In this document: positions 1 through 64,000 of the stretch, piece after piece
Position numbering within the stretch: position 1 is the stretch's first letter
How the letters are laid out: every line of letters begins with the position of its first letter
Assembly: GCA_023245355.1 (NCBI GenBank)
Contig: JAHFKN010000006.1
Span: 454-64,453 of the forward strand
Length of the DNA: 64,000 nt
From: Candidatus Gottesmanbacteria bacterium
GTDB lineage: Bacteria > Patescibacteriota > Microgenomatia > UBA10105 > UBA927
Direction: 5' to 3'
The notes under the pieces: generated by a model
The model's database searches: none
Told to the model about the DNA's origin: nothing
The model's input: the letters and a program-made list of their open reading frames with translations, nothing else
Translations under genes and position numbers: made by a program

Positions 1-146
1 TAACACTGCATATTCTATAAGATGAAGCATTTTGAAAAACAGGAAATTCCATACATATTCCGGCGAAACGGTAACGCTGTGCCTGCTTGAGAGGAAAAAA
101 ATAACCGTCATCCAGAGCACGGAAGGCCCCCACCAGTATATGGTGC

Positions 147-1007
147 TTATAAATCCGGATTCTTTTTTGTTGTGATATGCGTTTTCCATACGTCAGTTTT
201 CTGCAATGAAACGGCCAAAGCCAACAACCCGGTTCCCGTGCCTATTAACAGCAGCGGAAATACCAATGTATTCATGTTGCCCGCTGATTCCGCCGCATCT
301 GTTCCGATGAGGGTTTCTGCCGGACTCACAACAGATGAAGTATCAGACGCAACAGTATATATACCCAGTATATCAGAGACAATGCGCTTCGTCGGTACCC
401 GCGTGGCGGTGCGTGTCATGCCCGACGTGGGTGTATGACTAGGGGCAGCAGTGTGAGACGGTGTGGAAGACGGCGATACTGTTGCTGTCGCAGCGGGCTT
501 CGGAGTTGCCGTCGGAGAGGGTGTTTGTGTCGGCGTCGGAGGAGGTAAACAGGGATCCCCCGTACTGTTTAGACTGCCCGGACTTGCGCTTGCCGTGGCC
601 CACACCTGATTACCGTCTGGCATACGCACAAACGTAATCCCCTCGCCCGGACTTTTTGCATACGAATATGCATCTTCCTCTGTCTGACCGTTTAACAATC
701 TCGCCTTGTCAGAGGATGATTTATTGAAATTGAAATTGCCGCTTACAAAAACTACGCACGCCGACGGAGGAAGAAATGTATTGCTACCGATGCTGTATTT
801 CGTGCTTTCTGAACCCTCGTCATCGAGTACCCAGCCGGAAATATCCACGGCTGCAGAACCGGTATTATACAACTCCACCCACTGGGCGTTTACGGGCTCC
901 ACCGAAAATTCATTGATGACGACGGAAGAAGCGGCGACCCGTGGAAGAAACCAAAACGCGGCAGCAAACGTACCCAGCACTATCCCGACAACACTCCGGC
1001 AGGACAT
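147..1007 (-). CDS. Secreted lamin-tail-domain (LTD) protein with a Pro/Thr-rich linker and a C-terminal hydrophobic anchor
   Basis: N-terminal signal peptide. The stretch VINEFSVEPVNAQWVELYNTGSAAVDISGWVLDD matches the LTD consensus. A long PT-rich low-complexity linker follows. The C-terminus has a hydrophobic segment followed by basic residues (KK). Confidence 0.6.
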   Translation of the reverse strand: MSCRSVVGIVLGTFAAAFWFLPRVAASSVVINEFSVEPVNAQWVELYNTGSAAVDISGWVLDDEGSESTKYSIGSNTFLPPSACVVFVSGNFNFNKSSSDKARLLNGQTEEDAYSYAKSPGEGITFVRMPDGNQVWATASASPGSLNSTGDPCLPPPTPTQTPSPTATPKPAATATVSPSSTPSHTAAPSHTPTSGMTRTATRVPTKRIVSDILGIYTVASDTSSVVSPAETLIGTDAAESAGNMNTLVFPLLLIGTGTGLLALAVSLQKTDVWKTHITTKKNPDL

Positions 1008-1052
1008 GTCGAGAGCAAGTATACCAATGCACCCCGGAAAAATGTGTGAGAT

Positions 1053-2186
1053 TTATTGCACATGGAGGTAGAAGCTGATAAGTCCGCCACCATGATCGAT
1101 ATATTTGATTTTGATAATACTGCTCGTTCCGCAGGACTGGCTGGATGAAAATAAATCTCCGTCGGCCGGGGCACGTATGACTTCACTCCCCGTTGAAACC
1201 ATATCAAAGCCCGTGTGGATACCTCCGGAATAACTATACCGCCATGACCACGGGGTTTTTCCGAAGTGCTGGGTAAGCCGTATCGTATCGGATAGCGGCC
1301 AAGCCCAACTGCCGTTGCCCACACTCCAATCATTTCCGCTATTTTGGTCATCTTTAACCGTTTTATTTTCTAAACGGGACGACGGATCTATCCACGCACC
1401 TCCCTGACGCACCTCGAAATGCAAATGTGCACCGCTCGAGCATCCGGGAAATCCCGTATTGCCGACAAGCGCAATCGGGTCACCTTTTTTTACCGGACCG
1501 ACTTTTACGGAATCGGTAAGCGCGCGTTCCAATGCCTGCTTTTCCGCCAAAGCCTGAGCTAACAGCCGCTGATACACCACTTCACTATTTCTAGTCTGAT
1601 CTAATAACGCCTGTTTCTGCTTTTTCTGACTGGCCAAATCCGCCGTATGTTTTTCCAGCTGTTTCTTAAGCGATTCCTGCTCTGCTTTTTTCGACTCGCG
1701 GACGTCACGGCGGTCGTTATAGTTCATTTGTGTAAGCTGCAGCTGTTTATACAGCGAAGAATCCTCTTCCTGCACCTGGATAAGGTATTTGGCCCTGGCG
1801 AGAAAATCGGAAAAATTTTTGCTCAGCAGGAGTCCGCCGAAATTCGGAGCGTTGGTACGTTTATACGTCTGCGGAATACGGTGAAGTACCAGTTCCAGCC
1901 GTTTGGTTTTGAGATCCTCGAGCCGGCCGATTTCCTGGGTCAACTCACCGATCTCATTATCCAATACTCCGATTTTCCGCTTCGTGTCCTCTATCTGCAA
2001 GGTCGTTAGCTTCACTTGGGAGTCGAGAAGGGTAATTTGTTTGGACAATGTATTCGCCTGAGAATTAAGACTTGCTATCTGTTCCTGATAGACGCGGATC
2101 TTATCTTCTACCGACTCGGCTGATACACGCGAAATTGCCACCAACAATAGCATTACGATAAAAACCGCCTGAAGTATTTTTTTCAT
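1053..2186 (-). CDS. M23 family metallopeptidase with an N-terminal coiled coil (EnvC-like murein hydrolase activator)
   Basis: Signal peptide, long coiled-coil region, and a C-terminal M23 motif (GNTGFPGCSSGAHLHFEV). It lies directly downstream of ftsEX, the classic synteny. Confidence 0.8.
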   Translation of the reverse strand: MKKILQAVFIVMLLLVAISRVSAESVEDKIRVYQEQIASLNSQANTLSKQITLLDSQVKLTTLQIEDTKRKIGVLDNEIGELTQEIGRLEDLKTKRLELVLHRIPQTYKRTNAPNFGGLLLSKNFSDFLARAKYLIQVQEEDSSLYKQLQLTQMNYNDRRDVRESKKAEQESLKKQLEKHTADLASQKKQKQALLDQTRNSEVVYQRLLAQALAEKQALERALTDSVKVGPVKKGDPIALVGNTGFPGCSSGAHLHFEVRQGGAWIDPSSRLENKTVKDDQNSGNDWSVGNGSWAWPLSDTIRLTQHFGKTPWSWRYSYSGGIHTGFDMVSTGSEVIRAPADGDLFSSSQSCGTSSIIKIKYIDHGGGLISFYLHVQ

Positions 2187-2208
2187 GCCAGACTGACAGA
2201 TGTATAGA

Positions 2209-3102
2209 TCACTTCAAAAATCTGCGGAGCGCTATGGAGCTTCCCAACGCTCCCAGACAAAAACCGAGCAACATATTCCCCGCCAGGAAAACGGCCAGGG
2301 ATATAAGAAACGCTGAAGAGGTGAGGCTGGTAAATAATCCGCTGAGCGTCGGTATGGACCCTAAAAAGGTAAATAACTGCGGCCGGAGCCACGCGATGAC
2401 TCCGCTTAAGATAACCGAGGCCACAGCGGCTCCGATAAACCCGTAAAATCCCCCCTCCAGAATAAACGGCGCGCGTATGGTCCACGGAGTGGCTCCTACC
2501 AGCGTCAATATCTCTATCTCATCGCGTTTCATGGCAATCTTCATGGCAATAACCGTTCCGATGATGAGAAGCGAATCCACGACAAGAAGCAATGCAAGCG
2601 TTCCTCCCACCAGACGGATTGCATTGGTCCACGCCAGAAGCGAATCCACGACATCCCGCTGATACACTACCTCATCCACGCCTTCGGATCCGCCGATCAC
2701 TGTTGCCAGTTCCGACAAATACTGCGGATCGGTTGCCGATACTTCCAGTGATGCAGGCAGGATATCCGCCGTCACCATCTCGAGAAGCAGCGGGTCATTT
2801 TGATTTTGCTGCCGGTAGATTGCCAGTGCGTCTTCTTTGGATACATAGTGCGTTCCCGCTACCTTCCCGGTCGCTTCCAGTTTTGCTTTCAGATTATCGG
2901 CTTCCAGTTGTCCTGCTTTGGGGGTGAGAAACACCGTAACCTGCGGTTTGCCTTCGAAATATCCAAGCACCATCACGGAAGCCAGGGTCGCCAGGAAAAA
3001 TACGCCGCCCACAAGAAACGTCAGGAACATGGTCAGTGTTGCGGCCATCGCCTGATACGGACTGCGTCGGATATGTGTACGGACTTCTCTAGTGATTGGC
3101 AT
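2209..3102 (-). CDS. ftsX: Cell division permease FtsX
   Basis: Four-TM FtsX-like topology with a large extracellular loop. It sits downstream of ftsE. The probable start is the internal ATG (MPITREV) at 3102; the long ORF reaches 3177 and would overlap ftsE. Confidence 0.75.
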   Translation of the reverse strand: MPITREVRTHIRRSPYQAMAATLTMFLTFLVGGVFFLATLASVMVLGYFEGKPQVTVFLTPKAGQLEADNLKAKLEATGKVAGTHYVSKEDALAIYRQQNQNDPLLLEMVTADILPASLEVSATDPQYLSELATVIGGSEGVDEVVYQRDVVDSLLAWTNAIRLVGGTLALLLVVDSLLIIGTVIAMKIAMKRDEIEILTLVGATPWTIRAPFILEGGFYGFIGAAVASVILSGVIAWLRPQLFTFLGSIPTLSGLFTSLTSSAFLISLAVFLAGNMLLGFCLGALGSSIALRRFLK

Positions 3103-3820
3103 CGTGTTTCCCCCCTTTGGCAACCGGCTTTGCGTGTTTATCCAGATGATAATGCCCCTTCGCTTCATCGCGGACAATCGCCCCCTGATGAATGGTCAGC
3201 GTCCGCTTTTTCATTTTATTTACGATATCCGCATTGTGACTAGCGATGATAACCGTCGTTCCCAAATCATTCACTTCTTTTAAAATATCCATGATGCCCC
3301 ACGCGGTTTCCGGATCCAGATTGCCCGTCGGCTCGTCAGCAAGCAGAATTTTGGGACCTCCCACAATCGCGCGCGCAATGCTTGTCCGCTGCATTTCCCC
3401 GGCGGAAAGCTGCAGAGGAAACAGATTCCTCTTATCAGCCAATCCGACAAGTTCCAGCACGTTCATGACTCCCTGTTCTATATCGCGCTCCGGCTTGCCC
3501 AAAATCTCGAGCACCATAGCGATATTTTCAAACACCGTGCGGTCCAACAGCAGTTTGAAGTCCTGAAAAACAATGCCGACTTTTCTCCGCAGTAAATGGA
3601 TATTGCCTCCGTTGAACTTGCTGATATCCCCGCTATCGACCGTGATCGTGCCTTTTGACGGAACGAGGTCGCGGATAAGGAGACGGAGAAATGTCGTTTT
3701 GCCGCTCCCGGAAGGACCGATAAGAAACACAAATTCGCCTGCCGGTATTTCTACGGTTACATCAATCAGACCGGGAATTTTCCCCGGATAATATTTGGAG
3801 ACATTATTGAAGGTAATCAT
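3089..3820 (-). CDS. ftsE: Cell division ATP-binding protein FtsE
   Basis: Walker A motif GPSGSGKTT, the ABC signature LSAGEMQR, and Walker [13 protein letters not shown]. FtsE-type length and synteny with ftsX. Confidence 0.85.
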   Translation of the reverse strand: MITFNNVSKYYPGKIPGLIDVTVEIPAGEFVFLIGPSGSGKTTFLRLLIRDLVPSKGTITVDSGDISKFNGGNIHLLRRKVGIVFQDFKLLLDRTVFENIAMVLEILGKPERDIEQGVMNVLELVGLADKRNLFPLQLSAGEMQRTSIARAIVGGPKILLADEPTGNLDPETAWGIMDILKEVNDLGTTVIIASHNADIVNKMKKRTLTIHQGAIVRDEAKGHYHLDKHAKPVAKGGKHDANH

Positions 3821-4305
3821 TCAAGTTCCAACCTGCCTACATCCATAAGCCACGACACTTTTTTGGCTGCAAGCGTTTGACCGCACACTTTTACCTTTAA
3901 CCCGACGTACTGGTCCAGATCGACGATAGATGAGATAAGATATGCTGTTTGAGACGGTCCTCCGTCCCGGATGAGTTTATGCGTTCCTTCTCCTTCGACT
4001 CCGTCTTTTTCGACTTTGCCGCTCGCGCAATCCTTAAACGTCGAAGCGTCCTGGACGCCGACGACTTTGTTGGCCGTAATCGGAGTTCCTGCAGGAGCTA
4101 GCGGACTGCCCGCCGTACCTTTTTGCGAAAGAATGTACCCTGTACCGATACCGAGAAGCAGCAACACAACGTATACGATAACTACGACACGGGCTTCTTT
4201 TTTCACCGCGGGAAGCGGCGGACGTGTATCGGTAGCATCTACAGGACGGAGAACGGTCTGGGGTGCAACGCGTGAAGTAGGTTGTCTCATATACTCCATT
4301 ATCAC
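3817..4305 (-). CDS. Hypothetical single-pass membrane protein
   Basis: The ORF overlaps the ftsE start by 4 nt. It has one N-terminal TM helix followed by a soluble domain. No recognisable motif. Confidence 0.4.
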   Translation of the reverse strand: MIMEYMRQPTSRVAPQTVLRPVDATDTRPPLPAVKKEARVVVIVYVVLLLLGIGTGYILSQKGTAGSPLAPAGTPITANKVVGVQDASTFKDCASGKVEKDGVEGEGTHKLIRDGGPSQTAYLISSIVDLDQYVGLKVKVCGQTLAAKKVSWLMDVGRLELE

Positions 4306-4308
4306 GGC

Positions 4309-5316
4309 TTACGAATATTTTTTCAAGTACGCCAAAATAAAATCTTCCAGATCTCCGTCAAGCACGTGGTCTGTCGCCGACGTTTCGTATTCGGTACGCA
4401 GATCTTTTACCATATGGTACGGGTGCAATACATACGAGCGGATCTGATTGCCCCACCCCGGCGTTTTGTACACGCCACGCAATTCTTTCTGTTCGCTTCT
4501 GCGGCGCGCTTCTTCCACTTCCCACAGTTTGGCACGAAGCATCTTGAGTGCAAACTCGCGGTTCTGACCCTGATACCGTTGCGCCTGACTCGTGATGATA
4601 ATCCCCGTCGGGGTGTGCTTGAGCCTCACTGCAGTCGATACTTTGTTTACGTTCTGTCCGCCTTTGCCGCCGCTCCGGTAGAATTCCCATACCAGATCCT
4701 CTTCTTTGATATCGACTCCCCCTTCTTCCACGATCGGCAGCACTTCCACCATCGCAAATGATGTCTGCCGGAGTTTATCCGCATTAAACGGCGATTGCCG
4801 GACCAACCGGTGAACTCCTGCTTCCGCCTTAAGGAATCCGAATGCGAATCTTCCTGTTACCTCTAACGTGACGCTTTTTATCCCCGCCTCTTCGCCGGGC
4901 GTATAATCCATTTCTTCCATCTTCCAGCCTTTGCGTTCGATGTAGCGGGAGTACATGCGGTAAAGCATCTGTGTCCAGTCCATTGCCTCCGTGCCTCCCT
5001 GACCTGCGTGCAGCGCTATAATGGCATTCCCTTTGTCATACGGCCCCGACAGATAGAGCGCAAACTCCAGTCTGGTGATTTCTGATTTGAGCTGTTCTTC
5101 ATCTCCGAGCTCAAGAAGCAAGGCAAATTCCTCTCCTTCATTGAGTTCTTTCTGGAGAGAAGCCAGTTCCTGCATTTTGCGTCCGGCTGCCTCCGGCTCT
5201 TTCCAGAACCCCTCATGCATGCTTTCCGCTTCCAATTCGCGGATATGTTTACGCATGCCGTCCAGATCCAGCTTGGTCAGCAAAGATGATGCGCGTGATT
5301 TGAGTTCTTCATCCAT
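4309..5316 (-). CDS. prfB: Peptide chain release factor 2
   Basis: GGQ motif (SGGKGGQNVNK) and the RF2-specific SPF motif (RQSPFNAD). The ORF is a single continuous reading frame. Confidence 0.9.
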   Translation of the reverse strand: MDEELKSRASSLLTKLDLDGMRKHIRELEAESMHEGFWKEPEAAGRKMQELASLQKELNEGEEFALLLELGDEEQLKSEITRLEFALYLSGPYDKGNAIIALHAGQGGTEAMDWTQMLYRMYSRYIERKGWKMEEMDYTPGEEAGIKSVTLEVTGRFAFGFLKAEAGVHRLVRQSPFNADKLRQTSFAMVEVLPIVEEGGVDIKEEDLVWEFYRSGGKGGQNVNKVSTAVRLKHTPTGIIITSQAQRYQGQNREFALKMLRAKLWEVEEARRRSEQKELRGVYKTPGWGNQIRSYVLHPYHMVKDLRTEYETSATDHVLDGDLEDFILAYLKKYS

Positions 5317-5365
5317 ATGGGTTATTGCGTTACTGCCGCATGATGTACCGCACTATTGTACCATT

Positions 5366-6130
5366 TCATGCTCCCCCTAAGAGGCGGGAAATCAGAGGAA
5401 CTATCGTTATGCCGACTATCAGCGTAATAACCTGAATCACGGACGTTTTCCCATGGCGTTTCGTCAGAAGCTCCGGAATCAGATCGCTTGCCGCGATATA
5501 AAGAAAGTTTCCTGCGGCAAACGGGACCAGGTATTTTTCAAGATCAGAAAATTGAGCACTGACCAATAACACGAGCAGCGTGCCGACTATCGCCGTCGTC
5601 GCAGAAAGGAAATTAAACAAAAGCGCCCGTTTATTTGAGAATCCCCCGTGAATCAAAATCAGGAAATCACTCAACTCATGTGGAACTTCGTGCGCGATAA
5701 TGGCAATCGTCGTGGTTACACCAAGCGGCAAAGAAATCAGATACGATGCAGCGATGACTGCTCCGTCGGTAAAATTATGTATCCCGTCCCCGATGAGCGT
5801 CAAATAGGCAAGGGGTTTTTCCTCATGATCATGTCTTCCTTCCACGTGATGATGCCACTGAATAATTTTCTCCAGACAAAAAAATGAAATAAATCCTGTC
5901 AGCGTCCAAAAAAATACCCCGTCGGGAAGTAATACGACACCTTCCGGCAATAACTCAAAAAATGTACTCCCTAGCAATACTCCGGAAGAAAACGCAAGCG
6001 TATAGGTAATAATCTGCTCCAATGTTTTACGCTGAATGGAAATAAGAACGGCACCGAGCAGTGATAACAGGCTCACCCCGATAACCGAAATGAGGGCGTA
6101 AAAAGCTGTCATGAACGGCACCTCCTGCAC
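5366..6130 (-). CDS. zupT: ZIP family metal (zinc) transporter ZupT-like
   Basis: Eight-TM profile, the HEVPHELSDF ZIP signature, and a His-rich loop (HHHVEGRHDHEE). Confidence 0.8.
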   Translation of the reverse strand: MQEVPFMTAFYALISVIGVSLLSLLGAVLISIQRKTLEQIITYTLAFSSGVLLGSTFFELLPEGVVLLPDGVFFWTLTGFISFFCLEKIIQWHHHVEGRHDHEEKPLAYLTLIGDGIHNFTDGAVIAASYLISLPLGVTTTIAIIAHEVPHELSDFLILIHGGFSNKRALLFNFLSATTAIVGTLLVLLVSAQFSDLEKYLVPFAAGNFLYIAASDLIPELLTKRHGKTSVIQVITLIVGITIVPLISRLLGGA

Positions 6131-6528
6131 AATCCGAAAAACTCAAGTAAGTGACGCGCGATTTTGACCCCCTGCGTACGCTCTATGGTTTTTTCAAGCG
6201 ACTCTACGTTACATTCCGTTACATCAGTAATACCGCCGCATTTTTCGCACACGAAATGATGATGCCTGGGCTTTGCCGCATACTCGAACCGCTGTTTCCC
6301 CTCATCCAGCTGAACCGGTCTGGCAATCCCCGCTTCGGTATACACACGAAGTATCCTAAACACGGTCGTTTCATCGGCGGGTATATTATGACTGTGAAGA
6401 TATTGAATCACCGTCGAAACATCTACGGGCGTATCCGTATGTTCCAGCACTTCCAGAACTCCTAAACGTGCCGGGGTTATCCTCAGGTCGTTATCGCGCA
6501 GCTCCTCTTTGCAGTCGTGTTGTTTCAT
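6109..6528 (-). CDS. zur: Fur family transcriptional regulator, probably Zur
   Basis: Fur-family winged helix and a metal site (HHHFVCEKCG ... CRRC). It overlaps and is co-oriented with zupT. Confidence 0.75.
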   Translation of the reverse strand: MKQHDCKEELRDNDLRITPARLGVLEVLEHTDTPVDVSTVIQYLHSHNIPADETTVFRILRVYTEAGIARPVQLDEGKQRFEYAAKPRHHHFVCEKCGGITDVTECNVESLEKTIERTQGVKIARHLLEFFGLCRRCRS

Positions 6529-6541
6529 TCATAATCAGTAT

Positions 6542-6558
6542 ATGCAAGTAACTTGCAT
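6542..6558. promoter_or_regulatory. Perfect 17-bp palindrome ATGCAAGTAACTTGCAT in the zur / yibE-F divergent promoter region; candidate Zur/Fur box
   Basis: An 8-1-8 inverted repeat sits 14 nt upstream of the zur start codon. A TACAAT -10 element at 6589-6594 lies 7 nt before the plus-strand ATG at 6602. Confidence 0.5.
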
Positions 6559-6601
6559 TTGTCAACTGAAACGGATTTCACTTCTTGCTACAATACGCTA
6601 T

Positions 6602-7723
6602 ATGTTCCGCGCATTTATCGCCCTTGCTTCAGCAGCATATATAGGGTTTATTCTTCTTGCCTCCCCCGTGTCCGCGCAGGAACCACCGCGCCAGGACACA
6701 TATCACAAAGCCCGGGTTGAAGCAGTGCTGGAAGAGGGCTCCCGCTTTGTAAACGGGCTGGAACTTCCCTATCAGATCGTGAAGGTCAAAATGATGGACG
6801 GAGCACTCAAAGACCGGGAAATCACCATAGAACACGGAACTGTTTTCACCATCGACAAAAGCAAGTTTGTGAGGCAGGGGCAAACGGTCGTGGTCGTACA
6901 GACCTTGGGACCCGATTCGCAACTCCTGTATCAGATTATCGATATATACAGACTCGATACTCTTATCCCGTTTCTTCTCCTGTTTGTAATCTCCGTCATT
7001 ATCTTAAGTCAGTGGCGCGGAGTGGGATCCATTGTCGGCATGGCCATCAGCCTTCTGGTTATCGCGAAATTTATCGTGCCGCAGATATTAGCCGGAAATG
7101 ATCCGCTGATAATCAGTATCATTGGATGTCTGTTCATCATGGTAGTCACGATTTATCTGGCTCACGGATTTTCGCGCCAGACGACCGTCGCGTTGGCAGC
7201 TACATTCATCACATTAGTTATTACCGGAACCATATCGATCATGCTGGTAAAACTCATGCATCTATCGGGACTCGGAAGCGAAGACGCATATTCGCTCAAA
7301 CTCGGCCCGGCAGCACTTATCAATTTCAAAGGATTACTGTTAGGCGGCATATTGATCGGAGCGCTCGGCGTTCTGGACGATGTGACCACGGGACTGACTG
7401 CTTCGCTGTTTGAACTCAACCGCGCAAACATGAAACTTTCATTTACCGAACTTATCCGCGCCGGACTCCGCGTAGGCCGCGAACACGTATCTTCGCTGGT
7501 CAATACGCTTGTCTTGGCGTACGCAGGAGCGTCGCTTCCTATTTTTATCATTCTTATCACCAATCCCAACAACTATCCTCTCTGGTCCACGTTAAACAGC
7601 GAGATGGTCATCGAGGAAATAGTCAGAACTCTCTCGGGAAGTATCGGGCTCATTACGGCTGTTCCGCTTACCACACTCTTTGCCGCATGGTACCTGACCG
7701 CGGCAAAACGTACACAACCATAA
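6602..7723 (+). CDS. YibE/F-like integral membrane protein
   Basis: Signal peptide/TM, a roughly 100-aa extracytoplasmic domain, then 6 or more TM helices including a GALGVLDDV-type motif. The start is taken at MFRAF (6602), not the upstream TTG of the long ORF. Confidence 0.5.
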   Translation: MFRAFIALASAAYIGFILLASPVSAQEPPRQDTYHKARVEAVLEEGSRFVNGLELPYQIVKVKMMDGALKDREITIEHGTVFTIDKSKFVRQGQTVVVVQTLGPDSQLLYQIIDIYRLDTLIPFLLLFVISVIILSQWRGVGSIVGMAISLLVIAKFIVPQILAGNDPLIISIIGCLFIMVVTIYLAHGFSRQTTVALAATFITLVITGTISIMLVKLMHLSGLGSEDAYSLKLGPAALINFKGLLLGGILIGALGVLDDVTTGLTASLFELNRANMKLSFTELIRAGLRVGREHVSSLVNTLVLAYAGASLPIFIILITNPNNYPLWSTLNSEMVIEEIVRTLSGSIGLITAVPLTTLFAAWYLTAAKRTQP

Positions 7724-7724
7724 T

Positions 7725-8102
7725 TTACGGGGCGGGTGGCACGCAAATCTGCGCCCGCAACGACGCTTTGTCTTCCTCGGAAAGTCCGTTGAATTGTTTC
7801 ACCAGCGACTCCAATACCCGCGCGGTGACCGCATGCTGCGCGGATTTTGCGACGGCATCTATGACGATGTTTGTGCCGTTTGTAATCGTCTCCTGCACAT
7901 TCACGGGCCCGGCGTTTTGCTCGTCAGTCACTCCCAAAACCTGCGCCACTCCCTGTCCTGCGGCTGTCTGCAGCACGACCTCACGCACCCGCGTTAATGC
8001 CTCAGGGCGCGGCTGGGTCGTGACGAGCGGCCAGACTAAGCTTGCAACGGACATAACTAAACTTGCACCGATTGCGGCCCCGATAAACTGAAATAGCGGC
8101 AT
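7725..8102 (-). CDS. Hypothetical membrane-anchored protein
   Basis: N-terminal hydrophobic helix plus a soluble domain. The plus-strand alternatives look antisense-like (S/T/C/A-rich). Confidence 0.35.
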   Translation of the reverse strand: MPLFQFIGAAIGASLVMSVASLVWPLVTTQPRPEALTRVREVVLQTAAGQGVAQVLGVTDEQNAGPVNVQETITNGTNIVIDAVAKSAQHAVTARVLESLVKQFNGLSEEDKASLRAQICVPPAP

Positions 8103-8135
8103 ATATGTTTTATTATAGCGCCGGACGCGGGTATA

Positions 8136-8636
8136 ATGGAACACATGATGACAATCCTTGGTGTGGATCCGGGAACAGCACGTATCGGATGGGGGCTGAT
8201 CGAAGAACAGGGCGGAAAAATTACGGCTAAAGCATACGGTTGCATCACCACGGACAAAATAGACTCACAAGCTGAACGGCTGTCACAGCTCTATACCGCG
8301 TTTACCAAACTCCTCAGGACATATAACCCTAAGGAAATGGGGGTTGAGGATCTGTTCTTTGCCACAAACGCAAAAACGGCCATAGCCGTAGGGCAGGCGC
8401 GCGGAGTCATTCTCCTGGCTGCGGCCCAGGCGCATATTCCCGTTTCTTCCTACAGCCCGATGACCGTCAAAAAAACAATCTGCGGCAGCGGATCGGCGGA
8501 CAAAGCGCAGGTGGGGAAAATGATAACCCTGATTTTAAATCTTAAGGAAATTCCCAAGCCCGATGACACGGCAGATGCGCTGGCTATTGCCACAACGCAC
8601 GGTTTCTCGTATAAACTGAAAGCAAAGACATTATGA
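8136..8636 (+). CDS. ruvC: Holliday junction resolvase RuvC
   Basis: ILGVDPGTARIGWG at the N-terminus and the catalytic motif DDTADALAIA. Confidence 0.9.
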   Translation: MEHMMTILGVDPGTARIGWGLIEEQGGKITAKAYGCITTDKIDSQAERLSQLYTAFTKLLRTYNPKEMGVEDLFFATNAKTAIAVGQARGVILLAAAQAHIPVSSYSPMTVKKTICGSGSADKAQVGKMITLILNLKEIPKPDDTADALAIATTHGFSYKLKAKTL

Positions 8637-9199
8637 TCGCCCGCGTAACCGGAACCATTGTCCGCATGCATGTAAATCCGCTCGTACTGGACGTTCACGG
8701 CGTGGGGTATGCCGTCTATGTCCCGCAAAAACTTCTTACGACTCTCACCCTGAATCAGCAGCTCACGGTATATACCCATACCCATGTACGGGAAGATGCG
8801 CTGATGCTGTTTGGATTTTCGTCCGAAGAAGAACTGCTTCTTTTTGAGCTCCTGCTTACCGTTTCCGGCATCGGTCCCAAAACGGGACTGCTTGTATTGG
8901 AACGCGGGGTAGCCGCAATCAGGCGTGCCATCGTCTCATCGGATGTGGAATTTTTTATGGCGGTGCCCCGACTCGGGAAAAAGAATGCTCAAAAAATCAT
9001 CATCGAGCTCAAAAGCAAAGTCGGCAGCACGTCTGACCTGGATCTTTCGGGCGAGGATACCGCGGACACGAAACAAATTATCGACGCGTTGCTTTCCATG
9101 GGATTTGACCGCAAGGAAGCACGCGAGGCGGTCAAAAAACTGCCGGCAGAAGGATCACTGGAAACAAAGATAAAATTTGCGCTTAAAATGCTCGGATAA
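8633..9199 (+). CDS. ruvA: Holliday junction branch migration protein RuvA
   Basis: Starts MIARVTGTI and has the HhH domain (VSGIGPKTG). It has a 4-nt overlap with ruvC. Confidence 0.9.
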
Positions 9200-9212
9200 T
9201 ATACCGTCGCCC

Positions 9213-10247
9213 ATGAAACAACCAAAGGCCGCAGAAAACATACTGGAAACAAAAGTCACTCCTGAAGAACAATCCCTGTTCGTTTCGCTGCGGGCGTCCA
9301 CCTGGCCGGAATTTGCCGGGCAGGAAAACGTCAAACGAGCACTCCATATCGCGATTGCCGCAGCCAAAAAACGGAAAGAGGCACTCGGGCACATTCTCCT
9401 CTACGGTCCTCCCGGACTCGGGAAAACCACGCTTGCCCATCTTATCGGCAAAGAGCTGGACGTACATGTACGGGTAACCAGCGGACCAGCCATCGAACGG
9501 GCAGGAGATTTGGCCGCAATTCTGACCAACCTAGAACCCAATGACATTCTCTTTATCGATGAAATCCATAGACTCAACAAAGTCGTGGAAGAAACGCTCT
9601 ATCCGGCAATGGAAGATTACGCCCTCGATATCGTACTCGGTAAAGGTCCGGCAGCCAGAACCCTCCGGCTGGACTTACCGCAATTTACCATTATAGGAGC
9701 TACGACAAGAGTCGGGCTGCTTTCTTCCCCTATGCGGGACCGTTTCGGCCTCATCACCAGGCTTTCGTTTTACGAGCCGGAACAGATAGAGGAAATTCTG
9801 GATAGAGCCGCCAAAAAACTCAGCGTGGAGTTGGATGCGAAGGCCCGGCATGAACTTGCCAAACGGAGTCGGGGCACGCCGAGGATCGCACTCCGGCTGC
9901 TCAAACGCGTACGTGATGTGGCACAAATCGAGGGCAACGGCGTGATCGATGAACCGATCCTGCACCACTCGCTCGCATTGTTTGAAGTAGACAGCATGGG
10001 GCTGGATAATTCCGACCGCCGACTACTGACACTTTTAATCGACAAATATGCCGGAGGCCCCGTAGGAATAGAAACAATGGCCGCCGCACTGTCAGAAGAC
10101 ATCGGTACCGTCGAGGAAGTGCTGGAGCCGTACCTTATGCAGATAGGATTTCTCAAACGGACACCGCGGGGAAGATCAGCGACCGCCGCCGCATTCTCCC
10201 ACCTGGGGAAAACTCCTACGAAAAAACAACAGGAAGAGTTGTTTTAG
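9213..10247 (+). CDS. ruvB: Holliday junction DNA helicase RuvB
   Basis: AAA+ Walker A motif [14 protein letters not shown] and a RuvB-type C-terminus. The start is the internal ATG just after the ruvA stop. Confidence 0.9.
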
Positions 10248-10250
10248 AGA

Positions 10251-11021
10251 TCAAAGATTTGCCCAGTCGCTCTGCTGATCAAATAACTGATCGTGGAACT
10301 CCCAGAATTTCCCCTGATCTTTCGCACACTCTGCTGCCTCTGCGCTGATGTGTGCACGCGGATGGATGCTAACCAACGGGAAATGTTTGTACACCAAAAG
10401 GACTTTGTCTCCGTAGTCGCTTAACACCTTTTTGATGGTCGGGTGTACGCGGCTGCAGAACGGACACTGGAAATCGGAATACTCGATGATCTTTATCGGA
10501 GCATCGGCTTTCCCCCGCATACTCGCATTCCCTATGGTAATCGTACGCGGCTTCGGGTCAAATGCGCCGCCTTTTCCTGCGTCCTGCAGGGTTTGGGAAT
10601 AATCCGTCAGCTTTTCCGAGCCGGTTCCGGCCAGTTCTTTATCGATAACTTCCTTAAAACTTTCGTACGGAAACGCGCCGCCCAATAATTTGCCGTTTAT
10701 GAAAAATGCCGGCGTACCCGTAACCCCCAATCCGTTTCCTTCTGCAGTATCTGCATCAACCGCTGCTTTTTTCTCACCGCCGTTCATACAGGCAAGCAAC
10801 TTCTTGGTATCGAGTTTTGCGGCTTTCCCCAGAGCCGTCATCGCGTCGTCAAACGTTTTGTATTTTGATTTCACCTGGCCGCCTGCTGCAGTGGGCGCTC
10901 CTCCTGCTTCAAGGTATTTTACCTTTGTATAGAGCGACCCTACCATAAAGGAGGCAATCATAAGAAGAACTACCAAAACAACTTGTGTCCAAGCGGGACG
11001 TGTTTGCGTTTCATTTTTCAT
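10251..11021 (-). CDS. DsbA-like thiol:disulfide oxidoreductase (membrane-anchored)
   Basis: N-terminal TM helix and a thioredoxin fold with the CPFC active site (FQCPFCSRVHP). Confidence 0.75.
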   Translation of the reverse strand: MKNETQTRPAWTQVVLVVLLMIASFMVGSLYTKVKYLEAGGAPTAAGGQVKSKYKTFDDAMTALGKAAKLDTKKLLACMNGGEKKAAVDADTAEGNGLGVTGTPAFFINGKLLGGAFPYESFKEVIDKELAGTGSEKLTDYSQTLQDAGKGGAFDPKPRTITIGNASMRGKADAPIKIIEYSDFQCPFCSRVHPTIKKVLSDYGDKVLLVYKHFPLVSIHPRAHISAEAAECAKDQGKFWEFHDQLFDQQSDWANL

Positions 11022-11126
11022 ATACAAGCCATTGTAAGGAAAGAAAATATGTAATGCAATATACAAACGCGGAATTTAGTGCGGTGCCCGGTAGCATTAG
11101 GCTCCGTATCTTGCTATAATTTATGC

Positions 11127-12173
11127 ATGAAAGGCCTGCTTTTACGGTATTGGAAATTAATCGGCATTGTCCTTATCCTGATCGCGGGAGGCATATTCCT
11201 CGCCAACCGTGCGGCCACCCAAAAAACCGCCGCATCCATAACCACGGAAGTTGTTAAGAAACAGAACTTCACCAAAACACTCTCATCTTCGGGGAAAACA
11301 AAAGCAGAAAAATCCGTTGAACTCAAATTCCAGGCATCAGGCAAACTCGCATGGGTCGGCGTGAAAGAAGGAGACGCCGTGAATGCGTATCAGGCGATTG
11401 CCGGACTCGACAGCCGGGAAGTACAGAAGAATCTGGAAAAAGCACTGCGTGATTACAGCAATGAACGCAACGATTTTGAGCAGACCTGGCGGGTAACCTA
11501 TGACGGCAAGAAACCCAACGATGCATTTAACGATACGGTCAAGCGCATTCTCGAAAAAAACCAATGGGATCTGGAGAAAGCCGTCCTTGATGTGGAACTC
11601 AAACACTTGGCGCTTGAGTTCTCGACACTGGTGACCCCCATATCCGGTATTATTACGCATATCGATACCCCGGTAGCCGGCGTAAACATAACCCCTGCGA
11701 CCGCAGTATTTGCAGTAGCCGACCCTGCCAGCTTGGTATTTGAAGCAAACGTCGATGAAACGGATGTAGGTGCAATCACCGCGGGCCAGCAGGCCACGAT
11801 TGTTCTCGATGCGTTTCCCGAAGCGACGTATTCCGGCACGATTACGTATATTTCCTATATTTCGCAGCAATCCAGCGGAGGGGCCACCGTGTTCCCTGTC
11901 AAAATACGGTTTGACCGACCGGAAAACCTGCGGATCGGATTAAACGGCGATATCACCATTGTCACGGACCGGAAAGACGATGTCATAACCGTACCCACCG
12001 GAGCCATACGGGAGGAAAAGGGAGAAACGTACGTATACAAAAAAGTCAAAGGCTCCTATGAAAAAACCAAGGTTACGACAGGAACCAAAAACGAAGACGA
12101 TATCATCATCACCGAAGGACTCACCGAGGGTGATACCGTGGTAACCAAAGGTTTTACCAACATCCCAAAATGA
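11127..12173 (+). CDS. Efflux transporter periplasmic adaptor subunit (HlyD/MacA family)
   Basis: N-terminal TM helix, coiled-coil region and beta-barrel domains. It sits upstream of an ABC ATPase and permease. The extended -10 element TGcTATAAT at 11112-11120 abuts the ATG. Confidence 0.8.
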   Translation: MKGLLLRYWKLIGIVLILIAGGIFLANRAATQKTAASITTEVVKKQNFTKTLSSSGKTKAEKSVELKFQASGKLAWVGVKEGDAVNAYQAIAGLDSREVQKNLEKALRDYSNERNDFEQTWRVTYDGKKPNDAFNDTVKRILEKNQWDLEKAVLDVELKHLALEFSTLVTPISGIITHIDTPVAGVNITPATAVFAVADPASLVFEANVDETDVGAITAGQQATIVLDAFPEATYSGTITYISYISQQSSGGATVFPVKIRFDRPENLRIGLNGDITIVTDRKDDVITVPTGAIREEKGETYVYKKVKGSYEKTKVTTGTKNEDDIIITEGLTEGDTVVTKGFTNIPK

Positions 12174-12865
12174 CCGATCTGTTAAAGATAACGCACATCT
12201 CCAAACAGTATGTTATGGACGGAGTCATCTTCCAGGCGCTCGATGACGTTTCCCTCACGATAAAAAAAGGCGAATTTGTCGCCATCATGGGCCCTTCCGG
12301 ATCGGGCAAATCCACGCTCATGCACATTATCGGCTGCCTGGACAGACCAACAAGCGGCAAAGTATATATAGAAGAACACGATATATTTACGGCCAATGAC
12401 AACGAGCTTGCCGAAATCCGGAACACGCACATAGGATTTGTATTTCAGCAATTTAATCTCCTGAGAAGAACCAGTTCGCTTGCAAATGTCGAGCTTCCCC
12501 TTATCTATGCGAGAATTTCGCCTCGGGAACGCAAATCCCGTGCAGTAGCAATGCTGCACGAAGTCGGATTATCGGAAAAAATGGCCAACTTCCCTTCCCA
12601 GCTTTCTGGAGGACAGCAGCAGCGTGTCGCAATTGCCCGCGCACTTGTTTCCAATCCGAGCATCATTCTCGCGGACGAACCCACGGGAAACCTGGACAGT
12701 AAATCCGGCCGGGATATTATGGATATATTTGAAAACCTGTACAAAAAAGGCAGCACCATCGTATTGGTTACTCATGATGAGGATGTCGCGCATCATGCCA
12801 AACGCGTCATCCGCATTGCAGACGGGAAAATAGTCTCTGACGGAAAGAGTCCTAGACGCACATGA
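12170..12865 (+). CDS. ABC transporter ATP-binding protein (MacB/LolD-like)
   Basis: Walker [10 protein letters not shown], signature LSGGQQQRV, Walker [12 protein letters not shown]. Confidence 0.9.
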
Positions 12866-14061
12866 ATTTTGCCGAATATATCAAACTTGCATTCAACGCA
12901 CTCCGGACAAACAAAGTACGGTCGCTTCTGACTATGCTTGGCATCATCATAGGAGTATCCTCCGTCATCCTGCTGGTTTCGATAGGCACCGGACTTCAAA
13001 ACTATGTCACGGAGCAATTCGCCAGCTTAGGATCCAATACCATCATGGTCATGGCCGGCAAAGTGGACATGAGTCAGGGACCCCGGGGTGCCATGATGTC
13101 CGCAAGTAAATTCGAACTTTCCGATGTCGCCGATCTCGAACGCGGGTCGGAAGCGATCAAACGGGTATCTCCCATGGTTCAGGGATACGGTTCATTTTCT
13201 TACGGAGGAAATACGGTATCGACGGAAGTATGGGGACTCTGGGAAAACTACTTTGACCTTGCCAAATACGAACCGGAATACGGGCGCATCATCACGCAAA
13301 ACGACGTCGAACGGTCACGCCGGGTTATCGTGCTGGGCAATAAACCCGCCAAAGATCTCTTCGGCGAAGGAGCAAATCCGGTCGGCAAAATGCTCACACT
13401 CAATGATATCCAATTCGAAATCGTCGGCGTTATCAAATCCAAAGGCGGAGGCGGCGCCATGGGAAGTGCGGATGATTTCACCGCCATTCCGCTGACCACT
13501 GCCATGCGCGTATTCGACCGGGACAGACCGTTTATGATGTTCGTGGAATCCATAGACAGCGATCACGTGACACAGGCCAAAAACGACGCGGACCGCATTC
13601 TTCTGCGTCGTCTCAAGAAAGACGAATTTACGGTGCTGGAATCCACGCAGTTATTGGAGACTATCACGCAGTTTCTCAACGTCATCACCGCGGCCTTAGG
13701 AGGAATTGCCGGCATATCGCTACTGGTCGGAGGCATCGGAATCATGAACATTATGCTGGTGTCTGTCACGGAACGGACGCGCGAAATCGGACTCAGGAAA
13801 GCAGTGGGAGCGACCCCCAAAGACATCATGATGCAGTTTTTGATCGAATCGGTTATCCTGTCTCTTTTCGGCGGAGCGATCGGAATCGGACTCGGGTCAC
13901 TCGGGGCATTGGGCATCAGCCAGTTTATCTCGACATCCGTGACCGCCTGGTCGGTCATGCTTTCATTCGGGTTTTCAGCCGCTATCGGCATCATCTTCGG
14001 CGTGGCACCGGCTATCCGCGCAGCCCGGCTCGATCCCATCGAAGCACTTCGGTACGAATAA
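12862..14061 (+). CDS. ABC transporter permease (MacB/FtsX-like)
   Basis: MacB-type periplasmic domain followed by an FtsX-like 4-TM C-terminus. Translationally coupled to the ATPase. Confidence 0.85.
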   Translation: MNFAEYIKLAFNALRTNKVRSLLTMLGIIIGVSSVILLVSIGTGLQNYVTEQFASLGSNTIMVMAGKVDMSQGPRGAMMSASKFELSDVADLERGSEAIKRVSPMVQGYGSFSYGGNTVSTEVWGLWENYFDLAKYEPEYGRIITQNDVERSRRVIVLGNKPAKDLFGEGANPVGKMLTLNDIQFEIVGVIKSKGGGGAMGSADDFTAIPLTTAMRVFDRDRPFMMFVESIDSDHVTQAKNDADRILLRRLKKDEFTVLESTQLLETITQFLNVITAALGGIAGISLLVGGIGIMNIMLVSVTERTREIGLRKAVGATPKDIMMQFLIESVILSLFGGAIGIGLGSLGALGISQFISTSVTAWSVMLSFGFSAAIGIIFGVAPAIRAARLDPIEALRYE

Positions 14062-14072
14062 TACCAGGGCAT

Positions 14073-16610
14073 TTATTCGATACGGAACAATTTTATCCCC
14101 TCAAACCACAGTAAACTTACTACCCCTACCGCAAGTGCCCATGCATAATCGTCAGGATGCAAGATACCGAAATGAAACAGGTCCCGCAGGAACGGGACGG
14201 AAAACACGCCGACGACAGCAGCGACTGCTCCCCCGCTTACCCACCACAGTGCAGGATTCGGCCGGCGGATGATATCGATTGCCATGCGTTTCCAGGACAG
14301 ATTCGTAAGTATCAAAAATAAATTCGCAAACACCAACGCGGCAAACGCCATCGAACGGGCCTCCGTTTCCCCTCTTCCGCCGTTTAACATGACGATATAC
14401 ATGACCAACACCACGATCAATATACTCACCCCCTGAAACGCGCTGATAAGCATCATCCGGGTATCAAATAACCGCTGCGACAGCGGCCTCGGGGGGCGCT
14501 TCATAATATCTTTATCTTCGGGCTCGGATTCGAACACGGTTGAACATGCAGGATCGATAATGAGCTCCAGAAACGCTATGTGAGCCGGCAACAACACGAC
14601 CGGCAGATGAAACACCGGCAAGATAAGAGACAGTCCCGCAATCGGCATATGAACCGCGATCACGTATCCCATTGCGCGTTTGAGGTTTTCATAGATGCGC
14701 CGGCCGAGTCTCACGGCTGCGACAATGGAAGAAAAATCATCATCCAGCAGTACCAGTGCGGATGCTTCCCGCGCTACATCCGTACCGCGCTGCCCCATGG
14801 CTATCCCTATATGCGCGGCCTTAAGCGCCGGTGCGTCGTTCACACCGTCACCCGTCATGGCGACGATCTCTCCGTTTTTTTTGAGCGCTTCAACGATAAG
14901 AAGCTTTTGCTCCGGCATGATACGCGCAAACACATTTGTTTTTTTCATGCACTCCCGGAGTTCACGTTCCGACATCCGCGACAAGTCGCTGCCGGACACG
15001 ACAATATGCGGATCCGAAATCCCCGCCTCCCGCGCAATCCAGGATGCGGTACCGGGATAGTCACCGGTCATCATCATTACGCGTAATCCCGCGCCATATG
15101 CTTCTTTGATCGCCGCCGGGACTCCTGAACGCACCGGATCCAGAAACCCGAGCAGTCCGACAAATTCAAAACGGAAATCATGCTGCGAATCAGGAAGCTT
15201 TTTTTTCGTAAATTCCGCTTTTGCCACCCCGATGAGCCGCAATCCCCGTTTGGACATTTCATCGATATGCAAATTCAGCTCTTTCCGCTGTTTGGCTGAA
15301 AGATGGCACAGCTCCGCTATCGCTTCCGGCGCTCCTTTGGCAGCGATTACATAGGAAGGAGAATGTTCGGATTTCCATACATGGGAAAGCGCTAACAGTT
15401 TTTTTGACAACGGATACTCGCGCACGATATTCCATCCTTCATGGATATGTTCCGTGCCCGAAAGATACTCTGCTCCGATTTTATGGATTTCTTTTTCAAT
15501 CGGATCATACGGATCCCGCTGACTCGCCAGCATGGCATATTCCAGCAAACGGTGGTACGGCTCCGACAACGGAGCCTGTGTCGGGCCGCCTACTTCATGA
15601 TAGCTTTTGCCCGCCTGCAGCATCATAAGCGTCATATTGTTTACCGTGAGCGTTCCTGTTTTATCGACACACAGTACGGTAGCAGCACCGAGCGTTTCTA
15701 TGGCAGACGCCTCTCTTGTCAGTACATTCCTTTTGGAAATCCTCCAGGCGCCCAGGGTCAGAAACACCAGCAACACCACGGGGAATTCCTCGGGCAGCAA
15801 TGCCATGCTGAGTGTGAGTCCTGCCAGCAATCCCTGAAGCAAGTTTCCCTGTGTTACGGTATACACTGCGGCTACGATGACACACAGCACGATACCGGCG
15901 ACAGTCGCGATACGCACAATCCTTCCGGTTTCCCGATGAAGCAGGGTATCTTCTTTTGTGACCGACTGGATCGCCTTACCGATTTTTCCCATTTCCGTTG
16001 CCGTACCCGTGTGAATAACTTTTGCGAACCCGCGGCCGGAAACTACCAATGTCCCGGAATATACAAACGGGATATCATCGCCGCCCGGGCGGACGTCTTT
16101 GGCGTTCCCGCTTTCATTTGCAGCTTTCCGTACCGGCACGGACTCGCCGGTTAACAGCGACTCATCAACCGACATATTTTCCTGCATGAGCACCATGGCA
16201 TCGGCAGGAACTCTGTCTCCTTCACGTAATACGATGGTATCGTCAGGAACGACCTCCCGCCCCGGAATACGCACCTGGACGCCATTCCGGATAACCAGCG
16301 CACGGGGACTCGACAGATCGCGAAGGGCTTCCAGCGTCCGTTCCGTTTTCTGTTCCTGATAGAACGTAATGCCGATAACGACAAACACGAATGACAGCAG
16401 CATGAGCGCGTCACGCGGCTCGCCCAATGCAAGATACAGCCCGCCCGTGCCCAAAAGCAAAAGCAGCATGGGTTCTGAAAGTATCCGGATAAGGACACTT
16501 AACAAACTCCGCTTTTTCTGTGACGGCAGTTCGTTGTAGCCCACACGGAGTATCCGTTCACGGACTTCTTTATCCGTCAGGGAATGGGACGCAAATTTGG
16601 ATAGGGGCAT
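14073..16610 (-). CDS. Cation-transporting P-type ATPase (type II, Ca2+/Mg2+-like)
   Basis: Phosphorylation motif CVDKTGTLT, the TGES motif, the hinge MTGDGVNDAPALK, and 10 TM helices. Confidence 0.9.
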   Translation of the reverse strand: MPLSKFASHSLTDKEVRERILRVGYNELPSQKKRSLLSVLIRILSEPMLLLLLGTGGLYLALGEPRDALMLLSFVFVVIGITFYQEQKTERTLEALRDLSSPRALVIRNGVQVRIPGREVVPDDTIVLREGDRVPADAMVLMQENMSVDESLLTGESVPVRKAANESGNAKDVRPGGDDIPFVYSGTLVVSGRGFAKVIHTGTATEMGKIGKAIQSVTKEDTLLHRETGRIVRIATVAGIVLCVIVAAVYTVTQGNLLQGLLAGLTLSMALLPEEFPVVLLVFLTLGAWRISKRNVLTREASAIETLGAATVLCVDKTGTLTVNNMTLMMLQAGKSYHEVGGPTQAPLSEPYHRLLEYAMLASQRDPYDPIEKEIHKIGAEYLSGTEHIHEGWNIVREYPLSKKLLALSHVWKSEHSPSYVIAAKGAPEAIAELCHLSAKQRKELNLHIDEMSKRGLRLIGVAKAEFTKKKLPDSQHDFRFEFVGLLGFLDPVRSGVPAAIKEAYGAGLRVMMMTGDYPGTASWIAREAGISDPHIVVSGSDLSRMSERELRECMKKTNVFARIMPEQKLLIVEALKKNGEIVAMTGDGVNDAPALKAAHIGIAMGQRGTDVAREASALVLLDDDFSSIVAAVRLGRRIYENLKRAMGYVIAVHMPIAGLSLILPVFHLPVVLLPAHIAFLELIIDPACSTVFESEPEDKDIMKRPPRPLSQRLFDTRMMLISAFQGVSILIVVLVMYIVMLNGGRGETEARSMAFAALVFANLFLILTNLSWKRMAIDIIRRPNPALWWVSGGAVAAVVGVFSVPFLRDLFHFGILHPDDYAWALAVGVVSLLWFEGIKLFRIE

Positions 16611-16665
16611 GATATGAGTATACCTGAGGGCAACGATTGGGTGCAGTAATATGCCTTACGGAGGA

Positions 16666-17820
16666 TTATTTCTGTTCGCAACCGCTCCCTAAGCCCCCGA
16701 CGCATTCTTCTGTCGGCGGTTTGCCCCGCTCCGGACATTTCTCGGAATAGATGCAGGCATCATCAGCTACACTTTGGAGTTGTGACACGAACGCCTGATC
16801 CGTTTCGGTTCCGTAGCTTATGAGTATGCGGTCCAAATCCTGGGGCTCATATGCTTCATTCAGCATAGTTACTTTATTGTTTACGTATACTTTCAGTTTC
16901 TTCTCTCCCTGCGTACAAAAAGATTGTTTCGTATCCGTCACGAGACAATCCTTGGTAAGCGTCATACCCAAAGACGTAAATAAATCCCCAAGTAACATTC
17001 CTTTTTTGTGTACGTGGAACATATCCCCTTTGCCGTCATGAAAATGGATAAAATCATTGAGTTCCTTGCCTTCCTTGGACTGGTATTTCGGAAGACTGAA
17101 GTCAATGGCCGTGCCGTCAAGAATCACGCTCATGTTGGCATGAATATGATATTTTTCCTCTGCCGATATACTCGGCTTCGGAGCTTTCAGGATAGCTGCC
17201 TTGATAAGCGTCTCGAAATCCTCAAGACTTGCGGGATTCTGGATCCTCTCGCCGTTTAAGAAAAAGCTCGGCGTAGAATTAATTCCAAGGGCCGTCGCGT
17301 CTGCCACGTCGCGGTCTATCTTTTTTTTGAGTGCGGGGTCCTTAAGATCGTTTCTGAACTGCTCGACGTTTAATTTGAGGGCCAGCGCATATTCCGCAAA
17401 GATATTTCCGGTGTCTTTCTCGGCGGACCATTCTTTCTGACTCTCATACACCTTGTTATACATTTCCCAGAATTTCCCCTGTTTCCCGGCGGCCTCAACT
17501 GCGATCGAAGCCGGCACGGCGTTGGGGTGCATTGGGAGCGGAAAATGCCGGAATACTAAAGAAACGGAATCCTTGTATTTTTCCAGCAGCTGTTTAACGA
17601 CCAGATGATACGCTCCGCAGGCCGGACACTGGAAATCCCCGAATTCTACCAGTGTCACCGTCGCGGACGGCGATCCTGTTTTATAACTATCTGGCGGCAT
17701 TAACAATTTGGAATCAACCAGCGGTGCTTTGGTCGGCCTGCTGAATGCAAATATCGCTCCTCCGATAATGGCGACCGTTGCAAGAAGAATTCCGAGGAAA
17801 AGTTTTGTTTCGCTGTTCAT
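16666..17820 (-). CDS. DsbA-like thioredoxin-domain protein fused to an uncharacterised His/Cys-rich C-terminal domain
   Basis: N-terminal TM helix and a CPAC active site (FQCPACGAYH). The C-terminal domain of about 170 aa has H-x-H motifs (HIHAN, FIHFHDG, FHVHKKG) and 7 cysteines. Confidence 0.6.
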   Translation of the reverse strand: MNSETKLFLGILLATVAIIGGAIFAFSRPTKAPLVDSKLLMPPDSYKTGSPSATVTLVEFGDFQCPACGAYHLVVKQLLEKYKDSVSLVFRHFPLPMHPNAVPASIAVEAAGKQGKFWEMYNKVYESQKEWSAEKDTGNIFAEYALALKLNVEQFRNDLKDPALKKKIDRDVADATALGINSTPSFFLNGERIQNPASLEDFETLIKAAILKAPKPSISAEEKYHIHANMSVILDGTAIDFSLPKYQSKEGKELNDFIHFHDGKGDMFHVHKKGMLLGDLFTSLGMTLTKDCLVTDTKQSFCTQGEKKLKVYVNNKVTMLNEAYEPQDLDRILISYGTETDQAFVSQLQSVADDACIYSEKCPERGKPPTEECVGGLGSGCEQK

Positions 17821-17855
17821 ATATCCAAAAGAGTATACTATATCTTATCTATTTT

Positions 17856-19514
17856 ATGAAACCGAAAATAGTCCTTCTCCTGATTATCATCCTCGCTGCA
17901 GTACTTCGTTTTCTTTACCTGGGTGCGATTCCTGTCGGAATCACCCACGATGAAATGGGATACATCTATAATGCGTATTCCATCGCAAAAACAGGAAGAA
18001 ACGTATTCGGAGAACTGCTCCCGGTTTTTACCTGGATGACCCGCGGCGGCTTCCCGTTCATGCCGGTGCCTATATATTCTCTGGTGCCCCTGTTTTGGAT
18101 TCTCCCTCTTTCTCCTGCCGTAGCCAGATTCCTGCCGGCACTGTTAGGAGTACTCGACGTGCTACTTTTATATTTCATCGTGCTCCGGATGTTTAAACAC
18201 ACGCCTCTTGCCCTGCTGTCGGCATTGTTCCTTGCCATTTCACCGTGGCACCTGCATTTTTCCCGATCGGCCTATGATGCCAATTACGCGTTATTTTATT
18301 TCCTCCTTTCTATTGCTGCATTTTTGTACGAACTGCAAAAGAAAAAACTTCCGTGGATATCCGCAGTATCGATGGCACTTGCGATGTTCAGTTACCGCGG
18401 CATGAGCATATTGTTCCTGCCTATCGGAGCTCTCCTGTACTGGTTTGCGGCCACTCTCCGGCCGGCAATATCATCCAGACAGCGCATGGGATTTGTTGCC
18501 GGAATGATACTGTGCACACTGCTTCTCGGCGCAGCAGTGATTCTTAACGGAAACGGATATACCAAAGAGGGCATGCAGGTTTTTTCAAATCCGAAAATGC
18601 AGGAAGAACTGGATACGAAAATCCGGGAGGCAACAGGGCCGCTTTCCGTGCGCCGGTTATTTACGAACAAGCCCGTGTATATACTGGATCACCTCCGGGA
18701 AAATTACCTCAAATCCTACTCACCGGAATTTCTGTTCCTGTACACCGAGCCAAGTGCGATCTATTCCATCTGGTCGCGCGGCAGACTGTATTTTATCGAT
18801 TTGGTATTCGTTATTCTCGGATTCAGCTTTCTTTTCCGCCTGAGCAAACCCGCGGCCCTTGTCTGGACGGGAATGCTTTTGGCCGGCGGGCTGCCGGGCG
18901 GCATCGGCGGACTCCCGTATTCGTCCAGAAATTTCTTTTTGTCAGCCATATTCCCCGTACTGTCGGCTGCAGGTGTTATGCACGTTGTCAGCCTGACGAA
19001 AGGCAAACTGCTGCGCACATCGGCTATCATATGCGTCACGGTTCTGTACACCTACGCACTGGGAAGCTACCTGTATGACTATTACGGACGCTATATTCCT
19101 CAGCAGGCGGAAGCATGGGCAAAAAGCATAAAAGAAATCAGCTTCTTAAGCGCACAAAAGCAAAAATATCACGACATGGTATTTTTGGGAAAAACATCGT
19201 TCGGGGATACCGTTGAATATGCGTTCTGGAACCGCATCGATCCGCGTGTCGTCCAGGGCACCTGGAAAAACCGGCAGGAAAAACCGTTCGTATACTTTCC
19301 GCTCGACAATGCAGTATTCAGTGAAAAATGTCTGGACTCTGCCGATCTTCTCAAACCGATGTTTGAAAAAACTGCCACTATCTATTACATCACCACGCAT
19401 ACCTGTAACAACGAGGCGACGCCGAGCGGAAAAATAGAGGATTATTTCGGAAACCCCATCTGGAAGTTATTTGAACTCGACCGGAAAAAGCCGGCGACAA
19501 TGATGAATCTCTGA
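17856..19514 (+). CDS. GT-C family glycosyltransferase (GT39/PMT_2, ArnT-like)
   Basis: Multi-TM N-terminal half with HDE(M)GY near the first loop, typical of dolichyl-phosphate-mannose/ArnT-like transferases. It also has a large C-terminal soluble domain. Confidence 0.7.
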   Translation: MKPKIVLLLIIILAAVLRFLYLGAIPVGITHDEMGYIYNAYSIAKTGRNVFGELLPVFTWMTRGGFPFMPVPIYSLVPLFWILPLSPAVARFLPALLGVLDVLLLYFIVLRMFKHTPLALLSALFLAISPWHLHFSRSAYDANYALFYFLLSIAAFLYELQKKKLPWISAVSMALAMFSYRGMSILFLPIGALLYWFAATLRPAISSRQRMGFVAGMILCTLLLGAAVILNGNGYTKEGMQVFSNPKMQEELDTKIREATGPLSVRRLFTNKPVYILDHLRENYLKSYSPEFLFLYTEPSAIYSIWSRGRLYFIDLVFVILGFSFLFRLSKPAALVWTGMLLAGGLPGGIGGLPYSSRNFFLSAIFPVLSAAGVMHVVSLTKGKLLRTSAIICVTVLYTYALGSYLYDYYGRYIPQQAEAWAKSIKEISFLSAQKQKYHDMVFLGKTSFGDTVEYAFWNRIDPRVVQGTWKNRQEKPFVYFPLDNAVFSEKCLDSADLLKPMFEKTATIYYITTHTCNNEATPSGKIEDYFGNPIWKLFELDRKKPATMMNL

Positions 19515-19537
19515 AACACTCCGGGGTAGGTTGTTCC

Positions 19538-22264
19538 TCACTTCTTGTGCTGAGGCGCATTGATCAGTCCGCACTTTTTGTATTTGAGCCCTGACCCGCA
19601 CGGACACGGATCGTTGCGACCGATTTTTGCTGCGGCTGACACCTTGGGTTCACGACTTACTGCATTGCCCGACGCATTTGTCTGCATGCGTTTTGCTGCC
19701 GCTGCTATCGGAGATTCCAATGGTTTGACCGGCACCGGCGCCCGGTTTTGCCCTGCCTGCTGCTGATTGGGGGCTAACTGAATCTGCACTTTGAATATCC
19801 GGTGCGCTATATCCGTGTCTATCCCCGAAAGCAGCTGTTCGAACATGGAAAACGCTTCGTTTTTGTATTCGACGAGCGGGTCACGCTGCCCGTATCCGCG
19901 GAGTCCGATACCCTCGCGCAGATCATCGATGGCATCCAGATGATCCATCCAGAGATTATCGATAACCTGAAGACTCACCCACCGTTCTACCTGCCGCATC
20001 ACTTCTTCCGTCACCTGTTTTTCTTTTTGGGTATATACGTCGGATGAAATCTTTGTCAGAAAATCCGTAATGTCGGAAGCCGTATGGAGTTGTTCCAGCT
20101 GTACCAGCAGCTGTTGCTGACTGGCAGGATCAAACGGGATGATGGTCACGAATTCCGCGACAATTTTCTGGCGGTCGATCGTACCCGGGTCTGCCGCATA
20201 TACGGTAACAAAATTGGCTATTTCGTTGCCGAGTTTTTTAAGAATCGTTTCTTTTTGGCTTTCTCCCTCCAGAATTTTCCGGCGTCTCCGGTATACGATC
20301 TCACGGTGTTTATTGAGTACATCGTCATAATCCACAAGATGCTTCCGGTTATCGAAATGGAATCCTTCTACTTTTACCTGCGCTTGTTCCAGTGCACGGG
20401 ATACCATGGGGTGCTCAAGCGGCACGTCTTCGGGAAGTTTAAATACATCCATGAGTTTAGCGACCTGATCGCCGCCGAAAAGCCGCATGATGTCATCTTC
20501 CAAAGATACATAAAACCGGCTTGCCCCGGGATCGCCCTGCCGCCCGCTCCGTCCCCGGAGTTGATTATCTATGCGCCGGGATTCATGGCGTTCCGTACCG
20601 ATGACGTAGAGCCCTCCGACATTCAACACCGCTTCGTGGCTCTTTTTCCATTTGGCTATGTCTTTTTCCCATACGCTTTCATTCTCGTATTCCCATTTTT
20701 CTTTTTTGGGTCCGCCCAAAATGATGTCGACGCCGCGGCCTGCCATGTTGGTTGCTACCGTCACCGCTCCCAACTCTCCCGCTTTGGAAATAATCATGGC
20801 TTCCCGCAGATGATTTTTGGCATTTAATACTTCATGGGGAATTCCTTTGCGTTTGAGCGCTTCACTGATCACTTCGTTTTTATCTATGGATGTCGTTCCG
20901 ACCAATACCGGCTGGCCGCTCTTATGATGCTCGATGATGTCGTTAACGATGGCCGCATACTTGGCTCTGGTCGTTTTATATACCATGTCGGGATAATCGG
21001 CGCGCACCTGCGACCTGTGCGTCGGCATCACGACAACATCGAGATTATAAATTTTCTTAAACTCCTCGGCTTCCGTCGCCGCCGTACCGGTCATACCGGC
21101 CAGTTTCTCGTACATACGGAAATAATTCTGAAGTGATACGGTGGCAAGCGTTTTGCTTTCCTGCTGGATCGCGACCCCTTCTTTGGCTTCTATGGCCTGA
21201 TGGATTCCCTCGCTGAACCGGCGCCCGGTAAGCAGACGTCCGGTAAATTCATCGACAATGACAACCTGACCGTCTTTTACGATATATTCTTTTTCGCGGT
21301 GAAACAGCGCGCGCGCTTTGAGCGCCGCTTCCAGATGATGCACTGTCTCGAAACTGGTTTCGTAAATATTCCCGAGCCCCAGCATTTTTTCAATTTTTAA
21401 AATACCGTGGTCGGTCAGATGCGCGGTGCGGAGTTTCTCGTCGATCACGTAATCCGTTTCTCCGGTCAGTTTATCGACTAATTTGGCATAATCGTAATAT
21501 TTGCTGGTCGCTTCTTCCGCCGGAGCGGAGATAATGTGCGGGGTCCGCGCCTCGTCTATCAGAATGGAATCGACTTCGTCGATAATGGCGAAATGATAAT
21601 CCCGCTGTACCAGAAGCGACATATCACTGACCATGTTGTCCCGGAGATAATCAAACCCGAATTCCGAATTGATGCCGTAGGTTATATCAGCAAGATACGC
21701 TTCTTTTCGGCTGACGGGTTTGAGGTGCTGCAGCCGCCAGTCGTTTGCAGTCGGGTCATTAAACTGCGGGTCATACAGAAACGACTGTTCACTGATCATT
21801 GCCGAAACGGTAAGCCCCAACTCATGGTAAATAGGCCCCATCCAGCCGGCATCGCGGCGCGCCAGATAATCGTTGACGGTGACTAAATGCGCTCCTCTGC
21901 CGGTTAAAGCGTTGAGGTACAGCGCCGGGGTAGCAGACAGCGTTTTTCCCTCTCCGGTTTTCTGTTCTGCGACCTTTCCCTGATGCAGAACGATAGCCGC
22001 CATAAGCTGCACGTCATAGTGCCGTTCGCCGATCGTGCGGTTGGCTGCTTCGCGGACGACCGCGTAGGCCTCCGGCAGCAAATCGTCGAGCGTCTGGCCG
22101 CTTTTGAGGCGTTCTTTGAATTCTGCGGTTTTTTTGGTAAATCCTCCGGCCTTTATCTTGTGGGCTTCGGGCTCCAATGAGTTGATGCGTTCTACTAACG
22201 CCCGCATTCTGTTGATTTCTTTTTCGTTGCTGTCGAGCAGCTTACCGAGGAACTTGAACATCAT
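19538..22264 (-). CDS. secA: Preprotein translocase ATPase SecA
   Basis: 908 aa with the SecA DEAD motor domains and a C-terminal zinc-binding tail (CPCGSGLKYKKC). Confidence 0.95.
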   Translation of the reverse strand: MMFKFLGKLLDSNEKEINRMRALVERINSLEPEAHKIKAGGFTKKTAEFKERLKSGQTLDDLLPEAYAVVREAANRTIGERHYDVQLMAAIVLHQGKVAEQKTGEGKTLSATPALYLNALTGRGAHLVTVNDYLARRDAGWMGPIYHELGLTVSAMISEQSFLYDPQFNDPTANDWRLQHLKPVSRKEAYLADITYGINSEFGFDYLRDNMVSDMSLLVQRDYHFAIIDEVDSILIDEARTPHIISAPAEEATSKYYDYAKLVDKLTGETDYVIDEKLRTAHLTDHGILKIEKMLGLGNIYETSFETVHHLEAALKARALFHREKEYIVKDGQVVIVDEFTGRLLTGRRFSEGIHQAIEAKEGVAIQQESKTLATVSLQNYFRMYEKLAGMTGTAATEAEEFKKIYNLDVVVMPTHRSQVRADYPDMVYKTTRAKYAAIVNDIIEHHKSGQPVLVGTTSIDKNEVISEALKRKGIPHEVLNAKNHLREAMIISKAGELGAVTVATNMAGRGVDIILGGPKKEKWEYENESVWEKDIAKWKKSHEAVLNVGGLYVIGTERHESRRIDNQLRGRSGRQGDPGASRFYVSLEDDIMRLFGGDQVAKLMDVFKLPEDVPLEHPMVSRALEQAQVKVEGFHFDNRKHLVDYDDVLNKHREIVYRRRRKILEGESQKETILKKLGNEIANFVTVYAADPGTIDRQKIVAEFVTIIPFDPASQQQLLVQLEQLHTASDITDFLTKISSDVYTQKEKQVTEEVMRQVERWVSLQVIDNLWMDHLDAIDDLREGIGLRGYGQRDPLVEYKNEAFSMFEQLLSGIDTDIAHRIFKVQIQLAPNQQQAGQNRAPVPVKPLESPIAAAAKRMQTNASGNAVSREPKVSAAAKIGRNDPCPCGSGLKYKKCGLINAPQHKK

Positions 22265-22287
22265 CTCATTTTAGCACAAATCAGGCA

Positions 22288-22929
22288 CTATTGAGCGAGG
22301 AAAAACCTGTTGTTATAGATGTCGTCCGATACTACTTTTTTGTACATCGACTGCAGTAACGACAGCAGCGTAACGGCGCGGGTTTCATACCCCGGCTGCC
22401 GCAAATAATTGATCAGCACAAATCCTTTCGGAGTCAGTATTTTTTTTACATTTCGCTGGAAAAGCGAAGACAAAACAAACTCAGGTACGTCCGGACCGAT
22501 AAATACATCTATGACCACACAATCAAATGTACCTGCAGGCGTGCGGGCCACATAACGCCCGGCATCACTTCGCACGGCGCGAAACCCCGGGATGGCACCC
22601 AGACCGAAATACGTTTTGCCGATACCGATAATCACCGGATCGATATCTACCCCTGTTATGACGGCCTCAGGATACAGCACATGCAGCATATGAATGACCG
22701 TTCCTCCGGCAATACCCAACACAAGGATGTTGCCCGTTTTTTTATCGGGAGTCAGCCTGAACGAGCGGAATGCATGCCGCCATAACGCGGCGATGTACTC
22801 TCCCGATTCCCGGGCTCCGTTACACAGCAGCTTTAACTTTCCCGATTCCTCGAGTATCCGTATGTCTTTGTTATACGGCGATGACGTCTGAAAAATCGTA
22901 ACCGGGATGAAATATGAGAGCCAATGCAT
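22288..22929 (-). CDS. Spermidine synthase-like (PABS-fold) SAM-dependent transferase
   Basis: Gly-rich motif ILVLGIAGG and a VDIDP...FDCVVIDVF pattern, as in aminopropyltransferases. It lacks the N-terminal tetramerisation domain. Confidence 0.5.
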   Translation of the reverse strand: MHWLSYFIPVTIFQTSSPYNKDIRILEESGKLKLLCNGARESGEYIAALWRHAFRSFRLTPDKKTGNILVLGIAGGTVIHMLHVLYPEAVITGVDIDPVIIGIGKTYFGLGAIPGFRAVRSDAGRYVARTPAGTFDCVVIDVFIGPDVPEFVLSSLFQRNVKKILTPKGFVLINYLRQPGYETRAVTLLSLLQSMYKKVVSDDIYNNRFFLAQ

Positions 22930-22981
22930 ATGCAGATTGTGACAAACCTCATTTTATTATACGCACGGTTAGAATATAATC

Positions 22982-24193
22982 ATGCAATTGTCTGCTATGA
23001 AATTATCAGAACACAACGAGAAAATATTTTATATCTCCGAATTCTTTAACGGGCTCATTTTCCACATGCCCGTGTGGGTTGCGTTTGAACTCCAGTATCT
23101 GACTCTTGCGCAAATCGCAATCATAGAAGCCATACTCCAGGCGTCGCAGCTGCTAAGCGAACTGCCGACCGGGGCGGTAGCGGACTTGTTGGGCAAGCGT
23201 GCCTCCGTCATCATCGGCCGGCTTATCGGCGTTGTCGCGCTCCTTATGTACGCGTCCTCCGGTACGTTTACCGGATTTATCATATACGCCATCGTGGCAG
23301 GATTTGGGGATTCGTTCGTATCGGGGGCCAAAGATGCGCTGCTGTACGATTCGTTAAAGCACGACCATCGTGAAGGCCATTACCAAAAAGTCATGTCCAA
23401 AGTATCGCTTATATTCCAGCTGTCGTTTGCGGGAGCAATTCTGGCAGGAGGAGTGTTAAGTTTGTGGGGCTATACGGCGGCTATCTATGCGACTGCCATC
23501 GCCTATGCTTTCGCGCTCATGTTGAGCTTCTGGTTTCAGGAGCCTCCCCTGGATACCGAAAAATTTACGCTGCCCCGGTATCTGCGGCAATTCAAAGAAG
23601 GATTCCGTGAACTGTTTAAATCCCCCTATGTTCGGGACATATCGCTTTTTTATATCGGCGTCGGAGGTGTCACCTGGTCTGCGATGATGATCTACAACAC
23701 ATCGCTTCTTACGACCATCGGGTACACGGCGTTCCAGATAGGCATAATCGTTGCCGTTATCAGGCTTCTAAACAGCGGTGTACTCTTCGGCGCGCTGCAT
23801 CTTAAAACCATCATCACCAAACGGCGCGCGTATCTTTTGTTTCCCGTCATCATGATTCTCTGTTATCTGCCAGGCGCATTACTCACCAAAGAACTCGCCG
23901 TCCTTGCGGTAGCAGGATCCATATTCGCATCCAGCGCACGCTGGGTGATTTTGGGAAGCTACGTCAACGAGCACTACGAATCGAAAAACAGGGCAACCGC
24001 ACTTTCTACATTATCCATGCTGGTATCTCTTGCCGTGGTAGGATTTGCACTCATCTCCAGTCCGGTTATGCAGCTGTTCGGAGGAGTAAAAGCGATGTTT
24101 ACGCTTCTGGGTATCGTATCGGCACTCCTGGTGCTTCCGCTCGGACTCCGGATCCGTACGCGCTATCATGCAAAAGCCGTCAGCGCGAAATAA
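22982..24193 (+). CDS. MFS transporter
   Basis: 12-TM hydropathy profile and an MFS-like GxLaDrxGkR loop (VADLLGKRAS). Confidence 0.75.
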   Translation: MQLSAMKLSEHNEKIFYISEFFNGLIFHMPVWVAFELQYLTLAQIAIIEAILQASQLLSELPTGAVADLLGKRASVIIGRLIGVVALLMYASSGTFTGFIIYAIVAGFGDSFVSGAKDALLYDSLKHDHREGHYQKVMSKVSLIFQLSFAGAILAGGVLSLWGYTAAIYATAIAYAFALMLSFWFQEPPLDTEKFTLPRYLRQFKEGFRELFKSPYVRDISLFYIGVGGVTWSAMMIYNTSLLTTIGYTAFQIGIIVAVIRLLNSGVLFGALHLKTIITKRRAYLLFPVIMILCYLPGALLTKELAVLAVAGSIFASSARWVILGSYVNEHYESKNRATALSTLSMLVSLAVVGFALISSPVMQLFGGVKAMFTLLGIVSALLVLPLGLRIRTRYHAKAVSAK

Positions 24194-25424
24194 CGTTCTT
24201 CCCCATCAGCGGCCGGAGCACATCAGGAATCAAAATCGTGCCGTCTGCCTGCTGGTAATTTTCCAGAATCGCAACCAGTATCCGCGGACTGGCTACCGCC
24301 GTGTTGTTCAGCGTGTGGCAAAACTTCACCGCTCCGTCTTTTGCTTTGTACCGGAGTTTAAGCCGGCGCGCCTGAAAATCCCCCATGAACGAATCGGACA
24401 TGGTCTCTCCGTAAGCATTCCGGCCCGGCATCCAGGTTTCGATATCGTATTTTTTCACCTGCGGCTCTCCCATATCGCCGGTACACATAAGCAGCACCCG
24501 GTACGGAAGTTTGAGGTCCTGCAAAATACCCTCTGAATTCGCCAACAACTCCTCATGTAGAGTAAGAGAATTGTTCGTTTCCGCAGTTGAGATAATTACT
24601 TGTTCAATCTTATTGAATTGGTGCAGCCGGTAAACCCCTCTCGTATCTTTGCCGTAACTTCCCGCTTCCCGGCGGAAACACGGGGAAAACGCGACAAACT
24701 TTTTCGGCAGATCTTTTTCCGAAAGCATCTCGTCACTGTAGTATGCCGTCACCGGAACTTCTGCCGTACCCGACAGATACACGTCATCTTTGGGCAACGC
24801 GTATACTTCTTCCCTGCCCCACGGAAATTGCCCGACGCCGAAAAACGCAAATTCTTTGGCTAAACTCGGCGCGATAAGCGGCGTATAGCCTTTGCCCGAC
24901 AGTTTCATGAGCGTATAGAACATGAGGGCGACCTCAAGCTGAGCTGCTTCGTTTTTCAGAAAATACGCGCGCGATCCGCCGACTTTGGCACCCCGTTCAA
25001 AGTCGATAAGATCCAGGCTCTTTGCCAGATCAATATGATCTTTGGGAGCAAAATCAAATTTTGTAGGTTCTCCCCATTTTTTCACCTCGACGTTCCCTGT
25101 CTCATCTTTGCCTACCGGCACACTTGCATCCGGCACATTCGGAATAGTAAGCATAGCCGCCGCAAATTGTTCTTCTGCCTGACGGAGATTCTCATCAATA
25201 GCTTTCAGTTCATCTTTGATCGCTTTCCCACGGGCGACACCCTCATCCGTACGGGTACGGCTGACTTCGTTTCGCTCCGCCCGGAGCACTTCTGCTTTGC
25301 CGATAAGTTCCCGCCGTTTTTCATCGAGTGTAAGCAGCGCGTCCCAGTCGACCACGCGGTTTTTGTTTACAGCTGCTTGTTTACACAACTCCAGATTTTC
25401 CCGAATAAATTTAATATCTAACAT
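24180..25424 (-). CDS. serS: Seryl-tRNA synthetase
   Basis: N-terminal coiled-coil arm (MLDIKFIRENLE) and class II motifs (FRRE, GTAVASPRILVAILEN). Confidence 0.95.
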   Translation of the reverse strand: MLDIKFIRENLELCKQAAVNKNRVVDWDALLTLDEKRRELIGKAEVLRAERNEVSRTRTDEGVARGKAIKDELKAIDENLRQAEEQFAAAMLTIPNVPDASVPVGKDETGNVEVKKWGEPTKFDFAPKDHIDLAKSLDLIDFERGAKVGGSRAYFLKNEAAQLEVALMFYTLMKLSGKGYTPLIAPSLAKEFAFFGVGQFPWGREEVYALPKDDVYLSGTAEVPVTAYYSDEMLSEKDLPKKFVAFSPCFRREAGSYGKDTRGVYRLHQFNKIEQVIISTAETNNSLTLHEELLANSEGILQDLKLPYRVLLMCTGDMGEPQVKKYDIETWMPGRNAYGETMSDSFMGDFQARRLKLRYKAKDGAVKFCHTLNNTAVASPRILVAILENYQQADGTILIPDVLRPLMGKNVISR

Positions 25425-25439
25425 GAGTTTAGAATACGG

Positions 25440-26087
25440 CTAAAGTGCATGGTTTGCAAGGTTAGCCTGTAAGCCCTCCAAATGATTTGTATTATTTACT
25501 TCACTCACTTTTACTGCTCCGTCGGTTATGTTCAGCTTCGTAATGGCTGCAGGTTGCAGCTCCATATTCCAGAGCATATCCTGCTCTATACCCAACATAT
25601 CGGTAAGCAGCGCACGGACAATATTATCATGGGTTACGACCGCCGTGGTTCCGCGAATTGTCGGCAGCAGTTCTTTCCACCACCGCAATGCACGTTCCCG
25701 CGTTTCCGCGTACGTTTCTCCACCAGGAAAAGCGGCTTTCGACGGCTGTGTTTGCCACGTGCGGTATTCCTCCGGCCATAGCTTCGCAATCACATGAACG
25801 TTTTTTCCTTCCCACGCTCCGTGATTTGTCTCGATAATGTCCGGATCTATTTCTACCGTCAGTCCGTCGTGCCATTTGGCGATAGCGTCTGCCGTATCAC
25901 GCGTGCGCTTCAGGGGACTTGCGATGATGCGGTCAATCGGTTTTTCCGCAAGAAAAGCTCCAAGTGCGTTCACTTGTTTTTCTCCCAGCGCCGACAGCTT
26001 GGTATCATAGGTTTGTCCCTGATATATTCCCTGCGTATTGGCCACGGATTCCCCGTGCCTGATAAGATACACAACGTTTTCGACCAT
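25440..26087 (-). CDS. Histidine phosphatase family protein (phosphoglycerate mutase-like); candidate phosphoserine phosphatase
   Basis: RHGES catalytic motif (VYLIRHGESVANTQG). The start is ATG at 26087, preceded by a GGAGGTG RBS. It is co-transcribed with serS behind a T-box-like leader. Confidence 0.75.
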   Translation of the reverse strand: MVENVVYLIRHGESVANTQGIYQGQTYDTKLSALGEKQVNALGAFLAEKPIDRIIASPLKRTRDTADAIAKWHDGLTVEIDPDIIETNHGAWEGKNVHVIAKLWPEEYRTWQTQPSKAAFPGGETYAETRERALRWWKELLPTIRGTTAVVTHDNIVRALLTDMLGIEQDMLWNMELQPAAITKLNITDGAVKVSEVNNTNHLEGLQANLANHAL

Positions 26088-26300
26088 AAAAAAACACCTC
26101 CTTTCTTTTGAAAAGACGAGGTGTTCTCGTGGTGCCACTTTTCTTTGTTATATTGTTGCCAATATAATCTTTTGTACTTCTCCGCCATTGTGACGACAAA
26201 GTACGTATTCTGTAACGGGAATTCCCGTACTGCCTTCGATACTCCTGATGTAGTACTTTCGGTAGTCGGCTTTACCGAGGGAAAGTTCGGTATATAACGC
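26088..26300 (-). promoter_or_regulatory. T-box riboswitch-like leader with an antiterminator and an intrinsic terminator that masks the RBS
   Basis: On the minus strand the leader reads AAAAG-UGGCACC-ACGAG-AACAC-CUCGU-CUUUU. This is the canonical helix A1 / 7-nt UGGNACC bulge / helix A2 antiterminator, with N=C complementary to a G73 discriminator. It overlaps a terminator (AACACCUC ... GAGGUGUU followed by UUUUUAUG). About 170 nt of structured leader lie upstream. Confidence 0.55.
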
Positions 26301-26341
26301 CTTTATTTATTTGTTAACTCCCGTATTGTACGCAAATGGTT

Positions 26342-26959
26342 TTAGCGTGTCAACATCGCCTGCAATGCCGGGATGATTTTTTCTACCGCTTTTTTGCGGT
26401 GATTGTACGCTTCGTTCTCTTCTTTGGTCATCGCGCTCTGGTCGTAGTATTTATTGAGTTCCGGGATAAACAGGATGGCCCGGTACGGAAACCCCGGCTG
26501 ATGCGCTGCTGCGGGTTCAGGGGCGACGATACCGCGGATTTTTTCTTCCGACGTGGCAACCAGCGACCCATTGGAATCGACGAGAGATAACACAAGATGC
26601 AGTTGGGCGCCGCGTTTGTCTTCCGGGATTCCCTGCATCCGTTTAAATGTGTATGCAATCAGTTCCTCATCGGTATTTTCCCGGTCTCCGTATACCCAGC
26701 GGTGGGATTTGACCCCCGGCTCCCCACCCAGCGCGTCGATTTCAAACCCGCCGTCGTCGGCAAGCGTCGGCAATCCGGATTTCTTTGCGTAATACGCGGC
26801 TTTGAGAATCGCGTTCTCCTCGAACGTCTTCCCGGTTTCCTCGACCGTATCCGTGATACCGGCATCGGAAAGGCTGACCAATTCAATCGGGATACCTGAG
26901 AGAAATTCACGGAGTTCAGAGAGTTTCCCGGGGTTCGTGGTTGCGATAAGAAGTTTCAT
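26342..26959 (-). CDS. rdgB: Non-canonical purine NTP pyrophosphatase (RdgB/HAM1, ITPase)
   Basis: N-terminal motif MKLLIATTNPGKLSE and HAM1-family length. Confidence 0.85.
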   Translation of the reverse strand: MKLLIATTNPGKLSELREFLSGIPIELVSLSDAGITDTVEETGKTFEENAILKAAYYAKKSGLPTLADDGGFEIDALGGEPGVKSHRWVYGDRENTDEELIAYTFKRMQGIPEDKRGAQLHLVLSLVDSNGSLVATSEEKIRGIVAPEPAAAHQPGFPYRAILFIPELNKYYDQSAMTKEENEAYNHRKKAVEKIIPALQAMLTR

Positions 26960-27525
26960 TACAGTCCGATCTCTTCATGATGCGCCTGCATGGCAGTAAG
27001 CGTAAGCGCGATAAATTCAGCAAGCGGGATACGGAGTTTTTCCTCGCATTGGGCAATCTGACCACGCTCAACCGCTGCGGCAAATGCTTTCTGGTTCCAT
27101 TTTTTCATCACCGCCTCGGGAGTTACTGCCGCAAGCGACTTTTCCGGACGGACCAATGCGACAGCGACGATAAATCCCGTCAGTTCATCGACCGTCTCCA
27201 GCGCCCACTCCATGTCTCCATCAAGCTCTGCAAGCTTCGTGCGTTTCCTATTATGAGACATGAGTGCATGCACTACCGGTCCTTCTGTCTCCCCCATATC
27301 TTTGAGCCAGGAAAGCGAATGTTTCGTATGCTCATCCGGCGTGTCTTTGGTTTCTTCCCAGTCCGCATCATGGAGTAACCCCAGCGTTTCCCATGTATCA
27401 GGATCCCCGCCGAGTTTAGAAGCGAGAGCCCGCATGGCAAATCCTACGGCATACATATGCCGCCGGAGATTCTGGTTTTTGGTGTGCGCGTGGAGTAAAT
27501 CAGTCGCTTGCTGTTTCGTGATCAT
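26959..27525 (-). CDS. HD domain phosphohydrolase
   Basis: H...HD motif (LLHDADWEE) and a YfbR-like size. Overlaps neighbouring genes in an operon. Confidence 0.6.
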   Translation of the reverse strand: MITKQQATDLLHAHTKNQNLRRHMYAVGFAMRALASKLGGDPDTWETLGLLHDADWEETKDTPDEHTKHSLSWLKDMGETEGPVVHALMSHNRKRTKLAELDGDMEWALETVDELTGFIVAVALVRPEKSLAAVTPEAVMKKWNQKAFAAAVERGQIAQCEEKLRIPLAEFIALTLTAMQAHHEEIGL

Positions 27526-29885
27526 GCCGCGACTCCTTGAAATTCAAGCGTGCCGCCGCAGTATTTCATAATCACTTCCACTGATTCCTGTAAGGACTGT
27601 TCTACTGCTGCAGGAGTTATGTCATACACGCCGTCGACATTTATCCAGATATTTTTGGTTTGTTCCGTTACCATAGTGCGTTTGGCATCGCGGAAATTAA
27701 AGTCTATGTTGTATCCGCCGTTCTGATCATAGTAGGCGATTTCTTTTGCCGTGTATTTGGTTGGCGTGGTATCCCCCAAAAGCAGTATCTCGTCTCCCTC
27801 ACCTGCAAACCGCAGCACGGTCGGGAACGCGACGTTATCGGCATCAAACGCGCCGACGGAAATGCGGTGCTTCATGACAACCAGGTTATATGCATCCACA
27901 CAGGTATTTACCGAGTAGAGTTCTTTCCCCACGGCAATACGCCGAAGCAGCGCTTCCGGCGACGGCCGGCGTGAATGCCAGTCTATCCCCATTTCTTTGT
28001 ACAGTTTCCGGTAACTGATAAGTTCCGGATACGTGCCGAGTTTTTCGGTCGTAAGCCCGGCAAGTGTCGATAGGAATTCCTGTTTTTCTTTTTCCAGACC
28101 AGGATCCGTTTTAGTAATCGTCACTCCTTTGATCAGCGCGACTCCTACGGAAATACTCGGAATACTTTTTTTGAGTTTCGGATCTATGAGGATATACTCC
28201 GGTTTCGCGATAACGGAAACGCCTTGCGCTATGTCAGGCACCGCCTCTTTCGTATTGAGCGTCAGCCGCTCTACTACAGCATCCACCGGGAACTGTTTGA
28301 GCAGCCATCCTGCTCTGGGACCGTGTTCTTTGTCCAACACGACCAGATACAGCGCTTTGAATGCGGACCGAAGGTCAATCCCCTGGGATTTAGCCAGTAC
28401 AAAAAGTTCAGACTGCATTTTTTCCGGGTCGTCCACACGCTGCCAAATAGTTGCTAACGCATTCAGAAATAACCACTGCTCTTTGGTAAAGGTATATTCC
28501 TGTTTGGATTTTGTGGAAATCCGGTACCGGTATTCGTCCGGCGCATAGGTGTCTAACCAGACGCGTGCATACTTCCCGCGGTTTTCCAACACGGCTTTTT
28601 CCTCTTTGGTCAGTGCGGAACCTTTTATCGCACTGAATTTGGAAACCAAATCCACATTTGGAAGCTGCATGAAGTTGGCGACATCCCGGAAACGAGGCAC
28701 AAACATGGCTTTTTTGTCCGGAATATCCTGAATCTGTGACAACTCAAACGCCCGTGCCAGGCCCTCGTCTGACCCGTCTATGAACGCCTGCCAGCACCGG
28801 TCGTATTCGTCGAACAGATCCGGGATAGCCATGGTACCCATCGGGTCAAACTCGATAGCCTGACGGTAATCGGTCCGGGTAAACAAAAATCTGCCGACTT
28901 CCGCAGGCAACAGGGATGTAAGGTCGCGTCCTTTGAGTCCCAACCCTTTGGACGAGGACATTTTCTTCCCGCCGATCAGGAAAAACTCATACGGGAGGTT
29001 ATAGGGATTGTCGATATGGAACACGTCTTTGCACAGTTCTTTGGCAATATCCCGCGAGCCACCTGCGGACGAATGGTCTTTACCCGCTCCCTCTATGGTG
29101 ACACCCAGCACTTTCCAGTGTGCCGGCCAGTCCACTTTCCACGGAAGTTTGCCCGGGTGATGCTTGCTGTCGTTAGGATCCGTAAACGGACTCGTTTTTC
29201 CTGTGTATCCGCACCCCCGCGCCCAGGTAACCATATCAGGTTCGCAGGTGTACTCTACCATTGTTCCATCCCACCCGTGTACCCTCGTGGTTCCCAGTCT
29301 GCCGCATTTTTCGCAGATAACCTGCAAAGGTAGCCAGCCTTTGTCGCGTTTTTTGCTGCCGCTTACCCGCTGATAGATATCCTGTATGCGTGTAGCATTA
29401 TCCAGCGCTTCGCGGATGACGCCGTCGAATAGGCCCTTATGATACATATCCCAGGAAGAACGGAATTCTGCCCGCACTCCCAAACTTACCAATACGCTTT
29501 GGAAATCTTTGGTAAAGTACTCGGCAAAACTTGTAAACCCGGGCTCAGGCGATTTGGCCAGGCGCAGCGGTTTGCCCAGCTCATCTTTCATGCGTGAGAG
29601 TTCCGGCGGCAGTCCGTCTACCGGGTCGAAATCGTTGAAAATGTACGTGAATGTCGCTTTCACCCCGGCATCGACCAGCGACCGGTACGCCAGGTCATGC
29701 ACGAGCGGCCCGCGGAGCGAACCGATATGCGCAAACCCGGACGGGGTAAACATGTCGTCCACCCAATACGGCTTGTGACTTCCTGATGCAATTATTTCGT
29801 GAGCGATCCTGTCTGACCAGAACATAGGTATATTATAACGAAAAACCCCGCTTGTGGCGGGGTTCATTTTTTCCTTCTTCTCCAA
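27522..29885 (-). CDS. lysK: Class I lysyl-tRNA synthetase with a C-terminal B3/4-like (PheT editing-domain-like) extension
   Basis: Class I HIGH-like motif (FAHIGSLRG) and KMSKS motif (KMSSSKG), in LysK-like order. About 257 extra C-terminal residues resemble the B3/4 domain (SVNTCVDAYNLVV..ISVGAFDAD..RFAGEGDEI..YYDQNGGYN). Confidence 0.8.
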   Translation of the reverse strand: MEKKEKMNPATSGVFRYNIPMFWSDRIAHEIIASGSHKPYWVDDMFTPSGFAHIGSLRGPLVHDLAYRSLVDAGVKATFTYIFNDFDPVDGLPPELSRMKDELGKPLRLAKSPEPGFTSFAEYFTKDFQSVLVSLGVRAEFRSSWDMYHKGLFDGVIREALDNATRIQDIYQRVSGSKKRDKGWLPLQVICEKCGRLGTTRVHGWDGTMVEYTCEPDMVTWARGCGYTGKTSPFTDPNDSKHHPGKLPWKVDWPAHWKVLGVTIEGAGKDHSSAGGSRDIAKELCKDVFHIDNPYNLPYEFFLIGGKKMSSSKGLGLKGRDLTSLLPAEVGRFLFTRTDYRQAIEFDPMGTMAIPDLFDEYDRCWQAFIDGSDEGLARAFELSQIQDIPDKKAMFVPRFRDVANFMQLPNVDLVSKFSAIKGSALTKEEKAVLENRGKYARVWLDTYAPDEYRYRISTKSKQEYTFTKEQWLFLNALATIWQRVDDPEKMQSELFVLAKSQGIDLRSAFKALYLVVLDKEHGPRAGWLLKQFPVDAVVERLTLNTKEAVPDIAQGVSVIAKPEYILIDPKLKKSIPSISVGVALIKGVTITKTDPGLEKEKQEFLSTLAGLTTEKLGTYPELISYRKLYKEMGIDWHSRRPSPEALLRRIAVGKELYSVNTCVDAYNLVVMKHRISVGAFDADNVAFPTVLRFAGEGDEILLLGDTTPTKYTAKEIAYYDQNGGYNIDFNFRDAKRTMVTEQTKNIWINVDGVYDITPAAVEQSLQESVEVIMKYCGGTLEFQGVAA

Positions 29886-29888
29886 GCA

Positions 29889-30350
29889 TTATTCAATGCT
29901 CAGGATTTTGTAGAGGATTTTGCCCGCCGGAGCTTCTACCTCTACCTTTTCTCCCACCTTCTTACCGAGCAATGCTTTGCCAAGCGGTGATTCATGGGAG
30001 ATTTTTTTACTGGCGGGATCTGCTTCCCACTCTCCGACCACGGTAAATTCTTCTTTTTTGCCGTTTATGTGGAGCGTGACTTTGCAGCCGACGTCGACCT
30101 GGCCTTTGGCGTGGGTTGTGACGACTTTTACGTCGTGAAGCACGACTTCCAGCTCGGCGATTCTGCCATCGATAAACGACAGGCTCTGTTTGGCATCGGT
30201 ATATTCGCTGTTTTCCGACAAATCACCCTGATCACGGGCGGTTGCAAGGCGGGTCACAGCCTCCGGGCGCTTTACGTTTACGAGTTCTTCGTATTCGGCT
30301 TTCAGCGCGTCCAGACCTTCTTTTGTGACGACTACATGATTGATTGTCAT
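29889..30350 (-). CDS. greA: Transcription elongation factor GreA
   Basis: N-terminal coiled coil with the acidic tip (DLSENSEY) and a C-terminal FKBP-like domain. Confidence 0.9.
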   Translation of the reverse strand: MTINHVVVTKEGLDALKAEYEELVNVKRPEAVTRLATARDQGDLSENSEYTDAKQSLSFIDGRIAELEVVLHDVKVVTTHAKGQVDVGCKVTLHINGKKEEFTVVGEWEADPASKKISHESPLGKALLGKKVGEKVEVEAPAGKILYKILSIE

Positions 30351-30505
30351 AGTATCCTGGTTAAAAAAAACCTCCCCACGGTAAATATGCCCAGGGAGAC
30401 AGATAATTTCTGCGTCTTTTGGCCCTATCGGGCTTTGGACGTAGGTAAGATTTTCTCAGACTGTTCCCGCCTTGTCAAGGCTGTGTTCGGAACGGGTTGT
30501 GCGCT

Positions 30506-30838
30506 TTAGAATCCCTGCAAACCCTGCAGTTGCTGGTTAACCTGCGCGTTGATTCCGTTCATAAACTGCATGGTCCAGCGCACGGCTAAAATCGTAGAAA
30601 CGACGGTGATTGCAATACACACGTATGCAATCCGTTTACTGTCGGAATCTTCCTGTTTCAGGTACTTAAATCCCCACCAAAGACCGATGGGAGGCAATAG
30701 CAAACTGCCCAGATAATACATGATTTCGGTCGTACGCGACGTAGACAGGGGCTTCTCGTGCAGGTTTTTGCCGCAGTTGAAACAATAATAATCGGTTGTA
30801 CGGACAACAGTGTGACATACGGGACATAAAGGATCCAT
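30506..30838 (-). CDS. Zinc-ribbon membrane protein (hypothetical)
   Basis: Starts MDPLCPVCH...CFNCGKNL (a CxxC...CxxC ribbon) followed by 2 TM helices. The ATG at 30838 is preferred over the long upstream extension. Confidence 0.45.
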   Translation of the reverse strand: MDPLCPVCHTVVRTTDYYCFNCGKNLHEKPLSTSRTTEIMYYLGSLLLPPIGLWWGFKYLKQEDSDSKRIAYVCIAITVVSTILAVRWTMQFMNGINAQVNQQLQGLQGF

Positions 30839-31203
30839 ATGTGCATTGTATACGTTCCCGGTGCTACAATACCAGCCTAATATGGCAGACACAGAACGCA
30901 TTATTCTCTCCCGCAGGTTTCTCATTATCCGGAGCCAGTCCATGGAAGAAGTTATCTCTGACGGAAAAATGATGTTTCGCGCACTCGGCCCATGCCCGAT
31001 GTGGGGAGAAGAAGATACCCGAACCGGTATCATTTGTGATGTGCGGCGGAGCGCAACAGTCTTTGCCCGCTGGCACCTGACTCTTCCGGACAAACATGTA
31101 CTGGTTACCCGGTACATGATGGGAATATCATAATAACCCGCTCCCCCTCTATAAGGGGTTAGTGCTATGAAGACCTGATTTATCCGAATCCATAATACGA
31201 AAG

Positions 31204-31689
31204 TTATTTGAACTGCACGAACACGCCATATTCGTCAAACGTGTTTTTTCTGGCAAAATATTTCGCGTACGAAATATCCCTAGGTGCTAACGTGTCGCTG
31301 TCCACATCCAAAATGAGATCGATATCAGAAGGTAGCGATCTGGATCTGTGGCCTCGGGTAACGTTGTTGATCGCGTCCTCTACCGTGTATTCTACCGGAT
31401 AGACTCCCCAACGCGCTTTCGACCTGCTTAATAAAAGTGATTTTAAAAGCGGCAACCTCAGTAAAGGAGCCGTACTTCCAAACAGACTCCACTCCCTGAC
31501 GTGCAGACCGGATGAAGTGAATCGTTTGCGCAAAAATTTCAGTGAGTCCTGATAATTACGCAGGCAGAGCTCTTTTGCATGTTGATCCTGCGCTACACCA
31601 AACTCGTCCAGCGAGTGCGAGAGTTGAGATAACAGTTGTTCCCTGCGCGTACCGGCGAAGCGTTCTGATTCGAAGTCGAATGTGTTCAT
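31204..31689 (-). CDS. Hypothetical protein
   Basis: ORF with a balanced amino-acid composition and no recognisable motif. It lies in the tRNA-Glu-proximal islet. Confidence 0.35.
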   Translation of the reverse strand: MNTFDFESERFAGTRREQLLSQLSHSLDEFGVAQDQHAKELCLRNYQDSLKFLRKRFTSSGLHVREWSLFGSTAPLLRLPLLKSLLLSRSKARWGVYPVEYTVEDAINNVTRGHRSRSLPSDIDLILDVDSDTLAPRDISYAKYFARKNTFDEYGVFVQFK

Positions 31690-31830
31690 ATTAAACCTAT
31701 CATACTAATAAACACACATGATGGCTACGAAAGCACAAAATTCGTGACGGCACACGCACTAATTATGTTCTTTAAAAGAGACTATTTGGTGCAAAACGCA
31801 AAATGACAAACAGGCGTGCAAAAAAATCCT

Positions 31831-31900
31831 CCCCGTGCCGAATTATTTTGTGAGTACTCCGTGCCGGAAGAATAACAGCGCTAGTCTCACGTGCCGGATT
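31831..31900. repeat. Three degenerate direct copies of the tRNA-Glu 3'-end sequence (core CCGTGCCGGA) spaced 27-30 bp apart
   Basis: Copies at 31831-31844 (ccccgtgccgaatt), 31858-31870 and 31888-31900 (cacgtgccggatt) match tRNA 32056-32069 (ccccgtgccggatt). A GCCGCG-GGTA-CGCGGC hairpin follows at 31901-31916. Confidence 0.6.
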
Positions 31901-32015
31901 GCCGCGGGTACGCGGCACTCACCAGGAGTATGACTCGCAGATATGAATCCGCTCGTTAACTCCTGGACTGCGTACCGGCAAGCCGTTTCATATATCCTGC
32001 ACAGGATATATGCGT

Positions 32016-32047
32016 ATAAAAAATCCCGCCGATGGCGGGAGTTTTTA
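32016..32047. terminator. Bidirectional intrinsic terminator immediately 3' of tRNA-Glu
   Basis: AAAAAA-TCCCGCC-GAT-GGCGGGA-GTTTTT: a 7-bp GC-rich stem flanked by an A-run and a T-run, 6 nt from the tRNA 3' end. Confidence 0.7.
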
Positions 32048-32053
32048 TACGTG

Positions 32054-32127
32054 TACCCCGTGCCGGATTCGAACCGGCGATCTATACCTTGAGAAGGTAT
32101 CGTCCTAGGCCGCTAGACGAACGGGGC
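32054..32127 (-). tRNA. tRNA-Glu (anticodon CUC)
   Basis: Cloverleaf derived by hand: GCCCCGU acceptor stem, UCUAGCGGCCUAGGAC D-arm as in bacterial tRNA-Glu, anticodon stem AUACC/GGUAU with loop UUCUCAA, and T-arm GCCGG-UUCGAAU-CCGGC. 74 nt; CCA is not encoded. Confidence 0.8.
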
Positions 32128-32179
32128 TATTATAAGGGTATTTTACCATGTCCGGAGCATTCTCTGCTAAATGCGTGAT

Positions 32180-32494
32180 TTACGGCTCGTAGGTGTATTC
32201 ATACACCGGGTATCCCTCATAGGAACGCTCGACCCACTGATACTGAGGGAATTTGTGTATCAGTTTCCTGCCCTGCAGGGTTGCCGCTTCATACCGGTGG
32301 ACGACGGGTTTACGCTTCCTCCGGGCAATCCGCTGGAATTCCTCTGCGATCTCGCCCATGATCTCGGTTCCCCTGTGAGGCGCGGTAATCCAGCCGTCTG
32401 TTGCCACGATTCGCTCCCCCTCATCACGCAGGGTGTAATCGGCAAAGTATTCCGCTGTTCTGCCGCGACGCGGTAGCTTAAGTTGTTCGCGCAT
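32180..32494 (-). CDS. Hypothetical protein
   Basis: Charged, protein-like composition. The overlapping plus-strand ORF looks antisense-like. Confidence 0.3.
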   Translation of the reverse strand: MREQLKLPRRGRTAEYFADYTLRDEGERIVATDGWITAPHRGTEIMGEIAEEFQRIARRKRKPVVHRYEAATLQGRKLIHKFPQYQWVERSYEGYPVYEYTYEP

Positions 32495-32553
32495 ATATGC
32501 GAAGGGCTACTATAGCGGATTTCATCTTTCGCTTCAAATCGGAATGCCGATGC

Positions 32554-32940
32554 ATGTATAATATCCGTATGGGAAGCTACATCGAAATAAACGATACGTT
32601 ACGCATTACCGTCGAACAGGGATTCCCCAAAGAACTGGACTACGAAACGCATAAAGCCAAACCGTTTACTGCCAAAGACTTCGAAGGCCGCGTGTTTGAG
32701 TTCCGGGATAAGCCCGCAGTCCGCATATATAAAGCGCCCCCGGTGCGGAATTTTCTCGTACAGGATATCGGCGGCAAATGGCTCTACTGGGGACTTGTCC
32801 ACATACTCGAGGTTACCCACGATTACACAAAACAGACGACGTCAGGAAAATATATCATCCAGTACATCTATACCCCCGAAGAAATGAAGTCTGCCCAGAC
32901 GATTGTCGACCGGGATTTCTCAACCGACTATCTTACCTGA
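32554..32940 (+). CDS. Hypothetical protein
   Basis: ORF with the internal ATG start (MYNIRMGSYIEIND) preferred. No identifiable domain. Confidence 0.4.
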   Translation: MYNIRMGSYIEINDTLRITVEQGFPKELDYETHKAKPFTAKDFEGRVFEFRDKPAVRIYKAPPVRNFLVQDIGGKWLYWGLVHILEVTHDYTKQTTSGKYIIQYIYTPEEMKSAQTIVDRDFSTDYLT

Positions 32941-32941
32941 C

Positions 32942-33457
32942 ATGACAGAAACTACCGGACAGGAGATGCCCCAACAAACGCCGGAACAGCCGGTGCAGGA
33001 AAAACAGACTATCATCGAAAAATTCCGCGCGGAACGCCTCAAACTCTGGAAAACCATGTCGCTTAAAATGAAAGAGCACCCCAAAATGGCGCGGGTTCTC
33101 TCTGCCGCGGTAAACGCGACGGCCGGCGCGTATATCAAACTGAGTGCGGAAGCATATACGGGGAAAACAATCGACCAGCAGCAGCTTACTCCGCTCGGAA
33201 GAATTGTACATGCATTCATCGTAACGACTGGTTTGGCGTCGTACGGATTGCTTGCAGCCGGACGCGGGGAATTGGCCGCCATTACCTACGGCTCATCGTG
33301 GGCTGCATATGCGTTAATGTACGGACCGGAACTTATATCCCCGGCACTGCAGACGGCAGCAGACAAAATGGGAGACAAACATCCCAAAATGGCAAATGTA
33401 TTGCGATTAGTAGCAAAAACCAGCGAGATGCCGAAAAAATTGTTTTTCAAATCCTGA
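32942..33457 (+). CDS. Hypothetical protein with an internal duplicated motif (KEHPKMARVL / DKHPKMANVL)
   Basis: ORF abutting the previous stop. A repeated HPKMAxVL motif occurs about 100 aa apart. Confidence 0.4.
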   Translation: MTETTGQEMPQQTPEQPVQEKQTIIEKFRAERLKLWKTMSLKMKEHPKMARVLSAAVNATAGAYIKLSAEAYTGKTIDQQQLTPLGRIVHAFIVTTGLASYGLLAAGRGELAAITYGSSWAAYALMYGPELISPALQTAADKMGDKHPKMANVLRLVAKTSEMPKKLFFKS

Positions 33458-33460
33458 CAT

Positions 33461-33649
33461 ATGGCAACCATAGATGAACTCATCGATCAACTCATAGCCC
33501 TCGGCGAAGACCGCGATGAACTGGAATTCTGGCGGTCGCTGTACCCGAACGTATCTCCCGATGAGCAGCAGGCGTTACTGAGCAACCTGGAAAAAGAACT
33601 GGAAGAAATCAGAAAATCCGTGGTCCCGGCGACCCCCAACAAACCGTAA
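33461..33649 (+). CDS. Small acidic hypothetical protein (62 aa)
   Basis: Short ORF packed tightly after the preceding gene. Confidence 0.3.
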   Translation: MATIDELIDQLIALGEDRDELEFWRSLYPNVSPDEQQALLSNLEKELEEIRKSVVPATPNKP

Positions 33650-33668
33650 ACCCTCAGTCAAGAAAATT

Positions 33669-34643
33669 TCAGCGCTTGGCGTATAGTCGGAAAAACTCAC
33701 GGAATATCGATGTGGCGCGTTTTTTGGTAGCCGGATCCTGCAATGCTGCCGTCACTTCTTCGTGACTTGTCGCATTCGTTCCGTCGGGTGCAATTACATT
33801 GGATACCAGCGACACTCCCAGCGTCTCCATGCCGATATTGGACGCCGTGATGATTTCCGGCACGGTCGACATACCCACTGCATCAGCGCCTGTTTTCCGG
33901 AGCATCTGGGAATCGGCAACCGACTCAAACGTCGGGCCGGTTAATGCCGCGTACACGCCGTCATGAAGATGCGTTTCTTCCCCGACATTTCGGGCTGCCT
34001 CATGAAGCAGCGCACGCAGGTTTGCGTTGTACTGCATATGCTGCGGCTGGAATCTGGGGGCGTCCATAAAGTCCACCTGCGGGCCCAGCAATGCGTTGGG
34101 GAAATGGATATCTATATGCGAGGTAATCGCCATCAGATCACCCGGCTTCTGTGCGGGGTTTAATCCGCCCGCTGCGTTCGTTGCGATATAGAGTTCAGCT
34201 CCCAGCGCGCGTGCAACGTACACCGGGAACACCACGTTTTTAAGTGCGATGACCTGGTTAGGCTGTCCGCCCTCTTCGTAATAATGATGCCTGCCCTGAT
34301 ATCCGATAACGGGTATTCCCTCGATGTATCCTGCAATCAGGTTTCCTGCGTGGCCTGCCACCGTCGGCTTGAAAAATCCGGGTATGTCCCCGTAGGGAAC
34401 GGTTGCGACTTTTTGTATACTCTCACCTATTTCCCCCAACCCGCCGGAACCTAACGTAATGACTGCTTTCGGGGTAAATCCCTCCGGCAGGCGTTCTTTG
34501 ATAAACGCTGCTGCCTCATCTATACGGGTGCGATACGTTTCGGGGTCAAACACCGCGGGGTGCTCCTGGTATCGCACGGTAGTATTCTCAACAGTCAGCA
34601 TACTGGCCCGCAGTATACTGCGATACTTCGATAAACACAACAA
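33669..34643 (-). CDS. Purine nucleoside phosphorylase / MTA phosphorylase family (PNP family 2)
   Basis: Phosphate-binding motif VITLGSGGLG and a PNP/MTAP C-terminal region (MAITSHIDIHF..., STVPEIITA). Confidence 0.8.
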   Translation of the reverse strand: MLCLSKYRSILRASMLTVENTTVRYQEHPAVFDPETYRTRIDEAAAFIKERLPEGFTPKAVITLGSGGLGEIGESIQKVATVPYGDIPGFFKPTVAGHAGNLIAGYIEGIPVIGYQGRHHYYEEGGQPNQVIALKNVVFPVYVARALGAELYIATNAAGGLNPAQKPGDLMAITSHIDIHFPNALLGPQVDFMDAPRFQPQHMQYNANLRALLHEAARNVGEETHLHDGVYAALTGPTFESVADSQMLRKTGADAVGMSTVPEIITASNIGMETLGVSLVSNVIAPDGTNATSHEEVTAALQDPATKKRATSIFREFFRLYAKR

Positions 34644-34714
34644 ATTTCCCGTCAGGACAAACTAAATCATATGCTCAAATAACCTCTGGGCCATGTTCAG
34701 CCTGAAATGATACA

Positions 34715-35665
34715 ATGTTGTCCATGGATGGCGCCCCAACAAAGCGGAAACGATGGATACGGTTCATCCTGCTCATCATCGGTATTCCGGTTATTGCCGG
34801 TTTGCTTCTCAAAACGCTTTTTTTCTCCCGGGCTACGGTCATATCCCCAATTCCTGATGCGTCTATCCCACGGACCACATCAGCGCCCAAAACATTCAGC
34901 CTGTTTAAAAAACAAAAAAGTGCCGACGATCTGACCGACAAAATAAATAATGCCGTCGACGAGACGTGGAACGATTATTCCGTAGTCGTAGAAGATTATA
35001 CGTCGGATTTCGCACTCCGCATCAGTGAGGGAGAAATATTTGTCGCCGCGTCCGTCAATAAAATTCCGATTCTTGCCGCCCTGTATTATTATGCCGGCAA
35101 AGGCGATATAGACCTGGACCGCGATATCACCGTGCAGGCAGCCGACATACAGGATTACGGCACCGGTTCATTGCGGTATGAAGAACCCGGAGCCGTATAT
35201 TCTATCAAGACACTTGCCAAACTTATGATCAAGCAAAGTGACAATACGGCAACCTATATTCTGGCAAACCACATCATCGGCTTTGACAAACTCAAAGAAA
35301 TCACCGCACAGTGGGGACTCGTCCAAACCGATATGGTAGACAACAAAACATCCAACCAGGATATTGCCAAACTTATGCGCATGATTTATGAGGGTAAAAT
35401 TACCGACGCTGCGCATACCCAGGAAATGCTCTCATTCCTCAAAGATACGGACCATGAGACCAGACTTCCGGCGCTTCTTCCCGACGGCGTCACTGTGTAT
35501 CACAAAATCGGCACCGAAGTAGGCGTTATCCATGATGCGGGAGTCATCACCGACGGCAAACATACCTATTACCTGGGGATATTCACAAACGGCACCGCAG
35601 AGGGAGAGGAAACGGACAAACACTTTGCCGACATCTCCAAAATCGTGTACGACTACATGAAGTGA
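34715..35665 (+). CDS. Class A beta-lactamase-like serine hydrolase (membrane-anchored)
   Basis: N-terminal TM helix, SxxK motif (SVNK), SDN motif (QSDNT), and a KxG-type motif (HKIGT). Confidence 0.6.
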   Translation: MLSMDGAPTKRKRWIRFILLIIGIPVIAGLLLKTLFFSRATVISPIPDASIPRTTSAPKTFSLFKKQKSADDLTDKINNAVDETWNDYSVVVEDYTSDFALRISEGEIFVAASVNKIPILAALYYYAGKGDIDLDRDITVQAADIQDYGTGSLRYEEPGAVYSIKTLAKLMIKQSDNTATYILANHIIGFDKLKEITAQWGLVQTDMVDNKTSNQDIAKLMRMIYEGKITDAAHTQEMLSFLKDTDHETRLPALLPDGVTVYHKIGTEVGVIHDAGVITDGKHTYYLGIFTNGTAEGEETDKHFADISKIVYDYMK

Positions 35666-35669
35666 TTTC

Positions 35670-38090
35670 TTACGCCGCAGAAAACTTGAGATGCGGGATA
35701 GCGACTTTAAGCACCTCATCCATATGTTCCACGAAATGAAACTTGAGATCGCTTAACACCGCTTTCGGAATATCTTCCAGATCTTTTTTGTTGTTTTTGG
35801 GCAGAATCACTTCTTTGATCCCTGCGCGGTGTGCGGCAATCATCTTTTCTTTGACTCCGCCGATTTCAAGCACCCTGCCGCGGAGCGTGATCTCACCGGT
35901 CATGGCCACCAGTCTCTGCGCCGGCTTCTTGCTGAGCGCTGACACGATGGCTGTTGCTATAGCCGCTCCTGCAGACGGACCGTCTTTGGGAACTGCTCCT
36001 TCGGGAACGTGCACGTGCACATCCAGTTTCTGATAGAACTTCTCCGGCAATTTAAGCGCCTTCCAGCGGCTCCGCACATAGGACATGGCTGCCTGGGCGG
36101 ATTCTTTCATGACGTCGCCCAACTGTCCGGTAAGAATAAGCGTTCCCCTGCCCGGCATAAGCGCTACTTCGATAAACAATATGTCTCCCCCGGCTTCCGT
36201 CCAGGCCAGTCCGGTAGACATACCGATTTCATCCTTTTTCTCGGCAAGCGATGACGTGAATTTGGTCGGCCCCAGGTAACTTTGCAGATCATCCGGACCG
36301 ATTTTGTATTTTTTCCTATCTTTCGTATCTATTTCCGCGATTTTTTTGGCTGTTTTCCGGAACACGGTTGCTACTTCCCGCTCCAGATTACGGACCCCTG
36401 CTTCTCTCGTATACCGACGGATAATCTCACGGAGCGCTTCATCGGAAAGCTCTACCACGCCGTCCGGTATTCCGTGAATCACGCGCTGTTTTTCAAACAG
36501 ATAGTCGTGCGCGATATGGAATTTTTCGTCTTCCGTATACCCGGCAAAGCGGATAATTTCCAGCCGGTCGCGGAGCGCCGGAGGAATCGTGTCCAACTGG
36601 TTACAGGTCGTGATAAAAAACACTTCGGAAAGATCGTAGGGAACCTCGAGATAATGATCGGAAAACGCATAGTTTTGCTCCGGGTCAAGTGCCTCAAGCA
36701 GTGCGGACGACGGGTCACCGCGGAAATCCGCCCCGACTTTGTCTATTTCGTCCAGCATGAATACCGGATTTTTGGTACCTGCCTGCTTAATACCCTGGAT
36801 AATACGGCCCGGCATGGCGCCGACGTATGTTCTGCGGTGTCCGCGGATTTCTGCTTCGTCACGGATCCCTCCCAAAGACATTTTGACGAATTTTCTTCCC
36901 AATGACCGGGCGATGGATTTGCCGATCGATGTTTTTCCTACTCCGGGCGGACCCACGAAACACAAAATAGTAGGAGCAGACTTGTTTCCTTTTTTCTCCG
37001 GTTTCCCGTCTTCTTTTTTGCCGGATTTCTCATCCTTGTCAGGAATTTCATCCGTCGTACTGCGAAGCTTCATGACAGCCAAAAATTCCAGGATACGTTC
37101 TTTGATTTTGCCTAACGCGTAATGATCGTCATTCAGCACTTTTTCCGCATCGGAAAGATTCACGGCGTTGGTGCTCTCGGCGTTCCACGGCACTTCCACG
37201 AGCCAGTCCAGATATGTACGCACGTATGAGGCTTCCGGATTGTATTGGGACATCTGGGTAAGCCTATGGAGCTCTTTCTCCGCCTTTTCCTTCACCTCAA
37301 CGGGCATACCGGCTTTTTTAATTTTGTCGGCAAGCTCCTTAAACTCTTTGTTTTCATCATCGTCGCCGAGCTCTTTTTCTATCGTTTTTATGCGTTCACG
37401 AAGCACCTGTTCCTTCACATTTTTCTCAAACTTTTCCTGAGTTTTCGTCGCAATCTTGCGCTCCAGTTCCAGCACTTTCACTTCTTTGGCCAGATACGCG
37501 GCTTCCTTTTCGAACCGGGCCTTTACGGAATTGATTTCCAGAAGTTCCTGCCGCTCACTCGGTTTGGTATCCAGTACTCCTGCCAGCTGATAGGACAATG
37601 TCTGCGGCGACATGCCGGACATAATATTCATAAATGTAAGGAAGTCCATGGTCTTCCCGAGCTTCACTGCCTGCCGCAATACGCCGGTTAAGTGGTTAAA
37701 CAGCGCTTTGGTTTCATCGTCGTCTTCTATGACGTCAGCGACATCCGCCACGCGGGCCACAAAAAACGGCTCGACTGCTTCATACGACGTAAGCTCTACT
37801 TTGGCAATCCCACGGACCAGCGCGTTTATCTCCCCTTCGTTCCGCATCATCTGCACGATTTCTCCGACCGTACCGATCTGGTAGAGGTCGCTGGGGGTAG
37901 GATCGTTAATACTGGGGTTTCGTTGCATGACCAGTACGACGCGCTTGCCTGCATTCTGGGCAGCCTCAATCGCGGACACGGAACGCTGTCGGCCGAATGT
38001 GAGAATCATTTCCGTACCCGGAAACACGATTCCGTCGCGGATAGGAACAACCGGAAGCATTTGATTTGGATTATCAAGTGACGTACTCAT
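35670..38090 (-). CDS. lon: ATP-dependent Lon protease
   Basis: Lon N-terminal domain, AAA+ Walker A motif GPPGVGKTS, and a proteolytic Ser-Lys dyad region ([11 protein letters not shown]). Confidence 0.95.
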
Positions 38091-38126
38091 AATATATGTT
38101 AGGAAATAGGAAACGTTTTACCCTGA

Positions 38127-38153
38127 TTAGCACTCTAGTATAACAAGTGCTAA
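38127..38153. promoter_or_regulatory. CIRCE element (HrcA operator) overlapping the lon promoter
   Basis: TTAGCACTC-N9-aAGTGCTAA matches the CIRCE consensus TTAGCACTC-N9-GAGTGCTAA. The lon -35 TTGACA and -10 TATACT sit 16 bp apart with the -10 inside the CIRCE spacer, about 40 nt upstream of the lon ATG. Confidence 0.7.
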
Positions 38154-38192
38154 ACAATTGTCAACCCCTGATTTTCCTTACCCTGGCCGGCA

Positions 38193-39056
38193 TCAGACAA
38201 ATTCATTTAACAGCTTGTCCCAATGCGCCGGCTCGAGCGGTAAGCGTATAAGCGGCTCCCCCTGGAGTGCAGACTCCAGCCCTTCACTCGTCGGCCTGTC
38301 TTCTTTATATAACACACCAAGCGGTATTTTGTCTCCCCACTCCATCGATTTTTCCAGAGCGGTGAGCTTGTTGTCCGGGACATATCCGGTCCCGTCTAAT
38401 TTGTACAGGCGCTGCCTGTACCACTGATACGTATGAACTTTATCAAAGGTGACACACGGCTGCAACACATCCAAAACGGCAAATCCCTTGTGATTCATCG
38501 CCTGTTCCATCAGTGCGGTAAGCCCGGGCATATCTCCGGCAAATCCCCGTGCCACAAACGTCGCTCCTGAGACAAGCGCTAAAGCAAGCGGATTGACGGG
38601 CGAGTCGGTGCTTCCTTCCGGCGTCGATTTCGTTTTGAATCCCGGCTTGGCTGTCGGAGACGCCTGACCGGTCGTTAACCCGTATACCTGATTATCATGG
38701 ATAATAACGGTGAGATCAGGGTTCCGTTTGGCAGCGTGCATAAAATGATTACCGCCCTCTCCCAAACAATCCCCGTCACCCGATACCACCACAACCGGCA
38801 GCGTGTGATTAGCAAGTTTTATCCCCTGAGCGACCGGAAGTGCTCTGCCATGGAGTCCCGCAAATCCATACATGCGCATCCAGTCATACATGTTTCCGTG
38901 ACATCCGATGCCGTAAACCACCATTCCGTCATCCGGGCCTATCCCTAACTTGGCAAACGCGCCCTGCAGCGATTTCCAGATGCCGAAATCTCCGCACCCC
39001 GGGCACCAGGTCGGTAAAAATCCCGTATTGTATGATTCCGCAGTCAATGTTGCCAT
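38193..39056 (-). CDS. korB: 2-oxoacid:ferredoxin oxidoreductase beta subunit (TPP-binding; KorB/PorB-like)
   Basis: N-terminal CPGCGDFG motif and TPP-binding region (GDGDCLGEGGNHF). Confidence 0.85.
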   Translation of the reverse strand: MATLTAESYNTGFLPTWCPGCGDFGIWKSLQGAFAKLGIGPDDGMVVYGIGCHGNMYDWMRMYGFAGLHGRALPVAQGIKLANHTLPVVVVSGDGDCLGEGGNHFMHAAKRNPDLTVIIHDNQVYGLTTGQASPTAKPGFKTKSTPEGSTDSPVNPLALALVSGATFVARGFAGDMPGLTALMEQAMNHKGFAVLDVLQPCVTFDKVHTYQWYRQRLYKLDGTGYVPDNKLTALEKSMEWGDKIPLGVLYKEDRPTSEGLESALQGEPLIRLPLEPAHWDKLLNEFV

Positions 39057-39059
39057 AGG

Positions 39060-40793
39060 TTAACTCAGTTTACTCACTATTTCTTCCGGCAGCCAGGGTC
39101 TGCCGTCGAATTTTAACAATTTTTCGGTAATCTCTGTTCCTGTTTCCGACATGATCAGACGTGCTAATTGTCCCGTCGCATTCTGCTCCACGTCGATAAT
39201 CCTTTTAGCTGCGGCAAACAGCTTCTTCGTTTCGGCAACCGGGAACGGATATACCCACGGATAGGTAATCACTCCGACTTTTTTACCCTGACTCCGCAGG
39301 GTTTCCATCGCCGTTATCACGGCCCCTTTGGTAGTTCCCCAGGTGACCAGCGTGATGTCTGCCTGCTCATCTCCGGCATATACAGGCGGCATGATACCCG
39401 ACTCGATGGCTTTCGTTTTCCTCCGGCGCTTCTCTGTCATCGCGATACGCGTATCGGCCCGGTCCGTCACATGCCCTGTCCCGTCATGTTCATAGGAATT
39501 CGCATAGTACTGGCCGTGTTTAGCTCCCGGCACGCTTCTTGCGGATACGCCGTTTTCTACATCTGCGTCATACCGCTGGAACTGCCCTTCCGCAGCCCCG
39601 GTATCGGATAATAGCAACTTACCCCGGTCGATCGTCACCGGTTGGTTAAGCTGAGAAACCGGTATGCACCACTGGCTTTCGTTCAGGTATTTATCCGTAA
39701 GCACGAACACAGGAACCTGATAACGGTCTGCCAGGTTAAATGCGGTAGCGGTCAGACTGTATGCTTCTTCCGCATCCGCGGGAGCCAAAATAATTCTGGG
39801 AAATTCTCCGTGTCCTGCATAGATGGTAAACAGCAGTTCTCCTTGTTCGGTATACGTCGGCATACCGGTAGCGGGTCCTGCACGCATCCCCAAATCGATC
39901 ACAAGCGGCGCTTCCACCATGCCGGCAAGAGAAAGTCCCTCTACCATAAGTGAAAATCCGCCACCGGAGGTCGCGACCATGCTCCGGGCTCCCGCTATAG
40001 ACGCACCGATTGCCATATTGATTCCCGCTATTTCATCTTCCGGCTGTTTATAGACGATGCCGAATTCTTTGGCGTGATCTGCCAGAAATGTAATGAGTGC
40101 GTTAATCGGGGTCATCGGATAAATCGCGGCGAACTTGAGCCCTGCCCGCACTGCTCCCAAGCCGACTGCTTCGCTTCCGTTTACGATTGCCTGTTTTTCG
40201 GTGACGGTACCCGGCGATACGTGCATGTCAGTGAGCGCGGCAAAATGCGTTTTGACGTAATCAAATCCTGCGCGGGCAATTTTTTCGTTTTGGTCGACTA
40301 CTTCCTGTCCTTTATGGATAAACTGGTCGTGGATAACGGAAAACAGCGCTTCAAACGGCACCCCCAAACACGCAATACTCGCTCCCAGCACGACCGTATT
40401 GCGCATGACAACATCCGCATGCAATTCACTTACGATATCCCGAAGGGGAATCGGAACCAACGTTACCGGTTTGGGGAAATCTGCGGCTGTCCATTCTTTT
40501 TCTTTGGGGTCATACAGCACATAGGCACCTTCGTTTAACTGTGCTTTATGTATTTCTACCGTTTCTGCGTTCAGTGCTACCAGAATATGCAGATCTTTCG
40601 TCATGCCGTAAAACGGCTTGCTGCCGATACGGACGGAAACGACGTTGTGTCCTCCGCGGATTAACGAGGGGTAATCATTGACGGCGAATACATGGTATCC
40701 TGTCCGGGCAAATGTCCGGGCCAGCACGGTACCCGATGACATGATGCCAAAGCCCGCTTCCCCTCCGATAGTCCATGTGACGTTATCCTTCAT
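39060..40793 (-). CDS. korA: 2-oxoacid:ferredoxin oxidoreductase alpha subunit (fused alpha/gamma; KorA-like)
   Basis: 577 aa with PFOR domains I and III/II. It lies immediately upstream of korB. Confidence 0.85.
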   Translation of the reverse strand: MKDNVTWTIGGEAGFGIMSSGTVLARTFARTGYHVFAVNDYPSLIRGGHNVVSVRIGSKPFYGMTKDLHILVALNAETVEIHKAQLNEGAYVLYDPKEKEWTAADFPKPVTLVPIPLRDIVSELHADVVMRNTVVLGASIACLGVPFEALFSVIHDQFIHKGQEVVDQNEKIARAGFDYVKTHFAALTDMHVSPGTVTEKQAIVNGSEAVGLGAVRAGLKFAAIYPMTPINALITFLADHAKEFGIVYKQPEDEIAGINMAIGASIAGARSMVATSGGGFSLMVEGLSLAGMVEAPLVIDLGMRAGPATGMPTYTEQGELLFTIYAGHGEFPRIILAPADAEEAYSLTATAFNLADRYQVPVFVLTDKYLNESQWCIPVSQLNQPVTIDRGKLLLSDTGAAEGQFQRYDADVENGVSARSVPGAKHGQYYANSYEHDGTGHVTDRADTRIAMTEKRRRKTKAIESGIMPPVYAGDEQADITLVTWGTTKGAVITAMETLRSQGKKVGVITYPWVYPFPVAETKKLFAAAKRIIDVEQNATGQLARLIMSETGTEITEKLLKFDGRPWLPEEIVSKLS

Positions 40794-40869
40794 ACCTTAT
40801 GTTATTGTAGTCGGATGATTCCCGAAAAATCATGCGGCATTCCGGGGGCTCCTACTTCATTATTACCTA

Positions 40870-41124
40870 TTACGGATAAATTTGCTTGCCGGTTTCGTCG
40901 GTAATGAATATCGCCATGACGGGACAACCCTTTGCGGCTTCAAGAAGCGCGTTGTCCGTTTCTTCTGCCGACGTATCCAGGATGATCGCCTTGGCTTCAT
41001 CGTCGAGCGCCCAAGCCTTCGGCGCCAATGCAATACACGTCGCGGCTCCGATACAAAGATCGCGGTCTATCCGCATCGTCCAGTTCCGTATTTTCCTCAC
41101 TACTTTCGGGTCGTTTGCGTCCAT
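40870..41124 (-). CDS. Small 4Fe-4S ferredoxin
   Basis: DRDLCIGAATC...GCP cysteine pattern of mono-cluster ferredoxins. It is adjacent to korAB. Confidence 0.65.
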   Translation of the reverse strand: MDANDPKVVRKIRNWTMRIDRDLCIGAATCIALAPKAWALDDEAKAIILDTSAEETDNALLEAAKGCPVMAIFITDETGKQIYP

Positions 41125-41165
41125 ATGTATCGAATATATCCCAAGTCCGGAAAAACAACAATCGG

Positions 41166-41540
41166 TTATCTCACAGATTGTACAGCCTTATGTATCGCTT
41201 CCAGGGGAAGCAGTGCACATTTCACCCGGGAGGGTGTGAGTCGTGTTCCCAGCAGCGCTTCCACATCGGTAAGCGTAAGATTGAGCACATCAGCAACCTT
41301 CATTCCCGTTACTTTTTCGGTAAGCATGGAGGCGCTCGCCTGATTGATCGCGCAGCCCTCTCCGTTGAAACGGATTTCTTCTATTACCGGCGTTTTCCCA
41401 CGACGCAGGCGCACTTCGATAGCTATCCTGTCGCCGCAGCTTACGTTTATTTCTTCGCTTGTAACGAACGCGCCTTCAAGGTGCCCGAAATTTCTCGGGT
41501 GTTTATAATGATCGAGGATATTTTCGCGGTAGAGGTCCAT
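41166..41540 (-). CDS. sufU: Fe-S cluster assembly scaffold SufU/IscU (NifU-like)
   Basis: Three conserved Cys (SCGD, GEGCAI, KCALLP) and the NifU N-terminal fold. Confidence 0.85.
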   Translation of the reverse strand: MDLYRENILDHYKHPRNFGHLEGAFVTSEEINVSCGDRIAIEVRLRRGKTPVIEEIRFNGEGCAINQASASMLTEKVTGMKVADVLNLTLTDVEALLGTRLTPSRVKCALLPLEAIHKAVQSVR

Positions 41541-42769
41541 TACGAAAAGATTTTTTGTACCTTCAATAATCCTTCGACAAGCATATCGATATCTGCTTTT
41601 GTCGTGTATATGTAAAACGACGCTCTGGCAGTAGAAGCAACGTGTAAATAATCATGAAGCGGCATGGCACAGTGATTGCCGGCACGGATAAATATATTGT
41701 CTTCATTCAGCAGTTGTGCAATATCATGCGGATGCGCCTGCTTCATGAAACAGGCAAATACACCTCCGCGCAAATCGGCGCGTTTCGGTCCGACGAAATC
41801 CAACCCCTCAACCTGACTGAATTGTTCTATGGCATATGTCACAAGTTCCTGTTCGTGCGCACGGACGTGTTCCATGCCAAGGGCAGTCAGATATTCAACT
41901 GCAGCGCCGAACCCGATCACCCCGGCAATGTGCGGCGTACCTGCTTCAAATTTATGCGGTGCTTTTTTAAACACCGTCCTGTCAATGTGGACCTCGGAAA
42001 TCATATCGCCGCCGTAGTTAAACGGCTTCATATCTTCCAGCAAGTCACGTCTGCCCCAAAGCACTCCGATCCCGGTCGGCCCCAGCATCTTATGACTGGA
42101 AAATGCGACGAAATCCGCCCCCCAATCGCCGACATCGACCGACATATGGGGAACTGCCTGAGCAGCGTCTATAAGCACCAGACACTTTGGATTGAGGTGT
42201 TTCACTGTTCGAACAATTTCCTTGATCGGATTTATCGTTCCGAGCACATTTGACGCGGCAGTAACTGCAACTAGCTTGGTTTTCTTCGTTACGAGCTTTT
42301 CAAGTGCCTTCATATCGAGCAGGCCGTTTTTGTCCGTATACCAGATATCGACGTCTATTCCGCGCCCGCTGCCCAGTTGCTGCCAGGGAACGAAATTGGA
42401 ATGATGTTCCATGATGGTCGTCAGCACCCTGTCGCCTGATGCCCAGACATCGAGCATAAAACTATACGCTACCAGGTTTATGGATTCAGACGTGTTGCGG
42501 GTAAATACGATCTCATCAGAAGATGCAGCCCCGATAAACTTGGCTGTAATCTCCCGCGCTTTCTCATATTCCGCCGTGGCTTCCTCACTGGTTGTATATA
42601 TCCCGCGGAATACATTGGCGGTGTATTTGGTGTAATACTCGTTTTCTTTGTCGATGACCTGTTGCGGCTTAAGCGACGTAGCAGTCGAGTCCAGGTACAC
42701 AATCCGCTTCCCGTTTATGGTGCGCTTCAGGTGCGGAAAATCTTTTTGAATTATTTTCGGATCGAACAT
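41540..42769 (-). CDS. sufS: Cysteine desulfurase SufS
   Basis: Class V aminotransferase fold with the PLP Lys (SSHKMLGPTG) and an active Cys near the C-terminus (RAGNHCA). Confidence 0.9.
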   Translation of the reverse strand: MFDPKIIQKDFPHLKRTINGKRIVYLDSTATSLKPQQVIDKENEYYTKYTANVFRGIYTTSEEATAEYEKAREITAKFIGAASSDEIVFTRNTSESINLVAYSFMLDVWASGDRVLTTIMEHHSNFVPWQQLGSGRGIDVDIWYTDKNGLLDMKALEKLVTKKTKLVAVTAASNVLGTINPIKEIVRTVKHLNPKCLVLIDAAQAVPHMSVDVGDWGADFVAFSSHKMLGPTGIGVLWGRRDLLEDMKPFNYGGDMISEVHIDRTVFKKAPHKFEAGTPHIAGVIGFGAAVEYLTALGMEHVRAHEQELVTYAIEQFSQVEGLDFVGPKRADLRGGVFACFMKQAHPHDIAQLLNEDNIFIRAGNHCAMPLHDYLHVASTARASFYIYTTKADIDMLVEGLLKVQKIFS

Positions 42770-42778
42770 ATTGTTCTC

Positions 42779-43090
42779 TTATGCTTTGATATATACGCTG
42801 CCGTTGTCAGCTTTCGTTTCGTACGACTGCACGTCGCGCGGTGCGGGCGGCGCCATCACATGTCCCGTCGTTACGTCATACTGGGCGCCGTGACAACCGC
42901 AAATGATCACATTGCCGTCAAGCGCACCTTCGCTGCCCAGTGAACATTGCTCATGCGTACACGCATCATCAACAGCAAAATATGATCCGTCGACATTAGC
43001 AAGCGCAATGCGCTTGCCGTTCACAACATATGTTCGCATACTGCCGGGAGGTAGGTCTGTAACTTTGCACACAAAACTATAATTCTTCAT
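42779..43090 (-). CDS. Rieske [2Fe-2S] domain protein embedded in the suf operon
   Basis: CTHEQCS...CGCHGAQYD Rieske boxes. The start is MKNYSF with an AGGAGG RBS. Confidence 0.8.
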   Translation of the reverse strand: MKNYSFVCKVTDLPPGSMRTYVVNGKRIALANVDGSYFAVDDACTHEQCSLGSEGALDGNVIICGCHGAQYDVTTGHVMAPPAPRDVQSYETKADNGSVYIKA

Positions 43091-43100
43091 AGTAATCCTC

Positions 43101-43724
43101 CTAAAATTCTGAAATTTTCTGCTCGACCAGCGTGCGGTCCTTCTCATCCGTAATACGAGTGAGCGCGCTTTTCAAAAACCCCGACGCTATCATATCGCGT
43201 CCTGTATCCCGGTCAATACCCCGGGAGCATAAATACCACAGTTCATTTTCATCCAGTGTCTTTACAACGGCCCCATGAGTGCAGCGCACGTCGTTTGCCA
43301 GAATTTCCAGCGCGGGAGAACTCGTCGCGTGCGTGTGCTCGTCCAGCAATAGATTCTCGTTCCGCTGGTACGCATCGGTTTTTTGTGCCGACGCATCCAC
43401 GCGGATACTGCCGTCGTAAAGCGCTTCGCTATGCCCCCGCAAAACACTCTTTACCAACAAATCACTGGTCGTTCCGGAGGCCACATGATGCTGCAGTGTA
43501 TGTACCCGGATTTTACCGTGCGCGCTACCGCTGATCAGACTGATAATCGTGGCGGATGCGCCAACACCCACAAGATGCACCGACGGAGATATATCCGTAT
43601 CGGTTGAACCGTCTACGACATACACCAAAATCAACTGCGCGTTTTTCCCGACGGCGTAGGATTCACTCACCGTTCCCCCGGCAACTTTTTTGACAACGAC
43701 GGAGTGACCGGTTATGGTTTTCAT
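43101..43724 (-). CDS. sufD: SufD-like Fe-S assembly protein (short; C-terminal core only)
   Basis: SufB/D C-terminal region (LWYLCSRGIDRDTGRDMIASGF). Only 207 aa versus the usual 400 or more. Confidence 0.7.
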   Translation of the reverse strand: MKTITGHSVVVKKVAGGTVSESYAVGKNAQLILVYVVDGSTDTDISPSVHLVGVGASATIISLISGSAHGKIRVHTLQHHVASGTTSDLLVKSVLRGHSEALYDGSIRVDASAQKTDAYQRNENLLLDEHTHATSSPALEILANDVRCTHGAVVKTLDENELWYLCSRGIDRDTGRDMIASGFLKSALTRITDEKDRTLVEQKISEF

Positions 43725-43796
43725 CCAACTGATCCCTCTCCCGCAAAGCGGGACTTCGCCAAGTTACACTTGGCTTCGCATTGCATGTGTATATAG

Positions 43797-45194
43797 TTAT
43801 CCAACTGATCCCTCCATCTGTAGTTGAATTAATCTATTCATTTCGACGGCGTACTCAAGCGGCAGCTCCCGGACAATGGGTTCTATAAATCCGTTTACGA
43901 TCATGGATTCGGCCTGCGGTTTGGATATGCCGCGGCTCTCAAGATAAAACAGCTGCTCGTCACCGATTTTGGACACCGTGGCCTCGTGTTCTATCTGCGT
44001 TTCGTGCTCGTGTATTTTCATAGTGGGGTAGGTGTCGGAACGCGAGGATTCATCCAGTATCAGCGCGTCGCATACTACCTTTGATTTGCAGTGGTGCGCG
44101 CCGGGGAATACTTCTACCAAACCCCGGTACGACGTGCGCCCGCCTCCGCGGCTTATCGATTTGGAGATAATCTGCGATGTCGTCTCGGGCGCATAGTGCA
44201 CGGCTTTCCCGCCTGCGTCCTGATGCTGATTCGGCCCTGCGTACGCAATAGAGAGGACTTCACCGCGTGCTTTGCGCCCCATCAGATACACACTCGGATA
44301 TTTCATCGTAACTTTGCTGCCCAAATTTCCGTCTACCCACTCCATCGCCCCTTCTTCTTCCACGCGTGCACGTTTGGTCACGAGATTATAGACATTGTTA
44401 CTCCAGTTCTGAATGGTCGTATACCGGACCCGCGCGCCTTTTTTTACGATAATTTCCACGACAGCCGAATGCAGCGAATCAGTCGAATATATCGGGGCAG
44501 TGCACCCTTCCACATAATGGACATAGCTGCCTTCTTCCGCAATGATAAGCGTCCGCTCAAACTGCCCCATGTTTGCCGCATTGATACGGAAATACGCCTG
44601 CAACGGTAAATCCACATGGACGCCTTTGGGAACGTATACAAACGATCCGCCGCTCCATACGCTGGTATTTAACGCGGCAAATTTATTGTCTCCGCTGGGT
44701 ATGACCGTTCCGAAATACTGCCGTACCAAATCGGGATATTCGCGGAGCCCCGAATCCATATCGAGGAATATAACACCTTTTTTTGACAGCGAACTCTGAA
44801 TGCTTTTATAGACCACTTCGCTTTCATATTGTGCCGATACCCCGGCCAGAAACTTTTTTTCCGCTTCCGGAATCCCTATCCTGTCGTATGTATCGCGTAT
44901 CTCCGGCGGCAGATCTTCCCAGCGGTTGGCTTTTTTGTCCGTCGGCTTGATGTAATAAAAAATATCGTCGAATTTAATCGTCGAAAGATCCGCTCCCCAT
45001 GTGGGTAGCGCCTTTTTCGTAAAAATCATATGCGCCATGACCCTGCGCTCCAGCATCCAGGCGGGTTCATGTTTATGCAGGCTTATATTGCGCACGCCTT
45101 CGATGTCCAGACCGCGAGCGGATTTAAACACGTAGTGTTCCGGTTTATGAAAACCGTATTTGTACTTGCCGCTGATCGGTGATTTTGTTTTCAT
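43797..45194 (-). CDS. sufB: Fe-S cluster assembly protein SufB
   Basis: 465 aa SufB with the conserved C-terminus ([21 protein letters not shown]). Confidence 0.9.
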
Positions 45195-45228
45195 ACTGTG
45201 CCAACCGGTGAAGACAAGTCTTTTCGGG

Positions 45229-46041
45229 TCAGGAAAGGTATGCGCCGTATCCTTTGGTTTCTATCTTTTTGGCGAGGGTATAATCGCCGGTATCTACGAC
45301 GTTTCCTGCAACCAGAATATGCACGACATCAGGCTTCACGTAGCGCAGAATCCGCTGGTAGTGCGTGATGATAAGTACACCCACGCCTTTTTTCCGCAGC
45401 ACGCTTATCCCTTTGGAAACGGCGCGCAGCGCATCGACATCCAGGCCGGTATCTATCTCATCAAACACGGCAAATTCGTGCGGCAATACGAGGGCCTGCA
45501 GCATCTCAATTTTTTTGCGCTCCCCGCCGGAAAACCCGTCGTGAATTCCGCGGTTTAACAAATCCTCTGACAGACGGAGTGTCTTGGCATGCGCTTTTAC
45601 CATATTCATAAAATCGCCGATCGGCATACTCCCTACCTGAAATCTCCGAGCAAGCACGGGATTCTGCACCGGTTCGGTTTTTTTGGGATGTTTGGCGGCA
45701 TGACGCAACTCATACGATGCGCGGAGCAAATTCATCACCGTTACACCGGGAATGGCTATCGGGGACTGAAACGCCAAGAACAATCCGGCTGTTGCGCGGT
45801 CTTCGGTAGCAAGCGGAAGGATATTTTTTTTGTCCAATAGTATTGCTGACGCTATTTTTTTTCCTTTTGTTCCCACGGTGTATGCGGGATGACCCAGAAG
45901 TACCGACGCGAGCGTGGACTTACCGCTGCCGTTGGGGCCCATGACGGCGTGGACTTCACCGCTTTTTATGACCATGTCTACCCCGTGAAGTATTTCCTTG
46001 CCCTCCACGCTTGCACGAAGATGTGAAATAGTAAGTTTCAT
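45229..46041 (-). CDS. sufC: Fe-S cluster assembly ATPase SufC
   Basis: ABC ATPase: Walker [10 protein letters not shown], signature FSGGERKK, Walker [13 protein letters not shown]. Confidence 0.9.
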
Positions 46042-46811
46042 AACCGGTCTGATACGCGGTCGTTTTTGCCCATAAATACTTCGGCAATTCCTATGTACCG
46101 CAACATAAAATATTCATGGGATAAAAACGGATTGTTGGGAATCTCCAGGTATTGCCCGATTTCTTCCGACTGGCTTTTGTGAATCCGGAGCGCCTTTTCT
46201 TTTACCGCCGACACCCGGCGTACATCGATAACGGTAGTAATTTTCTTGTCTTCAACACCCTGCCACGGCCGGCCGAATGATTCGTTCGGAATATATTTCT
46301 TTTTTACAAAATACCGGACAATGCTCTCCGGCATGCACGCGTAATACAGTTTCGGCGGATTTTTATCTTCCGGATCCGCTTCGTATCTGTCCGCGGCATA
46401 TTTTTGGAACGCGAATGTAGTTGCCAGTGTAAGCTTGATATTGTCAGGGTGATTCGTAATACCGGAAGGCTCAAATGTGATCACTGCGTCCGGCTTGTTT
46501 ACCGCCAACAGTGCCGCAATCTTGTCTTCTATCTCCCCGGGAGACTGACTGCTTAATCCCCCGTCTTTGTAATCCAGGAATGTTACGGACCCAACGCCCA
46601 GCATTGCTGCCGCTTCCTCCAGTTCTTTCTGCCTGATTTCAGCAAGCGTACTGCCGCTTTCCGGCTGGTATTCACCCCAAGTGCCCTGCTCTCCGCGCGT
46701 AGCACAGACCAAATCTGCCTTCCAGCCGGCTTTGACGTATTTAGCGACCGTTCCCCCCGCCATATAGGATTCATCAAGCGGGTGGGCGAATATTCCGAGA
46801 AGCTTGCTCAT
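46038..46811 (-). CDS. PIG-L/LmbE family N-acetylglucosaminyl deacetylase
   Basis: AHPDDE-type motif (FAHPLDESYMAGG) and an internal HPDN. Confidence 0.75.
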   Translation of the reverse strand: MSKLLGIFAHPLDESYMAGGTVAKYVKAGWKADLVCATRGEQGTWGEYQPESGSTLAEIRQKELEEAAAMLGVGSVTFLDYKDGGLSSQSPGEIEDKIAALLAVNKPDAVITFEPSGITNHPDNIKLTLATTFAFQKYAADRYEADPEDKNPPKLYYACMPESIVRYFVKKKYIPNESFGRPWQGVEDKKITTVIDVRRVSAVKEKALRIHKSQSEEIGQYLEIPNNPFLSHEYFMLRYIGIAEVFMGKNDRVSDRL

Positions 46812-46849
46812 AAGAGCGTATAGTAACCTATTTCACAATAAAAGAGAAC

Positions 46850-47056
46850 TTATTTTTTCGCGATCAGTATTTTATACAGCCAATACAATCCGGACAAACC
46901 GATCAGGATATACACCAGCTTCATCAGCATCGGACTCGTACTGAATATTATCTGTACGAGATCCATTTTAAATGCTCCTACCAGTCCCCAATTCAGTGCG
47001 CCGACCGTCACGAAAATCCATGCCGCCCAGTCAAATTCAGACATTTTTGTTTTCAT
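46850..47056 (-). CDS. DUF378 family small membrane protein
   Basis: WIFVTVGALNWGLVG motif and 2 TM helices. Confidence 0.65.
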   Translation of the reverse strand: MKTKMSEFDWAAWIFVTVGALNWGLVGAFKMDLVQIIFSTSPMLMKLVYILIGLSGLYWLYKILIAKK

Positions 47057-47146
47057 ATCATTCACCTCCTCCGGCAAAAAAGACACAATAAACTCCGTTC
47101 TCTCCGTTGACTAATCCCTCCTACCTATTATTATATAAGCAATCCT

Positions 47147-47524
47147 ATGAAACTACGGGCAAAAATGCTTTCCGTCATCATCTGGTCGGACAATCACCAG
47201 AAACTTGCCAAATGGTATGAAGACGTACTCGGCTTTACGGTACGCGAGGTCACGACGCATCCGGATGATTCGTGTATCGGATTCGATTTCGGGGATACGT
47301 ATTTTTCCGTCGGCCGCCATGACAAGGTACATGGGAAAAGCAAAGACCCGTACCGCGTCATGGTAGGATTCCCGGTTTCCAGCATCAGTGCTGCCTACGA
47401 AGAAATCAAAGACAAAGACATCACCTGGATTGCCAAGCCGTTCGAATCTCCGACAGGGACCACCTGGTGCATGACGATAGCTGACCCCGAAGGAAACATT
47501 CTGCAATTTTTCGGGCAAAAATAG
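47147..47524 (+). CDS. VOC/glyoxalase-bleomycin resistance family protein
   Basis: Size and hydrophobic pattern of the glyoxalase fold. Weak motif support only. Confidence 0.45.
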   Translation: MKLRAKMLSVIIWSDNHQKLAKWYEDVLGFTVREVTTHPDDSCIGFDFGDTYFSVGRHDKVHGKSKDPYRVMVGFPVSSISAAYEEIKDKDITWIAKPFESPTGTTWCMTIADPEGNILQFFGQK

Positions 47525-47539
47525 CCCTGAATTCTTCAT

Positions 47540-47572
47540 TTTTCAGCTGATTTTCAGCGGAAGCCATATAAT
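47540..47572 (+). promoter_or_regulatory. Tandem direct repeats TTTTCAGC-N3-TTTTCAGC overlapping the -35 region of a TATAAT promoter; candidate OmpR-family response-regulator binding site. Probable leaderless start.
   Basis: Repeats at 47540-47547 and 47551-47558 with 11-bp periodicity. TATAAT at 47567-47572 lies 7 nt before the response-regulator ATG at 47580. Confidence 0.5.
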
Positions 47573-47579
47573 ACGGGCT

Positions 47580-48254
47580 ATGAGAATCCTCGTCGTGGAA
47601 GATGAGCATAAAATCGCCGCTGCCATAAAAAAGGGACTGGAACAGGAAACGTATGCCGTCGATGTGGCATTTACCGGTCCGAACGGGTATGATCTCGCAC
47701 TCACCGAAGAGTATGATCTCATCTTGCTGGATCTGATGTTGCCGGGTATGGACGGGCTTACCCTGTGCCGCACGCTCCGCACCAAACACGTCCACACACC
47801 GGTGCTTATGCTTACCGCAAAGGGCCAGATTTCCGACAAGGTGTCGGGACTGGACAGCGGCGCGGATGATTACCTGACCAAACCGTTCTCATTTGAGGAA
47901 CTACTCGCACGCGTACGGGCACTCGCGCGCCGGCCCAAATCAGTACTGGGGAACGTACTGAGTGTAAAAGGACTCAAACTCGATACCATGACCTACGAAG
48001 TCAGCTATTACGGAAAACGCGTGTTGCTTTCGGGTAAGGAATTTTCTCTTCTCGAATATCTGATGAAACATCCTAAACAGGTGTTATCCAAAGATCAGAT
48101 CATCGCCCATGTCTGGGATTATGACGCGGATATTCTGCCCAACACCGTCGAGGTGTATATCAAAAATCTGAGAAATAAAATTGACGTTCCGTTTTCCAAA
48201 AAAAGACAACCGCTTATCGTAACAGTCAGAGGATTCGGATACAGATTAGGATAA
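47580..48254 (+). CDS. OmpR-family response regulator
   Basis: Receiver domain (VVEDE..D..LLDLMLPGMDG) plus a winged-helix C-terminus. Confidence 0.9.
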   Translation: MRILVVEDEHKIAAAIKKGLEQETYAVDVAFTGPNGYDLALTEEYDLILLDLMLPGMDGLTLCRTLRTKHVHTPVLMLTAKGQISDKVSGLDSGADDYLTKPFSFEELLARVRALARRPKSVLGNVLSVKGLKLDTMTYEVSYYGKRVLLSGKEFSLLEYLMKHPKQVLSKDQIIAHVWDYDADILPNTVEVYIKNLRNKIDVPFSKKRQPLIVTVRGFGYRLG

Positions 48255-48259
48255 CGACT

Positions 48260-49285
48260 ATGTTTCATGCAGCACGATTCAAACTCACGGCATGGTACCT
48301 GATAATTATCATGGTCGTAAGCATTTCTTTCAGCGCGGTGATATACCGGGTGCTTACCATGGAATTGGAACGCTTCGGACGCATACAGCGGTATCGTATC
48401 GAGCACCGCCTGAGAAACGATATTATAATTCCGCTCGATGACTCGCTTGCTCCTCCCCAGATGCTCCCGATCGACGATCCGGAACTGGTCAATTACATCA
48501 AGCACCGCATGCTCGTAACACTTATTATCGTAAACGGTTCCATATTTGTACTTTCCGGATTATTGGCATATATGCTCGCCGGCCGCACGCTCAAACCAAT
48601 TGCCGATATGGTCGACGAACAGAACCGGTTCATATCGGATGCCAGTCACGAACTCCGCACGCCGCTCACCGCGCTTAAGGCGACGCTCGAAGTAAATCTG
48701 CGCGACAAAAACCTTACTGCCCAATCCGCCAAAACAGTACTGCAGGACAGTATAGAGGAAGTAAATTCACTCCAGTCGCTCACCGATTCCCTGCTGACAC
48801 TGGCGCAATATCAGAAACCGGGTGCGGCATATCAGTTCGAAACACTTGATCTGAATGCACTCATCTCGGAAGCAGTAAAACGGGTCGCGCCTATTGCACG
48901 CGAAAAAAATGTGTCGATACAGCAGTCTGCAATACGGGGAAATGTTACCGGAATCCGGCACAGTCTTATTGATGTGTTCACCATCCTGCTGGAAAATGCA
49001 GTGAAATACAGCCGGAAATCCGGAACGGTCCGCATACGGATACAGCACAAGGACAAACATACGCTTATCTCCGTTATTGATCGCGGCATCGGAATCGCCG
49101 ACAAGGATCTGCCGTATATTTTTGACCGTTTCTTTCGGGCGGATAGCGCGAGAACGGCATATGAACGGGACGGATACGGTTTGGGACTTTCCATCGCCCA
49201 ACAAATAGTGACCCTGCACCACGGAACGATTGCGGTCATCAGTACGCCGGCATCGGGCAGCATGTTTACCGTAACACTGCCGTAA
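48260..49285 (+). CDS. Sensor histidine kinase
   Basis: 2 TM helices, the HisKA H-box HELRTPLTAL, and HATPase N/G boxes. Confidence 0.9.
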   Translation: MFHAARFKLTAWYLIIIMVVSISFSAVIYRVLTMELERFGRIQRYRIEHRLRNDIIIPLDDSLAPPQMLPIDDPELVNYIKHRMLVTLIIVNGSIFVLSGLLAYMLAGRTLKPIADMVDEQNRFISDASHELRTPLTALKATLEVNLRDKNLTAQSAKTVLQDSIEEVNSLQSLTDSLLTLAQYQKPGAAYQFETLDLNALISEAVKRVAPIAREKNVSIQQSAIRGNVTGIRHSLIDVFTILLENAVKYSRKSGTVRIRIQHKDKHTLISVIDRGIGIADKDLPYIFDRFFRADSARTAYERDGYGLGLSIAQQIVTLHHGTIAVISTPASGSMFTVTLP

Positions 49286-49325
49286 ACTTCAGCAGGATTT
49301 CAGAAACACACGGTACGATATGTAT

Positions 49326-50621
49326 ATGAAACGGGCACTGCAGTGGATTATGAAATTATCGAAACTACAAAAAGCAGGCATTGTTGCCGCAGTACTCATC
49401 ATGTCGGGTATCGGTATCTGGCGCATCAGTACATCCCAGAAAAAATCGCCGGTGTATCAGACGGCACAGGCTGAAAAAGGAACGCTTGTCGTTTCCGTAT
49501 CGGTATCCGGTCAGGTTTCCAGTGCCAACAGTGCCGAAGTTACCACCCAGGCGTCAGGAGTAGTCAAAACGGTATTCGTAAAAGACGGCGACAGCGTCAG
49601 GGCGGGCGACAAAATCGCACAACTGGATCTGGATCTGGTCGGACAGCAACGCGCACAACAGGCATATGCAAGCTACCAGAGCGCACAGAATGCCCTCGGC
49701 AGTGCCAAAGCAAATCTGTATACGTCGCAGTCAACACTACTCACTCAATGGGAAGCATTCATGGCGAAAGCACAGAATTCCACATACGAAAATCCGGATG
49801 ACTCCCCCAACACGGGCAACCGGCAACTTTCTGATTTTGTCATCACCCAGGACGACTGGCTCGCCAGCGAGGCAAAATACAAAGTCCAGCAGAATGCCAT
49901 CGCACAGGCGCAGACGTCGCTTTCCTCTTCCTGGTACAGCTATCAGCAGTCCTCTCCGACAATCGTCGCTCCGATTTCCGGAAAAATCACCGGGCTTTCT
50001 CTGCAGCCCGGTATCGTCATAAATGCGCAGACAAATTCTTCGGGCGGCTCATCGAGTCAGCGGATTGCCAGCGTCAAAACGGACGCGCCTCCTACGGTAA
50101 GTTTAAACATAACCCAAATTGACGCTCCCAAAGTAAAAGCGGGAAACAAAGCGACGCTCACGTTTGACGCATTCCCCGACAAAACATTTACGGGTGAAGT
50201 CGTAAGCATCGATACGATCGGCTCACAGACATCGGGCGTCACTACCTATCCGGCTATTATCAAACTGGACTCCGCCGTAGAAGGATTGTTGCCGAACATG
50301 TCTGCCGCAGCAAATATAATTACCGCGACCAAAGACGGTGTCCTGCTGGTTCCATCAGCCGCTGTACAGACACAAAACAACACGTCGTACGTACGGGTGA
50401 TGAAAAACAAGGAAGTCTCCCAGGTGGAAGTCGCGACCGGACTAACCGGCGACAGCCAAACGGAAATCGTTTCCGGAATCAGCGAAGGAGACACGGTCGT
50501 GACATCGGTAACCAACGGATCATCAGCAGCAGGCAGTTCCAACCAGTCCGCTTCGCCGTTCAGTCCGTTCGGTAGGACGGGGACGGGTACCAACCGGCAA
50601 TTCCAGATGATATCACGGTAA
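49326..50621 (+). CDS. Efflux transporter periplasmic adaptor subunit (HlyD family), second paralog
   Basis: N-terminal TM helix, coiled coil and beta domains. Same architecture as the gene at 11127-12173. Confidence 0.8.
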   Translation: MKRALQWIMKLSKLQKAGIVAAVLIMSGIGIWRISTSQKKSPVYQTAQAEKGTLVVSVSVSGQVSSANSAEVTTQASGVVKTVFVKDGDSVRAGDKIAQLDLDLVGQQRAQQAYASYQSAQNALGSAKANLYTSQSTLLTQWEAFMAKAQNSTYENPDDSPNTGNRQLSDFVITQDDWLASEAKYKVQQNAIAQAQTSLSSSWYSYQQSSPTIVAPISGKITGLSLQPGIVINAQTNSSGGSSSQRIASVKTDAPPTVSLNITQIDAPKVKAGNKATLTFDAFPDKTFTGEVVSIDTIGSQTSGVTTYPAIIKLDSAVEGLLPNMSAAANIITATKDGVLLVPSAAVQTQNNTSYVRVMKNKEVSQVEVATGLTGDSQTEIVSGISEGDTVVTSVTNGSSAAGSSNQSASPFSPFGRTGTGTNRQFQMISR

Positions 50622-50628
50622 CATATGT

Positions 50629-51327
50629 ATGATTTCCCTTTCTCACATCACAAAAATTTACAAAACGGAAACAATCGAAACCAAAGCGCTCGACGACGTA
50701 TCGTTTGAAATAAAAAAAGGCGAGTTTGTCGCGATCATGGGTCCTTCAGGCAGCGGCAAATCCACACTGATGCATATATTGGGAGCCCTCGACCTGCCGA
50801 CCAGCGGCACCTATACGCTGGACAATGAAACGGTATCAGCGCTGTCAGAAGATGAACTTGCCGATATGCGTAACCGCAAAATCGGATTTATATTTCAGGC
50901 GTTTAATCTGCTTCCCAGAACAACCGCGATAAAAAACGTGATGATTCCCATGATGTACGCGGGTGTCCCCAAAGAGGAGCGCATCTCCAGAGCCAAAAAA
51001 TATCTGGAGATGGTAGGCCTTAAAGACAGGATGTATCACACCTCGAATCAGATATCCGGCGGTCAGCAGCAGCGTGTGGCTATCGCGCGCGGATTAGCCA
51101 TGAATCCTGCCATTCTCCTGGCAGATGAGCCGACGGGCAACATCGCTACCGCCCAGGCGGAAGAAATTATGAACATATTTGAAGAACTCAATGACAAAGG
51201 CCATACGATCATCATGATCACACATGAGCCTGACATCGCTCATCACGCGAAACGGATCATCATCCTGCGGGACGGAAAAATTATTTCCGACGTGAAAAAC
51301 GGCAAAAGGAAAAAACTATGGAACTAA
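50629..51327 (+). CDS. ABC transporter ATP-binding protein, second paralog
   Basis: Walker [10 protein letters not shown], signature ISGGQQQRV, Walker [10 protein letters not shown]. High similarity to the ATPase at 12170-12865. Confidence 0.9.
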   Translation: MISLSHITKIYKTETIETKALDDVSFEIKKGEFVAIMGPSGSGKSTLMHILGALDLPTSGTYTLDNETVSALSEDELADMRNRKIGFIFQAFNLLPRTTAIKNVMIPMMYAGVPKEERISRAKKYLEMVGLKDRMYHTSNQISGGQQQRVAIARGLAMNPAILLADEPTGNIATAQAEEIMNIFEELNDKGHTIIMITHEPDIAHHAKRIIILRDGKIISDVKNGKRKKLWN

Positions 51328-52541
51328 GGGAAATCGTAACAGAAGCACTCAGCACGCTGACGATAAACAAACTCCGGACGGGACTTGCCGTGCTGGGCAT
51401 TATTATCGGCATCGGGAGCGTCATTGCACTTATCAGTCTCGGACAAAGCAGCCAAAAATCAATTGAAAACCAAATTCAGTCATTGGGATCCAATATTCTT
51501 ACCGTGTCCCCTGCCGGACAAAACACCGGCGCAGTCAGAGGCGCCGGAGGCGGAGGTACGACACTAACCCCGGAAGATGCAAGTGCACTCAAGTCTGCCA
51601 CTACCCTTACGACAATTGCCCGTATTTCCCCGGAATACGCACGGCGAAGCCAGGTAACGGCAGGACGCAATAATACCAATACACAGATAATCGGCGTGGA
51701 GCCGCAATATGCGGATATCCGGAAAATAACAGTCGCAACCGGTGCATTTATTACCGACAGAGATGTTTCCATTCTCTCTAAAGTCGCGGTCCTGGGACCT
51801 CAGGCTGCCTCCGATTTATTCGGTGACAGCACTGAGTTGCTGGGGCAGAGCATACGTATCAGCGGACAAATACTCACCGTTATCGGTGTCACTTCATCAA
51901 AAGGCGGAAGCGGATTTAATAACCCCGATGATGCAATCTATGTGCCGTTGTCTACTGCTCAAAAAATTCTTTTCGGTGCCAACAACCTTACCAGCATTGC
52001 CGTTGAAGCAAAAGACTCCGGCGTGATGACTGAAACCCAAAATGAAATCGGGTACTTTCTGCTCGCGCGTCACAAAATCTCAGATCCTGCAAACGCAGAC
52101 TTCACTATTTTTTCCCAAAATGACATTTTGAATACCGTGTCCCAGGTCACCGGAACATTTACCACGCTGCTTGGGGGTATTGCTGCCATATCACTCCTGG
52201 TAGGCGGAATAGGTATTATGAATATCATGCTGGTCACGGTGACCGAACGCACGCGTGAGATAGGACTCAGGAAGGCACTGGGAGCCAAAAAACGGCTTAT
52301 CATCACTCAATTTCTGACCGAAGCGATATTACTTACTATTATCGGGGGCATCGTCGGCATGGCGCTGGGAATTATTATCTCCTACATACTCACGCGCGTT
52401 ATGAACATGCCGTTTACCATTTCCCCGTTTTCCGTCATCCTCGCCCTGGGTGTTTCCGGCGGCATAGGTATTTTGTTCGGCTGGTATCCGGCAAAAAAAG
52501 CGGCCGATTTACTGCCGATTGAAGCATTGCGGTATGAATAA
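51318..52541 (+). CDS. ABC transporter permease (MacB/FtsX-like), second paralog
   Basis: Same domain order as the permease at 12862-14061, with a conserved C-terminus (AARLDPIEALRYE / AADLLPIEALRYE). Confidence 0.85.
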   Translation: MELREIVTEALSTLTINKLRTGLAVLGIIIGIGSVIALISLGQSSQKSIENQIQSLGSNILTVSPAGQNTGAVRGAGGGGTTLTPEDASALKSATTLTTIARISPEYARRSQVTAGRNNTNTQIIGVEPQYADIRKITVATGAFITDRDVSILSKVAVLGPQAASDLFGDSTELLGQSIRISGQILTVIGVTSSKGGSGFNNPDDAIYVPLSTAQKILFGANNLTSIAVEAKDSGVMTETQNEIGYFLLARHKISDPANADFTIFSQNDILNTVSQVTGTFTTLLGGIAAISLLVGGIGIMNIMLVTVTERTREIGLRKALGAKKRLIITQFLTEAILLTIIGGIVGMALGIIISYILTRVMNMPFTISPFSVILALGVSGGIGILFGWYPAKKAADLLPIEALRYE

Positions 52542-52571
52542 ATGTAACGCATCGGAGGAGGTGAATACAGA

Positions 52572-53024
52572 TTGAAACAGATGAATAAAACAAACCTTAT
52601 TACCATAGCACTCGTTCTGTCAGGTATAGCCGGAGGAGGCGGATTTTTTGCCGGAATGAAATATCAGCAAAATATACGCAACTCGTTTTTTACCCAAATG
52701 GGTAGCGGACAATTCCGCGGAAACACCATGATGAGAAACGGGGGCAACACGCGCAGCGGATTCCGTCCGGTAGCCGGTGAGATCATCAAACGCGATGATA
52801 CCTCCGTCACGGTCAAACTAGCTGACGGCAGCAGTAAAATCGTGTTGATAACCGAAAAAACGGACATCAGAAAAACGGATACGGGACTCAAAACCGATCT
52901 TACAACCGGCACGCAGATTGCGGTATTCGGCTCCGAAAATACGGACGGATCCGTAACGGCGCAAAATGTGCAGATAAATCCCGTACGGATGGGCATAAAC
53001 AGCCCGACACCCGCACAGAAATAA
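52572..53024 (+). CDS. DUF5666-like secreted/membrane-anchored protein
   Basis: N-terminal TM helix and repeated VTV..ADGS...V beta-strand-like motifs, as in DUF5666 proteins that often accompany two-component/ABC modules. Confidence 0.45.
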   Translation: MKQMNKTNLITIALVLSGIAGGGGFFAGMKYQQNIRNSFFTQMGSGQFRGNTMMRNGGNTRSGFRPVAGEIIKRDDTSVTVKLADGSSKIVLITEKTDIRKTDTGLKTDLTTGTQIAVFGSENTDGSVTAQNVQINPVRMGINSPTPAQK

Positions 53025-53080
53025 ACCCTGGCTGGTGAGCCGGCAATTTATACTGTATGATAGATTACAAAGAAAGGTGT

Positions 53081-53545
53081 ATGACCATGAAAAATAATAT
53101 GTTTGTCGCCGTGTTAATAGTAGCTTTGGCGGCCGGCGGTTTATGGTATATCAAAACCTCCAAAACACCGGCGCCCGTCATGGAGAAAACAGAAGAACCG
53201 GTAACACCAAGTAAAGCTATGCCGGCAACCGATTCCGCAGGGACGAAAGAAACCGTGGTAGATGACAACGCGAAAGAAATTGTCATCAACGCTTCGGAAT
53301 ACAAATTTTCTCCGGTGACACTCACCGTCAAAAAGGGTGAACCCATCAAGCTGACGCTTAAAAACGTCGGAAAAATGCCGCATGATTTCGTCATAGACGA
53401 GCTCGGCATCCGGACGAAAAAAATTGCAGGAGGCGATACCGATACGATCGTGTTTACGCCGGAAAAAACCGGAACATTCGAATACTACTGCTCGGTCGGA
53501 AGCCATAGGGCATTGGGCATGGTAGGTAAAATCACGATAGAGTAA
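53081..53545 (+). CDS. Cupredoxin (type 1 blue copper, plastocyanin/azurin-like) protein, membrane-anchored
   Basis: N-terminal TM helix and the ligand pattern H (PHDF) ... C-x4-H-x4-M (YYCSVGSHRALGM). Confidence 0.7.
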   Translation: MTMKNNMFVAVLIVALAAGGLWYIKTSKTPAPVMEKTEEPVTPSKAMPATDSAGTKETVVDDNAKEIVINASEYKFSPVTLTVKKGEPIKLTLKNVGKMPHDFVIDELGIRTKKIAGGDTDTIVFTPEKTGTFEYYCSVGSHRALGMVGKITIE

Positions 53546-53573
53546 CCAGAGGTTCCTTTTCTTTGTAAGAGTA

Positions 53574-53601
53574 CCGATCCGTCCGGCATCGGGCGGATCG
53601 G
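53574..53601. terminator. Convergent-gene hairpin terminator between the cupredoxin gene and engB
   Basis: CCGATCCGTCC-GGCATC-GGGCGGATCGG: an 11-bp stem with one G-U pair, followed by a T-containing tract on the plus strand. Confidence 0.5.
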
Positions 53602-53612
53602 CTCGTTTGAAG

Positions 53613-54194
53613 TTATTTCGTAAATATGAGGCTCATCAGGGCATCTCTCCCCTCGAGCGTACGGGACGAATAGACGATCACCGGATGATCTTTACAATCC
53701 TCGGCAATCTTTTTTAGCTGACTGTGGCGCTCACTCATAGAGAGTTTATCGACTTTGTTTGCAATGATGATAAACGGAATCTTGTTGTCCGTGAGGAGGT
53801 TGATGGATTCACGGTCATAATCCGTAAGCCCGACTTTTGCGTCGATAATCAGCACTGCAAGCTTATGGACAACCCCGGATCTGAACAAATACCAGGCGAT
53901 CAGTTTGCGGTAATGCTCCAGACTTTCACGGCTCCGTTTGGCGAATCCATACCCGGGCAAATCGACAAAAAACAATTTGTGCTGCACCAGAAAAAAATCA
54001 AGTTTCACCGTTTTCCCCGGCCTGCTGCTTGAGCGGGCAAGTTCCTTACCGATAAGAGAGTTAATCAGGCTTGATTTACCGACATTAGACCTGCCCAGAA
54101 ACGTAATTTTGGGCTTGTTGTCCTTGATAATGTCGTCCGTACCATTGATGCTTTTGACGTAACTGGCTTCCAGCGGAGAGTTATTCATATCCAA
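53613..54194 (-). CDS. engB: Ribosome biogenesis GTPase EngB (YsxC/YihA)
   Basis: G1 motif GRSNVGKSSL, G3 motif DLPGYG, and G4 motif NKVD. Confidence 0.9.
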   Translation of the reverse strand: MDMNNSPLEASYVKSINGTDDIIKDNKPKITFLGRSNVGKSSLINSLIGKELARSSSRPGKTVKLDFFLVQHKLFFVDLPGYGFAKRSRESLEHYRKLIAWYLFRSGVVHKLAVLIIDAKVGLTDYDRESINLLTDNKIPFIIIANKVDKLSMSERHSQLKKIAEDCKDHPVIVYSSRTLEGRDALMSLIFTK

Positions 54195-54206
54195 AAGGAG
54201 TATACG

Positions 54207-55378
54207 TCATAGATGCGGAAAGATATAGAGCTCCTCCTCTGCCCTGGTGACGGCGGTGTATAACCATCTGCGCCATTGATCATCCGTCATTTTGGAAAAC
54301 CGCTCCTCAAAAAGGATAACGCGTCTGGCCTGTGAACCCTGGGCTTTATGAACGGTAAGCGCATAGCCGAAATCAAACAAGTCGATGCCGTGATACCGCG
54401 CCCGGTCCTCGGTAAAGTTTAACGCGGTGTCAGCATCAAACTGATCTGCCGCAATAAGCCCTGAATACATTTCGCTTTCCCCGTCTATCTCTATATCCGC
54501 GGCATACGAACGGTCATTCATGCGCAGGATTTTTTTATCGTGCCGAGCATCCCGTTATAAATTTTCGCCCTGTGATTATTCCGAAGGCAAATGACACGGT
54601 CCCCTATCTCCGGAGTCGGAGTTTCAAACCCCAGGGCCGCGCGTATATAGGCATTTAACCTTTTCCTCGTTTTATTATAGCCGCACAAAATCAGTGTTTC
54701 CGACCGGTAATTCGTCAGCATTTCCTGCATGACTTCTCCCGTTTCCGCGTCATCGCCGCCGTATTTTATGACGGTTCCTGAATATCTGCCCGGTATAATC
54801 TCACCTGTCTTACGGGCGCTGATAGAAAGCGAAATAATCGGATTTTTCCGCGCCTGACGGTGTATCTCCTCCAATTTCACATGCGGCGTCTGCATGAGAG
54901 TAAAGTTACCTTTAATCGGCGGGAGCTGTCCGTGATCCCCGACCACAATCATCGGGACACGATAGGATATAAGGTGTTCCCATATCGTTTGATCGACCAT
55001 GGACCCTTCGTCCACAATGATAAGATTTCTGTCGATCTCGTCTTTTGTTTTCCACCCGACGATTTCTTCTTTGGCATTAAGTATGGGCGTATAGATAAGC
55101 GAGTGAATCGTCCCGACGCTGTCCTGACGGTAGAGCACATCCGCCTCTTTTATCTTGGTCTGCAGGACCCGCGCTGCTTTACCGGTAAAACTGACGAATC
55201 CTACCTTGAGCCCCGGGTCTATTTTGGCAAGCTCCCTACGTATCACGGCAATCAGTGTGGTTTTCCCGGTTCCCGCATAGCCGCCCAAGGTCACATACTG
55301 CATCGACCCCCTGTCTTTCCTATACCACTCCAGTATATGATCGAGTGCGGATTTTTGGTCTTTGGACAATACGGGCAT
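54207..55378 (-). pseudogene. Dda/RecD-like SF1 helicase split into two overlapping ORFs at an A7 tract (frameshift, possibly programmed or a sequencing artefact)
   Basis: The upstream ORF (54518-55378) has Walker A GYAGTGKTT, motif II IVDEGSM and an SH3-like insert (GDRVICLRNNH..YNGMLGTI). The downstream ORF (54207-54521) carries motif VI (TVHKAQGSQ). The two overlap by ATGA. A -1 slip in AAAAAAA (54531-54537) gives the in-frame fusion ...GTIKKILRMNDRS.... Confidence 0.7.
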
Positions 55379-55433
55379 ATGGAGACTCACTATAGTCCAG
55401 GGAAAATTATTAGTAAAGCAGGGCAAAGAAGAA

Positions 55434-55736
55434 TTATTTCCTGAAGCGTCTTAGTAATTTCCGGATATCTTCGACAAGAAGTGCCAGACCGATAGGACCT
55501 TCTTCCACATCATCCATGCCGGCCATACGGATATTGCGCCGTATTCTTCCTTTACTCAGCGCCTCCAGATCGGGAGAATGTTTAGCCACCATAAGACCTT
55601 GGAAGTCTTCTTCATCCCGGCCGGTTACCTGAGCAAGTTCAGCGCCGCTCAAAGGAACTCCCGCTTTGTGAAGCGTTACGGCATCCGCATATTTTTTCTG
55701 TGTTGCTGTTTTCTTCTCCGGCATAGCAAAATGCAA
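55434..55736 (-). CDS. Hypothetical small protein (100 aa) immediately upstream of the split helicase
   Basis: ORF packed 8 nt from the helicase start. No motif recognised. Confidence 0.35.
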   Translation of the reverse strand: MHFAMPEKKTATQKKYADAVTLHKAGVPLSGAELAQVTGRDEEDFQGLMVAKHSPDLEALSKGRIRRNIRMAGMDDVEEGPIGLALLVEDIRKLLRRFRK

Positions 55737-55845
55737 TTATACCGCAGGAAATGCGTATCGGTCATGTATATCCCGATATCGCTATTTTTATACACAAGCA
55801 GTTACCTTATATTTGCAGGCTAATTTAGGGTATAATACATACACT

Positions 55846-55898
55846 TGCGGGATCGTATAACGGTAGTACGTCCCGCTTCGCGGGATTATCTTGGTTCG
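55846..55898 (+). pseudogene. Truncated tRNA-Gln-like fragment (5' half duplicate) downstream of a TATAAT promoter
   Basis: 25 nt identical to the tRNA-Gln acceptor and D-arm (TGCGGGATCGTATAACGGTAGTACG), then a degenerate anticodon region and TATCTTGGTTCG. The 3' T-stem and acceptor are missing. TATAAT at 55831-55836. Confidence 0.55.
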
Positions 55899-55926
55899 TT
55901 TACATAATTGTATTTATCAACACTGC

Positions 55927-55997
55927 TGCGGGATCGTATAACGGTAGTACGCATCCCTCTGGAGGATGTTATCTTGGTTCGAATCCAAGTCCCGCAG
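55927..55997 (+). tRNA. tRNA-Gln (anticodon CUG)
   Basis: Hand-folded: U1-A72 acceptor (UGCGGGA/UCCCGCA), 3-bp D-stem GUA/UAC with a GG loop, anticodon stem CAUCC/GGAUG with loop CUCUGGA, T-arm CUUGG-UUCGAAU-CCAAG, discriminator G. CCA is not encoded. An 11-bp inverted repeat flanks it (55916-55926 / 55997-56007). Confidence 0.75.
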
Positions 55998-56113
55998 CAG
56001 TGTTGATAAGCACGAACAAACATCCAAATCCCGCAGCATATACAAAATTTGTCCGCCGGAATTTTTTTCGCGCAAACGCCGACAGCATCGAATACTGGTA
56101 CAATAGCCTCATC

Positions 56114-56602
56114 ATGGTGCAGATTGCCAAATTCCTTTTGAACCGAAAAGAACCCCGCATACCGTTTACCCAAACCGGGTACGACAAGATCATTGCGGAG
56201 AAAGCAGCGCTGGAGGCAGAACGGCCGGAAGCAGTCGACCATCTCAAAAAGTCACGGGAAATGGGCGATCTTTCGGAAAACGGATACTACAAAGCATCCA
56301 GGCAGCGTCTCAACTTCATCGATGCGCGCTTACGCCGCGTCAGCCGGCTTATCCGGCTTGCAAAAATCGTTTCGTCCACCGGCGACGGCACGGTGCAGAT
56401 CGGCAGTGTCGTAAAACTGAAAGATGCAACGCGCGAATATGAATACACCGTCGTTGGCGGCTACGAATCCGATCCGTCCCAAAAAACCATCTCGCACATA
56501 TCCCCGTTTGGCCGGGCGCTCATGGGGAAAAAAAACCATGACTCCGTGGAAGTAGTCGCCCCTTCAGGCACTAAAACCTATACCATAACGGATATTTCCT
56601 AA
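56114..56602 (+). CDS. GreA/GreB family transcription elongation factor (second paralog)
   Basis: Acidic-tip motif DLSENGYYKA and a C-terminal FKBP-like domain. The extended -10 TGgTACAAT (56096-56104) lies 9 nt before the ATG. Confidence 0.8.
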   Translation: MVQIAKFLLNRKEPRIPFTQTGYDKIIAEKAALEAERPEAVDHLKKSREMGDLSENGYYKASRQRLNFIDARLRRVSRLIRLAKIVSSTGDGTVQIGSVVKLKDATREYEYTVVGGYESDPSQKTISHISPFGRALMGKKNHDSVEVVAPSGTKTYTITDIS

Positions 56603-56611
56603 ATAAATGGG

Positions 56612-57118
56612 TTATCTGACCGGACGCTCCCACCCGGAAATATCTACCGATGAAATATCCGCGTGAACCCGCAGCGGCCGGAAATCATCAACAAGCGTTT
56701 CAAACGGAAGTTGTATCCTTTTGGATCTTCCGTTAGGATACCGCACCGGTATTTCAGTAAATGTCAGACTACGGCAACCCACAACATGCGCCATAGTTTT
56801 TAACATCGGCTTGGATATAACATCGCCGTACATAGTGCCCGCTCCCTCATCTTTTGCCGCAACGACAAACATTGACAGTAACCGATGACCGATTCCGTTT
56901 TTCCGCAGATTGTCAGGCACACTGAAACTTTCTATATATGCCTCGCGCCCCCTCCTGAACCGCGTCACCACCCCACGGATGCCGCAGCCGTACGGCAACA
57001 CGATTTCAAAATACGGCAATACGTTTCCGGCACTGCGTTCGATGCGTCCGGGTGATTGTACGATTTCGATAAGCTTCATGCGTTCCGCCGCAGAAGCCGA
57101 CACCATCACGGTAATCAT
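56612..57118 (-). CDS. GNAT family N-acetyltransferase
   Basis: Motif A R-x-x-G-x-G (LRKNGIGHRLL). The start is uncertain (MITVMV at 57118 or MKLIEIV at 57076). Confidence 0.55.
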   Translation of the reverse strand: MITVMVSASAAERMKLIEIVQSPGRIERSAGNVLPYFEIVLPYGCGIRGVVTRFRRGREAYIESFSVPDNLRKNGIGHRLLSMFVVAAKDEGAGTMYGDVISKPMLKTMAHVVGCRSLTFTEIPVRYPNGRSKRIQLPFETLVDDFRPLRVHADISSVDISGWERPVR

Positions 57119-57235
57119 GTAATTGCCTGGGATTATACAACCGGACGGCACAGAAATCACTACAGGACGCCCGGTACGCGGCGACAGCCTCACTTCGTGT
57201 TGAGAAACCCCGAATGCTTCTATATACTCACAATT

Positions 57236-57910
57236 GTGAAGAAAAAGAAACGACGTTTACATATTCTGCTTATTATTTTCTTCGTCGGGCTCGGCATATT
57301 TTCCCTCATACGGAACAGACAGCTGCCCAAATCTCCCGATACTGCGTCAGAGCTGACCGCATCACCGTCCGAGAAAACTGAGGCAACGGCATCAGCCGAT
57401 GTCTCCAAACCGATCATCACCTGCCAGAGCACCGTCACAACGCCCGAAACTACCACAGAGCTATATACATACACTTTTGAAAGTAAATTCCGCGCGGATT
57501 ACCGGATAAAAACAAATGACAATCAGGTAAACTATTCCAGCCAGATATATTTTGACGGAGGGAATATTTACGCGTGGAACCCTACCATCATATTCGATCC
57601 AAAGAAAGATACGGTGAATACGTCGGGATTTTTTAAGCGGGCAATTCAGTTTCATTTCGATACCGGAGCTGATGTCCTCAACACAATCACGCGCTTTGAC
57701 AACAGCGGTGTTTCAGGCGTGCATGTGTGCAAAGAACTTGCGCCCTCAGAACCTGTTTTTCAACTCCCCTTTAACATACAGTTTACGGAAGATCCTGATT
57801 ACCTGAAAAAAATCCGGGCAAATATACGGGGTATATGCAAACCCTGCACGCAAATACGGAACGAAGATGCAGCTGCCATGTGCAAAAAAGATCTCGGCTG
57901 TACCCTCTGA
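57236..57910 (+). CDS. Hypothetical secreted/membrane-anchored protein with C-terminal cysteines
   Basis: Probable GTG start (VKKKKRRLHILLIIFF), a signal-anchor, and a C-terminal CxxC...C...C pattern. The long ORF reaching 57056 overlaps the GNAT gene. Confidence 0.4.
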   Translation: MKKKKRRLHILLIIFFVGLGIFSLIRNRQLPKSPDTASELTASPSEKTEATASADVSKPIITCQSTVTTPETTTELYTYTFESKFRADYRIKTNDNQVNYSSQIYFDGGNIYAWNPTIIFDPKKDTVNTSGFFKRAIQFHFDTGADVLNTITRFDNSGVSGVHVCKELAPSEPVFQLPFNIQFTEDPDYLKKIRANIRGICKPCTQIRNEDAAAMCKKDLGCTL

Positions 57911-57972
57911 CGCTTACCGGCAGCACCCCGAGAACACGCGTAATGCGCGGGTTACTGTAAAATTGCGCTCCC

Positions 57973-59169
57973 TTGCGGGATAATACGCATATGACGGTTC
58001 ACAGAAACATCAGACTGCTTTCCTGGTTTAACTTTTTTACCGACTTTAAGCTCTATGCTCCGGTCGCAATTATTTACTTTGCACATGTGACAGGTTCTTT
58101 CGCGCTCGGTATGAGTATTTTTTCCATCAGTATGATTTCTTCCGCGCTGCTTGAGATACCGACGGGAATATTTTCGGACCTGGTCGGCAGAAGAAAAACC
58201 GTTCTGCTCGGGTCACTGTCTGCAATCGCATATTCGGTGTTTTATGCCGTGGGAGGATCGTTCTGGATGCTTGCCGCCGGCGCGACACTGGACGGGTTGT
58301 CGCAGGCATTTTACAGCGGAAACAACGATGCACTTCTTCATGATTCGCTCTCCGAATCCAATAATGAGCATCAATATGACGAATATCTAGGAAAGATCAG
58401 CTCCATGTTTCAGGCAGCGCTCGCAATTTCGGCAATTATCGGGAGCATACTCGCACAGTGGTCGTTCCCGCTCATTATGTGGCTTTCCGTTATCCCCCAG
58501 ATTATTTGCTTTGTGTTAGCCTACCGGCTGACGGAACCCGGCGTGCAGAAAAAAGGAAGCGGAAATATCTATGCCCATTTACGTGAGGCAATACGGAATT
58601 TCATTACCAATAAACAACTCCGATTACTGAGTGCGTCTTCCGTATTCGGATACGGTTTCGGAGAGGCATCGTATCAATTCCAATCGGCATTCTATAATAC
58701 CGTATGGCCCGTGTGGGCAATCGGAATTGCAAAAACACTTTCTAATCTGGGCGGACTGATAAGCTTTCACTTCAGCGGAAAACTTCTGCGAAAGTATAAA
58801 GCGCTTCACATTCTCGTAGCGGACAATCTCTACTGCCGTATTGTCAACACGGTTGCAACCATATTCCCGAGCGTCCTGTCGCCGCTTCTCATGTCTACCA
58901 CCTCGCTCTTTTACGGCGTGACATCAGTCGCCCGAAGTACGCTGATGCAGAAAGAATTTACCCGGGGACAGCGGGCCACTATGGGTTCTCTCAACTCGTT
59001 TGCCGGCAGCCTGTTTTTCGGTGTCGTCGCTTTTCTGATCGGATTTGCTGCAGACAAAGTAAGCCCCGGACGGGCACTGCTGATCCTCCAGATATTTATG
59101 CTGGCTAACTTATTTGTCTATTGGAAGTTGTTCAAACACCAGAAAACCGTTCCGGTAAACCCGGAGTAA
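57973..59169 (+). CDS. MFS transporter
   Basis: 12 predicted TM helices and an MFS loop motif (GIFSDLVGRRKT). Confidence 0.75.
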   Translation: MRDNTHMTVHRNIRLLSWFNFFTDFKLYAPVAIIYFAHVTGSFALGMSIFSISMISSALLEIPTGIFSDLVGRRKTVLLGSLSAIAYSVFYAVGGSFWMLAAGATLDGLSQAFYSGNNDALLHDSLSESNNEHQYDEYLGKISSMFQAALAISAIIGSILAQWSFPLIMWLSVIPQIICFVLAYRLTEPGVQKKGSGNIYAHLREAIRNFITNKQLRLLSASSVFGYGFGEASYQFQSAFYNTVWPVWAIGIAKTLSNLGGLISFHFSGKLLRKYKALHILVADNLYCRIVNTVATIFPSVLSPLLMSTTSLFYGVTSVARSTLMQKEFTRGQRATMGSLNSFAGSLFFGVVAFLIGFAADKVSPGRALLILQIFMLANLFVYWKLFKHQKTVPVNPE

Positions 59170-59173
59170 ATAT

Positions 59174-59887
59174 TTATTGGGGAAGCGTCGCTTCAAACCG
59201 GATACTCCGGTACGTAATCGTACCGACGACGGGATCATCGGCCTCTTTCCCGTTTTTTTGCCTGTCCACTTCATCGAGAATGAGCTCCTGGGATTCCTGC
59301 ACTTCATGCTCTCCGGTGTTCAGGCGGAATACCTGTATGCCACGCGCTTCCAGATCAGCAAGTAATCTGTCCCAATACGGCTGTAACTCATGCGGGTCGT
59401 GCGCCACCAATCCGTCGCGTTTTATCGCCCGCCCTTTTATCGTGTCATCGCTCGCATGAAGATATACCACCATGTCCGGCTTGGGAAACGTGGACAAATG
59501 GTGATCATACAGCCATGAGAGATACGAAAACTGATCGTCACTGATCAGACCCTGATCGTGCAGATATCTGTTATAAATATCGGTAGCCAGCACGCCGCTT
59601 TCACGGAAATGCGGATCCGTAAGCCCCTCGGCTTTGGTATCAAGGATTTCAAGCTGCATAAGCTGTGTGGTTTTGTGCAGCTGATTTTGAAATGCGAATT
59701 TTTTGGGATTTTCCAGAAACAAAGGAAAGACCGGATTGTCGGGCTCGGTATGAACGGAAAATCCGCGGTCCTGCAATGCGCCAAGCAGCGTGGATTTACC
59801 CGAACATGCGGCACCTATGATGGTTATCTGGAACCGAGTATTCGGCTCCGCTTCATGAGTTTCCCTGTCTGTAGGTCTTTCTATCAT
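59174..59887 (-). CDS. Deoxynucleoside kinase (dNK family)
   Basis: P-loop IIGAACSGKSTL and dNK/dCK-like lid and ERS regions. About 237 aa. Confidence 0.75.
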   Translation of the reverse strand: MIERPTDRETHEAEPNTRFQITIIGAACSGKSTLLGALQDRGFSVHTEPDNPVFPLFLENPKKFAFQNQLHKTTQLMQLEILDTKAEGLTDPHFRESGVLATDIYNRYLHDQGLISDDQFSYLSWLYDHHLSTFPKPDMVVYLHASDDTIKGRAIKRDGLVAHDPHELQPYWDRLLADLEARGIQVFRLNTGEHEVQESQELILDEVDRQKNGKEADDPVVGTITYRSIRFEATLPQ

Positions 59888-59987
59888 CGGAATTATTGGG
59901 GATGCAGGATTTGTATCACTATACTACTATTTCGGAATTTGTAAAATACCTTTCTTGCACTTCTCTTCCGTTTGTTATAATCAATCA

Positions 59988-60842
59988 ATGATACAGGCAC
60001 TGCTTCTGGATATTGACGGGGTGATGGTCGGTGAAAAAATCGGGTTTAATTCCCCGTACCCGCATCCTGACGTAACAAACCGTCTTGCAGCTATCCGCGA
60101 CAAAGGAATCCCGGTCATTTTGTGCACCGCCAAGCCGCACTATTCTATCCTGCCGATTATAAAAACTGCGCACCTTGCAAACCCGCACATCACCTATGCG
60201 GGCGGCGTCATTATCGATCCGCTGAACAACGACATACTGGAATCCCATCCGCTGCCGAAACATATAGCTCCGCAGGTTGTGTCCGCGTTCCTTACGCGAG
60301 GATTGTATACTGAGCTCTACACACTCAACGAGTATTACATACTCCGCTCTCAGGCAAACGATTTAACGCGCGTACATACCCATATCCTCCAGCAGGAACC
60401 CGTGCTTAGCGACAATCTGGAAACGATAGCCGGAAAACAGGATATATTCAAAATCATGCCGATCGTACCCGATGAATCAGGAATACCGGCCGTGGAAGAA
60501 GCATTATCGCCGTTTAAAGAATTCCTGGAAATCACCTGGAGTATCCACCCTATTGCCATGCCGCATCAATTCTGCGGCGTAGCGGAAAAGGGAATTTCCA
60601 AACGTCAGGCGGCTATAACCATTCTCTCCCGTCTCAACATCAAACCTGCCGATGTTCTGGGAGTAGGAGACAGTACGAGCGACTGGAAATTTATGGAACT
60701 TTGCGGATATGTTGCGACGCTGGAAAACGGGCAGGATGCGCTCAAAGCGCTCGTCAAAGCCAAAGGTGATGCAGGATTTACCGGCGGACACGTAGATGCA
60801 AACGGAATACTTGCCATCTTTGACCATTTCAACCTCCCGTAA
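59988..60842 (+). CDS. HAD-IIB (Cof-type) hydrolase
   Basis: Motif I LLDIDGV, motif II CTAKPH, motif IV GDSTSD. The extended -10 TGtTATAAT (59972-59980) lies 7 nt before the ATG. Confidence 0.75.
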   Translation: MIQALLLDIDGVMVGEKIGFNSPYPHPDVTNRLAAIRDKGIPVILCTAKPHYSILPIIKTAHLANPHITYAGGVIIDPLNNDILESHPLPKHIAPQVVSAFLTRGLYTELYTLNEYYILRSQANDLTRVHTHILQQEPVLSDNLETIAGKQDIFKIMPIVPDESGIPAVEEALSPFKEFLEITWSIHPIAMPHQFCGVAEKGISKRQAAITILSRLNIKPADVLGVGDSTSDWKFMELCGYVATLENGQDALKALVKAKGDAGFTGGHVDANGILAIFDHFNLP

Positions 60843-60874
60843 ATTTATACGGTTACTCCTGATATAATGATCGG

Positions 60875-61717
60875 ATGCATTGGCTACTATTTGCAGCTGT
60901 TAACGTCTTGGCTTTTTCCGTCGCATCACTCTATCAGAAACTTGCCATGAAAGAAGATGCGAGTGATGCGGTAATCTCATCTATTATTTTTCAGTTTCTG
61001 CTTTCCGGCTTCAGCGCGATTGTCGCTCTTTTTATGGGGTTTCATATACCGCCGTTAAGCTTCTGGCCATATTTGCTAAGCGCCGCATTGTTATATGCCC
61101 TAGGTACACTCTTTGGTTTCCGAGCTATAAAAATCATAGAGGCATCCGAAATGTCGATACTAAGCGGCGCAGGTGTCATCGTCACGATCATCATTTCATT
61201 TTTCTTTTTACACGAGCGGCTTACAATCATGCAACTTACCGGAGCCGCCCTCGTCCTTCTTGCTATTCTGTTAGTCAAATACGAACGGCGTACATTCAAA
61301 ATAAATAAGGGCACCGGTTTTGCGCTTCTTGGAACTGCATGTTATGGCCTGGCAGTTACATTTGATGCGTTTATGCTCAAATCATTTGACGTATTTTCGT
61401 ACATACCGATTATGTCATTCCTCCCGGGAGTTTTACTTATCATAATGTATCCTAAGAAAATTCCGGTTCTCTTCGGGGAAATAAAAAAAATAAATGGTAA
61501 TTTGATTATTTACAGCTTCCTCTATGTCGTGGGCGCGCTTTCGTTTTACGTCCCGATACATAACGGCACCTTAGTATCCCAAATGAGCGTTGTCGGAAGA
61601 GTTACCATCGTTCTTACCGTCGTCCTTGCGGCTATCTTTCTCAAAGAGAGATCCCATGTTGGCAAAAAAATACTAGGTGCTATACTCACGACGGTCGGTA
61701 TTTTTCTGATCAGATGA
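60875..61717 (+). CDS. DMT/EamA family transporter
   Basis: 10 TM helices in two EamA-like repeats. Confidence 0.7.
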   Translation: MHWLLFAAVNVLAFSVASLYQKLAMKEDASDAVISSIIFQFLLSGFSAIVALFMGFHIPPLSFWPYLLSAALLYALGTLFGFRAIKIIEASEMSILSGAGVIVTIIISFFFLHERLTIMQLTGAALVLLAILLVKYERRTFKINKGTGFALLGTACYGLAVTFDAFMLKSFDVFSYIPIMSFLPGVLLIIMYPKKIPVLFGEIKKINGNLIIYSFLYVVGALSFYVPIHNGTLVSQMSVVGRVTIVLTVVLAAIFLKERSHVGKKILGAILTTVGIFLIR

Positions 61718-61718
61718 T

Positions 61719-62552
61719 ATGAAAGACAAATATTCCGCAGTATGGGTATCCCACTCATCGATAAGCGATTACCTCAAGTGTCCGCGTGCGTACTATTTGC
61801 GTAACGTATACCGGGATCCCAAAACCAACCGGAAAATTTCCATTATAGAACCACCCCTTGCGTTGGGACAGGCGGTACACGACACGATCGACACACTTTC
61901 AAAGCTTTCCGCTGGTGAACGGTTCACGACTCCACTCATGGAAACATTTGAAAAAATCTGGACAAACGTCAGCGGCCAAAAAGGCGGGTTCACTGATGCG
62001 GAACAGGAAGAGACGTTTAAAGCACGGGCACGCGATATGATTACCAGGGTTATGACACACCCGGGCCCGCTTGCGCAAAAAGCGATAAAAATCCGCCAGG
62101 AACTCCCCTATTACTGGTTATCAGAGGAAGACAATATTATTCTCTGCGGCAAAGTAGACTGGCTGGAATACAAAGAGGATACGGACACCGTACGCATTAT
62201 CGATTTCAAAACCGGAAAATTCGATGAAGATCCCGATTCATTGCAGCTTCCTATCTATTACCTGCTGACAAGCCACACACAAACCAAACCGATTACCGGC
62301 ATAAGCTATTGGTACTTGGACCGCGATGACGAACCCATCGATATGCAGCTTCCGGATGCCGAGGCGGCGGAAAAGAAAATCCTGGAACTCGCAAAAAAAG
62401 TCGCACTTGCTCGAAAACTCGGACATTTCAAATGTCATGAGGGAGAGTGCCGCGCATGCAGACCGTATGAAGCCGTTCTTTCGGGCAAAGCGACACACGT
62501 GGGCATCAACACATACGGACAGGATCTGTATATTCTCAATACACGGTCATGA
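61719..62552 (+). CDS. PD-(D/E)XK nuclease, Cas4/RecB-like, with a 4-Cys cluster
   Basis: N-terminal Cys (CPRAYY), catalytic motifs (IIDFKTGK; QLPIYY), and a C-terminal C-x4-C-x2-C (CHEGECRAC). Confidence 0.7.
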   Translation: MKDKYSAVWVSHSSISDYLKCPRAYYLRNVYRDPKTNRKISIIEPPLALGQAVHDTIDTLSKLSAGERFTTPLMETFEKIWTNVSGQKGGFTDAEQEETFKARARDMITRVMTHPGPLAQKAIKIRQELPYYWLSEEDNIILCGKVDWLEYKEDTDTVRIIDFKTGKFDEDPDSLQLPIYYLLTSHTQTKPITGISYWYLDRDDEPIDMQLPDAEAAEKKILELAKKVALARKLGHFKCHEGECRACRPYEAVLSGKATHVGINTYGQDLYILNTRS

Positions 62553-62878
62553 ACTTTAAAGATTATCAGCAGAAGGTAAAACAAACGTCCATTTATCCCA
62601 ACCAGGGCAATAACGTGGCGTACGCCACACTCGGACTCGCGGGGGAAGCGGGTGAAGTGGCCGATAAGGTAAAAAAGCTCATCCGCGACTCCAACGGGAT
62701 ATTAACTCCCGAAAAACGGGATGAGATGATCAAAGAGTTGGGTGACGTGTTATGGTACCTTACTGCATGTGCCATAGAACTCGGCGTAAATCTTGAAGAC
62801 GTAGCACAGCGCAACGTACATAAAGTCGAAGACCGGAAAACCCGCGGGGTGCTGTCCGGCGAAGGCGACAACCGCTGA
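62549..62878 (+). CDS. MazG-like nucleoside triphosphate pyrophosphohydrolase (small single-domain)
   Basis: EExGE-type motif LAGEAGEVADKVKK and a second motif ELGDVLWYL. 4-nt overlap with the nuclease gene. Confidence 0.8.
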   Translation: MNFKDYQQKVKQTSIYPNQGNNVAYATLGLAGEAGEVADKVKKLIRDSNGILTPEKRDEMIKELGDVLWYLTACAIELGVNLEDVAQRNVHKVEDRKTRGVLSGEGDNR

Positions 62879-62879
62879 T

Positions 62880-63719
62880 TTATTCCGGTAAAGACAGCAC
62901 GCTCCCCGCGCGCACGATCAACCCGTCTTTGATAAGCCCGCTGATAATTACCCGACACCGCTGTTCATTTCTGCCGTACTGTTTCATGACATCACCGATC
63001 AGCGTTTTTTCCGATGTTCTTTTCTCACGCAGAATATCCAGTATCCTGCCGCGGATAAACCGGTCCGTATCCGCAAACGGAACTGACGTTTTTTTCCGCG
63101 GCGTGTTTGTTGCATTACCCCTCGGCAATTCCAAAGCGCCGTAATCCATAAGCGCCTGATGCCAGCTCCAGGATTTTCCCTTCGGCACTAACTTGGCTGC
63201 AACGTCCAGGATACGTTTCTCTTTTTGTGCCACTCCCCCGAAGAAAAAATGAACAATAATCTGCCGGATATTGGTATCTACCATCGCAACATCATCCTCA
63301 AACGCAAATACCATGATTGCACGTGCCGTGTAGAGTCCTAAACCGGGAAGGCTCATCAGTGCTGATTCGGCATGGGGAAATTCCCCGTGATACGTATGGA
63401 CAACGGATTCTGCGGCACGCTTAAGATACAACGCCCTGCGGTTATATCCCATACCTTTCCACACTCTCAAAACCTGCGCAGATGTTGCGCGGGAAAGTGC
63501 ATACACATCGGGAAAAAAATACAGAAATTCTTCGTATTTGGGCAGCACCCGGGAAACTTGCGTCTGCTGCAGCATCACTTCGGAGATGAGTATGCGGTAC
63601 GGATCCCGGGTCCTGCGCCAGGGCAAATCGCGGCGATGAAGCTCCCACCATGAATATACCATCTCATGAAATGAACGTACCGCACTGGGAGTTGGCTTCA
63701 TGTCGTTTGATTCTATCAC
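62880..63719 (-). CDS. HhH-GPD DNA glycosylase, MutY/Nth-like, lacking the Fe-S cluster cysteines
   Basis: HhH-GPD core (LPGLGLYTARAIMVFAF, ...D). The C-terminal region that normally carries C-x6-C-x2-C-x5-C has no cysteines. Confidence 0.7.
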   Translation of the reverse strand: MIESNDMKPTPSAVRSFHEMVYSWWELHRRDLPWRRTRDPYRILISEVMLQQTQVSRVLPKYEEFLYFFPDVYALSRATSAQVLRVWKGMGYNRRALYLKRAAESVVHTYHGEFPHAESALMSLPGLGLYTARAIMVFAFEDDVAMVDTNIRQIIVHFFFGGVAQKEKRILDVAAKLVPKGKSWSWHQALMDYGALELPRGNATNTPRKKTSVPFADTDRFIRGRILDILREKRTSEKTLIGDVMKQYGRNEQRCRVIISGLIKDGLIVRAGSVLSLPE

Positions 63720-63777
63720 ACCAAATCCCCCGCTTTACGCGGGGGATAGTAATGACATGTTTGGGTACAAATTCCCG

Positions 63778-64000
63778 TTACAGGGCGGGAGTCGGCGTGG
63801 GAGTCGATGTCGGACTTGCAGCTACCGTAACTGTTGCCGTTACCGTCGGAACGACGGGAATGGAAAAGTCCTTTACATTCGTGACTTCCGTGATTGTGTT
63901 CAACGTCCTGTCCCACAGTCCGCGCACACGCACTCTGTGCCCGACTTTCACCTCTGCCTGCGTCATGGTCTCACCTTTCCGGTTCTCGAACTTCGTACTT
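63778..64000 (-). CDS. Partial hypothetical protein (Thr/Pro/Val-rich), running off the window end
   Basis: The reading frame is open to the window boundary. Low-complexity TVTATVTVAASPTSTPTPTP tail. Confidence 0.3.
   Translation of the reverse strand, partial: STKFENRKGETMTQAEVKVGHRVRVRGLWDRTLNTITEVTNVKDFSIPVVPTVTATVTVAASPTSTPTPTPAL

Follow-up and report, generated by a model that had tools for sequence, protein, structure and literature searches.

A miniaturized T-box riboswitch, probably specific for serine, upstream of a histidine phosphatase-serS operon in a Microgenomates-type bacterium

The minus strand of the 64,000-nt stretch of Candidatus Gottesmanbacteria DNA that we analyzed (hereafter the window) carries a leader that its sequence features identify as a genuine serine T-box riboswitch, sensing tRNA, in a stripped-down form. 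This serine-specific miniaturized T-box very probably governs an operon encoding a PspA-like histidine phosphatase and SerS in this Microgenomates-type member of the Patescibacteria (CPR). The first-pass annotation of this DNA had already proposed a T-box at this place, and the proposal is confirmed here by an Rfam match based on its E-value and by the covariation of helices in relatives. In the searchable literature, we found no report of T-boxes or of native riboswitches in CPR, Patescibacteria or Microgenomates.

The T-box model of Rfam (RF00230) matches positions 26306-26109 of the minus strand with 47.8 bits, corresponding to an E-value of 2e-9 on 601 nt and of 2.1e-7 on the full 64-kb window, where, tRNAs apart, no other model matches at E ≤ 0.01. 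The alignment runs end to end (model positions 1-219), with Stem II, F-box, Stem III and T-box sequence in register. At the Rfam gathering threshold (93), no T-box was detected in the window nor in any of the 20 relatives scanned, so that the suggested covariance-model search succeeds by E-value but not by gathering score. This low score is due to the replacement of 75 Stem I model positions by only 9 nt. We did not take it as a refutation, since the E-value search, the covariation and the concordance between specifier codon and downstream gene all point to a T-box. Weak Rfam matches to DUF3577, psbA-2 and mir-460 were dismissed as likenesses of shape or due to chance. The 262-nt leader folds with a z-score of -4.35 against shuffles. 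Its structured part reaches about 215-230 nt (from about 26318 or 26301 to 26088), which is longer than the 170 nt or so initially estimated.

Among 41 homologous Microgenomates loci (Patescibacteria/CPR), 38 have the same leader upstream of the same phosphatase-serS pair, the relatives being Gottesman-, Collier-, Ames- and Woesebacteria. The alignment of these leaders, which had been recommended as a check, revealed a strong covariation of the helices. In alignment A4, built with MAFFT without fitting from 10 leaders of the clade of the window, 95.3% of the cells pair, compared to 82.7% after shuffling and 42-47% after sliding, and 21 of the 42 pairs show double-sided changes, a number reached by none of 500 shuffles. 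In the wider family, aligned by fitting to the covariance model, 89.2% of the cells are paired (68.3% for shuffled ones), with 118 double-change cells compared to 34. It should be emphasized that the greedy search for helices A1 and A2 took terminator pairings in several clades and that A1 arms were then curated by hand; the percentages obtained with these curated arms (26 distinct relatives) lean towards pairing, and the counts from the unfitted alignments are cleaner. Some relatives are devoid of Stem III and/or of helix A2. The features of the leader and of the operon are given in Table 1.

Table 1. Location of the leader elements and of the genes of the operon in the window, with the evidence for each
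Feature	Position	Strand	Evidence
Sigma-70-like promoter, TTGACA-17 nt-TACAAT	26325..26353	-	11 of 12 consensus matches
Conserved 5′ leader UUAACAAAUAAAUAAAG (UUAACAAGUAAAUAAAG in relatives)	26302..26318	-	Near-invariant columns 8-24 of alignment A4
Ultrashort Stem I	26268..26301	-	Rfam alignment, covariation
Specifier UCC (Ser), followed by C26279	26280..26282	-	Invariant loop columns
Stem II	26229..26266	-	Covariation, RNAalifold
Stem IIA, F-box and possible IIB pseudoknot	26207..26227	-	Alignment A4, family covariation
Extra linker hairpin, GUACUUU..GAAGUAC enclosing UCGUCA..UGGCGG	26174..26204	-	MFE fold, alignment A4
RAG motif and Stem III	26148..26171	-	Rfam alignment, alignment A4
Antiterminator	26110..26143	-	Sequence, Rfam alignment, covariation
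Intrinsic terminator and Shine-Dalgarno (SD) sequestrator	26088..26125	-	Folding, alignment A4
First gene of the operon, 215-aa protein of the histidine phosphatase superfamily with an RHG motif	25440..26087	-	PF00300 (His_Phos_1), 183.5 bits
serS, seryl-tRNA synthetase, 414 aa	24180..25424	-	TIGR00414, 465 bits (cut-off 301.65)

All the elements of the antiterminator previously proposed are present where they had been placed on the minus strand. Helix A1 pairs GAAAAG (26143-26138) with CUUUUC (26115-26110), helix A2 pairs ACGAG (26130-26126) with CUCGU (26120-26116), and the 7-nt T-box bulge between them is UGGCACC (26137-26131). In A4, 98-100% of the antiterminator is paired, L016 showing compensatory changes, and A1, with its hand-curated arms, covaries in the whole family. 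The bulge begins with UGGC in the window and in 37 of the 38 loci, the last one (L042) having UGGU, and the complete UGGCACC is found in nearly all leaders.

The competing terminator suggested by the same annotation was also recovered, with its two arms (AACACCUC, 26125-26118, and GAGGUGUU, 26100-26093), an inner helix UCUUU/AAAGA, a U7 tract (26094-26088) abutting the ATG at 26087 and the SD GGAGG (26101-26097) located within the 3′ arm; this conformation is 93% paired in A4, that is within the clade of the window. The 5′ arm of the terminator consists of the loop and the 3′ strand of A2, so that the terminator excludes the antiterminator, nucleotides 26125-26110 being common to both structures. 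The calculated energies are -8.5 kcal/mol for the antiterminator and -15.4 kcal/mol for the terminator alone (-17.5 for the segment). Each of the 10 leaders from the clade of the window has a run of U6-7, and a hairpin followed by U5-7 and overlapping the antiterminator was found in at least 26 of the 38 leaders of the family. In at least 12 of these, 15-190 nt separate the hairpin and U run from the start codon downstream, these distances resting on tblastn-based starts and being inflated by about 10 nt; the interval is 18-190 nt in L008, L011, L016, L015, L030, L033, L034, L038, L042 and L117. Among the leaders with a detached terminator that were inspected, L008 and L011 have a separate SD close to the gene. 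Such detached terminators, combined with an SD belonging to the gene itself, suggest that termination, and not SD masking alone, is conserved.

The most unusual part of the leader is its Stem I. Its base is a helix of 3 bp, in which GGC (26301-26299) pairs with GCC (26270-26268); above an asymmetric internal loop devoid of tandem G.A pairs stands a 5-bp hairpin (ACCGA, 26291-26287, with UCGGU, 26278-26274) closed by the 8-nt terminal loop ACUUUCCC. In A4, pairing of the hairpin is complete (100%), and three of its five pairs show compensatory changes; across the 26 distinct relatives (A1 arms curated by hand), pairing reaches 98.5% and all five positions show compensatory changes. The position of the promoter leaves no room for a longer Stem I. 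The canonical Stem I that had been expected is thus absent and replaced by a 5-bp hairpin with an apical UCC: this Stem I includes no AG bulge, no distal loop or platform for the tRNA elbow and no specifier side-loop, and no GA/GA K-turn was found at its base in the window (GCG-UUAUAU/AAA-GCC). Among 39 relatives, 12 have a strict GA/GA at this place. A pairing between GCU (after Stem I) and AGC (after the F-box), proposed by RNAfold, was rejected, as the covariation seen in L030, L033 and the window fits only the base helix. More generally, a rule by which the lack of a Stem I or of a specifier loop refutes a T-box, as set out in the first-pass annotation, would wrongly reject elements of the ultrashort type.

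The three residues T, C and C are the only invariant columns of the Stem I loop among 36 leaders. The loops ACUUUCCC, ACAUUCCC, CUUUCCA, CUUCCAA, AAUCCAA, CAUCCAA and CCUCCAA exclude UUC, CUU and CCC as a shared codon. The residue located 3′ of UCC is a C in the window's clade, rather than the usual purine, and an A in most relatives. Two metagenome leaders built in this way, L117 and L122, have UGG before trpS and GUC before valS at the equivalent loop position. The candidate specifiers proposed earlier, AGU-A (26257-26254 and 26243-26240) and UCG-A (26239-26236), must therefore give way to UCC, since they are located in Stem II strands and lack conservation among relatives.

Known T-boxes obey a specifier rule with a preference for C at the third position, and pair their UGGN with the NCCA end of the tRNA, the F-box and the RAG motif having defined roles (PMC7583486, PMC11297988). 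The invariant UCC and the UGGC bulge point to tRNA-Ser(GGA) with G73 as the effector. The idea that UGGC calls for a tRNA with a G73 discriminator is supported, and tRNA-Ser, the effector initially expected, is favored by UCC, UGGC and the downstream serS. Bacterial tRNA-Ser carries G73, a discriminator that bacterial tRNA-Phe, tRNA-Leu, tRNA-Pro and tRNA-Thr are not known to have. No tRNA-Ser gene was found in the window or in the 41 fetched loci, and the cognate tRNA of this genome is presumed to have this identity and G73.

Downstream of Stem I, the leader retains the other classical elements. Stem II includes (i) a basal helix ACUACC/GGCAGU, with one A.C mismatch in the window, in which four of the six pairs have double changes in A4, (ii) an upper helix GUACU/AGUAU (four of five pairs with double changes in A4), and (iii) a purine-rich internal loop GAAA/CGAA that may form an S-turn. 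The basal helix is also predicted by RNAalifold on an unfitted alignment of the wider family, with compensatory changes at 6/6 pairs. In Stem IIA, CGGG (26227-26224) pairs with CCCG (26219-26216), which is the beginning of the F-box CCCGUUA (26219-26213). This helix is invariant in A4 and covaries family-wide (CGG/CCG, CGU/ACG, CGUA/UACG), and a IIB pseudoknot between the loop 26222-26220 and AAU (26209-26207) is possible, with one covarying pair and weak statistics. The linker hairpin, which is missing from some relatives, has a tip homologous to the only Stem III of L005 and L041. Then comes the RAG motif, AAG (26171-26169), conserved as xxAAG/GAG on the 5′ side of Stem III; the role of this motif would be the one known for T-boxes (PMC11297988). 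Stem III itself has 8 bp (UUAUAUUG, 26167-26160, with CAAUAUAA, 26155-26148) and a GCAA loop, and seven of its eight pairs have double changes.

The promoter overlaps the end of rdgB and would place the transcription start near 26318; similar TTGAC..TAnAAT elements are present upstream of the leaders of relatives. No pairing partner was found for the conserved 5′ leader (26302-26318).

On the other side, serS begins 13 nt after the stop codon of the phosphatase gene. It is the next gene in all 39 CPR loci for which downstream sequence is available, in full agreement with the operon initially proposed. The best PDB match of the phosphatase is 4IJ5, 'phosphoserine phosphatase 1', i.e., PspA of Hydrogenobacter thermophilus (94.8 bits, E-value of 6e-26, the next match having 60), with about 34% identity over 197 residues. 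It resembles this PspA/iPSP1 enzyme (4IJ5, 4IJ6; NF045917) by its histidine phosphatase fold, its size (about 211-215 aa), its catalytic RHG and an E-x-x-H-G motif that is invariant in the CPR phosphatase family. We take this motif to be equivalent to E82/H85 of PspA; in the CPR family, R10, H11, E86, H89 and H153 are invariant. However, the protein differs from PspA by scoring below the cut-off of the NCBIfam equivalog NF045917 (122 bits, cut-off 350) and slightly higher with the CobC alpha-ribazole phosphatase model (138 bits, cut-off 162.9). Its link to serS and to the Ser T-box is conserved. These circumstantial data are suggestive of a candidate metal-independent phosphoserine phosphatase of PspA type, in line with the non-canonical phosphoserine phosphatase proposed by the first-pass annotation.

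The following mechanism can be proposed. The leader would be transcribed from its own promoter, with a start near 26318, and would display the Ser codon UCC (26282-26280) in the loop of the 5-bp Stem I hairpin, without any distal platform binding the tRNA elbow. Stem II and the IIA/B-F-box element would presumably provide the docking surface that buttresses the codon-anticodon helix, by analogy with ileS T-boxes with ultrashort Stem I. Uncharged tRNA-Ser(GGA) would bind and pair its 3′-GCCA with the UGGC of the bulge (26137-26134), and this pairing, together with contacts by RAG and Stem III, would stabilize the weak antiterminator (-8.5 kcal/mol), so that RNA polymerase would read through and the SD would be left free. 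Charged Ser-tRNA would be unable to do so; the stronger terminator (-15 to -17.5 kcal/mol) would then form and transcripts would end in U7, 1 nt before the ATG. In full-length RNA, the SD would be buried by the same terminator helix. Termination would be the primary output.

A purely translational T-box, as in Actinobacteria, in which AACACCUC/GAGGUGUU would serve only as SD sequestrator and U7 only as the spacer between SD and AUG, seems unlikely. With the U7 that follows, the helix makes a textbook intrinsic terminator (-15.4 kcal/mol), its U6-7 is conserved throughout the clade of the window, and a detached hairpin with its U run, as in L008 and L011 whose genes have their own SD, cannot act by SD masking. 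These arguments must be balanced against the position of the SD inside the helix, the U run abutting the ATG, and the absence of the U run from at least nine members (including L006, L023, L024, L026, L032, L036, L037 and L039). Furthermore, all the ultrashort-Stem-I T-boxes previously described act on translation, and reviews argue that their tRNA binding is too slow for a decision during transcription (PMC7583486).

A control combining transcription termination with sensing of tRNA-Ser also has to be compared with T-boxes for another amino acid, which would read CUU (Leu), UUU or UUC (Phe), CCC (Pro) or ACU (Thr) in the loop ACUUUCCC, or else AGU or UCG. All these triplets occur in the loop or leader of the window, and UCC is followed by a C where a purine is usual, but only UCC is kept in the loops of relatives (AUUCCA in addition to most of those listed above), UGGC needs G73 and the regulated gene is serS. 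In addition, L014, L008, L011 and L041 have neither AGU-A nor UCG-A, two strings that belong to paired or S-turn strands of Stem II. Therefore, another amino acid is highly improbable. We consider as extremely improbable that the leader does not sense any tRNA and is a protein or metabolite attenuator (PyrR-like, for example) or a structured 5′ UTR with a leaky terminator. The weak Rfam match to PyrR (26206-26086, 25.7 bits, E-value of 0.24), which could be invoked together with the sub-threshold T-box score, is far under its gathering threshold of 54 and reflects only a hairpin-terminator shape in a region without pyr genes. Moreover, such a leader would not explain the conserved T-box bulge, F-box, RAG motif and specifier, nor the agreement between codon and downstream synthetase for Ser, Trp and Val.

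T-boxes are a model system for RNA-RNA sensing, and reviews tie ultrashort Stem I to slow and reversible translational control in Actinobacteria and long Stem I to transcriptional control. According to the review literature, control of transcription by T-boxes generally calls for a long Stem I bearing the double T-loop platform, for a fast capture of tRNA (PMC7583486); given this requirement, the coupling of an ultrashort Stem I to a terminator is hypothetical as a mechanism. The arguments seem to us evenly balanced for and against a broader proposal, namely that Microgenomates-type CPR and some metagenome contigs harbor lineage-wide miniature T-boxes for tRNA-Ser, tRNA-Trp and tRNA-Val that present the codon only in a terminal loop, are devoid of elbow platform and, in some clades, of Stem III and A2, and yet act by transcription termination. 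If this is true, a long Stem I would not be a general requirement for co-transcriptional switching by T-boxes, and the Ser member would define a minimal serine regulon made of a PspA-type phosphoserine phosphatase and SerS. A family associating ultrashort Stem I and intrinsic terminator would make the kinetic argument directly testable on RNAs of about 110-215 nt. The T-box would also give a serine-linked function to a widespread histidine phosphatase of CPR. Both the Rfam gathering score and the class II search of TBDB (Actinobacteria only) miss riboswitches in the reduced genomes of CPR.

Compared to the canonical T-boxes of RF00230, including those controlling serS, serA and serC in Firmicutes, the leader shares (i) the UGGNACC bulge between A1 and A2 and the mutually exclusive terminator, (ii) Stem II, Stem IIA with its F-box CCGUUA and possibly IIB, RAG and Stem III, and (iii) a UCC specifier with C at the third position and the regulation of serS, in line with the Ser regulon and motifs of known T-boxes (PMC8002221, PMC7583486). 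It differs by a Stem I reduced to a 5-bp hairpin without side-bulge, AG bulge or double-T-loop platform, by the lack of GA K-turn in the window, by a score that is half the Rfam gathering threshold, by the SD included in the 3′ arm of the terminator with the U tract as SD-AUG spacer, and by its CPR host. Among known designs, the nearest is that of the class II ileS T-boxes of Actinobacteria, in which Stem I is ultrashort and the output translational (Sherwood et al. 2015; structures 6UFG and 6UFM; PMC7583486). In both, a short Stem I that does not contact the elbow carries the specifier in its apical loop, Stem II and IIA are retained (with a possible IIB here), Stem II and IIA/B being essential in the ileS system, and the SD belongs to a helix competing with the antiterminator or antisequestrator. 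However, the present leader would respond to Ser (Trp or Val in related leaders) instead of Ile, in a different phylum, and to a class II tRNA with a long variable arm. Furthermore, a conserved U6-7 follows its competing helix, and in many relatives this helix is detached from the SD, which implies transcription termination.

The leader of the phosphatase-serS operon occupies about 230 nt of the minus strand, between a promoter and the ATG of the phosphatase gene. Its 3' end is exactly as the first-pass annotation described it, with the A1 helix, the UGGCACC bulge, the A2 helix and a competing hairpin that is followed by a U run and carries the Shine-Dalgarno sequence (SD) in its 3' arm. The computed energies are -8.5 kcal/mol for the antiterminator and -15.4 kcal/mol for the terminator alone (-17.5 kcal/mol as segment MFE), and the two structures are mutually exclusive because nucleotides 26125-26110 are common to both. 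The fold of the whole leader outperforms 200 of 200 shuffles (z = -4.35). The transcript begins with ~17 nt (UUAACAAGUAAAUAAAG; 26302-26318, minus strand; columns 8-24 of A4, the unfitted MAFFT alignment of ten leaders of the window's clade) that are near-invariant in this clade and have neither an evident pairing partner nor a known T-box counterpart.

Features of the leader and of the flanking genes in the window
Feature	Position	Strand	Remark
rdgB	26959-26342	-	gene 5' of the leader interval
Sigma-70-like promoter, TTGACA-17-TACAAT	26353-26325	-	sequence read
Specifier UCC (Ser)	26282-26280	-	shared loop triplet
Extra linker hairpin of the window leader	26204-26174	-	
A1 helix GAAAAG/CUUUUC	26143-26138 with 26115-26110	-	sequence read
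T-box bulge UGGCACC	26137-26131	-	sequence read
A2 helix ACGAG/CUCGU	26130-26126 with 26120-26116	-	sequence read
Competing hairpin AACACCUC/GAGGUGUU	26125-26118 with 26100-26093	-	sequence read
Shine-Dalgarno GGAGG	26101-26097	-	within 3' arm of competing hairpin
U7 tract	26094-26088	-	after competing hairpin, then ATG
His_Phos_1 phosphatase, 215 aa	ATG at 26087	-	first gene behind the leader
serS	starts 13 nt after phosphatase gene	-	second gene behind the leader

At the Rfam gathering threshold, the window contains no T-box and only two tRNAs. These, tRNA-Glu(CUC) (32053-32127, minus strand) and tRNA-Gln(CUG) (55927-55998, plus strand), are the only RNA genes found by Rfam or ARAGORN; neither tool found a tRNA-Ser gene in the window with which to compare the T-box. 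A search by E-value aligned the entire RF00230 (T-box) model, positions 1-219, with 26306-26109 at 47.8 bits (E = 2e-9 on 601 nt and 2.1e-7 on the whole window), and this is the sole non-tRNA match at E<=0.01 in the whole-window scan. Stem II, the IIA hairpin with its F-box CCCGUUA, Stem III and the T-box sequence are all in register with the model. The shortfall relative to the gathering score of 93 bits has a single cause, the replacement of 75 Stem I model positions by 9 nt. All 20 CPR leaders scanned scored below that threshold.

The structure read from the window was scored on A4: 95.3% of cells are paired (82.7% after shuffling, 42-47% with the partners slid), and both-sided changes affect 21 of 42 pairs, a value matched by none of 500 shuffles. 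Compensatory pairs occur in the Stem I hairpin (3/5), the basal (4/6) and upper (4/5) helices of Stem II, Stem III (7/8), A1 (2/6) and A2 (1/5), and the terminator arms are 93% paired. In a second unfitted alignment (17 leaders from other clades), RNAalifold predicted Stem II unaided, with 6/6 pairs compensatory, as well as IIA. An alignment of 30 leaders fitted to the covariance model, and therefore biased towards it, gave 89.2% of paired cells compared to 68.3% in shuffles, and 118 double-change cells compared to 34. In arms extracted from the leaders, Stem I was 98.5% and Stem II 96.6% paired, all positions being compensatory; as complementarity partly guided the choice of arms, these percentages are supportive only. 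A possible IIB pseudoknot (26222-26220 with 26209-26207) has one well-covarying pair (AU, UA, CG, GU, UG), but its pairs are too few for a firm call.

Close homologues of the phosphatase were found only in Patescibacteria/CPR, within the Microgenomates group (Gottesman-, Collier-, Ames- and Woesebacteria among the named relatives). Among the 80 loci fetched (L003-L082), 41 are from CPR (L003-L043): serS directly follows the phosphatase gene in all 39 that are long enough to show it, and the same leader lies upstream in 38 of the 41. Both serS and the leader are missing from the other 39, which are not CPR (Chloroflexota, Acidimicrobiia and others; 28-36% identity), and R1, the covariance model of the CPR decoding domain, gave no hit in them. 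Three CPR loci (L007, L029 and L035) keep the phosphatase-serS pair without a detectable T-box leader, and the rdgB-phosphatase gap of L007 is only ~38 nt; the element was therefore lost or replaced in some lineages. The gene order LysS-HD-RdgB-phosphatase-SerS recurs in several relatives. In the window, 27522-29885 (minus strand) encodes a 787-aa class I lysyl-tRNA synthetase (PF01921) with a C-terminal fused B3/4 domain (PF03483, PheRS-beta-type). Many MAGs with this CPR-type synteny and the mini T-box (L009-L012, L015, L016, L018, L019 and others) are titled 'uncultured Gammaproteobacteria/Pseudomonadales' and appear to be mislabelled. In two loci (L008, 2372-2500; L011, 2190-2318), an insert of ~120 nt separates the phosphatase start from the T-box terminator and includes a new SD as well as a long inverted repeat (GGUUAGUUUAUAAGCGAAUUCUUAUUCGCGAAUUUACUAACC); the ~170-nt spacer of L016 ends in a second hairpin and U7 that resemble the terminator/SD of the window.

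All leaders have as Stem I a hairpin of 4-7 bp, topped by a terminal loop of 6-8 nt (ACUUUCCC, ACAUUCCC, CUUUCCA, AUUCCA, CUUCCAA, AAUCCAA, CAUCCAA or CCUCCAA). Across 36 aligned Stem I modules, the only invariant loop columns are T, C and C; as these variants rule out every overlapping triplet, UCC (Ser) is the specifier. Most leaders have an A directly 3' of it, those of the window's clade a C. The serine specifiers initially proposed, AGU-A (26257-26254 and 26243-26240) and UCG-A (26239-26236), were discarded, since they are Stem II strands that are not conserved in relatives (A4). The bulge is UGGC in all leaders except one (UGGU in L042), which fits a G73 discriminator of the tRNA; G73 is, as far as is known, the rule for bacterial tRNA-Ser. 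The rule that the codon occupies the 3' side of this loop was checked independently by a metagenome pattern scan and then R1 over 80 loci, mostly canonical T-boxes, among which R1 picked three leaders of the same design. L090 has a UCC specifier and serS downstream. L117 (minus strand, cmsearch match 1485-1380) has the loop AUGGUUGGG (UGG-G) and a UGGC bulge before trpS (TIGR00233, 282 bits), its terminator being detached and the gene having its own SD. L122 (minus strand, 2668-2563) has the loop UUUACGUCG (GUC-G) and a UGGU bulge before a valS-like gene. The mini design thus extends beyond Ser. The L122 ORF, starting 255 nt past the T-box, encodes a ValRS-like protein with an internal HAD-type hydrolase insertion (TIGR02253, residues ~241-390).

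The window leader is devoid of the specifier side-loop, the AG bulge and the distal loop, for which the promoter position leaves no space, and hence of a double-T-loop platform for the tRNA elbow. A strict GA/GA K-turn at the base of Stem I occurs in 12 of 39 relatives (e.g. AAGCG-UUU-GA...GA-UGCUU) and is absent from the window, where this base reads GCG-UUAUAU...AAA-GCC. Other clades are more reduced: their Stem II hairpin has 5-6 bp and a loop of the GGUAACAA or GUCGCAA type, and the conserved AAUURAGUA stretch has no Stem III after it. Amesbacteria-type leaders (L015, L017, L030, L033, L040 and L031) apparently have neither A2 nor Stem III: A1 closes a terminal loop made of UGGCACC and ~5 nt (e.g. 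GUUGAGG-UGGCACCUGAAA-CCGCAAC), and the 3' strand of A1 is overlapped by the terminator. An A.G mismatch at the third A1 position is conserved in most clades other than that of the window.

The phosphatase is a branch-1 histidine phosphatase (PF00300) in which R10, H11, E86, H89 and H153 do not vary within the CPR family. Among its homologues of solved structure, 'phosphoserine phosphatase 1' of H. thermophilus (4IJ5/4IJ6; 94.8 bits, E = 6e-26, ~34% identity) clearly ranks first, followed by a PGM (60 bits) and CobC (57 bits). It reached none of the NCBIfam equivalog cut-offs (CobC, 138 vs 162.9; PspA, 122 vs 350). Control by a Ser T-box and the invariant pairing with serS make a serine-supplying role plausible. 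It may specifically be the non-canonical phosphoserine phosphatase that the first-pass annotation saw in it, but this assignment is tentative.

The data establish the codon and discriminator signals, the bistable antiterminator/terminator and the conservation of these elements and of the operon. By analogy with the established T-box mechanism (PMC7583486, PMC11297988), the anticodon of tRNA-Ser(GGA) would pair with UCC, and Stem II and IIA/B would dock beside the codon-anticodon helix, as in ileS T-boxes devoid of elbow contact. The free 3'-GCCA of the tRNA would then pair with UGGC and, together with the RAG purine motif at Stem III, stabilise the antiterminator; an aminoacyl group would block this pairing and the terminator would form. 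Transcription termination is the favoured output, to which SD masking would add a further layer in the window specifically, because the hairpin and its U6-7 run are kept in 10/10 leaders of the window's clade and the hairpin is detached from the SD in many relatives. At least 26 of the 38 family leaders have a hairpin and U run overlapping the antiterminator. In at least 12 of these, and likewise in L117 before trpS, this element precedes by 15-190 nt a start codon with its own SD, which makes SD masking impossible there. At least nine relatives lack a U run and may work translationally; for the leader under study, a purely translational mode, as in Actinobacteria, is unlikely.

Functionally, the leader is a T-box and is classed here as one. 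It has neither the long Stem I nor the Rfam score of the canonical family and differs in one feature from the only described ultrashort class (output without terminator, Ile/ileS, Actinobacteria). According to reviews, transcriptional T-boxes generally need a long Stem I (PMC7583486), and the short-Stem-I model of TBDB was run only on Actinobacteria and Rfam-detected sequences (PMC7778990). No relevant paper on T-boxes with CPR, Patescibacteria or Microgenomates came up in the full texts that could be searched, an absence that concerns this literature only and is no proof; riboswitches figure in a 2024 perspective on Patescibacteria solely as prospective tools (PMC11665869). That a Ser T-box precedes serS is nothing unusual; what is out of the ordinary is its architecture, its apparent mode of action and its phylum.

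Follow-up and report, generated by a model that had tools for sequence, protein, structure and literature searches.

A class I lysyl-tRNA synthetase (LysRS) that carries a C-terminal module of the CtdA type, a deacylase of the B3/4 family, is encoded by a single open reading frame (ORF) in Candidatus Gottesmanbacteria bacterium (GCA_023245355.1, contig JAHFKN010000006.1, 454 to 64,453 of the forward strand). The module probably serves the tethered post-transfer editing of mischarged tRNA-Lys, a reading to which we assign a probability of roughly 0.55 and which suggests post-transfer proofreading of lysine charging in these organisms. All coordinates refer to the whole stretch of DNA analyzed (64,000 nt), hereafter the window, and residues are numbered along the mechanical ORF at 27522..29885 (-), in which Met21 is the ATG at 29825 (Table 1).

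Table 1. Features of the fusion gene and its surroundings (window coordinates).
Feature	Coordinates	Strand	Details
lysK-B3/4 fusion gene	27522..29825	(-)	767 aa; ATG 29825 to TGA 27522-27524; continuous ORF
greA intrinsic-terminator-like hairpin	29843..29865	(-)	9 stem pairs, 6 G-C, then T-rich tail; from a scan
TATAAT box	29832..29837	(-)	Ends 6 nt before the ATG; read from the sequence
Class I LysRS body, residues 21-543	28257..29825	(-)	Rossmann catalytic domain and helical anticodon-binding domain
HIGH-type signature HIGS, residues 53-56	29718..29729	(-)	From translation
KMSKS-type signature KMSSS, residues 308-312	28950..28964	(-)	From translation
Interdomain linker, residues 544-564	28194..28256	(-)	NTKEAVPDIAQGVSVIAKPEY; variable, about 20 residues
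CtdA-type B3/4 module, residues 565-787	27525..28193	(-)	223 aa; equals the whole free-standing protein
Pfam B3_4 (PF03483) match, residues 625-776	27558..28013	(-)	From profile search
Asn667	27885..27887	(-)	CtdA N105, E. coli PheT N254; Asn common to both editing families and essential in CtdA
Gly678	27852..27854	(-)	CtdA G116, PheT H265
Phe680	27846..27848	(-)	CtdA E118, PheT F267
Asn726	27708..27710	(-)	CtdA C166 (specificity residue), PheT A312
Asp733	27687..27689	(-)	CtdA Q173, PheT G318
Asn749	27639..27641	(-)	CtdA I189, PheT E334
HD/HDIG-domain gene	26959..27525	(-)	188 aa; PF01966, TIGR00277; ATG overlaps the fusion-gene TGA (ATGA)

The first-pass annotation had proposed that a B3/4 domain is fused to the C-terminus of a class I LysRS, and had named a frameshift or a stop codon between the two parts as the observation that would turn the domain into a separate gene. 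On translation, neither was present between the LysRS and the C-terminal parts of the ORF. Further, among 57 independent related loci (Microgenomates), 56 had both parts within one ORF, the 57th being truncated by a contig end, and over 120 database proteins with lengths of 760-770 aa shared the architecture. An artefact, be it a frameshift, a missed stop or the chimeric assembly of two genes, was thus practically ruled out by an unbroken reading frame recurring in many independent assemblies; nothing was found in its support, an in-frame TAA within the module being confined to one related locus (L054, a class II LysRS fusion). Neither a second B3/4 domain nor a class II LysRS or ArgRS gene was detected elsewhere in the 64-kb window, and the product of the fusion gene is presumably the housekeeping LysRS.

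Translation almost certainly starts at the ATG at 29825, since homologues begin there and since the 20 codons that precede it in the mechanical ORF, and are spurious, contain both the terminator-like hairpin of greA and the TATAAT box. The consensus promoter scan passed over this box, a -35 match being absent, and its position makes a leaderless transcript possible.

The N-terminal part has the sequence features of a bona fide class I LysRS. It matched PF01921 at residues 22-384 (E 3.7e-78, 263.4 bits, cut-off 27) and the equivalog model TIGR00467 (lysS_arch) at residues 21-542 (324.9 bits, cut-off 147.55). The body was colinear with residues 3-521 of the 523 residues of the Pyrococcus horikoshii enzyme (LysRS-I, PDB 1irx; sequence E 6.3e-56), to which its predicted model was also similar in a Foldseek comparison (E 1.8e-36, target-normalised TM 0.75). 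Both share the HIGH and KMSKS signatures; among 25 homologues of the window protein, G55 and S56 of the former were invariant and H53 nearly so, while K308, M309 and S312 were invariant in the latter. The body ends at residue 543 ('VVERLTL'), the same point as the C-terminus of the solved P. horikoshii LysRS-I, which, in contrast to the window protein, stops where the linker begins and has no editing or B3/4 domain. Both signatures, as well as the motifs SVNTCVDAYNLVV, ISVGAFDAD, RFAGEGDEILLLGDT and YYDQNGGYN quoted in the first-pass annotation, were found at the places given there. The C-terminal extension described in that annotation is real, but its limits had to be redrawn: it was thought to begin near residue 530 and to span about 257 residues, and it consists of the linker and a shorter module.

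The linker showed a mean pairwise identity of 0.20 with zero invariant columns, and was predicted to be disordered (pLDDT <50 at model residues 527-535). In the full-length model (pTM 0.66), the relative placement of the two active sites was not predicted with confidence. The module itself matched PF03483 over profile positions 2-173 of 174 (E 8.7e-21, 74.7 bits, cut-off 29.3) and, modelled alone, gave a pLDDT of 95.3 and a pTM of 0.91. In sequence searches of solved structures, the top match to the module was CtdA, a free-standing canavanyl-tRNA-Arg deacylase (PDB 9f7e, 9mkl; PMC10018355, PMC12449066). In line with this, Foldseek superposed the module-only model on CtdA over 230 columns of 231 residues (9f7e_A; E 1.3e-17, TM 0.82/0.81) and with a TM of 0.80 on 9mkl, and the predicted fold includes the helical insert specific to the CtdA family. 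The editing domains of PheRS beta reached a TM of only about 0.60, and the PheT model TIGR00472 (cut-off 402.65) gave 16.7 bits, within the B3/4 stretch alone, so that the protein did not qualify as a PheT. The earlier assignment to the PheRS beta editing type therefore held at the level of the B3/4 family, whereas CtdA replaced PheRS beta as the closest type on both sequence search and fold. Free-standing homologues of 220-240 aa also aligned with it from end to end, and the module thus reproduces the CtdA-type fold of these free-standing proteins in full. This fold is that of a proven aminoacyl-tRNA deacylase, which argues for editing, as does the conservation of the module: its mean pairwise identity (0.67) was on a par with that of the catalytic domain (0.66), whereas the linker and the region that binds the anticodon (0.43) were far less conserved.

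The aminoacyl pocket of CtdA consists of N105, G116, E118, C166, Q173 and I189, and mutation of either N105 or G116 inactivates the enzyme (PMC12449066). Equivalent positions were taken from sequence alignments. All six were invariant in 97 of 97 fusion homologues, with overall identities of 54-94%, and they fell among only 32 invariant columns of the 223 in the module (hypergeometric P 5.7e-6); the same held for 56 complete modules of GTDB representative species. The window pocket reads N-G-F-N-D-N and thus keeps two of the six CtdA residues (Asn and Gly), the other four being replaced (E118 by Phe, C166 by Asn, Q173 by Asp and I189 by Asn). Relative to the editing site of E. coli PheT, N254 and F267 are kept, while H265 is replaced by Gly, A312 by Asn, G318 by Asp and E334 by Asn. 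Because four of the six residues are unlike those of each characterized relative, the chemistry of the module could differ, as well as its specificity. Membership of the CtdA family in the strict sense (canavanine editing) was rejected on account of these four differences and because the module is not free-standing.

Appended domains of the Trbp111/EMAP type have a tRNA-binding role in other synthetases, and the module might likewise be a catalytically silent domain that helps the class I LysRS to recruit or hold tRNA-Lys. This would suit the binding of B3/4 domains to the tRNA acceptor end, the conservation of the basic motif WHSRRPSPEALLRR, which the module shares with CtdA and in which R640, R648 and R649 are invariant or nearly so, and the divergence of the pocket from both CtdA and PheT. 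We nevertheless regard it as unlikely, as the constraint extends from surface residues to all six positions lining the pocket, including the Asn and Gly that CtdA cannot lose. Invariance of the pocket with retention of these two residues points instead to editing.

The association of modules with synthetases was informative in the same respect. The distribution survey proposed in the first-pass annotation found the class I LysRS fusion in Gracilibacteria and Chloroflexota besides Microgenomates. In a module clade of 23 members (87% bootstrap), 21 had a LysRS partner (a class I enzyme in 15 cases, a class II enzyme in six), and all of these LysRS-fused modules had the N-G-F-N-D-N pocket; the class II partners tested were above the curated LysRS cut-offs in 10 of 10 cases. 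In contrast, modules fused to ArgRS had a CtdA-type pocket (N-G-E-C-E-V/I), so that the kind of pocket goes with the amino acid handled by the synthetase to which the module is fused, as expected from editing but needless for a generic tRNA clamp. The ArgRS-fused modules were grouped with CtdA by this signature and not by tree. The pocket was not the same in other LysRS-fused subclades, where position 726 was C or T and position 749 was I or V; this variation weighs against the editing reading. A monophyletic LysRS-associated superclade was rejected, since a group of 51 members received a neighbour-joining bootstrap of 11% and the deeper nodes of the module tree were unsupported. A free-standing protein with the same pocket, remote from any LysRS gene, was also found (P0128, L058); fusion is thus not required for function, which weighs against the tethered-editing reading but also against a silent binding domain. 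A further point against a silent binding domain is a relative (P0141) in which a separate tRNA_bind domain (PF01588) accompanies the module, and in which the tRNA-related nature of the additional partner fits editing. In another protein (P0138) the partner was a DUF2000 domain, for which a marginal match to a hypothetical protein (PDB 2gax) was obtained and nothing better; its fold presumably resembles that of peptidyl-tRNA hydrolase 2.

Fusions of the module to class II LysRS occurred at five loci, four of which (L050, L051, L053 and L054) shared the same greA, HD and serS neighbourhood. Homology between the class I and class II fusion proteins was confined to the last 221 residues, beginning directly past the linker, where it was gapless with 57% identity. 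Together with the common neighbourhood, this indicates that the LysRS class was exchanged in situ while the module was retained, and such retention again speaks for editing. It also bears on the idea that the module is a trans-acting deacylase for another tRNA, for example canavanyl-tRNA-Arg, fused to LysRS for co-expression or stability. Although its closest solved relatives are CtdA proteins and a long disordered linker could let it act on any tRNA, we consider this very unlikely: C166 and Q173, which set the activity and specificity of CtdA, are among the four CtdA pocket residues lost, and modules with the CtdA pocket are fused to ArgRS and not to LysRS. The N-G-F-N-D-N pocket, which was joined to each of the two unrelated LysRS classes independently and persisted through the swap, points to tRNA-Lys or lysine.

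A gene for an HD-domain protein followed the fusion gene in 20 of the 57 loci, directly adjacent or overlapping in about 15 of them, and an HD domain was fused in-frame in three cases (L037, P0071 and P0141). The HD partner gave generic HD/HDIG matches as well as weak, short matches to YqeK-type Ap4A hydrolases, which we treat as a lead and not as an assignment. This coupling, translational in the window owing to the ATGA overlap, together with the matches to Ap4A hydrolases and the existence of LysRS fusions with non-editing functions (LysX among the NCBIfam models), would be compatible with a role other than editing, such as the regulated discharge of Lys-tRNA-Lys, lysyl transfer to a different acceptor or a joint function with the HD hydrolase, possibly Ap4A-related. 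Such a role seems decidedly improbable, as the module lacks any transferase-like feature, it has the fold of hydrolytic editing domains and retains their Asn/Gly framework, and the module is present at all loci whereas the HD gene is not.

Of the two roles suggested in the first-pass annotation, tRNA binding and proofreading in cis, we therefore favour proofreading on the grounds of pocket conservation and the pattern of fusion partners. In the proposed mechanism, a flexible linker of about 20 residues would tether the CtdA-type B3/4 deacylase to the C-terminus of LysRS. The LysRS body would charge tRNA-Lys and at times transfer a lysine-like non-cognate amino acid, and the module would capture the aminoacylated CCA end before the tRNA departs or immediately upon its release. 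The ester bond would then be hydrolysed in a pocket with the conserved Asn667 and Gly678 as its framework, whose other four residues (Phe680, Asn726, Asp733 and Asn749) would let the near-cognate side chain in and keep lysine out. Editing would accordingly be post-transfer, either in cis or in 'tethered trans'. We infer the hydrolytic activity, tRNA-Lys as its target and the kind of amino acid rejected, the candidates being cationic near-cognates or natural antimetabolites of lysine, for example analogues of the thialysine or oxalysine type, arginine or ornithine.

We know of no lysine enzyme that performs post-transfer proofreading. Editing by LysRS has been described solely as pre-transfer, in the synthetic site (PMC6103669), so that a distinct site acting after transfer would close a real gap. 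ArgRS is absent from the ten enzymes credited with any editing activity (PMC6103669), and class I LysRS activates its amino acid only in the presence of tRNA (PMC9283866). More tentatively, modules dedicated to post-transfer editing may be attached to LysRS-I, LysRS-II and ArgRS in numerous uncultivated lineages (Patescibacteria, Chloroflexota and Asgard archaea), and the conserved unit in Microgenomates may be an accessory cassette, comprising the B3/4 deacylase and sometimes the HD hydrolase, instead of the synthetase; the exchange of the catalytic body between class I and class II, with cassette and neighbourhood unchanged, points in this direction. If true, three synthetase families would join the seven to which post-transfer editing sites are attributed, and a conserved deacylase module on all three would mean that both cationic amino acids are policed post-transfer over much of the uncultivated tree. 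Lysine antimetabolites in the environment would then pose a problem comparable to that of canavanine for arginine, and with this comes the suggestion that these scavenging CPR symbionts encounter toxic lysine-like compounds. Two unrelated LysRS folds with the same module constitute a natural experiment, the pocket signatures (N-G-F-N-D-N and, in CtdA, N-G-E-C-Q/E-I) would lend themselves to swapping, and LysRS-fused modules are candidate synthetic-biology tools for proofreading against lysine analogues.

The earlier remark that a LysRS with a B3/4 domain is not a characterized arrangement held up: full-text literature searches turned up no reference to a B3/4 fusion with LysRS or with ArgRS. 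The AARS Online table of domains occurring in at least two synthetase families has Edit-LIV and Edit-AT as its only editing superfamilies and does not give B3/4 for LysRS-I, LysRS-II or ArgRS, and a deacylase paper from 2026 (Nat Chem) deals with AlaX-type enzymes and not with B3/4.

To our knowledge, PheRS beta is the sole synthetase previously recognized to have an internal B3/4 editing domain. The substrates hydrolysed by this B3/B4 domain (E. coli PheT, PDB 3pco/6oz5) are Tyr-tRNA-Phe and m-Tyr-tRNA-Phe. The window module shares with it the Pfam family, the position of an editing domain in cis within a synthetase and the equivalents of N254 and F267; its structural similarity to it is lower than that to CtdA, and it differs at the four other pocket positions and is attached C-terminally through a disordered linker, whereas the PheRS domain is embedded among B1/B2/B5 domains. 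Inserts and topology also differ between CtdA and the PheRS editing domain (PMC12449066). The likeness to CtdA extends over the whole length of the fold, including the helical insert, to the two essential pocket residues and to an S-x-EAL-x-RR motif present in both. CtdA, however, is free-standing (~230 aa), is only ~17-19% identical, has four other pocket residues and serves the arginine system, while the window module is fused to a synthetase and has LysRS as its partner. Finally, AlaX is a deacylase fold that acts in trans as a protein of its own and is also built as a domain into at least two synthetase families (PMC11580382). The systems formed by AlaX with the AlaRS/ThrRS editing domain, and by the ProRS INS domain with ProXp/YbaK, involve a different fold and different synthetases, but they resemble the one described here in that a single deacylase fold is found both free-standing and within synthetases.

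The mechanical open reading frame that holds the fusion gene (27522..29885 (-), the basis of all residue numbers here) runs through 787 codons with no interruption, and every one of the motifs quoted in the first-pass annotation was present within it. The class I LysRS assignment made there was borne out by Pfam (PF01921, residues 22–384, E 3.7e-78), and TIGR00467, the NCBIfam equivalog for archaeal-type LysRS, matched residues 21–542 with 324.9 bits vs. a cut-off of 147.55. Further, residues 3–521 of the 523 in the Pyrococcus horikoshii class I enzyme (1irx) were colinear with the LysRS body (E 6.3e-56), whose last residues, VVERLTL (residue 543), fall exactly at the end point of that enzyme. 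Since all homologues start with MFW(A/S)D, and since the 60 nt upstream of ATG 29825 hold the greA terminator hairpin and a TATAAT box, this codon (Met21) is very probably the true start, giving a product of 767 aa. No Shine-Dalgarno sequence was visible before the lysK ATG, which, together with the hairpin and the closeness of the TATAAT box, suggests a leaderless or near-leaderless transcript.

Features of the window around the lysK-B3/4 fusion gene, and its only tRNA genes
Feature	Position	Strand	Remark
Gene order greA, lysK-B3/4, HD, Ham1, histidine phosphatase, serS	24180-30350	(-)	conserved
greA terminator hairpin	29843-29865	(-)	within 60 nt upstream of ATG 29825
TATAAT box	within 29823-29865	(-)	last base 6 nt upstream of lysK ATG
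lysK-B3/4 fusion gene	27522..29825	(-)
HD/HDIG-domain gene, 188 aa	26959-27525	(-)	directly after fusion gene; stop of fusion gene overlaps its ATG (ATGA)
Ham1-type non-canonical NTP pyrophosphatase	26342-26959	(-)	in conserved run
Histidine phosphatase	25440-26138	(-)	in conserved run
serS	24180-25424	(-)	in conserved run
tRNA-Glu(CTC)	32053-32127	(-)
tRNA-Gln(CTG)	55927-55998	(+)

The best 120 database homologues all combined PF01921 with PF03483 in 760–770 aa, were named only 'lysine--tRNA ligase' and came from Gottesmanbacteria, Levyibacteria and the 'Patescibacteria group'. A scan for the module in one genome per GTDB species returned 57 loci, with LysRS and module in a single open reading frame in 56 and the remaining locus truncated by a contig end. 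The fusion is real and widespread, and that it is an artefact is extremely improbable. The phylogenetic survey advised in the first-pass annotation placed it in Microgenomates-type Patescibacteria, to which all informatively named loci belonged (Gottesman-, Levyi-, Woese-, Davies- and Roizmanbacteria), with more distant class I LysRS fusions in Gracilibacteria and Chloroflexota (Anaerolineae, Aggregatilineales). The greA-to-serS run, which combines translation and 'house-cleaning' functions, recurred across Microgenomates loci. Many records with a typical Microgenomates gene and synteny were titled 'uncultured Gammaproteobacteria', 'Lysobacterales', 'Methylomirabilota', 'Vitreimonas' etc. (among them loci L003, L008, L009, L013, L015, L017, L020, L022, L023, L026 and L048); the probable reasons are provisional or erroneous taxonomic names in the source records, or contigs assigned to the wrong bin. 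A tRNA gene search found no tRNA-Lys gene in the 64-kb window.

With regard to the C-terminal module (residues 565–787), the earlier B3/4 call held (PF03483, residues 625–776, profile positions 2–173 of 174, E 8.7e-21, 74.7 bits vs. a gathering score of 29.3), while the PheRS beta subunit (PheT) proposed with it was not the closest relative. Modelled alone, the C-terminal 227 residues (pLDDT 95.3, pTM 0.91) resembled the free-standing canavanyl-tRNA-Arg deacylase CtdA more closely (9f7e_A: E 1.3e-17, TM 0.82/0.81 over 230 columns, for a 231-residue protein; 9mkl: TM 0.80) than PheRS beta (TM only about 0.6), and a sequence search of solved structures agreed in ranking CtdA first. Residues 540–787 were searched exhaustively with HMMER against 1.84 billion representative proteins, which yielded 1911 relatives; many of these are free-standing and, at 220–240 aa, match residues from about 565 to 786 over their entire length. 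The appended piece is therefore an entire CtdA-type protein that extends beyond the Pfam core and includes the helical insert which sets CtdA apart from the PheRS domain (PMC12449066).

The AlphaFold2 model of the 767-aa protein, built from a 97-sequence alignment, had a mean pLDDT of 90.5 and a pTM of 0.66, with values below 50 at model residues 527–535 in the linker. It thus predicts two confident bodies on a flexible tether, with no fixed orientation. The linker (544–564) was also the least conserved segment of the protein, with a mean pairwise identity of 0.20 and no invariant columns. Foldseek with the full model matched 1irx first (E 1.8e-36), followed by CtdA structures and then PheRS beta subunits.

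The CtdA aminoacyl pocket comprises N105, G116, E118, C166, Q173 and I189; activity is lost in the N105A, G116H/W and Q173G variants, specificity is adjusted by the residue at position 166, and N105 is the sole pocket residue common to the PheRS editing site (N254) (PMC12449066). According to the CtdA literature, Q173E occurs naturally and is active. These positions were mapped by two independent alignments, HMMER and MAFFT. Compared to CtdA, the module keeps the required Asn/Gly framework and is changed at the four side-chain-facing positions.

Residues aligned to the CtdA aminoacyl pocket
CtdA	E. coli PheT	Fusion protein
N105	N254	N667
G116	H265	G678
E118	F267	F680
C166	A312	N726
Q173	G318	D733
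I189	E334	N749

All six residues (N-G-F-N-D-N) were invariant in 97 fusion proteins of 54–94% overall identity, where 32 of the 223 module columns are invariant (hypergeometric P 5.7e-6), and equally so in every complete module (56) from the GTDB loci. Mean pairwise identity was 0.67 in the module vs. 0.66 in the catalytic domain and 0.43 in the anticodon-binding region. An invariant pocket in a module conserved to the level of the catalytic domain is the pattern expected of a working substrate pocket rather than of a passive appendage, and beside it the possibility that the module is a silent tRNA-binding domain appears unlikely.

Partners were classified for the best 150 representatives. About 100 were free-standing and 26 were class I LysRS fusions, fragments counted; 17 were class II LysRS fusions (module C-terminal in 15, N-terminal in 2) and 6 were ArgRS fusions, with the module N-terminal in all. 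Class II fusions with a C-terminal module include loci L050, L051, L053, L054 and L056 and proteins P0127, P0134, P0136 (from a Promethearchaeota (Asgard) MAG), P0138, P0141, P0143, P0145, P0146, P0148 and P0149; all 10 class II partners tested scored above the NCBIfam curated cut-offs for lysine--tRNA ligase. Extra domains were seen in P0138 (DUF2000) and P0141 (tRNA_bind and HD), the tRNA_bind-then-B3/4 order of the latter echoing PheT.

N-G-F-N-D-N was found in the LysRS fusions of either class that lie closest to the window module. ArgRS-fused modules (P0192, P0213, P0223, P0229, P0233 and P0251, the last at locus L060) carried N, G, E, C, E and V/I, matching CtdA, and may be regarded as putative built-in canavanyl-tRNA-Arg editing domains; P0213 has the module in two copies. 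A CtdA-like pocket (C at 726, E at 733) was also found in three class II LysRS fusions, P0212 and P0197 (module N-terminal) and P0245 (C-terminal); LysRS-fused modules therefore differ among themselves in specificity type.

Neighbour-joining placed the window module in a 23-member clade (87% bootstrap) made up of 21 LysRS fusions (15 of class I, 6 of class II) and 2 unfused proteins; deeper nodes were without support and our claims are limited to this clade. The class II fusion occupied 5 of the 57 GTDB loci, 4 of which had the class I-type neighbourhood (greA upstream; HD and serS downstream, contig permitting), the contig of L056 being too short for flanking genes and hence outside the comparison. 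The window protein and that of L050 had nothing in common over roughly the first 550 residues, and then aligned without gaps at 57% identity across the final 221, with similarity beginning just past the linker. This shared neighbourhood and module-only similarity indicate that the module was retained in situ as the synthetase body switched between the two unrelated LysRS folds, which ties module function to lysine or tRNA-Lys and not to one enzyme scaffold. At L054, an in-frame TAA (3772–3774) lies inside the module, where the sequence around it appears shifted, with a sequencing error or decay of this copy as possible causes.

Alternatively, the module could be a trans-acting deacylase for another tRNA. 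Next to the in-situ class swap, we consider this reading rather improbable for the fused module. A trans-acting version of its specificity type does exist, as the free-standing P0128 (229 aa, 58% identical; L058, 6001–6690) has the same pocket and no LysRS nearby, its neighbours being unrelated (DsbD-like, FAD oxidoreductase and acetyltransferase genes).

A non-editing role, possibly joint with the HD protein, was also weighed. Of the 57 loci, 20 had an HD gene downstream of the fusion, directly adjacent or overlapping in about 15 (besides the window, HD-gene loci include L002, L003, L005–L007, L009, L015, L016, L037, L040, L048, L050–L052 and L054), and the HD domain was fused in frame in L037, P0071 (LysRS1-B3/4-HD) and P0141 (LysRS2-tRNA_bind-B3/4-HD). 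When 15 HD orthologues were combined into a profile, it gave weak matches to YqeK-type symmetrical Ap4A hydrolases (8jja, E 7e-4; 2ogi, E 2e-3), confined to 37–49 residues around the HD motif. Since Ap4A is classically made by LysRS, as Plateau and Blanquet reportedly described in 1982 (cited in PMC10148737), an Ap4A-clearing partner of LysRS is a lead for the HD protein. For the module itself, a non-editing role has a low probability.

At a probability of roughly 55%, we favour post-transfer editing by a module tethered to LysRS. Any lysine-like amino acid wrongly loaded onto tRNA-Lys would be cleaved off by the module, which would catch the mischarged tRNA in cis or straight after release; the four clade-specific pocket residues would admit the near-cognate and keep lysine out. 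Architecture, fold, constraint on the pocket and specificity for partners are what the analysis shows, and from these hydrolysis, the target tRNA and the substrate are inferred. Amino acid activation by class I LysRS requires tRNA (PMC9283866) and known LysRS proofreading is pre-transfer, within the synthetic site (PMC6103669); fidelity could therefore plausibly be gained through an additional site acting after transfer.

The architecture is already visible in public databases, where both Pfam domains are auto-annotated, and appears uncharacterised and undiscussed: no mention of B3/4 fused to LysRS or ArgRS was found in the full-text literature searched, CtdA papers included (most subscription journals lie outside its coverage). 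In the AARS Online table of domains common to at least two aaRS families, B3/4 is not entered for LysRS-I, LysRS-II or ArgRS, and Edit-LIV and Edit-AT are the only editing-domain superfamilies. The fusions would represent a known deacylase fold that synthetases thus far held to lack an editing domain have taken up as a putative one.

Follow-up and report, generated by a model that had tools for sequence, protein, structure and literature searches.

Two overlapping reading frames that meet in a run of A residues raise the question of whether they represent one gene or two and, if only one, how it came to be interrupted and whether it still yields a product. Such a pair was present in a 64,000-nt stretch of DNA from a Candidatus Gottesmanbacteria bacterium (hereafter called the window). 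In the initial annotation, both frames had been attributed to a single Dda/RecD-like SF1B helicase, and an assembly error, a recent pseudogene, a phase-variable gene, a programmed -1 frameshift and the remnant of a mobile module had been put forward to explain the interruption. The elements concerned are the following.

ORF1, positions 54518-55378, minus strand: 286 aa from an ATG, the exact product being on record from NCBI, Logan and ENA.
ORF2, positions 54207-54521, minus strand: 104 codons, the C-terminal part of the helicase, with a UvrD_C_2 match.
A7 homopolymer, positions 54530-54536, minus strand (T7 on the plus strand): site of a 1-nt deletion relative to the A8 of the nearest orthologs.

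The ATG of ORF1 agrees with the start of the orthologs, the ORF lister prolonging the frame to a TTG at 55426. From this ATG, ORF1 comprises 283 N-terminal helicase codons; three more, out of frame, encode SCA before the frame closes at TGA. Across the junction, the ORF1 frame reads ACG ATA AAA AAA TCC TGC GCA TGA, which leaves 9 nt between the end of the A7 run and the stop of ORF1. The two frames overlap by the four bases ATGA (54518-54521). The initial annotation had correctly placed an A7 run at the junction, at coordinates (54531-54537) that were one base too high. The ATG of ORF2 falls within the intact protein as M287, which is kept in close relatives only.

When one A was added to the run, a 390-aa protein was obtained that reads ...GMLGTIKKILRMNDRSY... 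across the junction (also given as ...GMLGTIKKILRMNDRSYAADIEIDG...). This restored protein was 96-98% identical, over the full length, to intact 390-aa proteins, and its sequence was the same as that of the fusion originally proposed. The match is not due to chance: in whole-gene DNA alignments of the window with six orthologs, the sole gap column was one A of the run. The run lies in the zero frame of ORF1 as the heptamer A_AAA_AAA, of the form X_XXY_YYZ (AT[A AAA AAA] TCC), and a -1 shift on this heptamer yields IKKILRM, which is exactly the ancestral peptide. The view that the two frames overlapping by ATGA form one helicase was thus upheld by the ORF coordinates, by the restored 390-aa product and by the domain matches.

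By its motifs, Pfam matches and fold, the gene encodes an SF1B (RecD2/Dda-like) helicase, with a predicted role in the ATP-dependent 5'-3' unwinding of DNA. ORF1 carries the Walker A sequence GYAGTGKT (motif I) and the motif II sequence IIVDEGSM, the residues of both being invariant in a 32-sequence alignment. It matched the Pfam families AAA_30 (about 71.5-72.5 bits) and AAA_19 (about 64.5-65 bits), both above the cut-off, as did ORF2 the family UvrD_C_2 (61-64 bits). ORF2 contains TVHKAQGS and YTAVTRAEEEL, which align with ALTVHRAQGS and YTALTRA of RecD2. Of the motif labels first given, Walker A and motif II can be kept; TVHKAQGS, which had been called motif VI, is motif V in the standard SF1 nomenclature, YTAVTRA being motif VI. 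The SH3-like insert, also proposed initially, gave only a sub-threshold Pfam match to SH3_13 (257-288; 26.9 vs 41 bits), but an SH3-like 2B domain was backed by the alignment to the SH3 segment 438-463 of RecD2 and by the predicted structure.

This structure is an AlphaFold2 model of an intact ortholog that is 96% identical (P0001; mean pLDDT 78.5). In the model, a four-strand SH3-like barrel is found at residues 261-310, with strands at 261-264, 278-286, 291-298 and 304-310. Among solved structures, the best sequence matches were a Dda-like helicase (9kwf), Deinococcus RecD2 (3e1s), DSH9 and T4 Dda. Foldseek comparison of the model with the PDB gave E values of 8e-22 for 8jx6, 1e-19 for Dda (3upu, TM 0.70) and 9e-18 for RecD2 (3gpl); DSH9, Dda and RecD2 ranked in that order, with RecD and Pif1 helicases after them. 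The Dda/RecD-like label was therefore confirmed by Pfam, by the PDB sequence matches and by Foldseek. With RecD2, Dda and DSH9 (3e1s/3gpl, 3upu, 8jx6, 9kwf) the window helicase has in common the motif set Walker A, DExx, V and VI and the SH3-like 2B insert in 2A, the fold agreement of the model ranging from E 1e-22 to 1e-16 with TM 0.6-0.7. In contrast with these proteins, it is shorter (390 aa), lacks the N-terminal domain of RecD2 and has only about 20-25% sequence identity to any of the solved structures. In NCBIfam, RecD2 (the TIGR01448 equivalog) was the nearest model, at 128 bits against a cut-off of 500 and with positions 334-686 of 713 covered. Membership of the RecD2 equivalog was not found, the score being below the curated cut-off, the N-terminal domain absent and the helicase core only being matched.

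Mapped onto the model, the frameshift point (residue 283/284) falls inside the beta strand 278-286 of the SH3-like barrel. ORF1 retains motifs I-IV, domains 1A and 1B, the first half of 2A and the first strands of the SH3-like 2B domain, and ORF2 retains the rest of the barrel, the second half of 2A and motifs V and VI. On the predicted structure, the product of ORF1 by itself cannot be an active helicase, as the break parts motifs I-IV from V and VI.

A search at the protein level gave thousands of relatives, of which the best 120 were all single proteins of about 365-408 aa with 65-96% identity; their source names were Patescibacteria, Gottesmanbacteria, Daviesbacteria and Microgenomates; in this search, about 65% identity was retained between Microgenomates classes. 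The DNA of 22 related loci, the window's own allele among them, was also compared. In 20 of the 20 loci other than the window's allele, a single unbroken tblastn segment and a single ORF of about 390 aa were observed. The initial annotation had suggested that a split kept in orthologs should be looked for; no split ORF was present in any other lineage among the best 120 protein matches and these 20 loci.

The nearest intact allele (P0123) was found at four loci, L009-L012, two of them from JGI metagenomes and two from Logan run assemblies. It differs from that of the window by 53 substitutions and one indel over 1173 nt (about 95% nt identity). At the position of the run, these loci read ATA AAA AAA ATC, that is, A8 in frame, and the more distant L001 (86% nt identity) likewise has A8. 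Within the 90%-identity cluster, all eight proteins of 390 aa read IKKILRMNDRSY in frame, KKI being kept. Farther orthologs have no A run: they read ATT ACA AAA ATC (TK), ATT GCC AAT ATT (AN), CTT GAA (LE) or ACC GGA (TG), and others encode IS or RF, with no conservation at this position. Since the nearest lineages have A8 and the farther orthologs no run, the A8 tract is a recent, lineage-specific feature, and A7 a derived 1-nt deletion.

The surroundings of the gene bear on another proposal of the initial annotation, namely that the helicase might be the remnant of a mobile or phage-derived module lying between engB and a tRNA-Gln locus with a tRNA fragment. The neighbouring features are listed below.

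Positions 53613-54194, minus strand: gene of an engB/ysxC-type GTPase (MMR_HSR1, 68 bits), directly downstream of the helicase.
Positions 55434-55724, minus strand: 96-aa ORF with no Pfam match, directly upstream of the helicase.
Positions 55846-55899, plus strand: partial tRNA-Gln copy of 54 nt, shown for context and separate from the helicase lesion.
Positions 55927-55998, plus strand: tRNA-Gln(CTG), 58.6 bits, diverging from the helicase operon, with greA after it.

The order in the window is greA, tRNA-Gln, 96-aa ORF, helicase and engB. The placement and the tRNA fragment were correctly described, except that a conserved 96-aa ORF intervenes before the tRNA-Gln; this ORF is kept in L001 (91%), L009 (98%) and L016 (53%). 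Wherever the flank was long enough, engB lay directly 3' of the helicase, down to about 72-76% aa identity, and tRNA-Gln adjoined the locus in L002, L006, L009, L014 and L016. The GC content of the helicase gene was 49.8%, against 50.1% for the window, its GC3 (0.56-0.58) was that of engB, and no paralog of the helicase was found in the window. Given that helicase and engB stay together across species and that their base composition is that of the window, we regard the locus as a core chromosomal operon and not as a mobile or phage remnant; greA and tRNA-Gln, moreover, are nearby in most loci. The proposed mobile origin was accordingly left without support. A role in a defence system was also rejected, as the PADLOC matches were to generic helicase-domain profiles of much greater length and the context is one of housekeeping genes. 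More broadly, the helicase belongs to a highly conserved subfamily that is specific to Patescibacteria and linked to engB.

What varies in this region is the stretch separating tRNA-Gln from the helicase. A block of about 2.9 kb that includes a HEPN gene and one of Shedu type (SduA_C) occupies it in L006; in the window clade, this spacer holds the 96-aa ORF and the 54-nt partial tRNA-Gln copy. This copy begins with 25 nt identical to the 5' end of tRNA-Gln, has a GC hairpin in place of the anticodon arm, still includes the 5' strand of the T arm and lacks the 3' end. Of a 22-nt seed of tRNA-Gln, L002 and L014 have a single copy, the window lineage and L009-L011 two.

To return to the lesion, the 53 substitutions were polarised with L001 as outgroup, over 264 synonymous and 906 nonsynonymous sites. 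The branch leading to the window carried 18 synonymous and 3 nonsynonymous changes (dN/dS about 0.05), and the sister branch 19 and 2 (dN/dS about 0.03). Under neutrality, the probability of at most 3 nonsynonymous changes out of 21 is 1.5e-9, and a rough Poisson bound limits any neutral drift of the gene to less than about 10% of the branch. No extra stops or indels were found in either half. Because of the 18:3 ratio and of this lack of further decay, the frameshift appears to be either very young or tolerated in a gene that is still under selection, two situations that the data do not separate. The lack of a second lesion and the dN/dS of about 0.05 are equally expected for a functional gene, whether through rescue, as two pieces or with a true A8. 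It may also be observed that the loss, in a free population, of a helicase so strongly conserved across Microgenomates is somewhat unexpected.

The reproducibility of the A7 run was examined at the level of assembled consensus sequences. Both ORFs were recorded from NCBI, Logan and ENA, and the exact ORF2 protein was called on four contigs, of 83 kb, 23 kb and, for two of them, 10-20 kb. Two ENA loci showed no mismatch to the window, A7 included, over 6315 nt (L007, ERZ27279977) and 12457 nt (L008, ERZ27279942); both have MEGAHIT-style k141 contig names and their ends differ. At this consensus level, only A7 was seen for the window strain, and no A8 version of its allele is on record. The fused (A8) version of the exact window allele was absent from a collection of 15 billion proteins, and a scan of JGI metagenomes for A7-A9 alleles with the window flanks returned only the known A8 contig.

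In addition, the 136 homopolymers of at least 6 nt in the 64-kb window were tested for the fusion of ORFs upon a change of one nucleotide in either direction. None of the other 135 was found to break a gene. Five further sites were flagged (3110, 4318, 41551, 48198 and 51310), which are ends or boundaries of adjacent genes. Those inspected were ftsE/ftsX, the end of an RF2-like ORF and sufS/sufU; judged from the gene calls of L009, 48198 is a response-regulator/kinase junction and 51310 an ABC/FtsX junction. Furthermore, over the approximately 17 kb that could be aligned between the window and L009 (92.6% identity), no other uncompensated indel was found within gene bodies. The remaining gene-body gaps are compensated pairs within divergent stretches, and a further two uncompensated gaps, of 1 nt each, fall at the 5' edge of the greA called in L009, upstream of the likely greA start.

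Since A7 recurs in separate assemblies and no other gene of the window is broken at a homopolymer, the A7 allele is considered real and the assembly or homopolymer error envisaged by the initial annotation unlikely. Such an error would mean that the organism truly has A8 and an intact gene, one A having been dropped in the consensus. This would account for a lesion that falls exactly within a homopolymer, in a highly conserved helicase family, in a gene without other sign of decay and whose nearest relatives have A8. It would, however, have to have arisen identically on four contigs, two of them separately assembled with different ends, and in the Logan and NCBI records of the ORFs also, in a window where 0 of 135 other homopolymers of at least 6 nt break a gene and where the 17 kb compared with L009 contain no other gene with an uncompensated body indel. 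It would also have to be reconciled with the missing A8 form of the exact allele among 15 billion proteins. Short-read consensus sequences, besides, seldom miscall A8. As the four contigs represent assembled consensus only, and as a single study and a single clonal population may lie behind them all, we retain a small, though not negligible, probability for an artefact through systematic error; a minority A8 sub-population may also exist.

With regard to recoding, the features that accompany known frameshift sites were sought around the run. The 80 nt downstream fold with -22.7 kcal/mol (z -1.15), and 26 of 200 shuffled sequences folded as well. No upstream SD-like (GGAGG-like) element was seen in the sequence, and the flanks of the run are common to the A8 relatives that are in frame. 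A conserved need to frameshift was absent, as the 20 other loci and the top database matches are all single in-frame ORFs. The programmed -1 frameshift as in dnaX, one of the initial proposals, was rejected on these grounds: no ortholog needs the shift, neither the split nor the slippery site is conserved, the run and its KK residues being lineage-specific, and the downstream structure is not significant. An alternative genetic code was also discarded: an uninterrupted RF2-like ORF in the window (4309-5316, with SPF and GGQ motifs) fits TGA as a stop, and read-through of the TGA would in any event remain in the wrong frame.

When the site is set beside that of dnaX, both are A-rich X_XXY_YYZ heptamers in the zero frame, with tRNA-Lys at both sites, but in dnaX the sequence A_AAA_AAG is accompanied by an upstream SD-like element and a downstream hairpin, whereas the run of the window ends in A, has no stimulators, is not conserved and is a far weaker shifter. 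Moreover, the dnaX shift makes a shorter protein beside the full-length one, while in the window the shift would be needed for the only functional product. In E. coli, A_AAA_AAA is far less shift-prone than A_AAA_AAG (PMC5009743), and E. coli RNA polymerase requires at least 7 T, and more in the case of A, for the bypass of an indel (PMC6260861). Transcriptional insertions grow exponentially with the length of A/T runs, and in a transcriptome-wide study no transcription error restoring a reading frame was detected (PMC5574713).

A precedent is offered by the endosymbionts Blochmannia and Buchnera, where transcriptional slippage is proposed, or has been shown, to correct frameshifts in poly(A/T) tracts of genes that include dnaX and dnaG (PMC3017870); the correction of poly(A) frameshifts by this route is also attributed to Tamas 2008, as cited in PMC5574713. 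As in the window, these are single-base indels in A tracts of otherwise undamaged information-processing genes in small genomes, in lineages whose evolutionary rates are not raised. The tracts with presumed rescue, however, comprise 9-12 residues in very AT-rich genomes (PMC3017870), compared with 7 A in the window gene and a genome that is not AT-rich (50% GC). The frameshift of the window also differs in being a single case in 64 kb and in being absent from the sister lineages; it is carried on four contigs of one 100%-identical strain. Because A_AAA_AAA is a weak site and A7 is short relative to the lengths required by the polymerase and found in endosymbiont tracts, an A7 run in a genome of 50% GC should yield little corrected product.

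It is in this light that a maintained recoding has to be weighed, in which the A7 allele would normally yield the full-length helicase through a -1 shift or an inserted A, as a programmed or a tolerated rescue. The heptamer in the correct frame, the exact regeneration of the ancestral peptide, the two undamaged halves with their dN/dS of about 0.05 and the poly(A/T) genes of Blochmannia and Buchnera (PMC3017870) are all consistent with it. The requirement for a shift is, on the other hand, limited to one clonal allele, the sisters at 95% and 86% nt identity being in frame and the farther lineages having no A run. The downstream structure is at chance level and no upstream SD-like element is obvious. 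The heptamer is weak in comparison with A_AAA_AAG (PMC5009743), bacterial RNA polymerase needs runs of more than about 7 A (PMC6260861), the endosymbiont tracts are longer (PMC3017870) and the transcriptome-wide survey recorded no frame-restoring error (PMC5574713). A maintained recoding is accordingly given a very low probability, and it is just as doubtful that the A7 allele is alive in the sense of a stably kept, low-expression state in which slippage supplies enough full-length enzyme. No more credible is a functional split, in which ORF2 would be translated by termination-reinitiation at the ATGA and the two halves would reassemble, or a phase switch between A7 and A8. The ATGA overlap would permit translational coupling, both halves are intact, the length of the tract varies between closely related lineages and homopolymer tracts have been proposed as a general on/off device of prokaryotes (PMC2831843). 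Against these points, the break cuts a beta strand of the predicted SH3-like barrel and removes residues 284-286, which makes it a poor split site, and the ATG of ORF2 is merely the internal Met287, unconserved beyond close relatives. No other lineage is split, and the eight of eight 390-aa alleles of the 90% cluster that keep KKI in frame point to selection for the in-frame state. Contingency genes, in addition, are not usually core helicases in engB operons.

We therefore consider it probable that a real and recent replication-slippage deletion, from A8 to A7, has occurred in a conserved SF1B helicase gene, and that the allele would thereby be newly disrupted, rescued in traces at most. The recent frameshift mutation, or pseudogene, that figured among the initial proposals is the one favoured by the A8 of the relatives, by the A7 found in separate assemblies and by the 18:3 substitutions. 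The following course of events may be envisaged. The ancestor would have been a chromosomal, single-ORF gene for a 390-aa SF1B helicase, in an operon with engB, in the genome of a Microgenomates (Gottesmanbacteria-like) member of the Patescibacteria. In the recent ancestry of the clade, codons 281-284 would have become ATA AAA AAA ATC, thereby forming A8. In the window lineage, replication slippage would then have removed one A, and the frame now shifts past K283 and meets a stop three codons on. The resulting allele would most likely be newly inactivated or strongly under-expressed. At most, a small full-length fraction might arise by unprogrammed slippage, either through the addition of an A by RNA polymerase or through a -1 ribosomal slip on A_AAA_AAA, both of which would restore the ancestral ...TIKKILRMND... 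exactly.

For annotation, this means that both ORFs should be described as one frameshifted gene (a pseudogene or disrupted allele) and not as two genes, and that the locus should be regarded neither as a recoding site nor as the relic of a mobile element. The event itself is an ordinary kind of mutation. Should rescue or heterogeneity come to light in reads or transcripts, the locus would modestly extend the list of frameshifts known to be tolerated through slippage; were the A7 allele indeed kept alive, the 'polymerase infidelity rescue' of endosymbionts would extend to a free-living or episymbiotic CPR bacterium, with an A7 tract and at 50% GC. The helicase subfamily concerned is unusually conserved, tightly linked to engB and biochemically uncharacterised, and, the lesion being reproducible across independent short-read assemblies, the locus seems to offer a genuine view of a gene being inactivated where an A8 tract had newly arisen in a streamlined genome.

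The features lying in and beside the spacer between the helicase and tRNA-Gln in the window were compared with those of related loci bearing helicase orthologs.

Features between the helicase and greA, and the gene block in the spacer of locus L006
Window 55434-55724, minus strand: 96-aa ORF, immediately upstream of the helicase gene
Window 55846-55899, plus strand: partial tRNA-Gln(CTG) copy of 54 nt, adjoining tRNA-Gln (55927-55998)
Window 56062-56068, plus strand: homopolymer, 7 nt long, in the interval from tRNA-Gln to the probable start of greA
L006 3044-5938 (GCA_964360105.1): block of about 2.9 kb with four genes, between tRNA-Gln and the helicase

In L006, whose helicase ortholog shows 86% amino acid identity, the four-gene block encodes, among others, a nuclease of the Shedu type (SduA_C) and a HEPN protein. 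As this block is located inside the tRNA-Gln/helicase spacer, the latter looks like a variable insertion spot, next to a constant helicase-engB pair. Furthermore, L002 and L006 have tRNA-Gln flipped with respect to the helicase, unlike the arrangement in the window and in L009, L014 and L016.

The first 25 nucleotides of the partial tRNA-Gln copy are all the same as those of tRNA-Gln (25/25). In place of the anticodon arm, a CCCGC-TTCG-GCGGG hairpin is found; the T arm retains its 5' strand, and the 3' end is missing. Since a TATAAT box is present about 10 nt upstream (55830-55835), the fragment may constitute the leader of a tRNA-Gln/greA transcript. The partial copy is also carried by L009-L011, three of the loci with the nearest intact helicase allele, while tRNA-Gln is single-copy in L002 and L014.

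The homopolymer, which is probably situated in non-coding leader sequence, contains 7 residues in the window versus 6 in L009. This second difference of the kind shows that tract-length changes between the two lineages are not limited to the helicase.

When the 96-aa ORF was searched against Pfam and PADLOC, no match was obtained in either. Given its conservation, 91-98% in close relatives and 53% in Gottesmanbacteria UBA6580 (L016), the ORF probably represents a genuine gene that shares a transcript with the helicase and engB.

The use of TGA was also considered.

Window 4309-5316, minus strand: RF2-like release factor of 335 aa, one uninterrupted ORF

We take this product to be RF2-like from the SPF and GGQ motifs in its translation; that the organism encodes such a factor agrees with TGA serving as a stop codon. 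Many bacterial prfB genes contain a +1 programmed frameshift; this ORF is read without one.

Across Microgenomates classes, the helicase of about 390 aa shows unusually strong conservation, with around 65% identity among relatives from the Gottesman-, Woese-, Levy- and Daviesbacteria; its linkage to engB is present in the closer relatives. An unrelated 55-aa sequence, P0122, was grouped in its 90%-identity cluster (that of the intact ortholog P0001), which looks like a database clustering quirk rather than biology. To our knowledge, the family has no characterised member, and it may therefore merit study for its own sake.
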